Shown: piece after piece, positions 1 through 32,000 of the stretch
How the letters are laid out: each line of letters opens with the position of its first letter
Position numbering within the stretch: the stretch's first letter is position 1
Origin: Archaeoglobus fulgidus DSM 4304
Lineage (GTDB): Archaea; Halobacteriota; Archaeoglobi; Archaeoglobales; Archaeoglobaceae
Length of the DNA: 32,000 nucleotides
Direction: 5' to 3'
NCBI RefSeq assembly: GCF_000008665.1
Contig: NC_000917.1
Coordinates: forward strand, 2,070,001-2,102,000
Program-made: the position numbers and the translations under genes
Notes under the pieces: generated by a model
Told to the model about the DNA's origin: nothing
Databases searched by the model: none
What the model saw: the letters and a program-made list of their open reading frames with translations, nothing else

Positions 1-285
1 GTTGTAATAGCCTCATCCGACATGCACCACTACCTGCCCGACGAGGAATGCAGACGGCTCGACAGCATAGTAATCGATGCTATTCTGTCGATGGACGTTA
101 AAAAGTACTACGAAACAATTTACAGGCTGCAGGCGAGCGTTTGCGGTTACGGCTGCATAGCTGTTGCTATGTACTACTCAAAGGCCAAGGGGGCGAGAGC
201 TGAGCTCGTTGACTACTCGACAAGTGGTGACGTTGCAGACAGAAGCCAGGTAGTTGGTTACGCAGGCATAGTTTTCAGAGTTTGA
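1..285 (+). CDS. MEMO1-family protein (AmmeMemoRadiSam system protein B-like), C-terminal part; 5' end lies outside the window
   Basis: Frame 1 is open from base 1. The C-terminal sequence ...VCGYGCIAVAMYYSKAKGA...STSGDVADRSQVVGYAGIVF matches the conserved MEMO-family C-terminus as I remember it (CG..., SGD..., VVGYA). Confidence 0.55.
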   Translation, partial: VVIASSDMHHYLPDEECRRLDSIVIDAILSMDVKKYYETIYRLQASVCGYGCIAVAMYYSKAKGARAELVDYSTSGDVADRSQVVGYAGIVFRV

Positions 286-331
286 TTTTAAAAACATTCT
301 CTAAAATTTTTTCCGAATATCGAACCTAAGC

Positions 332-339
332 TTTAAATA
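332..339 (+). promoter_or_regulatory. Archaeal TATA-box-like element (TTTAAATA) about 25 nt upstream of the ATG at 361; suggests a leaderless or very short-leader mRNA
   Basis: TTTAAATA sits in an AT-rich intergenic stretch. Its spacing to the start codon fits a TATA box at about -26 from a transcription start at or near the ATG. Confidence 0.4.
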
Positions 340-360
340 TCGGAAATAATATTTAACGCT

Positions 361-543
361 ATGAGCGACCCAAAGCAACTTGTTCTTGAGGCGATGAAAA
401 GGGCGGGAAAGCCAGTGAGGCCGGGCGACATAGCCAAAGAGACTGGACTGGACAGCAAGGAAGTCTCGAAAATAATAAAGGAGCTTAGGAAGGAGGGACT
501 CGTCCACTCGCCAAAAAGATGTTATTATGCGGTGAAGGAGTGA
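361..543 (+). CDS. Small winged-helix DNA-binding protein (60 aa)
   Basis: PGDIAKETGLDSKEVSKIIKELRKEGLV is a typical wHTH recognition segment. The stop overlaps the rubrerythrin start (ATGA at 541-545). Confidence 0.6.
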   Translation: MSDPKQLVLEAMKRAGKPVRPGDIAKETGLDSKEVSKIIKELRKEGLVHSPKRCYYAVKE

Positions 544-1034
544 TGTTTATGACAACGGAGGAGAACTTAAGAAACGCCTACGCCGGAGAGAGCCAGGCGA
601 TGGTGAGATACAGAATTTTTGCCGAAATAGCCCGAAGTAAGGGGCTTGAGGGAATCGCAAGGGTGTTTGAGGCTGCATCCTTTTCCGAGTTCGTTCACGC
701 CAAGAACCATCTAAAGGTTCTTGAAGATTTGAACGACGTGAGGAAGAACCTCGAGACCGCCTATGCGGGAGAGACGTATGAGATTACGGAAATGTATCCA
801 AGGTTCTACGAGGAGGCAGAAAAGGAGGGCAACAGGAGAGCGATGAACAGCATAAAGTGGGCTCTTGAAACGGAAAAAGTTCACGCTGGTATCTTCAAAA
901 GGCTAATTGAGAGCGGAGAGGACTACAGGGACAAAATCTACGTCTGCCCGGTATGCGGGTACGCGATGGAGGGTGAAGCTCCTGAGAAGTGCCCGCTGTG
1001 CAACACACCAAAGGAAAAGTTCGTCGAATTTTAA
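543..1034 (+). CDS. rbr: Rubrerythrin
   Basis: Di-iron ferritin-like motifs are present (AGESQA..., ExxH in FSEFVHAKNH, AYAGETYE, ETEKVHAG), with a C-terminal rubredoxin-like CPVCG...CPLC. I chose the ATG at 543, which follows AAGGAG, over the ORF-track start at 519. The ATG at 549 is also possible. Confidence 0.9.
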   Translation: MFMTTEENLRNAYAGESQAMVRYRIFAEIARSKGLEGIARVFEAASFSEFVHAKNHLKVLEDLNDVRKNLETAYAGETYEITEMYPRFYEEAEKEGNRRAMNSIKWALETEKVHAGIFKRLIESGEDYRDKIYVCPVCGYAMEGEAPEKCPLCNTPKEKFVEF

Positions 1035-1079
1035 TCAAATTTAGCGAAATTTCTTAATATTTTTTGTTACACTGCCTGC

Positions 1080-1535
1080 ATGAAGAACCTCTATTTCGAG
1101 GATTTTGAAATCGGAATGAAAGTCGAGAGCGCGGCGAGGACTGTAACCGAGGCGGACATAGTTATGTTTGCATCGCTAAGCGGGGACTGGAACCCGATAC
1201 ACACGGATGCGGAGTTCGCCAAAAAGACTATTTTTGGTCAGAGAGTTGCTCACGGTCTTTTAACGCTGTCCGTCGTGGCAGGGCTTCTCGTGAGACTCGG
1301 ATTGACGGAAAGGACAATCGTTGCTTTCTACGGAATCGACAAGCTTCGGTTCACGAACCCCGTCTTTATTGGGGACACAATAAGGGCCGTTCTGGAGGTT
1401 GTCGGGAAGGAGGACAAGGAGGGCAAGCCATACGGAGTCGTTGTTTACGACATAAAGGGCGTGAACCAGAGAGGGGAGGTTGTCATAACTTATACCTCAA
1501 GGGCTGCAATACTCAAAAGACGCCCTCAAGCCTGA
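1080..1535 (+). CDS. MaoC-like (R)-specific enoyl-CoA hydratase / hot-dog fold dehydratase
   Basis: SGDWNPIHTD...FGQRVAHG is the MaoC dehydratase signature. The size (151 aa) is typical. Confidence 0.8.
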   Translation: MKNLYFEDFEIGMKVESAARTVTEADIVMFASLSGDWNPIHTDAEFAKKTIFGQRVAHGLLTLSVVAGLLVRLGLTERTIVAFYGIDKLRFTNPVFIGDTIRAVLEVVGKEDKEGKPYGVVVYDIKGVNQRGEVVITYTSRAAILKRRPQA

Positions 1536-1956
1536 GCAGCCTCTTCTTCAAACTTTTTCCATCAATATCGGAGCAGCTTACCGTGTATCCGCCAATCTCC
1601 TTTTTACCAACCACCCGATGGCAGGGGATGATCACAGGCAGAGGGTTTCTCTTGACCGCCTGTCCTACTGCCCTGGGTGAGGTGTTAAGGGCTTTGGCGA
1701 TATCTGAGTACATCCTAACCATACCGTACGGAATCCTGCTGACCTCCTCAAGCACCCTTCTTGTGAAGCTGCTTGCCTTAAGCCTGTAGGGTATCCTGAC
1801 CTCAACCCTTTCCCCCGAAAAGTACCTTTCAAGCTGCCTTGCGTATTCGGAATCTGAGGAAGAAAAAGATGGATACGTTGAAAAGTAGGACTTTACTGCC
1901 TTCCCCCCTTCCATAACAACGTTGAAGTAAAGCTCTCCCCACTTAACCGAGAACAT
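1513..1956 (-). CDS. ogt: Methylated-DNA--protein-cysteine methyltransferase (O6-alkylguanine-DNA alkyltransferase)
   Basis: The active-site motif IIPCHRVV and the upstream YSDIAKAL...PRAVGQA helix-turn-helix are present. The 3' end overlaps the convergent MaoC gene by 23 nt. Confidence 0.8.
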   Translation of the reverse strand: MFSVKWGELYFNVVMEGGKAVKSYFSTYPSFSSSDSEYARQLERYFSGERVEVRIPYRLKASSFTRRVLEEVSRIPYGMVRMYSDIAKALNTSPRAVGQAVKRNPLPVIIPCHRVVGKKEIGGYTVSCSDIDGKSLKKRLLRLEGVF

Positions 1957-2480
1957 CAGAAGTCCCTGCCGGAGATGTCCCTCAGCCTCTTTATACCGTC
2001 TATCTCCTTTATTATCTCAGCTACAGATTCTGGAACGTACTTCTCCCAGTCCTCACCTTCGAGCATCTTTCTCCTGATTTCCGTGCCGTGGTACTCGTTT
2101 CGATTGTACATTTTCGTGTGCATCACTTTGAAGCCCGCTTCTTTGAAAAGCCTGTAAACGAGCGGATTGTTGGTGTAAACAACGTCAAATGGAGGTACCA
2201 TCGAGCAGACGTGCGCGACCCAGAGGCTGTTTCGGTATATGTCCTCTAACGGAATTATGTAAACCTTCTTATCGATTCCAAGCTCCCTCTTTATCTCGTC
2301 CACGGCTCTGTCAATCATCAGAACTCTCTCTCCTGCCGTGAAGGGGTTTTCGAGAGAATGGCTTTCCTGCGCGCTGCCTATCCCTATTATAAGCTCGTCC
2401 ACCTTCTGCAGAACGTTCTTGACAACCTCGTGGTGTCCGAGGTGGTAAGGCTGGAACCTTCCGACGAAGAACGCTCTCAT
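1956..2480 (-). CDS. nadM: Nicotinamide-nucleotide adenylyltransferase, archaeal type
   Basis: The N-terminal GRFQPYHLGHHEVV (HxGH nucleotidyltransferase motif) and the 174-aa length are typical of archaeal NMNAT. Confidence 0.85.
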   Translation of the reverse strand: MRAFFVGRFQPYHLGHHEVVKNVLQKVDELIIGIGSAQESHSLENPFTAGERVLMIDRAVDEIKRELGIDKKVYIIPLEDIYRNSLWVAHVCSMVPPFDVVYTNNPLVYRLFKEAGFKVMHTKMYNRNEYHGTEIRRKMLEGEDWEKYVPESVAEIIKEIDGIKRLRDISGRDF

Positions 2481-4033
2481 CTCGGTCTCCGCACGGCCCT
2501 TTTTATGTCATCTTTCAGCTTCCTTCCCGTCCTTTTCTCCCACTCTTCGATGGGTATTCCGTACTTCTCGTGTATAGCATCCCTGTACCTTTCGGGAATA
2601 ACATTGAAGGTGCAGAAGGGGATGATTCTGCCATCGGGGCTGCCGTAGTGAATTTCACAGCGCTCAACCCTCGCAATGTCGTAGTTGTATAAATCCTGGA
2701 AGTGCATCATTCCGATGAAAAGGGACTTTACATGGAACTCTCCGAGGGTGGAGTAGTCGTGCTTGATTAGCACTTCGTAGAGAATCTTTGCAATGTTGAA
2801 CCCCTTCGGAGCCTTTGATGTGTCCACGAACTTTCTCAGGTCAATAATGTCTTTGATGGCTCTTATTGTCTTCATCCTGCTTTTGGCAATCTCCTCAGCC
2901 TTCTCGTTGAGGAACTCAAAAAGCCCTTCGACGTCTACGAATCTCGTTATGGGGATGAGCCTGCCGTTATCCTTGAAGATGTAGGTTGCCATACCACATG
3001 CAAAGTGCGTTGTTAGCTCATACTGCGGCTGGCCTGTGAGGGCCTCGACAAATCTCGAAATGGGAACGACGCTCGGAACGGGGTAGAAGTCCTCTCTGCC
3101 AATCTCTCCGTTCGTCTGCTCCTCAATTGCCTTTATGCAGTCCGGAATCGTTATGCGGAACTGCTCCCTCTCCTTTCTTGGCATGCTCCCCACGAGGCTG
3201 ACCGGCTGGAAGTTAACACCCCTTACGATATCGATGTTCTCAGCTGCGAAGCGAATGATGTCTCCAAGCTGGTGGTCGTTGACGCCTTTAATGACAGTTG
3301 GAACGAGCACAAGTCCGAGCTGAGCCCTTCTGCAGTTTTCAAGAATCTTCGGGATTTCGTGATGGTTCTTCGGATTGGTTTTTTCATCAACACCATCGAA
3401 GGATAGGTAGACCGTGTTAACCCCCGCCACTCTAACTCTGAGAGCGAAGTCAGGGTCCTCGGCAAGCCTTATCCCGTTTGTGTTGAGCTGGATGTGGTCG
3501 TACCCCTCCTCCTTTATCATTCTGATTATATCAATCAGGTCATCCCTCAGCGTTGGCTCTCCTCCCGTGAGCTGCACCGCGTTGCAGCCGATTGGCTTCA
3601 TGTTCTTCGCCTTCCTGACCATTTCGCGTATCTGCTCAATCGTCGGCTCGTAAACGTAGCCAGCCCTTCTGGCGTAGAAGAAGCAGTACCAGCATGCCAG
3701 GTCACAGCGATTCGTCAGAACGATGTTCAGCAGGGCTGTGTGGCTCTTGTGGTTGTTGCACAGCCCGCAGCTGAAGGGACAGGTAGTGTTCTGTGTGATT
3801 GGAGTTGAGATGCCGTGACCGTCGGCAGCGAACCTCGCTGCCTTCTTGAACATCTCGGCATCTCCCCAGTAAACGTCAACGAATTCTCCATGCTCCTCGC
3901 AAACCTTTCTGATCATTACTTTGCCGTTCTCCTCGTAAACCTCAGCCTCAAGAATTTTCAGGCATTCAGGACAGAGGGATTTTGTTTTGTAAGGGAGCCT
4001 GATATCCTTTAATTCCGATTCAACATTCTGCAT
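2477..4033 (-). CDS. Large radical SAM enzyme with an N-terminal Cys-ribbon; resembles the MJ0619 / tetraether lipid synthase (Tes, GDGT-MAS) family
   Basis: The CxxxCxxC cluster motif is NRCDLACWYCF and the SAM-binding segment is QLTGGEPTL. The N-terminal CPEC...C..HG ribbon and the 518-aa length fit this family. The family assignment is from memory and is not verified. Confidence 0.7.
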   Translation of the reverse strand: MQNVESELKDIRLPYKTKSLCPECLKILEAEVYEENGKVMIRKVCEEHGEFVDVYWGDAEMFKKAARFAADGHGISTPITQNTTCPFSCGLCNNHKSHTALLNIVLTNRCDLACWYCFFYARRAGYVYEPTIEQIREMVRKAKNMKPIGCNAVQLTGGEPTLRDDLIDIIRMIKEEGYDHIQLNTNGIRLAEDPDFALRVRVAGVNTVYLSFDGVDEKTNPKNHHEIPKILENCRRAQLGLVLVPTVIKGVNDHQLGDIIRFAAENIDIVRGVNFQPVSLVGSMPRKEREQFRITIPDCIKAIEEQTNGEIGREDFYPVPSVVPISRFVEALTGQPQYELTTHFACGMATYIFKDNGRLIPITRFVDVEGLFEFLNEKAEEIAKSRMKTIRAIKDIIDLRKFVDTSKAPKGFNIAKILYEVLIKHDYSTLGEFHVKSLFIGMMHFQDLYNYDIARVERCEIHYGSPDGRIIPFCTFNVIPERYRDAIHEKYGIPIEEWEKRTGRKLKDDIKRAVRRPR

Positions 4034-4112
4034 TATGATTAAAACTGTTCAAGAGTTTATCAAGTTTTCTGTTGGGGTTTGGGCTTAATTAACCGCTCCC
4101 GTAGTGTAAAAT

Positions 4113-4712
4113 CTACACTACACCGGAATTCGAGAGCTGCTCAACTTCAAATCCGTCCATAATATAATTTTCGTCGAAGTACCTCCTGACAAGCCTTTGC
4201 GCATACAATCTCGCCTTCGGTATTTCGGCCCCAAAGAACTTAAAGAAGGTTTCGACCTGCTTTCTCGTTCTCAGCTCATATTGGTTTTCCGCCGCCGTTG
4301 TAACTATAAATGGCACGTCAAATTTCCTGATAACCATTATTTCCTGCCTGAGCCTTTCGAAGAGGTGCATTCTCTTGTAGCCCTCAGTCCTCAGAAACTT
4401 GGACAAGCTGAGCTCAATTGCAACGTCCTTCTCGGCAGCGAGCTTCAGCGTTGCGTAATCCAGCTCCCTGTCCTCCCAGTCAAGAATAACGTCAACCCTT
4501 CTTCTCATCACAGCCTCTCTGCAAACAGCCTCCTTACCGATAATGCCGACTATGGCCCTCCTTTTAACGCCTCTGAGCTTTTTTCTCAGTTCCTCCGGAG
4601 AGTTCGCCCTGATAACAATTCCACAGCCTTTCGGTTTTTCGAGCATGAAAACGTAACTTTTAAAGCCTAAATCAGGCAAGTTCTCGGGAAAAAACCTCAG
4701 GAAATCGTACAT
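4113..4712 (-). CDS. rnp3: Ribonuclease P protein component 3 (Rpp30 homolog)
   Basis: The pattern VDVILDWE...AAEKDVAIELSLS...IRKFDVPFIVTTAAEN..ELR matches the archaeal Rpp30 TIM-barrel. The gene sits in the conserved neighbourhood with rpl15e. Confidence 0.75.
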   Translation of the reverse strand: MYDFLRFFPENLPDLGFKSYVFMLEKPKGCGIVIRANSPEELRKKLRGVKRRAIVGIIGKEAVCREAVMRRRVDVILDWEDRELDYATLKLAAEKDVAIELSLSKFLRTEGYKRMHLFERLRQEIMVIRKFDVPFIVTTAAENQYELRTRKQVETFFKFFGAEIPKARLYAQRLVRRYFDENYIMDGFEVEQLSNSGVV

Positions 4713-5134
4713 AGCTCTCTGGCAAACTCTATGACTTTCTCACGCTTCGATGGATAAGTTACGAGCCTCAGCTTTACCGCTATGGGGTCTCCCCCACTTG
4801 TGAGGGAAACTTCTCCAAGATAAGCTTTTTGCTTATCTATTCTGATGTGCAGAACATTCTGCTCGTCTATTCTGTCCTCAAGAGTGCTCAAAATCTCTTC
4901 AGCCTGCTCCCCAAGAAGCTCGAGAAGATTCTTCCAGAACTTCTTTATTTCGGAGCTTTTTGTAAGTTCAACCTCGAGATACTCCATCGGGTTGCCGTAA
5001 TGGCCTTTGGCCTTGCTCACAGCAATCTCAAACTCAAAGGGAAAAAGAGTGGAAATAGCTTCTCCAACCTTTTCGCGGTCTTCTGTTGAGTGGACAACTG
5101 CGGATACTCTAACCCACTCAATCTTTCCTTTCAT
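4697..5134 (-). CDS. Conserved archaeal protein (UPF0201-like, predicted RNA-binding), typically linked to rpl15e and rnp3
   Basis: The 145-aa ORF overlaps both flanking genes, which suggests translational coupling. The assignment rests on the conserved context and my general recollection of the sequence. Confidence 0.5.
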
Positions 5135-5715
5135 CTGCGCTTCTTCCTGAAGTTAGCTCTGAGGCTTGGCCTGACCTTCTCCGCTCCTCTGCCCTTTCTT
5201 CTCAGCCCTCTCGCCTTCCTTCCTGCCGAGGTCAAACCGCGGTAAACTCTTCCTCTGGTTCTGCTAACCCACGAAAGCTGCGGATCGCTCTTTATGGCCG
5301 GATGGTCTCTGTCAACCAAAATGACCTCAAACCACTTGTACCTCCCATCCTCACCGACCCAGTAGGAGTTCAGAACCTCCATGTTGGGGTACTTCCTGTT
5401 CGCCCTCTCCTCAGCTATCCACTGCAGGTTTTTTTTCGGCGTTCTTCTGTTCACCATCAGTCCCTTGCTCTTCCTTCCCTTGTTGGGCCTCGTTGCTCTT
5501 CTCCCTCCCCTTCTGATTCTGACTCTAACAACTATGATTCCCTTCTTCGCCTTGTAGCCCAATGCTCTCGCCCTGTCGAGCCTCGTCGGGCGTGGAATTC
5601 TAACAACCGCAGGCTCCCTCCTCCACTTCTGCAACCTGTGCCACATTAGCTCTCCAACATACCCCTCGTACGGTCTCTTCCAAGCTTCTCTGATATAAGC
5701 ATACATCGACTTCAT
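5131..5715 (-). CDS. rpl15e: 50S ribosomal protein L15e
   Basis: [15 protein letters not shown]... and the very basic composition are diagnostic. I chose the ATG preceded by GGTGGTGA (start at 5715) over the GTG at 5727. Confidence 0.9.
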
Positions 5716-5732
5716 CTTCACCACCACGCAAC

Positions 5733-6368
5733 TCAGGCAACAGCCTCGGCAACAGCAGGCTGAGTTTCAGCCTCAGCAGGTTCCGCAAGAAGCTCAATTT
5801 TCCTTATCTCAACCCTCCTGATGGGGTATATCTTCTTGGCATTCTTGTAAATCTCCGCCGGAACTTTGCCCAGAACGCACTCCTGAAGGAACTGGACGAA
5901 GTTGAGCGAGCTTGCCTTTTCAACGACTATCTGCCTCATTATTGCCCTGATTGCCCTCTTCTGGCTCGTCTTGCACCTCCTGACAGTAAAGACGACCGAC
6001 TTAACCCTAAGCTTGTATCCGTCAGCAGTGGTAACATCAACTATGTCCTCAATTTTGCTCGTTCTCCTCCTCGTCAGGCTGTTGAGGTACTCTCTTGTAA
6101 GCTCAAATCTCCAGAACTTGGTGTAGGCGTTGTCACCAGCCACCCTGTAAACCTTGAAAATGAGCTTCTTGTAGGTGTTCTGGTTGGAGTAGTCGTTGGT
6201 GAGCTCAGCCAGAGTTGTCTCCACCGTCCTCCCCACGACCTTGCTCGCATCGTCAGCAGGTGTTTCTCCAAGCTCTGCCATTCCGAAGTACTCAGGAGCG
6301 ATGAGCGTAAACCACTTTTTCAACGTCCATTTATCCTTAACTCTTGCAGCCCTTCTCTTTCTCGCCAT
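5733..6368 (-). CDS. rps3ae: 30S ribosomal protein S3Ae
   Basis: [28 protein letters not shown] is the canonical S3Ae N-terminus. I prefer the ATG at 6368 to the TTG at 6392. Confidence 0.9.
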
Positions 6369-6420
6369 GCTTTTGCAGTTTTGAGGGGACAATTAATAAA
6401 ACTTTTGGAGACGATAGTTC

Positions 6421-6966
6421 ATGCTAACTCTCCTGATGTGTGGCGGGAAGGGAACGAGATTGGGAAGGGGAGAGAAACCCCTCTTCGAGGTTTGCGGGAT
6501 GAAGCTCATCGACCACTCGCTGCTTCAATACAAAGATTTCGACGTCATCGCCATAACTTCCCCTCACACGCCAGCTACGGAAAGTTATCTCGCTGAAAAA
6601 GGTGTGGAGGTTTACAGGGCTGCGGGGAAAGGTTACATCGAAGACTACAGCGAAGCTTGCAGGGAGCTTGCCATCAACGAGCCTGTTATCGTTGCTTCGG
6701 CCGACATAGTCTATATCAGAGATATAGCCTTTGACATAGTTGATGCTTACATGAAAACGATAAAACCCGCTCTCACGGTGGTTATGGAGGGTGAGCCGGT
6801 GGGAGTTAACATAATTGATTCTCTCCTGATCAACACCTGGCAGGAAGAAGAGATATATAGCATCGAGAAAGATAGTGTCGTAAACGTAAACACCGTTGCT
6901 GATGTTGAGAGGGCTGAGAGGTTATGGACTACGATGAGAAAAGAGAGAGGCTGGCAGAGAGATTGA
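6421..6966 (+). CDS. cobY: Adenosylcobinamide-phosphate guanylyltransferase, archaeal CobY type (NTP-transferase fold)
   Basis: The N-terminal [10 protein letters not shown] nucleotidyltransferase loop, the 181-aa size and the linkage to cobS two genes downstream support the call. Confidence 0.6.
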
Positions 6967-7583
6967 GGCAGGAGCTTAACCTGAGCAGGAAAGTTTACGA
7001 GGCGATAAGAAAGGTGCCCAGACACCTTTTTGTGCCCGAGAGCTACAAAAATGAAGCTTACGTTGACACACCCCTCCCAATAGGCTACGGCCAGACGATA
7101 AGCGCACCCCACATGGTCGCGATCATGTGCGAGCTTCTCGATTTGAGGGAGGGGGATAAGGTCCTCGAGGTGGGCACGGGTTGCGGATATCACGCCGCTG
7201 TGACTGCAGAAATTGTCGGGAAGAGCGGGAAGGTGATATCCATCGAGTACATTCCTGAACTGGCGGAGAGGGCTAGGGCGATTCTGAAGGCGCTTGGGTA
7301 CGACAATGTTGAGGTGATAGTCGGCGACGGGAGCAAGGGCTACGAGAAAGAGGCTCCTTACGACAAAATCTACGTCACCGCTGCGGCGCCTGACATCCCC
7401 AAGCCGCTGATAGAGCAGCTAAAGCCCAGAGGCAGGATGGTCATTCCTGTAGGTGACTCCGTGCAGTGGCTGATAATCGTGGAAAAGGATGAGAGCGGCA
7501 ATGTAAGGAAGAAGAACTGGGGTTCTGTGCGATTTGTGCCCCTAAGGGGCGAGTACGGCTTCAAAAGTGTGAGGTATGATTAA
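6924..7583 (+). CDS. pcm: Protein-L-isoaspartate O-methyltransferase
   Basis: [19 protein letters not shown] and [12 protein letters not shown] (SAM motif I) are present, and the length is 219 aa. Confidence 0.9.
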
Positions 7584-8271
7584 GGCAATCAGATCAGCAA
7601 TTTCCTTTTTAACGACTCTGCCGTTAGGTGGAGACGTTGAGGAGCTTAGAAAAAATCTCTGGCTTTTCCCCTATGCGGCTATCCTGATTGCACTAATCGT
7701 TTCCGTTCCTCATTTCATCAGGAATTTTGTCGATATCAGGTTTTTGGCTTTGGTGCTCTACCTTGGGGCTGAGGGCATAAACCACGTTGACGGTCTCGCT
7801 GACTTCGGGGATGCTCTCTTCGCTCCCAAAAACCGAAAAAGAGAGGCAATCAAGGACCTCAACACCGGAGCGGGTGGTGTTGCTGTTGTCGTTGTTTACT
7901 TTCTCCTGCTTTACACCCTGCTCTACCGCTCAGACTTCTGGGAAATAGCCCTATCCCAGGTTCTCGCAAAGTACTCCATGCTACTCCTGATGCTCCTCTC
8001 CAGGCCTTCTTGGGACGGAATGGGCTCGTATTTTATGGAGAAAATTTCCTCAAAGGACGTTTTCATCGGTGCGGTTCCCGTCGTGCTTCTCTGCTACAAA
8101 GTGGGCATCGAATCTTTAGCAGCGCTCGCTTCGGGATTTGCTGTGGTGCTCCTGCTTAAGGCCTACTCTGAAAAGCACTTCGGTGGAGTTAATGGGGATG
8201 TTATAGGCTCCGCCAACTGCCTTACCTTCGCCGCCTCTCTTTCAGCGCTAACCATCGCGGGTCAGCTTTGA
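7576..8271 (+). CDS. cobS: Adenosylcobinamide-GDP ribazoletransferase (cobalamin synthase)
   Basis: It is a polytopic membrane protein with [17 protein letters not shown] and GGVNGDVIG motifs, which are characteristic of CobS. Confidence 0.8.
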
Positions 8272-9561
8272 GATGAAGAACCCCGCAGTATCGTGGAGAT
8301 GTGGAAAGCTTCTCACGACCTTTTCCCAGTCCCTGAACAGCACACCTCTAAACTCCCTTACACCCCTTCCGAAGGGCGAGGGGAGGGGCAGAATCTTCGC
8401 CCCGGTTTTGAGCAGATTCTCCTCATTCTCCTCGAAGGTTATGCTGCAGGTTGCATAAACGACTTCATCGGCATTCCTCAGGGCGTTGGCAATCATCTTC
8501 CTCTGAACCTTCATTGTAGCTCTGAACTTTCTTTCGTCGAACGTCCACTTGACGTTTGGCTGGGATGCGTAGTTGCCAGTTGAGGAGCACGGTGCATCGA
8601 CGAGAGCCTTGTCAGCCTCACACTCAAAAACGCATCCATCGCCGAGCTTTATCTCAACGTTTTTGACACCAAGCTGCTTCAGCTTGCTCCTCATCCTTCG
8701 CACCCTGCTCGGAGAGTTGTCAACCGCCACGATTCTTCCTTCATTTTGCATCAGCATCGCCATGTGGGCGGTCTTCATTCCTGGAGCGGCGGCAAGGTCG
8801 ATGACCACGTCTCCCGGAGATGGGTTGAGGGCATGCGAAACGAAGCACGATGCCAGGTCCTGTATAACGTACTTTCCTTCCGAGTGCCAGTCAAGTGAGG
8901 CTGGATGCTTTTCGTAACCTTTAACGCGGAAAACCTCATCCAGAAAAGTCTCCTCCAGAATGACGCCGTTCTTCTCCAGATACTCTCTAACAGATTCCAC
9001 AGACCCTTTCAGCTCATTAACCCTCACGTAAGTTGGGGGATTCCTCAGGTTTGCCTTCATCAGCTTCAGCGCCCCATCCTCACCGAGAAGTTCGATGGCG
9101 TACTTTACAAACCACTCTGGGTGGAAGTATGTGAGGGAAAGTTCCTTCAGCCTGCCCTCTGCCTGAATATCAAGCTTTTCCACTTTGCGGAGAACCGCAT
9201 TAACAAGAGAGGCCTTTCCCCTTTCCCTTGCAATTCTCACAGCAGAATCTGTGGCGAGAGCTGGATGCACGCCTTTGTACTTCATCTCGTAAACGGCAAT
9301 CCTGAGCAGGTTTCTGGTAAACGGGTCGAGCCCGTCGAATTTTTTGAGGGTTGATTTAAGGAAGTAGTCTATTGCGTTGAGCCTCTTGAGAGTTTCAACG
9401 CTGTAGGCGTGAACGCTACCCCTTACCTTGTAGTCAAAGCCCCCGGCAAGCTTCTGAACAGCCGACTTTACCGAAATTCTGCTCCTCTCGACCTCGGCCA
9501 GAACCTTTGCAGCAATCTCCTGGGTGGGAATCACATTACTACCATCTGAGCGTGCGGACAT
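8248..9561 (-). CDS. NOL1/NOP2/Sun-family RNA (cytosine-C5)-methyltransferase
   Basis: An N-terminal NusB-like region is followed by VIDLAAAPGMKT (SAM motif I), DAPCSSTG (motif IV) and the TCS motif. Confidence 0.8.
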   Translation of the reverse strand: MSARSDGSNVIPTQEIAAKVLAEVERSRISVKSAVQKLAGGFDYKVRGSVHAYSVETLKRLNAIDYFLKSTLKKFDGLDPFTRNLLRIAVYEMKYKGVHPALATDSAVRIARERGKASLVNAVLRKVEKLDIQAEGRLKELSLTYFHPEWFVKYAIELLGEDGALKLMKANLRNPPTYVRVNELKGSVESVREYLEKNGVILEETFLDEVFRVKGYEKHPASLDWHSEGKYVIQDLASCFVSHALNPSPGDVVIDLAAAPGMKTAHMAMLMQNEGRIVAVDNSPSRVRRMRSKLKQLGVKNVEIKLGDGCVFECEADKALVDAPCSSTGNYASQPNVKWTFDERKFRATMKVQRKMIANALRNADEVVYATCSITFEENEENLLKTGAKILPLPSPFGRGVREFRGVLFRDWEKVVRSFPHLHDTAGFFISKLTRDG

Positions 9562-9824
9562 CCTCCTATGTAGAGAACTCTATTTCTGTCGATGATGCCG
9601 ATTCTTGCAGCAAGCTCCACCGCTTTTTTGCCTGTTATGTTCGCAATCGTTGCATTCCTCAGCGCTCTCTTAACCTCCTCCTCTCCGACCTCTTCGCTAC
9701 CGTAGAAGCTCTCCTTGACTTCTATTTTCAGATCTCCCTCTCTGAAGGTTTTGCCCACTATGTCCGAATCGCAGACGGCAACGAGCACTTCTCCCTTCAC
9801 TCTGTAAACTCGCATTCTGAACAT
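9531..9824 (-). CDS. DUF424-family protein
   Basis: The 97-aa sequence MRVYRVKGEVLVAVCDSDIVGKTF...GGCPHAQ fits DUF424. The gene sits immediately downstream of aIF2-beta, as in many archaea. Confidence 0.65.
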   Translation of the reverse strand: MFRMRVYRVKGEVLVAVCDSDIVGKTFREGDLKIEVKESFYGSEEVGEEEVKRALRNATIANITGKKAVELAARIGIIDRNRVLYIGGCPHAQMVVM

Positions 9825-10237
9825 CAGATGTTTCTCACCGGGTGCTTAGCTCCACAAGCAAGGCAGCGGAGCATCAGCACTCTCTCCTCTTTGATGAATT
9901 CCGTATCGGGAGAGTTGCACTCTCTGCATAGGACGTAAAGCCTCACGTAATCGTCAACCTCTTTCTGCAGCTCGCTCTCCGTAAACTTGCCCTGAAGAAC
10001 CAGCCTTCCGTTGTCGATGAAGCCGGCAGTACCGAGCGACTTGACGATGTACTTGTACAGGTGATCCTCACTTCTGTTCAGGGTTTTTGCAATCTGTGAG
10101 AAGTTCTTCAAAATCGTTCTCGCCCCCTCTCTCTGAATGCTAACTCTCGGTATCTCGAACCTCTCCCTTCTCACCACATCCTTATCTGCAAGCTTCTCGA
10201 AGGCTCTTTCAAGGAGTTCCTCGTAGCTTCTCATCAC
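9824..10237 (-). CDS. eif2b: Translation initiation factor 2 subunit beta (aIF2-beta)
   Basis: YEELLERA..., the central domain and the C-terminal zinc ribbon CRECNSPDT...CLACG are present. Confidence 0.9.
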   Translation of the reverse strand: MMRSYEELLERAFEKLADKDVVRRERFEIPRVSIQREGARTILKNFSQIAKTLNRSEDHLYKYIVKSLGTAGFIDNGRLVLQGKFTESELQKEVDDYVRLYVLCRECNSPDTEFIKEERVLMLRCLACGAKHPVRNI

Positions 10238-10309
10238 CGATACTCTGCCGCTTTGGATAAATACTTACCGCTCCGAAAACCCTTTTTTACTGCATGACCA
10301 CTATGAGGC

Positions 10310-11119
10310 ATGCTCTACCTTGGCGTCATAGGTTACCCCATCAAGCACTCAGTCTCTCCCGCAATGCACAATGCAGCTTTACAGCATGAGGGGATAGAGG
10401 GGATTTATCTGGCTTTTGAGGTTAAGCCAGACAGGCTGAGGGATGCAGTTTTCGGTGCTAAAGCCTTGGGATTCAGGGGGCTTAACGTCACGATCCCCTT
10501 CAAGGAGAGCGTCGTGGAGTTCGTTGAGCTTGAAGGTGAGGCGGCTAAGATAAAGACAGTGAACACCATCGACCTTGTTGAGATGGTGGGATACAACACG
10601 GATGTTTATGGTGTCAAGGCAGCCCTTTCGGGAACCGAGCTTGGTGGGAAGACTGCGCTGGTTGTTGGTGCAGGCGGGGCGGGGAAGGCTGCTGCATTGG
10701 CTTTGCTGGATATGGGCTCAACTGTTATCGTTGCAAACAGAACCGAGGAGAAGGGGAGAGAAGCGGTTGAAATGCTGAGAAGATATGGGGAGTGCATTTT
10801 CTGGCCTTTGAGCAGAGTAGAGGAGCTGAAAGGGAAGGTGGATGTTGTTGTTAACGCCACACCTCTCGGAATGCGGGGATTTAAGGCAGAAATTCCGGTT
10901 CCGCCTTCAATGCTCGATGGAGTTGAGCTGGTCTTTGACACCGTTTACAATCCTATGGAAACCCCGCTGATTCGTGAGGCGAAGAAGAGGGGCTGCAAGG
11001 TCGTTTACGGCATAGAAATGCTCGTCCATCAGGGGGCAAAGGCCTTCGAAATCTGGACGGGCATTGAGCCTGACGTTGGGGTGATGAGGGAGGCTGCTTT
11101 GAGGGCTTTGAGGTTTTGA
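10310..11119 (+). CDS. aroE: Shikimate 5-dehydrogenase
   Basis: GYPIKHSVSPAMHNAA, GLNVTIPFK, NTD and the Rossmann GAGGAGKA motif are present. Confidence 0.85.
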   Translation: MLYLGVIGYPIKHSVSPAMHNAALQHEGIEGIYLAFEVKPDRLRDAVFGAKALGFRGLNVTIPFKESVVEFVELEGEAAKIKTVNTIDLVEMVGYNTDVYGVKAALSGTELGGKTALVVGAGGAGKAAALALLDMGSTVIVANRTEEKGREAVEMLRRYGECIFWPLSRVEELKGKVDVVVNATPLGMRGFKAEIPVPPSMLDGVELVFDTVYNPMETPLIREAKKRGCKVVYGIEMLVHQGAKAFEIWTGIEPDVGVMREAALRALRF

Positions 11120-11207
11120 GATTTTTGGTTTGTTGTACATTCTGTGACATCATGGAATAATTCCCTCATCTAAAGGCACACCCCCAGCCCCCAAAACTAG
11201 AAAAACC

Positions 11208-11215
11208 ATTTATTA
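11208..11215 (+). promoter_or_regulatory. TATA-box-like element (ATTTATTA) with a purine-rich BRE-like stretch upstream; about 25 nt before the gatC ATG
   Basis: The sequence AGAAAAACCATTTATTACCC precedes the ATG at 11236 at leaderless-type spacing. Confidence 0.35.
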
Positions 11216-11235
11216 CCCACCCTTAACCACCCTTC

Positions 11236-11517
11236 ATGGTATCCATCGAGGATGTTTACCACACTGCCGAGCTCGCAAAAATTGAGATAACTGAGGAGCA
11301 GGCGGAGAAGTTCAGGAAGGAGTTTGAGACGATTCTCGATTACTTCAACATCCTCGACGAGGTCGAGGAGGATGTTGAGCCCACCTTTCACGTTCTTCCC
11401 CTGACCAACGTCTTCAGAGAAGATGAGCCGGGAGAGTGTCTGAAGCAGGAGGAGGCTTTGAGCAACGCGAAGCATAAGGAGGAGGGCTACTTCAAGGGGC
11501 CGAGGGTGGTGGAGTGA
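11236..11517 (+). CDS. gatC: Asp-tRNA(Asn)/Glu-tRNA(Gln) amidotransferase subunit C
   Basis: The 93-aa sequence V.H.A.LA.I.ITEEQAEKF...IL.YF is GatC-like. Its stop overlaps the gatA start (GTGA). Confidence 0.85.
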   Translation: MVSIEDVYHTAELAKIEITEEQAEKFRKEFETILDYFNILDEVEEDVEPTFHVLPLTNVFREDEPGECLKQEEALSNAKHKEEGYFKGPRVVE

Positions 11518-12887
11518 GGATTGCAGAATGGAAGGAGAAGGTTGAGAGTCAGGGATGCTACGATGCCGTCTCTGAGATGCTCGAAAGAATTGAGAAGAGC
11601 AGGCTGAACGCCTACATCACTGTCTGCAAGGATGAAGCGCTGAAAATGGCCGAGAAGTATGACAGGGGGGAGCTTAAGGGTAGGCTTGCGGGGATTCCTG
11701 TTGCTGTTAAGGACAACATCTCAACAAAGGGCATTCTCACAACCTGCGCCTCCAAGATGCTCAGCAACTACAGGCCTGTTTTTGATGCCCATGTTGTCGA
11801 GAAGTTGAAGCAGGAAGGGGCCATAATCATCGGCAAGGCCAACATGGACGAGTTTGCCATGGGCACCACAACGGAAACCAGCTACTTTGGAGTTGTGAGA
11901 AATCCCCACGATGAAGCGAGAGTTGCAGGAGGGAGCAGCGGTGGGAGTGGTGCGGTAATCGCTGCAGATGAGGCTGTTCTTTCGCTGGGAAGCGACACTG
12001 GGGGGAGCATAAGGTGTCCAGCAAGCTTCTGCGGAGTTTACGGGCTGAAGCCAACCTACGGCCTCGTTTCGAGGTATGGCTTAATTCCCTACGCCAACTC
12101 CCTTGAGCAGATAGGGCCGATGGCAGACAGCATCGAGGATCTGGCTCTGCTGCTTGAGGTGATAGCGGGCAAAGATACGAGGGACTCAACCAACGCAGGA
12201 AGGGAGTTCAGGTTTGAGCCAGAGGACAGGAAGCTGAGGGTTGGCATAATTGCGGAGATGGGAGGAAATGATGACGTCATGAAACGCTTCAACGAAGCTG
12301 TTGAGGTTATCAGGGAGAAGCATGAGGTTGGAGAGGTGAGCATGCCCTCCTTCAAGTATGCCCTCGCTGCGTACTACATCATCGCCATGAGCGAGGCTTC
12401 ATCCAACCTCGCAAGGTATGATGGAGTGAGATACGGCTTCGCCCTTGAAAAGCTGGACTCTTGGCGGAGGTACTTCTCGAAGGTTAGGGCAGAGGGCTTT
12501 GGTGATGAAGTGAAGAGGAGAATAATGCTCGGCAGCTACGCTCTGTCAGCAGGCTACTACGGAAAATACTACCTCAAGGCGCAGAAGGTGAGAACGCTCG
12601 TCATAAGGGATTTCAAGAAGGCCTTTGAGGAGTATGATGTTCTGATTTCGCCAACAATGCCAGCACTGCCCTTCAAGATCGGGGAGCTGGCCGACCCGCT
12701 GACAATGTATAAAGCTGATGTGAACACCGTCCCCGTGAACCTTGCGGGATTGCCTGCCTTGAGCGTTCCCGTCGGGATGGTTAAAGGCCTGCCGGTTGGC
12801 CTGCAGGTCATAGGGAACTACTTCAGCGAGAACACCCTGCTGAACTTCGGTAAGTGGGTGGGGGAGAGGTTTGGCGAGGGAGATTAG
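11514..12887 (+). CDS. gatA: Glu-tRNA(Gln)/Asp-tRNA(Asn) amidotransferase subunit A (amidase signature family)
   Basis: The amidase signature GGSSGGSGAVIAA...GSDTGGSIRCPA is present and the length is 457 aa. Confidence 0.9.
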   Translation: MRIAEWKEKVESQGCYDAVSEMLERIEKSRLNAYITVCKDEALKMAEKYDRGELKGRLAGIPVAVKDNISTKGILTTCASKMLSNYRPVFDAHVVEKLKQEGAIIIGKANMDEFAMGTTTETSYFGVVRNPHDEARVAGGSSGGSGAVIAADEAVLSLGSDTGGSIRCPASFCGVYGLKPTYGLVSRYGLIPYANSLEQIGPMADSIEDLALLLEVIAGKDTRDSTNAGREFRFEPEDRKLRVGIIAEMGGNDDVMKRFNEAVEVIREKHEVGEVSMPSFKYALAAYYIIAMSEASSNLARYDGVRYGFALEKLDSWRRYFSKVRAEGFGDEVKRRIMLGSYALSAGYYGKYYLKAQKVRTLVIRDFKKAFEEYDVLISPTMPALPFKIGELADPLTMYKADVNTVPVNLAGLPALSVPVGMVKGLPVGLQVIGNYFSENTLLNFGKWVGERFGEGD

Positions 12888-12908
12888 GGGCTGAAAACAT
12901 CAAAACAG

Positions 12909-13298
12909 CTAAAGGAAGCCGAATTCTGCCAAGTAGAAGTGCAGGTTCGTCAGAAACTCGTTTAAGGAGTGATAGGGGACGATTATGCAGCCTGAGTGAA
13001 AGCGCAGTGAATCGTCAATTAAGCTAACAACAACAGGAATGGCTCTTTTTCCTGTTAAGGCAGAAAACCTCTCGCAGCGCCTTCTGTGCTTCTCTGCCTC
13101 TCTTCGCAGCTGGGAAGCTCTGTACCTTGAGGCTGAGTATAGCTTGGCATCGAAGCACAGCACAATTCCGTAGCGCTCGGCCACAACGTCAATCTCTGCC
13201 CTCCCCTCCTCATCTTTGAAAACGAACCTGAACTTCGTTGAGAAGTCGTGTGCCTCGCAAATCCTCCTTACTTCCCCCTCAAACTCCTGCCATCTCAT
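12909..13298 (-). CDS. Restriction-endonuclease-fold (PD-(D/E)xK-like) protein
   Basis: The spacing of EGEV ... EIDVVA ... CFDAK fits an E...D...(D/E)xK nuclease core, and the size (129 aa) fits a minimal nuclease domain. No specific family is recognised. Confidence 0.45.
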   Translation of the reverse strand: MRWQEFEGEVRRICEAHDFSTKFRFVFKDEEGRAEIDVVAERYGIVLCFDAKLYSASRYRASQLRREAEKHRRRCERFSALTGKRAIPVVVSLIDDSLRFHSGCIIVPYHSLNEFLTNLHFYLAEFGFL

Positions 13299-13573
13299 CT
13301 GATTGCGTTTCTACCCGCCTCGCTCAGCTTCTCCTTCTCCACAAAAACGATGGCGTACTTCATCATCTCGTCAATCTCGTCCTCGTCCGCATCAAAGATG
13401 TCTGCTGGAAAGGCAAATTCAGCAAAGCAGTACTCCTTCTCCCCAACCATTGACTCGGAGAGCTTCTTGCAGAAGTCCGTCACATCGCTTGAGACGACGA
13501 CAACAACATCATCCTCCAGATGCCCCTCAAGAAACTTCAGAAAGCTCTCCTTGCTGAAGACGTAGGCTGGCAT
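13295..13573 (-). CDS. Small acidic hypothetical protein (92 aa), translationally coupled (ATGA overlap) to the downstream nuclease-fold gene
   Basis: The ORF has a 4-nt overlap with 12909-13298 and an acidic stretch, DIFDADEDEIDEMM. No family is recognised. Confidence 0.4.
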   Translation of the reverse strand: MPAYVFSKESFLKFLEGHLEDDVVVVVSSDVTDFCKKLSESMVGEKEYCFAEFAFPADIFDADEDEIDEMMKYAIVFVEKEKLSEAGRNAIR

Positions 13574-13811
13574 AAAAGGAGTTGGCTGAGAGGTTGATAA
13601 TTTTTATTGTTTTGGTTGAGGGAGTTTTAAAGCCCTGTCAAATTGGTTTCAAAACCATCTTTAAATACTGAAAAATATGGCACCAGTTTAAGGCAGAAGG
13701 GGCTGATGAGCAGTGGAGTTCTACAAGGTTGGATTCTGTTCAATATATGCATGCTGCTATCCGACTTTCCTATGCCCCAAACCTTTTTGAAAATCAAGCA
13801 AAACAAAGCTT

Positions 13812-14258
13812 GTGAACCTTTACTTCTTCACCTTCACCGGCAACAGCAGAAAAATTGCGGAAATGGTTGCAGATGAGCTCGCTGTTGAGTTAAGAGAAAT
13901 CAAGAGCCTCAGGCTTCCCTACATTGCATGGCTTCTGCTCTCCTTCGTCCCCTGCATGGCAGTTAAAATTGACGTCCAGCCTCCGACAGGTAAAGAAATA
14001 ATCCTTTGCTTCCCGAAATGGACTTTCAACTGCCCACCTGTAACAGCCTTCCTGAAAAAGTTCGCTAAAGGCAGGGAAATCCGAATGATAATCTGCTACG
14101 GTGGCTTTGACGAGAGAAGATATGCCGAATTTTACAAAAGCTTCGCTCTGAAGTGCGGAGCCAAAAAAGCTGATTACTTGCTCGTTAAGAGGAGGGAGCT
14201 AAGAGAGAACCCGGAAAAGGTTCGGGATAACATCAAAAAATGGCTGAAGATCAGCTAA
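13812..14258 (+). CDS. Flavodoxin-like fold protein (GTG start)
   Basis: The N-terminal LYFFTFTGNSRKIAEMVADEL resembles the flavodoxin phosphate-binding loop (T/S-x-T-G-N-T/S). The assignment is tentative. Confidence 0.45.
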   Translation: MNLYFFTFTGNSRKIAEMVADELAVELREIKSLRLPYIAWLLLSFVPCMAVKIDVQPPTGKEIILCFPKWTFNCPPVTAFLKKFAKGREIRMIICYGGFDERRYAEFYKSFALKCGAKKADYLLVKRRELRENPEKVRDNIKKWLKIS

Positions 14259-15369
14259 CGGCCGTCTCGACGCACTTCCTTAAGTCGCCAAAGGCTACAT
14301 CAACATCCCTTTTGTTCGGGAGGTAGTACAGCGCCTTTCCAGAGTTCACCATAATGCACCTGAACTTTGAGGTTGCCGGTGACACCACCATGCAGGTGTC
14401 CGAGAAAACTTTTACGCCAAGTTCCTCAAGCTTCTGGACGATTTTTTCAGCTTTTCTCGCAACATCTCTTGCTGTAAACACCCAGAACTCTTTTTTGGCT
14501 TTTCTGCCCCCCATCAGCTTTAAGATCGTTTCAAGCTCCCTGACAGAGGCGTGAGGACATCCAATTGTGATTAAATCTGGCTCACACGCCCTTTCAAGCC
14601 TATCGTCAACCTCGATTTTTTCAGCCGGCTTCTCAAAATCCTTCCACTCGGGAGTGTAATTTTCAGCATGAAACATCACGGTATTTCCGGTTGCGGCAAG
14701 CGCCGCACCGAGAAGCTTTAACTCCTCCTCAGTCACGCTCCTGTCAAAGACGAAGTAGGGTATTTGGTCTCTCAACTCCCTTCCAGCCTTGTAACCCGCT
14801 GCTGCAAGGTCACCCTTTAGCCTGACGAAGATTGTCGGTGCCCTGTTCTCCTTTATGTGCACACCGTAGTAGGGAATTTTGCCGATTATGGCAGCAGCTA
14901 TTGCTGATGGCCCGCTCTCCCTCTCAGTTCTCGCCCCTATTATGGAGTTTGCGTAGACTATTGCAGAGCTTTCAGCCCAGGCCAGATGGTCGCCGAACTC
15001 TGGCCTGAGAAGGTAGTAGGGTGTGCACGTCAGAGTCATCCTAACCCCAAGCCTCTCAAAAACTCTCAGAACGCGCATCTGCTTCTCATGGAACTCCTCA
15101 TCTATACCCATCTCCCTCCATCTCTCCACATCCATGCCCGCAGGATTGAGCGTTGCGGGAACTTTCAGCTTGGCATCAAGACTTTCAAGCCACTCCAGTC
15201 CAGCTTCACCGATGTTGTCGTAGCTAACCCCGGAAATGTGCGCCGATTTCACCTCCACAAGCCTTTCGGCCTCATTTGCCTCTCCTTCTGCAACAAGAAT
15301 TTCCATGCACTTTCTTATTGTATCGTTGTCACTCTCAAGCAGCCTCTCCTCATCCTTTGTCAGATACAT
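14251..15369 (-). CDS. Aconitase X catalytic-domain protein (DUF521); candidate phosphomevalonate dehydratase large subunit of the archaeal mevalonate pathway
   Basis: MYLTKDEERLL..., SAHISGVSY and the overall pattern fit the DUF521/AcnX large subunit. I chose the ATG at 15369, preceded by AGGAGGTG, over the ORF-track start at 15393. Confidence 0.6.
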   Translation of the reverse strand: MYLTKDEERLLESDNDTIRKCMEILVAEGEANEAERLVEVKSAHISGVSYDNIGEAGLEWLESLDAKLKVPATLNPAGMDVERWREMGIDEEFHEKQMRVLRVFERLGVRMTLTCTPYYLLRPEFGDHLAWAESSAIVYANSIIGARTERESGPSAIAAAIIGKIPYYGVHIKENRAPTIFVRLKGDLAAAGYKAGRELRDQIPYFVFDRSVTEEELKLLGAALAATGNTVMFHAENYTPEWKDFEKPAEKIEVDDRLERACEPDLITIGCPHASVRELETILKLMGGRKAKKEFWVFTARDVARKAEKIVQKLEELGVKVFSDTCMVVSPATSKFRCIMVNSGKALYYLPNKRDVDVAFGDLRKCVETAVS

Positions 15370-16169
15370 GCTTCCACCTCCTTTTTGAGCCACTCAGGCA
15401 AAGCAAATGCAGCTCTGTGGACATCAGGGTTGTAGTGAACGGTTTTCCCCTTTATTCTTTCAAATCTTTCCTCAAGATTGCTGAAGTCGTATTCTCCACC
15501 AATTATAAAGCTCCAGAGGGCAAGAGGGTAGGTCGGAACGCATGACAGGTAAACATCCCTCCTTTCAAAGGGGGCGGAGTTGACAAGCAGCGTTCTGAAG
15601 TACTCCTTCTGAATTAGAGGAGACTGAGACTGAAGGCTTATCACATCGCATTTTTGCCTCGCAAGCTCGAAGAACTCTCTGTCGAAGAGCGTGTCGCTAA
15701 CACCTACTGGATCAGTGCTGTCCACTATGATCACATCAAAAATCTCGCAGTCTCTCAGAAACTCCTTTCCATCCATAATCGCTATCTCAACCCTCTCGTC
15801 CTCGAATGCACCGTGGTCAATCTTCAAAAACTTTCTTGATAGGTCGATAACGTTCCTGTCTATGTCAACCAGCACCGCCCTCTCAACATTGTGCTTCAGA
15901 ACCTCTCTCAGCGCTCCACCGTCACCACCACCTATGACCGCAACCTTTCTCGGATTTTCGTGGGAAAGCATCGGAACGTGAACGAGCATTTCGTGGTAGA
16001 AGGGTTCATCAAGTTCTGTGAGCTGAATTTTTCCATCGATGACGAGCATTTTTCCCATCGATTCGGTCTCATAAATCTCGACTTTCTGAACCCCTTCTGC
16101 CTCGTAAAGCTTCTTTTTCACTTTGATTGCCAGGCCGCATCCGTCGTAGTACTCGAAGAACCAAACCAT
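15360..16169 (-). CDS. speE: Spermidine synthase / polyamine aminopropyltransferase
   Basis: LVIDGKIQLTE.DE..YHEML.H, VIGGGDGG and VIIVDSTDPVG are the canonical SpeE motifs. Confidence 0.85.
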   Translation of the reverse strand: MVWFFEYYDGCGLAIKVKKKLYEAEGVQKVEIYETESMGKMLVIDGKIQLTELDEPFYHEMLVHVPMLSHENPRKVAVIGGGDGGALREVLKHNVERAVLVDIDRNVIDLSRKFLKIDHGAFEDERVEIAIMDGKEFLRDCEIFDVIIVDSTDPVGVSDTLFDREFFELARQKCDVISLQSQSPLIQKEYFRTLLVNSAPFERRDVYLSCVPTYPLALWSFIIGGEYDFSNLEERFERIKGKTVHYNPDVHRAAFALPEWLKKEVEACI

Positions 16170-16202
16170 AAGCTAATAAAGGATTGACGGGATTATAAAC
16201 CT

Positions 16203-16715
16203 ATGGCTCTGGTCGTGGTGGACGTGCAGGAGAAGCTTGCCCCACACATTGAAGGAATTGAAGAGATGCTGAAAAGGACGGTAAAGCTCGTTAAAGCTAT
16301 AGTCGCCTTAAAACAGCCGGTTATCTTCACAGAGCAGATAAAGCTCGGCAAAACGGTTGATGAGCTTGCTGAATACGCTGAAGAGCCAATAGTAAAGTCT
16401 ACCTTCAGCTGCTACAAAGACGAGAACTTCAGAAGAAAAATAGAAGAGCTTAAGCCTGAGAAAGTAATTCTGGCAGGAATAGAGGCGCACATCTGCGTTC
16501 TGCAGACAGCAATCGACATGAAGAGGGCTGGGTACGATGTTTACGTCGTCGCTGACTGCACAGGCTCGAGGAAAGCTGAGGACAAGGAAATTGCGTTAAT
16601 GAGGCTCGCTGGTGAGGGAATAAAGCTTACCACGTGGGAGAGCATAGTTTACGAGCTTCTCGAGTCTGCAGAACATCCTGCGTTCAGGGAAATTCTACAG
16701 ATAGTGAAAAATTGA
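16203..16715 (+). CDS. Isochorismatase-family hydrolase
   Basis: VVVDVQ near the N-terminus, ILAGIEAHICVLQTA and the catalytic-Cys context VVADCTGS are present. Confidence 0.8.
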   Translation: MALVVVDVQEKLAPHIEGIEEMLKRTVKLVKAIVALKQPVIFTEQIKLGKTVDELAEYAEEPIVKSTFSCYKDENFRRKIEELKPEKVILAGIEAHICVLQTAIDMKRAGYDVYVVADCTGSRKAEDKEIALMRLAGEGIKLTTWESIVYELLESAEHPAFREILQIVKN

Positions 16716-17459
16716 TTACAGCTTCTCAATAAAATTTTTTAGGGCTCTGTTAAACTCATCGGGCTTTTCAAGCATAACCATGTGGCCCGCTTCCGGGATA
16801 ACAACCATTTCCGCTGACGGAATGTGCTTTTTGAAGAACTCGGAGTACTTCACGGGTGTTAAAGCGTCTTTCTCCCCAACGATGAGAAGCGTTGGGATAT
16901 CCACCTTTACTTTTCCGCTCCTGTAGTCTTCGAGAAGGTCGAATCTGTCGCAGAGGGAGAGGTCGAGATGGAGAACCCCCGCCCTCTCCGCAAAAACTTT
17001 AGAGAACTCCTTTGCAAGCTCTTGGTTCGAGAAAGCATACTTTGAAACCAATTCTGCAGCCTCTGCGGGCTTCTCCTTAAGCATAGTTAGAATTTCGGGC
17101 ATAACTCTTAGCCTTGCCCCTGTTCCAACGAGCACCAGAGCCTTCACAACCTTCGGATACTCAAGATAGATTTTCTGTGCAACCGCTCCTCCGAGGCTGT
17201 GACCGACTATAACAGCCTTGCCCATGAGCTTTTTCACGGTCTTTGCAACGAAGTAGGCGTAATCACCAATGTCCCTTATCTCCGCCGCGCAGCTACGGCC
17301 GTGGTTAGGCAGGTCAATGGCGTAGCCTCCAACATCCTCAAGCTGCCTTTCCCAGAGAGTTGCATCGCATCCCGAGCCATGGATGTACATCACGTCTTTC
17401 TCCTTCCCTTTAAGCACGGAAATCTTCAGGGCGTCGATTTCGAGAGTTATTCTTTCCAT
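16716..17459 (-). CDS. Alpha/beta-fold hydrolase (esterase-like)
   Basis: The HGSG oxyanion region, the nucleophile elbow GHSLGG and a C-terminal GH motif (EAGHMVMLE) are present. Confidence 0.8.
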   Translation of the reverse strand: MERITLEIDALKISVLKGKEKDVMYIHGSGCDATLWERQLEDVGGYAIDLPNHGRSCAAEIRDIGDYAYFVAKTVKKLMGKAVIVGHSLGGAVAQKIYLEYPKVVKALVLVGTGARLRVMPEILTMLKEKPAEAAELVSKYAFSNQELAKEFSKVFAERAGVLHLDLSLCDRFDLLEDYRSGKVKVDIPTLLIVGEKDALTPVKYSEFFKKHIPSAEMVVIPEAGHMVMLEKPDEFNRALKNFIEKL

Positions 17460-17545
17460 GTTAAAGATTAATTTTTACGGATTATATAAGATTTTGGAGA
17501 ATCAACGATCAAAACACAACTTGGCATCCCAATTATTTTCCCTTC

Positions 17546-17935
17546 AATCTGGAGGATGCTTCCACCAGAAAGCATTGCAGAGTTCATCCCACTCCAAACT
17601 TCTATGAGGCTTAATCTCATTATGCCATCCAACAACTGCTTCAACTGAGCCAAACTTTCCAGTCCCTCTCTCAACCTTTACTCTCGCAAGAATGTGCTTA
17701 ACCTTCTCTCTGCTTTTCGCAGCAACGAATTGGGTTCGTGTTCGGTAAGAATCTCTTCAGGAATGCCATACTCAGCAATCTCTCTCAAAACCTTGATCCG
17801 TTCTCAGTCGTTGCCTCATCAAAAACACTAACAGTGATCAGCCTTGAAGCGTCGTCCATGAAGGCCATAAAGACTATTCTGAGTATGTCCTTGTTCATTA
17901 GCTTCCTCACGTGGCAAAGTTCGAGTGTAAAGTTA
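17546..17935 (-). pseudogene. Degenerate DDE (rve/integrase-core type) transposase or integrase remnant, lacking its N-terminus and carrying at least 2 frameshifts
   Basis: My manual minus-strand translation gives three frame-shifted pieces. They are ...FMAFMDDASRLITVSVFDEATTENG.., then ..LREIAEYGIPEEILTEH.., then ..TQFVAAKSREKVKHILARVKVERGTGKFGSVEAVVGWHNEIKPHRSLEWDE... This matches the DDxSR ... TDxGxQF ... fYN..RPHxSL pattern of the rve core domain. Confidence 0.55.
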
Positions 17936-18003
17936 TTTCGGGATACTACAGATAAGCACAGTAACCGTAAAATTCATAAGACATCCCTCAAACAGACAAA
18001 CAG

Positions 18004-18076
18004 GGGCTCGTGGTCTAGGGGTCATGACGTCGCCTTGACGAGGCGAAGGTCGCCCGTTCGAATCGGGCCGAGCCCA
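18004..18076 (+). tRNA. tRNA-Val (anticodon GAC at 18037-18039), no encoded CCA
   Basis: I folded it by hand. The acceptor stem is GGGCTCG/CGAGCCC and the D stem is GTC/GAC. The anticodon stem is TCGCC/GGCGA with loop TTGACGA. The T stem is GCCCG/CGGGC with loop TTCGAAT, and the discriminator is A. Total length is 73 nt. Confidence 0.9.
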
Positions 18077-18089
18077 CTAAATTCTTAAA

Positions 18090-18100
18090 TTTTTAATTTT
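18090..18100 (+). terminator. Oligo-T tract (TTTTTAATTTT) downstream of tRNA-Val; likely archaeal termination signal
   Basis: T5 and T4 runs begin 14 nt after the tRNA 3' end. Archaeal RNA polymerase terminates at oligo-T. Confidence 0.35.
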
Positions 18101-18263
18101 GCTGCCTGTTCAGCTCTAAAAAAGCTCAATAATTTGTTTAAGGCTTCTGAAAAGTCATTTTTGGGTTTTTCTTCGAATAAGATGATTCAGATTTTGTTCC
18201 AGATCGTTCCAAGTGGAACATAGCGGAGGAAAGTTTCGTGATGAGCAAAGACTCACTCAGAGA

Positions 18264-19175
18264 TCAGCCTCCAAAGATATCTCTAATCACATCCTCCCAG
18301 AATTCAGGATCTTCAGCGGCGATTCTATCGTTTTCCTCCCACTCCCTGAGCATGAATTCTTTCATGAACTCGTCTATCGTTTTTACCTCTATCCCTTGCT
18401 CTCTGGCCCACTTCATGGCATCCTCCGATAGATCATCTTCGTAATCCATAATTATGCGTAAGTTTTTCCTTATCCTCTTCGTTACACTCTCCAGCTCTTC
18501 CTTGGAGATGCTGTCTGAATCATCCTCGTAATCTGGCTTTACCAGCAGAAACTTCTCCTTCTTCCCATTCTTGGTGGCGTCAACTACTGAGAACTTCCCC
18601 TTTCTGGCTGACTTCACAACCTTATAATCCATCCTCTCCAGATACTTCGAAAAGACCTCCTCAAACTCTTCTATGGAGCTGAAATCGTAGCTTTCGCTGG
18701 AGACGTAAAAGTAAAGCTTCTTTTTGAAGTACACGCTTTCTACGATAGACCTTCCAAAGTCAGTAAACCATCCATTCTCTACCCACTCGCTAAGAAAATC
18801 CTCTCTAATCCTGTACCTATCGTAGTATTCAATCTCTCCCCCATCAGCACGCTCTATTATCATCATCTCGTTAAATTCGAACCCGCTGAGCATTATTGAG
18901 TTGAAATCTTTATGGCTGTCAACACAAATTTTTGGGGTTGTACTCTCTTTTCCAAATGTAAAAACGTACTTTCTTGCTGGTAGCCTATCAGGGATGAAGT
19001 ATTCAGGTTCCTCATTTTCAAAAAAGTGCTTGGAAACGTGTATCTGACAAAGTTCACCATCTTTGGAGTAGTACGCAGCTGCTGGCAACGTATCGTTCAA
19101 AAACTTGTCAACAAAGTACGGAAAATCCTCTCTTATGAATATTTTCAGTATGGAGTCTTCTTTTTTCAGCCTCAT
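18264..19175 (-). CDS. Hypothetical protein (303 aa), first gene of the island; the C-terminal half may have a nuclease-like fold
   Basis: It is a long, clean ORF with island-like AT-rich codon usage. The segment YKVVKSARKGKFSVVDATKNGKKEKFLLVKPDY loosely fits a D...(E/L)xK nuclease core. The C-terminus is highly acidic. No family is recognised. Confidence 0.5.
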   Translation of the reverse strand: MRLKKEDSILKIFIREDFPYFVDKFLNDTLPAAAYYSKDGELCQIHVSKHFFENEEPEYFIPDRLPARKYVFTFGKESTTPKICVDSHKDFNSIMLSGFEFNEMMIIERADGGEIEYYDRYRIREDFLSEWVENGWFTDFGRSIVESVYFKKKLYFYVSSESYDFSSIEEFEEVFSKYLERMDYKVVKSARKGKFSVVDATKNGKKEKFLLVKPDYEDDSDSISKEELESVTKRIRKNLRIIMDYEDDLSEDAMKWAREQGIEVKTIDEFMKEFMLREWEENDRIAAEDPEFWEDVIRDIFGG

Positions 19176-19240
19176 AACAGCTATCTGCTTCAGTTATTTA
19201 TATCAGTTTTTAGTGGGCATCACAAGCCTAATTGAGCAAG

Positions 19241-19426
19241 TTGAATCCAAAGATTGAATCATCGATTTAGTGGTAAATCCGCAGGAAGTGGCTGAAAATT
19301 CATCAAATTCAACTGAAATCAACGAGATTCAGAATGATTCTACGTTGATTCAACCCCAACATCAACTCAAATCAGCTTTGAATCAGCAATGAATCAACAT
19401 CAATCAGCAATCAACGCTGCATCAAG
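19241..19426. repeat. Dense array of short degenerate repeats (TTGAATC / TGAATCA[GA]C / ATCAAC and the complement GATTCA) in the divergent intergenic region
   Basis: TTGAATC occurs at 19241 and 19254. GATTCAG is at 19326, TGATTC at 19335 and TTGATTCAAC at 19346. TTGAATCAGC is at 19378, ATGAATCAAC at 19389, ATCAATCAGC at 19399, AATCAACG at 19409 and ATCAAG at 19421. The last five are spaced about 10-11 bp apart. Confidence 0.6.
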
Positions 19427-19514
19427 AATTTGATTTGAGTTTAGCAATTTTACAAACACGATAAACCTCATACTAAATGGAAAAACTTAATTCTGAATAG
19501 TTTTATTATAGCTC

Positions 19515-22500
19515 ATGGTTACAGGTGAAGTTCCATCACTCAAAAAAGCAATTCTTGAAAGCAAGATTGTATTCGATGATGAACTTGTGAGGATTGCATC
19601 AGATCCTAACGCAAATGTGAATGATGCGATTTTTGAGGTAGAGTTCTCAAATTTCCTGAGTGGAAATGCCCATCCTGACTATCTCGATCCTGCGAGGTTT
19701 TACAAGAAAACGCATTTCACAGAGGATGCGAAAAACATTTTGAAGAGAGTTTTATCGAGGGTTACATACGATTCTGATGAATCCTATGCAATTATCCTCG
19801 ATACAACCTTTGGTGGAGGTAAAACACATACACTCATTGGAATCTACCATCTTTTCAAAAACAGGGATGTGGCAATAAACTTCCACGAGATAAAGCAGAT
19901 TCTCAAGGATCTCGGAATTCCAGCAATTCCAGATGTTGAAATTGTTGCAATTGACGGCCACAATATCGATCCAGATGAGAATCTCTGGAATGTGATTGGC
20001 AGACAGCTTGGTGACGAAACACTTGCCTCCAGAAAATCCCCTCCAACCGCTCAGGAGATAGAAAATGCAATAAGAAAGGTTGGAAAACCTGTAGTATTCC
20101 TGATTGATGAGCTTGTGATTTACATTTCAAAAATACTTGATAGCGAAGCAAGAATTGCCCAGAATAAGGGTTTCATTCACTCACTTTTTGTTGCAACTGA
20201 GGCAACCAAAACATCCATTGTAATTCTTACAATTCCAGAAAGCGAAGCTTACAAGAAGGAATCCGAAATTCTAAGAGATATAACGGCCATTGCTGAAAGA
20301 GGAGCAACCAAAATCGCACCTGTTGCAAAAGAGGATATAATCCGAATACTGAAAAAGAGATTTGTAAAGGAAGTGGATGAAAAATACGCAAGGGCTGCAG
20401 CAAAAGCTTTAACGACCTTTACGCAACAAAACTCGGTATTGGCGAGGCTGTTAGTGAGGAAAGGCTGTTTGAGTGCTACCCATTTAACCCAGAACTTGTG
20501 GAGGAGATATTTTTTGGCAGAATAGGCATGTACGAGGATTTCCAGAGAACGAGAGGTATACTCCAGATAATGGCGAGAGTTATTGTAAATCTGCTAAGAC
20601 ATGCAGAGGAGATTCCTGAAACCACGATGTTCATTTCTGCTGGAGAGATTGATCTCTCATATCCTGAGCTAATGAGAAAGCTTACAGATCGCATATTCGG
20701 GGCGAACTTGATCAGGTTGTTCAAATAGATATAGCAACTGCTGAGGGAACTGCCCATGCTCAGAAAGCGGATGGAAAAATAAGATTTGGAAACTTTGTGA
20801 GAATCGCAACTGCTGTTTATCTTTACTCCCTTTATCCAGACGAATCCAAGAAGGGTGCCAACAGCAGGCAGATATTCAGGGCTTTGGGCGATGAAAGTCT
20901 TGATCCTTCAACAATAGATGCATATCTTGAGAGACTCTACGATGAGATTGCAACCCACATTTTCAGAGCTGAGGGGACAGACAGGTATTACTTCAAAACT
21001 GAGGAAAATCCGAGAGCCCTCGTTAGGTATGCGGCAAAGGATGTTAAGGATGAGGAGGTCAAGCTACATCTGCAAAAACAGCTGGTTGGGAAAATAATAC
21101 CCTCAACGGATGTTGTTGCCGTAAATATCTTCGAGAAAGAGATTAAGAGAGATAATACGGATCCAGGAAAGCTCAACCTCTTTGTGATTGATTACGAGGA
21201 AGTGTTCAGAATTTATGCTCACCTTAAAAGATCGAAGGAGTATGAGAGTGAGGCTGAAGATGTAGTTGCCAGGGAAGCCTTCAGCAGAATTTTCTCCCAA
21301 ATGCTATCAATTACTGCTCCAAACAGAAATTCGGTTGTACTTCTCTTCCCAGTTGCAGGGGGAATTCCCTCATTCATGAGTGATGTGAAGGAGCTGATTG
21401 CTTGCGAGAAACTCAAGAAGGAGAGATCGAAAGATAAGGAGTTCCTCAAGGAGCTAAAAGCAATTCAGGAAAGAATCTATGCCAAGACCGCTCAGAAATT
21501 GATAAACCTCTACTCCTATGCAGGATTTTTCCGAAAGAACGATCAGGTGATAGGGCAACTCTCGCCGCTAACCTACGATGAGAAGGCGAAATACACTGAA
21601 AGGATTTTCGAGGAGCTTGAAAGGAAATGGGGGAAGGTTCTGAGTTCTGCAAGTGAGGATTACATTTACGGAGTTATGGGCAAGGAAAAAGACTACATAA
21701 AACTCTCAGAGCTTATAAACACGATAGCAAACTCAACAGGTTATCCGTTTGTTCCTGCAAAATATCTGAAGGGGAGCATTAAGGAACTGGTAAAGGCTGG
21801 AGAAATTGCAGTATACAGGGGGGAGATATGCGATCCTGAAGAGGTTGACCTCAGGAAAAGTGAAGAAATCGTCAAGAGTCTGAAACTTGGTATTGAGCTT
21901 GGCGAGATAAGGGATTCAGACTATGTTGTTAAGAAGGAGTTTGCTGAAGAGCTTTTAGGGGCTGCAAAGAGGAAGAGAGCAGATGAAGCTGCTAACAGAA
22001 TTCTTGAGGTTCTTGGAGATAGAAATTACGCTGAAATCTCCTCCATCGAGTCTGAACTCCCAGATCTGAGCAGAAAAGATATTGTGGATGCTGTTAAGAG
22101 ATCCCAGAGGCTTGAACTTTATGGCGGGGATATTTCACTGATCAGGAAAGTTGAGGAGGGGGCTGAGCTAAGCGAAAGCGAGAAGGAAGAAATTCTATCT
22201 GGATTTAATGCTGAACATGGTGAATTCATTTTCAAAAAGGAGTATGCTGAGGGGATCAAAAATAAGATCAGAACTGTTGAGTGGGAACCTCCTGAAATTT
22301 CAGAGGATGAAGAGAGGAAAGGTGAAGAGATTAAGGTAAGCGACCTCATAGAAAGATTTGAGGATTTTGAAGGCAGGAGGGTGAAGAGAATCAAGGTAAA
22401 AGGAAGCGGATCGAATAGCCTTAAAGAGGATGCTCTTAATTTGGGAGGAGCAGTACCGTTCCTCAACTTAAAAGGTAAAATTGCAGTTGATTTGAAAGGC

Positions 22501-22698
22501 AGGGTATTTTTCAAATGCTCATCAGAGCTTGAAAAGGCAGGCATAATTGAAGAAATACTGAGGAAAATAGCAGAGCTTGACAGCAATCCAGAATATTCTG
22601 TTGAGCTTGAAATTGATGCAGAGGTTAATGATGATTTCAGAATATTTGCAGAGCAACTTACTTCAACAAAATCTGAGAAAACACTCGTGGTGGAATAA
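19515..22698 (+). pseudogene. DUF499-like P-loop ATPase (about 1050 aa if repaired); the frame is interrupted twice (pseudogene or homopolymer sequencing error)
   Basis: The fragments are 19515-20525, 20498-20728 and 20797-22698. Walker A FGGGKTHT lies at 19812-19826 and Walker B FLIDEL has its DE at 20106-20111. The DUF499-typical YPFNPELVE...FQRTRGILQIMARV follows in the second frame. Adding 1 nt in the A4 run (20402-20405) and 1 nt in the G4 run (20699-20702) joins the pieces. Confidence 0.75.
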
Positions 22699-23009
22699 TG
22701 CTCGCCATAAAAAATACCGTTTACGAGGTTGTTGAAACTCCAAAGTACATTACGATGTACGAGAGCTACCAGAACAGGGAGAAAAGCTACAGGATGAAAA
22801 TAGCCTCCGCTACTGGATGGAGAAAAGATGCGATAAAGAATTTGATGAAGAAGCTCAAAATTCAGGAGAAAACAGATGATGTTGAGAAGGCAATGAGAAT
22901 TTACGTGGCAATCAAGGTTCTGAATTCGATGAAGAGGGCTGAGCAGAGATACAAGCTGGTGGATACCGTTCTCAATCTCCCACCTGAAGAAGTGTTTTTC
23001 TGGGCGTAG
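22698..23009 (+). CDS. Small hypothetical protein (103 aa), start overlapping the ATPase stop (TAATG)
   Basis: The ORF appears translationally coupled to the ATPase gene. Its TAG stop at 23007-23009 is followed by 19 more in-frame sense codons up to a TAA at 23067-23069, so it may be truncated. No family is recognised. Confidence 0.45.
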
Positions 23010-23065
23010 AAGCTCTCATCCACGAAGAATGGAGCTTATGCGTTCAGGGTTCTTTACGGGCTGAT

Positions 23066-23332
23066 TTAATCGTAAACCTTTCCTCTTCTTTCAACTTTTA
23101 AGATGTGAACCGTTTTGGTTGGCTTATCGAGAAAGTAAATCACTCTGAAATCTCCAATTCTGATACGGTAAGTGTTCTCCTCGCCTTCAATCTTTTTAAC
23201 ATCGAATCTTTTCCAAGGAATTGGATCTGTTTTGAGCGTTTCCAGAAGTACACCAAATTTCTTTAAATGAGCTTTTTTAAGACGTTTCAGCTCTTGAGTT
23301 GCTTTCCTGTGAACTACAACCCTAAACACCAA
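23066..23332 (-). CDS. relE: RelE/ParE-family type II toxin (archaeal RelE type)
   Basis: The 88-aa sequence has ...YRIRIGDFRVIYFLDKPTKTVHILKVERRGKVY, the characteristic RelE C-terminal core. Confidence 0.85.
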   Translation of the reverse strand: MVFRVVVHRKATQELKRLKKAHLKKFGVLLETLKTDPIPWKRFDVKKIEGEENTYRIRIGDFRVIYFLDKPTKTVHILKVERRGKVYD

Positions 23333-23519
23333 GCTCCCTCTTCAGCTCATCCCAGTCAACGTGTTCTCCTTTTAACGACTCTTCTTTCAGCTTTCTGATT
23401 TCCAGAAGCTCCTCCTCAGAAACTTTTTCTGCCGGTATTATAAGTTCCTCAAGCTGCTCAATTTTTTCCCTTATCTTCTTAACCTCGCTGTAAATCTCCC
23501 GCAGGAGTGCTTCGTTCAT
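23322..23519 (-). CDS. relB: RelB-like antitoxin (65 aa) cognate to RelE
   Basis: The gene lies immediately upstream of relE with an 11-nt overlap. It is small, helical and acidic (EELLEIRKLKEESLKGEHVDWDELKREL), like archaeal RelB. Confidence 0.65.
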   Translation of the reverse strand: MNEALLREIYSEVKKIREKIEQLEELIIPAEKVSEEELLEIRKLKEESLKGEHVDWDELKRELGV

Positions 23520-23533
23520 GGTTTCACCAGTCT

Positions 23534-23590
23534 TTATTTGGCTTTGAGAAGATAAATAATTTGCTTCGATTCAGATTTAAAGCCAAATAA
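23534..23590. promoter_or_regulatory. Perfect 12-bp inverted repeat (TTATTTGGCTTT ... AAAGCCAAATAA, 33-bp spacer) spanning the predicted relBE promoter; candidate operator
   Basis: The arms are at 23534-23545 and 23579-23590. On the minus strand, TATA-like GCTTTAAATC and AATTATTTATC elements lie at or between the arms, upstream of the antitoxin ATG at 23519. Confidence 0.35.
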
Positions 23591-23629
23591 TTTTTTAAGT
23601 TAAAAGCCCATATTAAACAGGTGCTGGAT

Positions 23630-23770
23630 ATGGGTGAGATAACGATAAGAGCGAGAATTCCCAAGGAGCTTGAAGGCTCTGAAGGTGTGCTCAAAACAGA
23701 GAACTCATGGGAGGAGCTTGAGGCTGAAATGCATGAAGATGTTTTTGGACATCTTTATCGAGCATTTTAA
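23630..23770 (+). CDS. Possible 46-aa ORF ([19 protein letters not shown]...), perhaps an orphan antitoxin-like fragment
   Basis: This ATG-to-TAA ORF is below the track threshold. Its N-terminus vaguely resembles ribbon-helix-helix or AbrB-type antitoxin starts. The evidence is weak. Confidence 0.2.
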
Positions 23771-23817
23771 AGGATTGCACTCATTTCAGATGTTGAAAAC
23801 CTGAGATAGGTGGTGCA

Positions 23818-26422
23818 ATGAAGTTGCTGATTGAAGAGTTCATTCCCGTTGAAGAAATAAGTGAGGAAGCGAAGAAAGAAAAGCTCGGAAATGCCAAACC
23901 CCCTATCTTCTCCCTCCACTACTGGTGGGCGAGAAAGCCGTTGATTACTGCAAGGGCTGCGGTTCTTGGAGCTTTAATCTCAAAGGAGAATTTACCGATG
24001 ATAGTTGGTAATGGGGATTTAAAAACCAATTTACTGCGCATTCTGAGAATACCCAAAGATATCAACGAAGGGCCAAGGGCCCACACACAGGATCCTCCAG
24101 CCGAATACTTGAAGGAGGCAATAATCAAAACGTGGGGTGAAATTCCCACAGTTCTCGATCCTTTCGCAGGTGGAGGTTCGATTCCCTTCGAGGCTTTGAG
24201 GTTAGGCTGTAACGCTGTTGCTGTGGATTACAATCCCGTCGCATATTTAATTTTAAAAGAAACCCTTGAATATCCGAAAAAGTATGGAATGAAGCTAATA
24301 CTATGATGTTAAGAAGTATGCTGAGCAGATATTCAGAGAGCTGAAAGAAGAGCTCGGCAGATTTTATCCAAAACATGATGAAAAGGATGTCGCTGCATAC
24401 ATTTTTTCATGGGTGGTTAAATGCCCCCAGTGCGGATTTGAAACGCCTTTAGTTGGTTCATGGCAGCTTGCCAAAACGAAGAGAGGTAAAGAGGTTTATC
24501 TTGCCTATGAGGTTGAAGGAGACGAGCTGAAGCTTGAGATAAAGGAAGGTATGGCTCCAGAAGGAAATGTATCGAGAGGGGATGGAGTTTGTTTGAAATG
24601 TGGAGCTCACATTCCCAATGATGAGGTTGTGAAGCAGATAAGGGAGAATGAGAAAGAGAGGATGCTTGCAGTTGCTCTGCTAAACTCAGGAAGGGGGGGG
24701 GAAGGAATACGATGTGCCTTCTGATGAGGATTTGAAAGCATTTGAGGAGGCTGAAAAGGAGCTTAAAAAGAGCTGGTTCAGGTTTTATCGTGAGGGGTTG
24801 ATTCCTGATGGAGAGATGCCGAGAGACTACAGGTTTACGCTTTATTTGCCAAAGCATTATCAGCTTTTCAACCCAAGGCAGTTGCTTTTGATGGTAAAAT
24901 TTGCTGAAAAGGCAAAAAGAATTGTTAATGAAATTGCTGAGAGAGATGAGGAGTATGCAAAGGCGATGGGTGTTTATCTCTCGGCAATTATTGCAAAGCA
25001 TGTTGACAGAAACTGTAGAGGTACTACATGGGATTCTGGTTATGAAGTAATCTCCTCAATGTTTGGAAAAAGGAGACCTTCGATGATGTGGGATCATACT
25101 GAAGTTAATCCGTTCGTAAAATCCTCTGGCACCCTCATAAACAACATAAACGACGTTCTCAACGCCCTTAAATACTCCATCGAAAAACTCTCCTCCACAC
25201 AAGCCACAATCGAAATCATAAACGAATCCACAGCCTCATGGAAACCTCAAAGAAAGTTCAAAATCATAGTCACCGATCCCCCCTACTACGATGATACCCC
25301 CTATGGCGAGGTTAGCGAGGTTTTCTACATCTGGCATAAACGAATTGTGGGGCATCTTTTCGAGAAGGAATCCAAATACTTCAGAAACGATAGGGTTGAA
25401 ACATCCGAGGAACTCGATGTTGGGGGAAATAGAGATAAGGAGTTCTTCAACAACCTTTTCATAAAAACGATGCAGAACGTTCACGATTTACTTGATGATG
25501 ATGGTATCCTTGTTCTCTTCTTTGCCCACAAAAGCCCTGAAGCGTGGTATTTCGTTCTCGAAGCTTTAAGACAGGCAGGCTTCAACATCACAGCAACGTT
25601 TCCCATCCACACAGAAAGCACGGAAAGCGTTGTTGCAAGGGGCAAGAAATCAATCTACCATAGCCTGATCATAACCGCAAGAAAGAGAAAGGAAGAAAAA
25701 ACGGGGATCATAGAAGAAATACTCCCAGAAATCGAAGAAAAAATTTACCAGAGAGCTGATGAGCTGGAAAAATACGGTTTGAAAGGCTCTGATCTCCTTG
25801 TCGCTGCGATGGGAGTGGCTTTAGAAGTTCTCACATCCTACTCTGAAATAAAGAGCTATTCTGGGAAGATAACAGCGAAGAGTGCTATCGAAATAGCTCA
25901 AACAGTTATGGCCAGATACATAACAAGAAAAATGATTGGGGAGGAGGCGGATCCTGTAACCACCTTCTACATTTACTCCCGCCTGAACGGCATGGATACG
26001 ATGGATTACGATACTGCCAATAGTTCATCAAAAGCTTGGGGCTTAAGGAAGAAGATCTCGAAAAGAGCGGTTTGATAAAGATCGTGAAAAGCAGGAGTAG
26101 GAAAAGTGTTATCCTGCAGGATTATTATAGAGGTGATTCCAACATCGAGGTTGCGGGTTACGATACTATCAGGGGCAATAGCCTGATTGATTACATCCAC
26201 AAAGCCCTGAGAGCTTACGATATTGAGGGAATGAAGGGGTTTGATAGAGTTAGGAGCGAGATTCCCTACTCAATGAAAGCTGTAATTGGAGTTCTGCAGG
26301 CTCTCGCAAGGATAAGGCTCGATCCCTCAAGGAAGAATGATAGGGAGGCTAATAGAGCGGCAGAGATACTTGAACACCTCAGAATGCTGGATGAGAAGCT
26401 CGAAAGGTGGGGAGTAAAATGA
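23818..26422 (+). pseudogene. DUF1156-like DNA methyltransferase with an internal Zn-ribbon and a DPPY catalytic motif (about 865 aa if repaired); the frame is interrupted three times
   Basis: The fragments are 23818-24306, 24413-24724, 24714-26075 and 26036-22. The N-terminal LHYWWARKPL is DUF1156-like. SAM motif I DPFAGGGS is at 24157-24180. The Zn ribbon is CPQC at 24422-24433 plus CLKC at 24590-24601. Motif IV DPPY is at 25275-25286. The breaks are at about 24296-24304, in the G9 run at 24693-24701, and at about 26019-26024. Confidence 0.8.
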
Positions 26423-26870
26423 CATACTGGGTTTTCAGCTCTAACTCTCTGGAGAACATTGAGATCGGATACAGAAACATGATTTGGGGATTCTGGGATA
26501 GGGATGCAGGGGAAAAGCAGAAAAAGAACTGGAGAAGCTTTATCAGAAAATACAACCAGATAAAGCCCTTCGATGTTGCAGTATTTCAAATTGCAAAACT
26601 GGAGAGATAAACGCCATCGGAGTTATTAAAGAAACGTATTACGACGACCAAACTCCTGTTTGGGAGAATGAATTCAGTCATAGCAGAGTTACTTATCCAT
26701 GGAGAGTGCATTTTTCAGCCATGATCTTCTCCAGAGAACCAGTAGTTAAGAAGTATATCAGGATACAGGATTATCTGGACGGTTACGGTATTGGTGAACT
26801 CGAACCTCACGATTTCAACGTCATCATAGATGCATTTCGCCAGAAATTTGGTGAGATTTCGGTGAGGTGA
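26407..26870 (+). pseudogene. EVE/PUA-like small protein (about 154 aa if repaired); one frameshift in an A4 run
   Basis: MTYWVFSS...MIWGFWDR...FDVAVFQIAK continues in the -1 frame as TGEINAIGVIKETYYDDQTPVW...YPWRVHF...EPV. This resembles the EVE-domain layout YW...W...GD.v.fY...g.i.aig.v...yD..., as I remember it. The start overlaps the methyltransferase end. The break is at 26595-26598. Confidence 0.45.
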
Positions 26871-26874
26871 TAAC

Positions 26875-29800
26875 ATGCTTTACCCGCTTTTCAGAGTGGC
26901 AGTAGATTCATACCATCTCTTCACAAAATACCAGTATGATCCTGTAAGCGTTCTTGCAGCCTCCAAAATTAATCTTCTCCCATACCAGCTTGAGGATTTT
27001 CTCAATCTGCTGGATATAGCCGATAGCGGAAGGCCTGTCAGGGTGCTTATAGCCTACGAAACTGGATTGGGTAAAACGATTCTCGCAGGGCTTTTCATAA
27101 AGGAAATGGTAATCAGAAATCCAAATACAAGAATACTGATCGTAACCCCTCCAAATGTTCAGTATCAGTGGCAGGATGAGCTGAAAAATAAATTTGGCAT
27201 GCATGTTCCCCTGCTTACGGAAGCTGATAAACAGGGCAAGGATCCTCTAAAACAGAAGTGGCTCATAGCCTCAATGGATACGCTGAAGGGGGAGAACTGG
27301 CTCAGGAGAGTTGAAGATCACAGATGGGACATCGTTGTTGTTGATGAACTCCATAGAGCCACCATTAAAAACAGAAGAGCCCAGCTGATTCAGGTTCTGA
27401 GGGATAGAACCAAACACATGCTGGCTTTAACCGCAACTCCCCACGACGGGAAGGAGGATCAGTTCGTTTTTCGCCTCAGCCTGATTAACAGGAACGTTGA
27501 TGAGCAAAACTGGAAGGAGTTCGTAAAGAAATACACCTTCAGGAGGAGAAAAAGGGACGTTCTCGATCTCGAAGGAAGGAAAATATTCCCGCAGAAAGTG
27601 TATCCTCTAACAATAGAGATAGAGCCAGATGAGGAGGAGAAGGAATTCTACTGGGAGGTTGAGAAATACGTAAGGAGCTACTACAAGCTGGCTGAGGAGG
27701 AGAATAAAAGATCAATAGGGCTTGTTGCGACCATTGTTGGCAGGGCTGTTTCTTCAAGCATAAACGCTGGAGTTCAGGTTCTCAAAAACAGGTACAGAAG
27801 GTTATTTGAGGGGTTTGCGGAGGAGCTCGAAGATGCTGAAGACATTCTCGACGAATTAAAGCAGGCTGAGGAAGAGGGCGATGATGAGAAACTTGAAAAG
27901 CTAAGAATGAAAATCATAGAATCCGTTCCTGTCAGGAAGGATCTCGTTGAAAAGGAGAAGGAAGTTCTTGAAAGGTTGATAACCCTCGGAGAGAAATTGC
28001 TTGAGAGAGGGAGGGATAAAAAAACCGAGAGGCTTGTTCAGGTTGTAAATGAGCATATGGAGAAGGGTAACAAAGTTATAATTTTTACACAGTTTCTGGC
28101 AACGCTCGATCACCTTGAGAGAACCTTCAAAGAGATTTATGGCGAGAATAGTGTTGTTACTGTACATGGCGGGCTAACGCATGAAGAGAAGAAAAACAGA
28201 ATTGCCAAATTGTGGGATAGCGCAAAAATCCTGATTGCAACAGATGCTGCTGGAGAGAGCCTCAACCTGCAGGCTGCAAACGTAGTAATTCATTACGAAA
28301 TCCCCTGGAATCCCGTTGTTTACATCCAGAGAGTGGGGAGGGTTTACAGATACGGGCAGGAAAAGGACATCTACATTCAGAGTATGCTTCCAGTTTTCAA
28401 GATTGAAAGGAGGGTTCTCGAAGTTATTCTCCAGAAGGTTGAAACCATTGAGAAGGATTTCGATATTGGCAGTGTTGAGATCATTGGCACGATAATATCC
28501 GAAAGGGACATTGAGAACGAAATCTGGAGGGCTTACGTTGAGGATAGAATTGAAGATGCTGGAGAAGAGGTTTCCAAGAAATTCGATAAGGGCAAATCGG
28601 TTCTCCAGAAAATAAGGCTGGTTCTTGAGAAGGCTGAGGCTGCGAAGAAACACGTTAGGGCTGAAAAGCTGCTTGAGGATAGGGGGATTGTTGAAATCAT
28701 CACCGAAGAGGATCTCAGGAAGTATCTGTTCTACTTTGGTGAGGCAAAGTTGGGTGAGGGAAAGTTCTACGATGAGTTTACATTCTTTGAAATAAAGGAT
28801 GTCAGAATCCATCCCGAAAAGATTCTTACCGAGATTAAACCGTCAAAGGCCGAAATTCTCGATCTAAAAGATGTAACCACCCTTAGCGAAAAGGAGCTGA
28901 AGCTTGACAACCCAGCGATAAGAAAGGCCCTTTATATAGGAATGTGCCAGAGGGGAGAGGCGATTTTTAGTGGTAATGAGGAGGGATATGGAGAGATCAG
29001 GCTGCTGAAACTCTTTGATTTCTACGGTGAGCCAATATACGAGATTCCAGTGGTGGTTTTCAACGGATCTATTAAGCCTTTCAGATTTCTGCAAACCCTT
29101 GAACCCGTTATACTCTCGGACGAGATTGAAAAGGAACTTACAGCTGATCTGGAGAGCAAAGAAATAGAAATTCGTGATTCATCTTATATTAGCGAAGTAA
29201 AGGAAGAACAGAGGCTGTATCTCAAGGAAAGAGTAAACAAAGTTCTCGATGCGCTTTCAATTGAGGAAGAGTACTACAAGAGGTTTCTATCAGACGAGCA
29301 GGCAAAGAAGAAGCTTCAGGAAATTCAGGAAATGAAGAAAAAAGAGTACAGGCGATCGTTGAGAATCCATGATAGGCTTTCTGAGCCCATTGCAAAATTC
29401 TGGGTGCTGAAACCAGAGAAACTAACTGAAATGCTCCACAAAATTGCAGAAAAAACTGATGATGGCCAACTGCTGAAGGAAATAGAGAGCTCAATCGAGG
29501 ATTTTGATCCCGAATTATGGAAAAGGAAGCGAGAGGTTGAGCTTGCTGGCATGAAACTCGTGATGAGCTGTGAGGAGAAGTGGGGCAGATTTCCCAAGGA
29601 TGTATCTGCAGACGGAAGAGGATACGATATTGAGAGTTTTGATCCAAATTCGGGAGAGAAGAGGAGAATAGAGGTGAAATCCTTCAAAACGAGCCAATTG
29701 AAGTAACTTTAACAGAGAACGAGTACAAAGCTGCTAAATTCTACGGGGAAAAATACTACCTCTACATCGTAAAGAGGGTTTTTGAGGCTGGTTGCTCGGA

Positions 29801-29891
29801 AATAGAGATAATTCAAGATCCAGCAAACAAACTCCCCTTTGAAATCGAGTGGAGGCCTTACTACGTATGGCGTTACGGAAACTATATTTAA
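26875..29891 (+). pseudogene. SNF2-family helicase fused to a C-terminal DUF3883-like PD-(D/E)xK nuclease domain; the nuclease domain is split by one frameshift
   Basis: Motif I GLGKT is at 27064-27078, motif II DELH at 27343-27354, then motif III TATP. Motif VI QRVGRVYRYGQ is at 28326-28358. The C-terminal GRGYDIES (D at 29626) ...RIEVK (29668-29679) continues after the A4 run at 29686-29689 in the -1 frame. That continuation reads NEPIEVTLTENEYKAAKFYGEKYYLYIV... and runs to the TAA at 29889-29891. Confidence 0.8.
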
Positions 29892-29925
29892 AATATGAAG
29901 ATTTAATTTTGCTGGAGGTGTTGAG

Positions 29926-30345
29926 ATGTCCAAAATTGTGGGTGTAACCTATCCTATCCCCAAGCGATTCATGGACCGCTTTTTCAAGAAAGGAAAGGAT
30001 GTTTTCGTAAAGCCAGCAACCGTCTGGAAGGAGCTAAAACCGGGAATGAAGTTCGTTTTCTATCAGTCACACGAAGATACTGGTTTTGTTGGTGAGGCAA
30101 GGATAAAGAGAGTTGTGCTGTCAGAAAACCCAATGCAGTTCTTTGAAACGTTTGGAGATCGAGTTTTTCTCACAAAGGATGAGCTTAAAGAGTACATGAA
30201 GTCGCAGGAAAGGTGGGGAAGAAGAAGAGAAAGCAAAAAGAAAAAGCTCTGGATGGCCATAGAGCTTGAAGACGTCAAGAAATACGATAAACCAATCAAG
30301 CCAAAGAGGCTCGTGCCAGTTGGAGGGCAGTATCTCAGAGAATGA
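29926..30345 (+). CDS. ASCH/PUA-like small protein (139 aa), tentative
   Basis: The pattern GMKFVFYQSHEDTGFVGEARIKRVV ... LWMAIELEDVKKYDKPI resembles the ASCH/EVE-superfamily beta-barrel layout. GGAGGTG precedes the ATG. Confidence 0.4.
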   Translation: MSKIVGVTYPIPKRFMDRFFKKGKDVFVKPATVWKELKPGMKFVFYQSHEDTGFVGEARIKRVVLSENPMQFFETFGDRVFLTKDELKEYMKSQERWGRRRESKKKKLWMAIELEDVKKYDKPIKPKRLVPVGGQYLRE

Positions 30346-31048
30346 CCTCAACTTTCTTCAAATACTCTGTATTGCTACTTCCCGCTTTGATAAACTTAGC
30401 CGCTTTCTTGACCAACTTCCAAACTAATACTCTACCAGTCGAACCCATCAACCTCTATCTTTCAAATTTTGTGCACTCAGATTTCTATCACCTTACAGGT
30501 AACATAGTTGTATATATTGTCTCTGCTTTCCTCTCATTTATCTTCTTTAGGAATTCGGATATGAAAGGGTTTTCTGGATATCTTTTACCCTCATATTCAT
30601 TTTTGTACCATATCTGACTTCAATTTCCACAATTTATTTCTTAAATCGGTCTTCAATAGGTTTCTCCGGAGTTGTTTCAGCTTTTATCGGGCTGTATGCT
30701 TTTACAATTGTAATATTTCTAACTAAACACTCTGCGAACAGCGCAGTAAGCTTCTTGTTTGTTTTAATCATTGGTGCTGGTGTTATCTCTCTAACTTACA
30801 GGGATTTCGTTTTTGGGGCATTATCAGTATCATTTGCAGTATTGATTGCACCAATATTGATGAGAAAGGTTGAATTTGACAGAAAAGAGTTAATACAGTT
30901 AATATTGCTGATAGCTTTGTATATATTCTTTATGATTGGGATATTCCCACAGCAACTTGTTATTGGCAGGAATTTCGTAAACATTTTAGGCCACTACTTA
31001 GGATTCTTTGCAGGTTACATGATTCCATGGCTGTTGCGTAGATGGTGA
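30342..31048 (+). pseudogene. Rhomboid-family intramembrane serine protease-like membrane protein; one frameshift
   Basis: The fragments are 30342-30617 and about 30551-31048 in the -1 frame. The motifs FVHSDFYHLTGN (HxxxxHxxxN), GFSGVVSAF (GxSG catalytic Ser) and ILGHYLGFFAG (His) are all present. One added nt in the GGGTTTT run (30567-30573) rejoins the pieces. Confidence 0.5.
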
Positions 31049-31052
31049 TAAA

Positions 31053-31358
31053 ATGAGAATAGTATTCGTCTGCTCTCCCTTTCAGGGCAAAGCGGAAAAC
31101 ATCGAGAAAGCCAAGGAGTACTGCCGATTTGTCCTTGAGAAAGGCTGCATTCCCTTAGCCCCACACATCTACTTCAGCCAGTTTATGGATGACAACAATC
31201 CAGAGGAGAGAAGAAAGGCTCTGGAGATGAACAAAAGGCTGATGGAGTTCTGCGATGAGCTGTGGATTTTTGGAGAAGAAATAACGGAAGGAATGAAGGA
31301 GGAGATAGAGCACTTCAGGAAAATTATGGGAGAAAGCAGAATAAGGAAGATAGTTTAA
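31053..31358 (+). CDS. Small protein resembling the nucleoside 2-deoxyribosyltransferase-fold family (DUF4406-like) common on phages and mobile elements; tentative
   Basis: The pattern VFVCSPFQG...N...A..YC......G..PLAPHIYF...DD..PEER...L......CDELWIFGEEITEGMKEEI matches this family as I remember it. It is not verified. Confidence 0.35.
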   Translation: MRIVFVCSPFQGKAENIEKAKEYCRFVLEKGCIPLAPHIYFSQFMDDNNPEERRKALEMNKRLMEFCDELWIFGEEITEGMKEEIEHFRKIMGESRIRKIV

Positions 31359-31461
31359 GGTAGGGAAACACGATAAGCTCAAATCAAAGCGGAGGAAGGG
31401 TGATTCTCTAAAGATTATTTTTGTCGTAAAATTTAAATGTGTGATTAAATAAATTTGAAAT

Positions 31462-32000
31462 ATGAAGGTTCTTAGCATCTCTCTGATATTCTTTGCTTTG
31501 TTGCTTACTGGCTGCTCTCAGGTGGAAAAGATTGCACCTGACAACTTCAACAAAATTTTTGAAGAAGGAAAACAGTTCGTGGAAAATACCCAAACTGAAA
31601 TTGAAGATATTGATATAGAACAGTTGATTGAAAAAGCAAAAGAATTGGGATTCAATACGGAAATCCTTACCGCCCTATATGATGAATTAAAGAGAATCCA
31701 CTCAATCAGGAAATTATCGAATTGCTCAAATTCCATGTTACTGCCCTAATGGAAAAGAAATCAATTAATGAATCACATAAAAAACTTGCAGATTCGTTGG
31801 CCAAGGAAATAAAAGCCATAGGCCCGATTGATGAAACCTTCTTTGATGATTACAACACTTAAGAATTCGGAACGCAGTTCCCTGAATTTGACCTCTCTAA
31901 GGAGAGCTTTGCAGGAATTCAGGAGATCAGAAAGGCAGTTGGTTATTCAGCCCTCATCGATTCATACAACAAGCTATACGAATCAGCCAAAAAACTGCCA
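31462..32000 (+). pseudogene. Putative lipoprotein (signal peptide plus lipobox LLTGC), apparently disrupted by a frameshift and an in-frame TAA; runs off the window
   Basis: The N-terminus is MKVLSISLIFFALLLTGCSQ. The frame-1 ORF ends at 31749, but the -1 frame is open from 31686 (IKENPLNQEIIELLKF...) to a TAA at 31860-31862. After that stop the same frame stays open to base 32000. Confidence 0.4.

Follow-up and report, generated by a model that had tools for sequence, protein, structure and literature searches.

The Hma anti-virus locus of Archaeoglobus fulgidus DSM 4304 is a broken copy of a known defence system

We analysed a window of 32,000 nucleotides from Archaeoglobus fulgidus DSM 4304 (NC_000917.1, positions 2,070,001 to 2,102,000) and found that its Hma locus is a broken copy of a known and named anti-virus system, and not a new one. 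The region as a whole is very probably an Hma (Type-1 BREX-related) system that has decayed into pseudogenes and is carried by an integrative island, about 17 kb long, at tRNA-Val. The triad of DUF499 ATPase, DUF1156 methyltransferase and helicase was named Hma in PADLOC, where 1638 loci in 26 phyla were reported (Payne et al., 2021; PMC8565338), and has been reclassified as a Type-1 BREX-related (BR) system (Rakesh and Krishnan, 2026; PMC12839542). A COG1743/DUF499/SWI2-SNF2-nuclease system, to which standalone EVE proteins are linked in archaea, was described by Bell et al. (2020; PMC7641849). The original prediction, made from the sequence alone, had presented the module as a candidate uncharacterised one without an established mechanism. 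Since the module matches Hma, Type-1 BR and the EVE-associated system of Bell et al., this novelty does not hold. The belief that the triad had been flagged only computationally is also outdated, because HmaA alone, from H. meridiana, was experimentally shown to protect E. coli from T4, with its NOV_C nickase being essential (Liu et al., 2024; PMC11232893).

Results

The features of the locus are listed in Table 1. In the PADLOC profile search, the ATPase and the helicase gave HmaC and HmaA as their best matches, and HmaB was slightly outscored by a generic methyltransferase model. The repaired HmaC matched PDLC00662 (HmaC) at 4.4e-54 and Pfam DUF499 at 8.8e-25, and carries GGGKTH at 19812, FLIDEL at 20097-20114, YPFNPE at 20477 and FQRTRG at 20540; its profile matches span about residues 38-770 only. 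The repaired HmaB matched PDLC00661 (HmaB) at 2.5e-74, compared with 2.9e-83 for generic MTase_II, together with Pfam DUF1156 (1.3e-15) and N6_N4_Mtase. Its motifs are LHYWWARKPL at 23914, DPFAGGG at 24157 and DPPYY at 25275, and its zinc ribbon is formed by CPQCG at 24422 and CLKCG at 24590. For the helicase, PDLC00659 (HmaA) was the best match, at 1.2e-83 for the open reading frame (ORF) in the window and 1e-88 for the intact allele, and Pfam returned SNF2, Helicase_C and NOV_C. When re-read in the sequence, the genes and motifs of the original prediction were all found where it had placed them, and Pfam bore out its domain assignments for the three large proteins. The tight coupling it had reported is also real: there is overlap between the 103-aa ORF (AF_2341) and the HmaC stop (TAATG), and likewise between the EVE-like ORF and the HmaB stop (ATGA).

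Table 1. Features of the Hma locus and its surroundings, in window coordinates.
Feature	Position	Strand	Description
tRNA-Val(GAC)	18004..18077	+	ARAGORN; integration site, left border of the island
att direct repeat	18027-18218		recurs about 17 kb downstream at L002:17382-17573, beside a tyrosine-recombinase-like gene
AF_2337	18264..19175	-	303 aa; NCBI name 'restriction endonuclease'; first island gene
hmaC (pseudogene)	19515..22698	+	1061 aa repaired; DUF499 ORC/Cdc6-like AAA+ ATPase
AF_2341	22698..23069	+	probable divergent DUF7680-family protein; coupled to hmaC
RelE/ParE-family toxin	23066..23332	-	Pfam ParE_toxin 1.3e-08
AF_2343	23322..23519	-	putative antitoxin, 65 aa; overlaps the RelE/ParE gene
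hmaB (pseudogene)	23818..26422	+	867 aa repaired; DUF1156 N6-adenine DNA methyltransferase, 4-Cys zinc ribbon
EVE/YTH-like reader	26419..26870	+	150 aa repaired; predicted fold
hmaA	26875..29891	+	SNF2 helicase with C-terminal NOV_C/DUF3883 PD-(D/E)XK nuclease
DUF365 protein	29926..30345	+	intact; the 'ASCH-like' ORF of the original prediction

Downstream of tRNA-Val the GC content drops from about 0.48-0.53 to 0.38-0.45. Together with the tRNA gene, the att repeat and the recombinase-like gene, this sequence signature is what marks the region as an island. The first island gene, AF_2337, gave a weak Pfam Mrr_cat match (E 0.0032). It does not belong to the Hma cassette, and the intact ortholog locus L010 has no equivalent of it upstream of HmaC.

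In the intact Archaeoglobi cassette, L010, the order is hmaC, DUF7680, the reversed RelE/ParE pair, hmaB, the EVE/YTH-like reader and hmaA. The same seven-gene order is found in A. fulgidus, and L015, L016, L017 and L018 share it with L010. The DUF499, DUF1156 and SNF2 helicase genes stand together in all 23 fetched loci that have enough flanking sequence. In the window each hma gene occurs once and on the + strand, with three embedded genes (plus a 46-aa ORF call) between hmaC and hmaB and one between hmaB and hmaA. The toxin-antitoxin pair, between the 103-aa ORF and hmaB, had been overlooked in the original prediction. An ortholog of the toxin occupies the matching place and orientation in L010, and AF_2343 is 86% identical to its L010 ortholog. 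AF_2343 gave no family match among Pfam and PADLOC profiles and is a putative antitoxin from its position and overlap; the RelE gene had no match among the PADLOC models, Hma-embedded candidates included.

The small reader protein was not matched by Pfam EVE (PF01878), and only 3 of 41 members of its family gave a weak match (best E 0.0019). It is a conserved protein, with 93 full-length homologues found, MJ_1369 among them. Its AF2 model (pLDDT 91) retrieved PH1033 (1wmm; 4e-06, TM 0.59) and MJECL36 (2p5d; 9.5e-06, TM 0.64) with Foldseek, the TM-scores being moderate, and further top matches included many YTH domains (among them the m6A readers YTHDF2 and YTHDC1) and VcaM4I. Thus the predicted fold, a PUA-like barrel resembling EVE/YTH structures, agrees with the EVE/PUA-like identity that had been proposed for it. 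The 'ASCH-like' label of the last gene did not survive in the same way: the protein, whose structure is PDB 2KKU, is Pfam DUF365 (5.3e-47), with weak matches to EVE (0.002) and to PADLOC PDC-M11B (5.7e-06). The weak EVE match does make a PUA-like fold plausible. In L016, L017, L018 and L048 a DUF365 gene is found close to Hma, and L010 has none; for this Hma clade the gene is a neighbour that recurs, outside the core set.

The four main genes are all present, but none is an intact ORF, which the original prediction had left unstated. Using tblastn with the intact L010 orthologs, we found frame changes at seven sites and one stop crossed, giving seven frameshifts plus an amber codon. HmaC carries two lesions, the loss of one nucleotide at about 20411 and that of a G at 20706 (present in L002), with frame changes 3 -> 2 -> 1 leaving pieces of 336, 76 and 633 aa. 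In HmaB there are three, a +1 insertion at ~24297, the poly-G tract at 24693-24701 and a 1-nt deletion at ~26020, with frame changes 1 -> 2 -> 3 -> 2 and pieces of 162, 103, 453 and 128 aa. AF_2341 is cut to 103 aa by the amber codon (W104, TGG -> TAG, 23007-23009), its intact orthologs having 123-124 aa. An A5 -> A4 deletion at 26595-26598 splits the reader gene in two, and another at 29682-29685 ends the HmaA ORF early, at 29706 (943 aa, compared with 1005 aa in the intact allele). The nuclease motif GYDIES...IEVKSF lies at 29620-29685, and the NOV_C domain of the window is cut after EVK. The NOV_C profile matched the intact allele P0002 at 5.8e-18, and the window ORF covers its positions 2-52 of 91. 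With two, three, one and one frameshifts and an amber codon, the system as encoded in DSM 4304 cannot work. The original prediction had treated the locus as a working module, but in this genome eight lesions have turned it into pseudogenes.

The reference genome was assembled from Sanger reads in 1997, and several lesions fall in short runs of a single base (26595 and 29682 in A4, 24693 in G9), as would be expected if the frameshifts were sequencing or assembly errors or sites of programmed recoding in a system functional as encoded. We consider this highly improbable. Five lesions are identical in eight independent assemblies from different projects and platforms; over the Hma genes contained in them, identity is >99.9%. 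Such recurrence in environmental assemblies means that these five are not sequencing errors. Moreover, L001 is identical to the window over 7.49 kb, the lesions include an amber codon as well as others that lie outside homopolymers, and the intact orthologs encode single ORFs. As for recoding, we know of no precedent for seven independent sites in four genes. Decay of the genes themselves is the reading we retain. No excess amino-acid change was found on the A. fulgidus branch, so the decay is recent, and the fragments might conceivably retain some residual function.

The remaining three lesions are polymorphic (20706, the poly-G tract and 29685). The tract reads G8, in frame, in L008, G9 in the window and G10 in L004, in otherwise identical sequences, a pattern that could suggest a phase-variation switch turning methylation on and off. 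However, every tract allele also bears the two fixed hmaB frameshifts, and therefore even the G8 allele yields no full-length HmaB; the intact orthologs read GGAAAGGG or similar at this site, without a homopolymer. A switch is thus hardly credible, and slippage in an already dead hmaB explains the variation. At 29682-29685 the extra A is present in all eight environmental assemblies, the deletion being common to the window and L001. No population was found with a working methyltransferase or ATPase gene, whereas loss of the nuclease gene is confined to the type strain. In the environmental relatives nothing but the toxin-antitoxin pair, hmaA and DUF365 is still intact.

The locus resembles Hma in its three co-oriented proteins, in the NOV_C domain with D...EVK on the SNF2 helicase and in its embedded genes, which are present in 62.7% of Hma loci (bioRxiv 10.1101/2024.01.29.577857). 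It differs in that 96.7% of embedded genes are co-oriented in that 2024 preprint, whereas the toxin-antitoxin pair of A. fulgidus is encoded on the other strand, and in that hmaA, hmaB and hmaC are all pseudogenes, which the curation rule of the 2024 survey excludes. With Type-1 BR it shares the DUF499 ORC/Cdc6-type AAA+ ATPase, complete with both Walker motifs (GGGKTH, FLIDEL), the N6-methyltransferase with a DUF1156 helical domain at its N-terminus and a zinc-finger insert, and the Swi2/Snf2 helicase with a C-terminal active PD-(D/E)XK nuclease (D...EVK). For Type-1 BR an RRM/ferredoxin-like domain at the C-terminus of DUF499 is listed as well. Type-1 BR is described as three genes only, whereas A. 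fulgidus adds a conserved small DUF7680-like gene after DUF499 and a standalone EVE/YTH-like gene directly upstream of the helicase. An N-terminal TUDOR is listed for Type-1 helicases (PMC12839542), but HmaA of A. fulgidus apparently lacks one. Its ResIII/SNF2 match starts at residues 30-32, positions 1-76 of the PADLOC HmaA profile are unmatched, and the preceding gene ends 4 nt upstream, which indirectly indicates that there is no room for such a domain.

Type-2 BR (DUF499/DUF3780/DUF1156/HKD-helicase) has a common order with this locus, namely ATPase, small alpha+beta protein, methyltransferase and helicase, and its helicase likewise has no TUDOR. It carries an N-terminal HKD/PLD nuclease, whereas the A. 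fulgidus helicase has the C-terminal NOV_C instead. A profile search found no N-terminal PLD or PbeA-type match in HmaA, and haloarchaeal and Eremiobacterota helicases have one. Against the Type-2 NCBIfam 'anti-phage-associated' models (DUF499, DUF1156 and phospholipase-D proteins) the scores were far under the equivalog cut-offs (134 vs 1200; 260 vs 1000). With the system of Bell et al. (2020) there is no difference in kind: both are archaeal operons with a standalone EVE-type reader beside the helicase-nuclease, although the A. fulgidus reader falls below the Pfam EVE threshold, is recognised by predicted fold and is frameshifted. Resemblance to Type-3 BREX and class 1 DISARM is seen in the strong scores of HmaA against BrxHI/BrxHII and DrmD, the weak PglXI score of the methyltransferase and the BrxC-like DUF499. 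Among the scanned island ORFs, PglZ, BrxA, BrxB/BrxF, DrmA, DrmB (DUF1998) and DrmC were absent, as were classical type I-III R-M components (HsdS/HsdR, Res/Mod or a paired type II endonuclease).

The gene between ATPase and methyltransferase deserves separate description. A Pfam search of the AF_2341 slot gave no match to DUF3780. Weak DUF7680 matches (PF24728, gathering threshold 24 bits) were obtained for 7 of 11 AF_2341 family members, with a best E of 0.0027 and the Archaeoglobi members below threshold. With tblastn the Archaeoglobi members connect to homologues in methanogens (3e-11, 7e-08), of which two score above the DUF7680 gathering threshold and a third just under it at 23.6 bits, and both groups share the slot after DUF499 and an invariant EE..W motif. 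A profile of the family retrieved >3600 proteins, the best 120 of which all carry PF24728, and positional homologues in other loci matched DUF7680 at 1e-5 to 1e-38. In all fetched HmaC-HmaB-helicase loci, with NOV_C or PLD helicases alike, DUF7680 follows DUF499, and it is also the small protein of the fetched haloarchaeal and bacterial PLD-helicase loci. We tentatively propose that DUF7680 is an unrecognised fourth core subunit partnering the DUF499 ATPase, with the Archaeoglobi/methanogen clade as an intermediate variant, though the odds are somewhat against it. If true, the helicase of this clade would do without TUDOR, and modified bases would be read in trans, in some members, by the standalone EVE/YTH-like m6A-type reader.

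Discussion

For the intact system, the literature and the domains together suggest the following mechanism. HmaB would mark host DNA as self by methylating its adenines; HmaC, which is an AAA+ protein of the ORC/Cdc6-like type and has DNA-binding modules, would assemble on DNA with its DUF7680 partner and scan it; and HmaA would translocate and nick unmarked invader DNA. The EVE/YTH-like protein might recognise a modified base, be it the m6A that marks self or a modification of phage origin, and the toxin-antitoxin pair would be an independent embedded cassette. The restriction-modification-like logic of the original prediction is right in the sense that it is in line with published hypotheses. 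Against a methylation-based distinction of self from non-self, HmaB-grown phage was not protected from HmaA, and the sole experimental study, in which hmaA and hmaB were tested separately, found no RM-like behaviour (PMC11232893).

Part of the remnant might also have remained active, with HmaA acting as a stand-alone defence in wild A. fulgidus and being lost as well only in DSM 4304. This reading complements the decay of the Hma system and is compatible with it. It is favoured by the intact 1005-aa HmaA of the eight environmental assemblies, by the protection that H. meridiana HmaA gives on its own, and by the absence of hmaB or hmaC from about 15-20% of hmaA loci (PMC11232893). However, with 0-1 substitutions per 7-9 kb these populations are close to clonal, and an intact hmaA may therefore simply have escaped mutation so far. 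We regard stand-alone activity as possible but unlikely.

In summary, the discovery value of the locus is small, since the system, its name, the EVE association and the BREX kinship are all published. What the locus does document is how, in a model archaeon, a defence island has decayed step by step. The DUF7680 gene would be worth adding whenever Hma/BR systems are cloned, and the intact L010-type cassette provides a clean candidate archaeal Hma system for testing.

Results

The motifs that the original prediction had read from this cluster were all located exactly, on the plus strand within 19515-30345. They comprise Walker A, Walker B and YPFNPE/FQRTRG in the ATPase gene hmaC, LHYWWARKPL, DPFAGGG, CPQCG/CLKCG and DPPYY in the methyltransferase gene hmaB, and SNF2 motifs with D...EVK in the helicase-nuclease gene hmaA. 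Its family assignments were also borne out, with Pfam returning DUF499, DUF1156 with N6_N4_Mtase, and SNF2/Helicase_C/NOV_C (NOV_C being the former DUF3883); DUF365 is likewise among the families confirmed. The genes it described are present, and it left unmentioned a RelE/ParE toxin gene with a small partner inside the cluster, on the opposite strand. As judged from the ORF list and three-frame translation, all four main genes are interrupted: hmaC lies in three pieces, hmaB in four and the gene between hmaB and hmaA, which encodes a 150-aa EVE/YTH-like protein (the reader), in two, and hmaA stops 62 codons early. Exact protein matches to Archaeoglobus fulgidus DSM 4304 assigned locus tags AF_2337 to about AF_2351 across the region, and AAB91314.1 to the helicase. 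AF_2337 carries the NCBI name 'restriction endonuclease'; it is intact, with the tRNA on one side and hmaC on the other, and its Mrr_cat match is weak and confined to the C-terminus.

Among the PADLOC models, each large protein hit Hma best (HmaC 4.4e-54, HmaB 2.5e-74, HmaA 1e-88), except that a generic MTase_II model scored slightly above the HmaB model for the repaired methyltransferase. The name Hma goes back to a 2021 proposal for a helicase-methylase-ATPase system, which recorded 1638 instances in 26 phyla (PMC8565338). An operon of COG1743 methyltransferase, DUF499 and SWI2-SNF2-nuclease genes was reported from diverse archaea, partnered with standalone EVE proteins, and an RM-like, toxin-antitoxin-like logic was proposed for it (Bell et al., 2020; PMC7641849). 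The group has since been renamed 'DUF499-centered BREX-related systems', in which Type-1 has a C-terminal PD-(D/E)XK helicase, Type-2 an N-terminal HKD helicase with DUF3780, and Type-3 PglZ with iSTAND (Rakesh and Krishnan, 2026; PMC12839542). The window cluster matches Type-1 by its nuclease, which places it in a known, partly tested kind. The proposed novelty of the module fails, since all three large proteins hit the Hma models and the triad had already been published: the locus is a decayed copy of an already known system. Overall, the original prediction was sound as a sequence observation, held only in part as an interpretation, and is of low novelty. No PADLOC model matched the RelE, antitoxin, AF_2337 or DUF7680 proteins, an Rfam search of the window gave no match, and sequence search found no solved relatives of HmaC or HmaB. 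A literature search returned no A. fulgidus methylome and nothing on the AF_ locus tags of the cluster.

Features and lesions of the Hma region (window coordinates)
Feature	Position	Description	Basis
tRNA-Val(GAC)	18004-18077	GC falls immediately afterwards	
att repeat	18027-18218	about 190 bp; the 3' 51 nt of tRNA-Val and roughly 140 nt beyond it	
AF_2337	18264-19175	minus strand	
hmaC	19812	Walker A	window sequence
hmaC	20097-20114	Walker B	window sequence
hmaC	about 20411	1-nt deletion	nucleotide alignment to L010, L015, L016
hmaC	20706	lost G	nucleotide alignment to L010, L015, L016
AF_2341	23007-23009	TGG to TAG (W104 amber)	alignment to L010, L015, L016
RelE/ParE pair	23066-23519	opposite strand	
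hmaB	24157	DPFAGGG	window sequence
hmaB	about 24297	inserted A	nucleotide alignment to L010, L015, L016
hmaB	24693-24701	poly-G tract	nucleotide alignment to L010, L015, L016
hmaB	25275	DPPYY	window sequence
hmaB	about 26020	1-nt deletion	nucleotide alignment to L010, L015, L016
reader gene	26595-26598	A5 to A4	alignment to L010, L015, L016
hmaA	29682-29685	A5 to A4	alignment to L010, L015, L016
DUF365 gene	29926-30345		

The repaired reader sequence, used as a query, led to the Archaeoglobi contig L010, whose cassette is uninterrupted: HmaC (1051 aa), a 123-aa protein, a ParE toxin and a 65-aa antitoxin (both on the minus strand), HmaB (869 aa), a 150-aa protein and HmaA (1011 aa). A scan with an HmaC alignment, taking one genome per species, gave 35 archaeal and bacterial loci, and the predicted co-localisation was upheld, with DUF1156 methyltransferase and SNF2 helicase genes beside the DUF499 gene in all 23 of the loci that had enough flanking sequence. 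The order is ATPase, methyltransferase, helicase, and is reversed in Chloroflexi. The slot before hmaB holds a toxin-antitoxin module that varies by locus (RelE/ParE in the window and L010, MazE-PIN in the intact locus L015, a 65-aa protein with PIN in the intact locus L016). A 2024 survey reported that 62.7% of Hma loci have genes embedded in them, including many defence genes (Payne et al., 2024; bioRxiv 10.1101/2024.01.29.577857), and the variable content of this slot fits the 'embedding hotspot' idea.

When L010 proteins were compared with the window by tblastn, the frame switched at seven places (identity 72-90%) and a stop codon was crossed in AF_2341, the 103-aa ORF after hmaC. Conceptual repair left HmaC (1061 aa), HmaB (867 aa), the reader (150 aa) and HmaA (1005 aa) open and full length. 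Window 23183-30672 is matched by a single JGI contig at 100% identity. The same island was found in eight further assemblies from different projects (NCBI MAG, ENA oil-field metagenomes, Logan runs, JGI metagenome), at >99.9% identity over the Hma genes covered, and only three indel sites separate these from the window. All eight have one more A at 29685, which leaves HmaA intact at 1005 aa, one more G at 20706 in the environmental assembly L002 joins the second and third hmaC pieces, and the poly-G tract of hmaB is G9 in the window, G10 in L004 and G8 in L008 (both environmental assemblies). The remaining lesions are common to the window and the assemblies wherever the sites are covered, and are therefore real mutations rather than sequencing errors. 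The G9 tract derived in this lineage from GGAAAGGG-type sequence, and its length (G8, G9, G10) differs among populations that are otherwise identical.

Slippage or recoding was also considered, as four of the seven frameshifts at first read as A5-to-A4 changes in a common CAAAA(G/C) context, but it was rejected: ortholog alignment leaves only two such sites, in the reader gene and hmaA, and the hmaC and hmaB sites among the four lie a few bases away, in non-homopolymer sequence. A simple relative-rate count on the window, L010 and an outgroup, which yields no date for the decay, revealed no clear acceleration of amino-acid change on the window branch; the decay of the A. fulgidus Hma genes therefore looks recent. 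Within about 230 bp of hmaC (21204-21435) there are 10 substitutions between L002 and the window, although the surrounding 12 kb is otherwise identical; the pattern resembles a patch of recombination in a variable segment of the ATPase.

AF_2341 proved to belong, in truncated form, to a family of 123-aa proteins. A homologous small gene directly follows DUF499 in every ATPase-first locus fetched; no such gene was detected in the Chloroflexi loci. The Pfam DUF7680 match is strong (1e-34 to 1e-38) in haloarchaeal, Eremiobacterota and proteobacterial loci, whose helicases bear an N-terminal PLD-type domain, moderate (1e-5 to 1e-8) in methanogens and Ignavibacteria, and weak (0.0027) in Archaeoglobi. 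An EE..W motif near the C-terminus is invariant across the small proteins, and the amber codon of AF_2341 falls just past it, removing the last helix. A profile search with the family recovered >3600 proteins, the top matches all being DUF7680. The best AF2 model, the one confident model of five, has 3-4 strands followed by five helices, and found no structural neighbours in PDB or BFVD; DUF7680 was mentioned nowhere in the literature searched. A more speculative reading is that DUF7680 is an overlooked fourth subunit joining the 'Type-1' and 'Type-2' architectures.

The reader has 93 full-length homologues, MJ_1369 among them, and its predicted structure is confident (pLDDT 91). Closest to it are the EVE-type PH1033 and MJECL36, YTH m6A readers, and the modification-dependent endonuclease VcaM4I; at the sequence level the EVE matches of the family are marginal. 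The gene lies between hmaB and hmaA in the window, L010, L015 and L017, is absent from L016 and L018 to L022, and stands alone in M. jannaschii, and the family is accessory. In a WOR-3 bacterium (L013:9001-9453) a close homologue lies within a type I R-M operon, where it overlaps hsdS on one side and hsdR on the other; the reader is therefore mobile among restriction systems of different kinds. The DUF365 protein is exactly that of PDB 2KKU ('uncharacterized protein') and weakly matches the PADLOC candidate PDC-M11B. DUF365 recurs near the Hma loci of four other genomes (L016, L017, L018, L048), in L016 directly after a HicB-like antitoxin gene, and does not in L010.

No second att repeat of the tRNA was found inside the window; the copy sits past its right end, about 17 kb downstream, and was located through L002 (L002:17382-17573), where a 356-aa protein beside it weakly matches tyrosine recombinases. 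The Hma cassette is therefore carried as cargo on an integrative element that extends to the right beyond the window. In the oil-field contig L004 (11527-13328) the recombinase ORF reads on across an attL-type copy and into AF_2337, for a total of 423 aa. Such an ORF would be consistent with an excised circular or tandem form, or may instead reflect an assembly path across the repeat. Two pairs of reciprocal G/C swaps distinguish tRNA-Val of L002-type strains from that of DSM 4304 (18052, 18055, 18065, 18068) and look like compensatory T-stem changes; their position exactly inside the att repeat suggests that the tRNA 3' end was replaced by different element copies. Adjacent membrane-protein ORFs in different frames (30342-30617 and 30755-31048, the latter matching the C-terminal two thirds of a Rhomboid domain, E 3.6e-05) may be another split gene on the island. 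Further cargo includes a DUF7768 protein (31053-31358) and, past the window (L002:14801-16256), a 147-aa protein that is a bona fide Pfam EVE member, with a transglutaminase-like protein after it. The island thus carries two or possibly three PUA-like reader genes, counting the 150-aa protein, the EVE protein and possibly DUF365.

Discussion

Gene content, motifs, synteny, lesions and island borders were established directly here. Experiments elsewhere showed that HmaA-type proteins restrict T4 via a nickase domain: HmaA of Halomonas meridiana alone shields E. coli, its Mn-dependent NOV_C nickase is needed for defence, and growth of phage with HmaB gave the phage no protection (Liu et al., 2024; PMC11232893). 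In an intact system, HmaB would mark adenines of host DNA, HmaC, probably with DUF7680, would load onto DNA and scan, HmaA would translocate and nick DNA without the mark, and the EVE/YTH-like protein would read a modified base. This mechanism is inoperable in DSM 4304 as encoded. Wild relatives have kept no more than hmaA, the toxin-antitoxin pair and DUF365 intact; the intact hmaA makes a stand-alone function of HmaA possible there, although we consider it rather unlikely.
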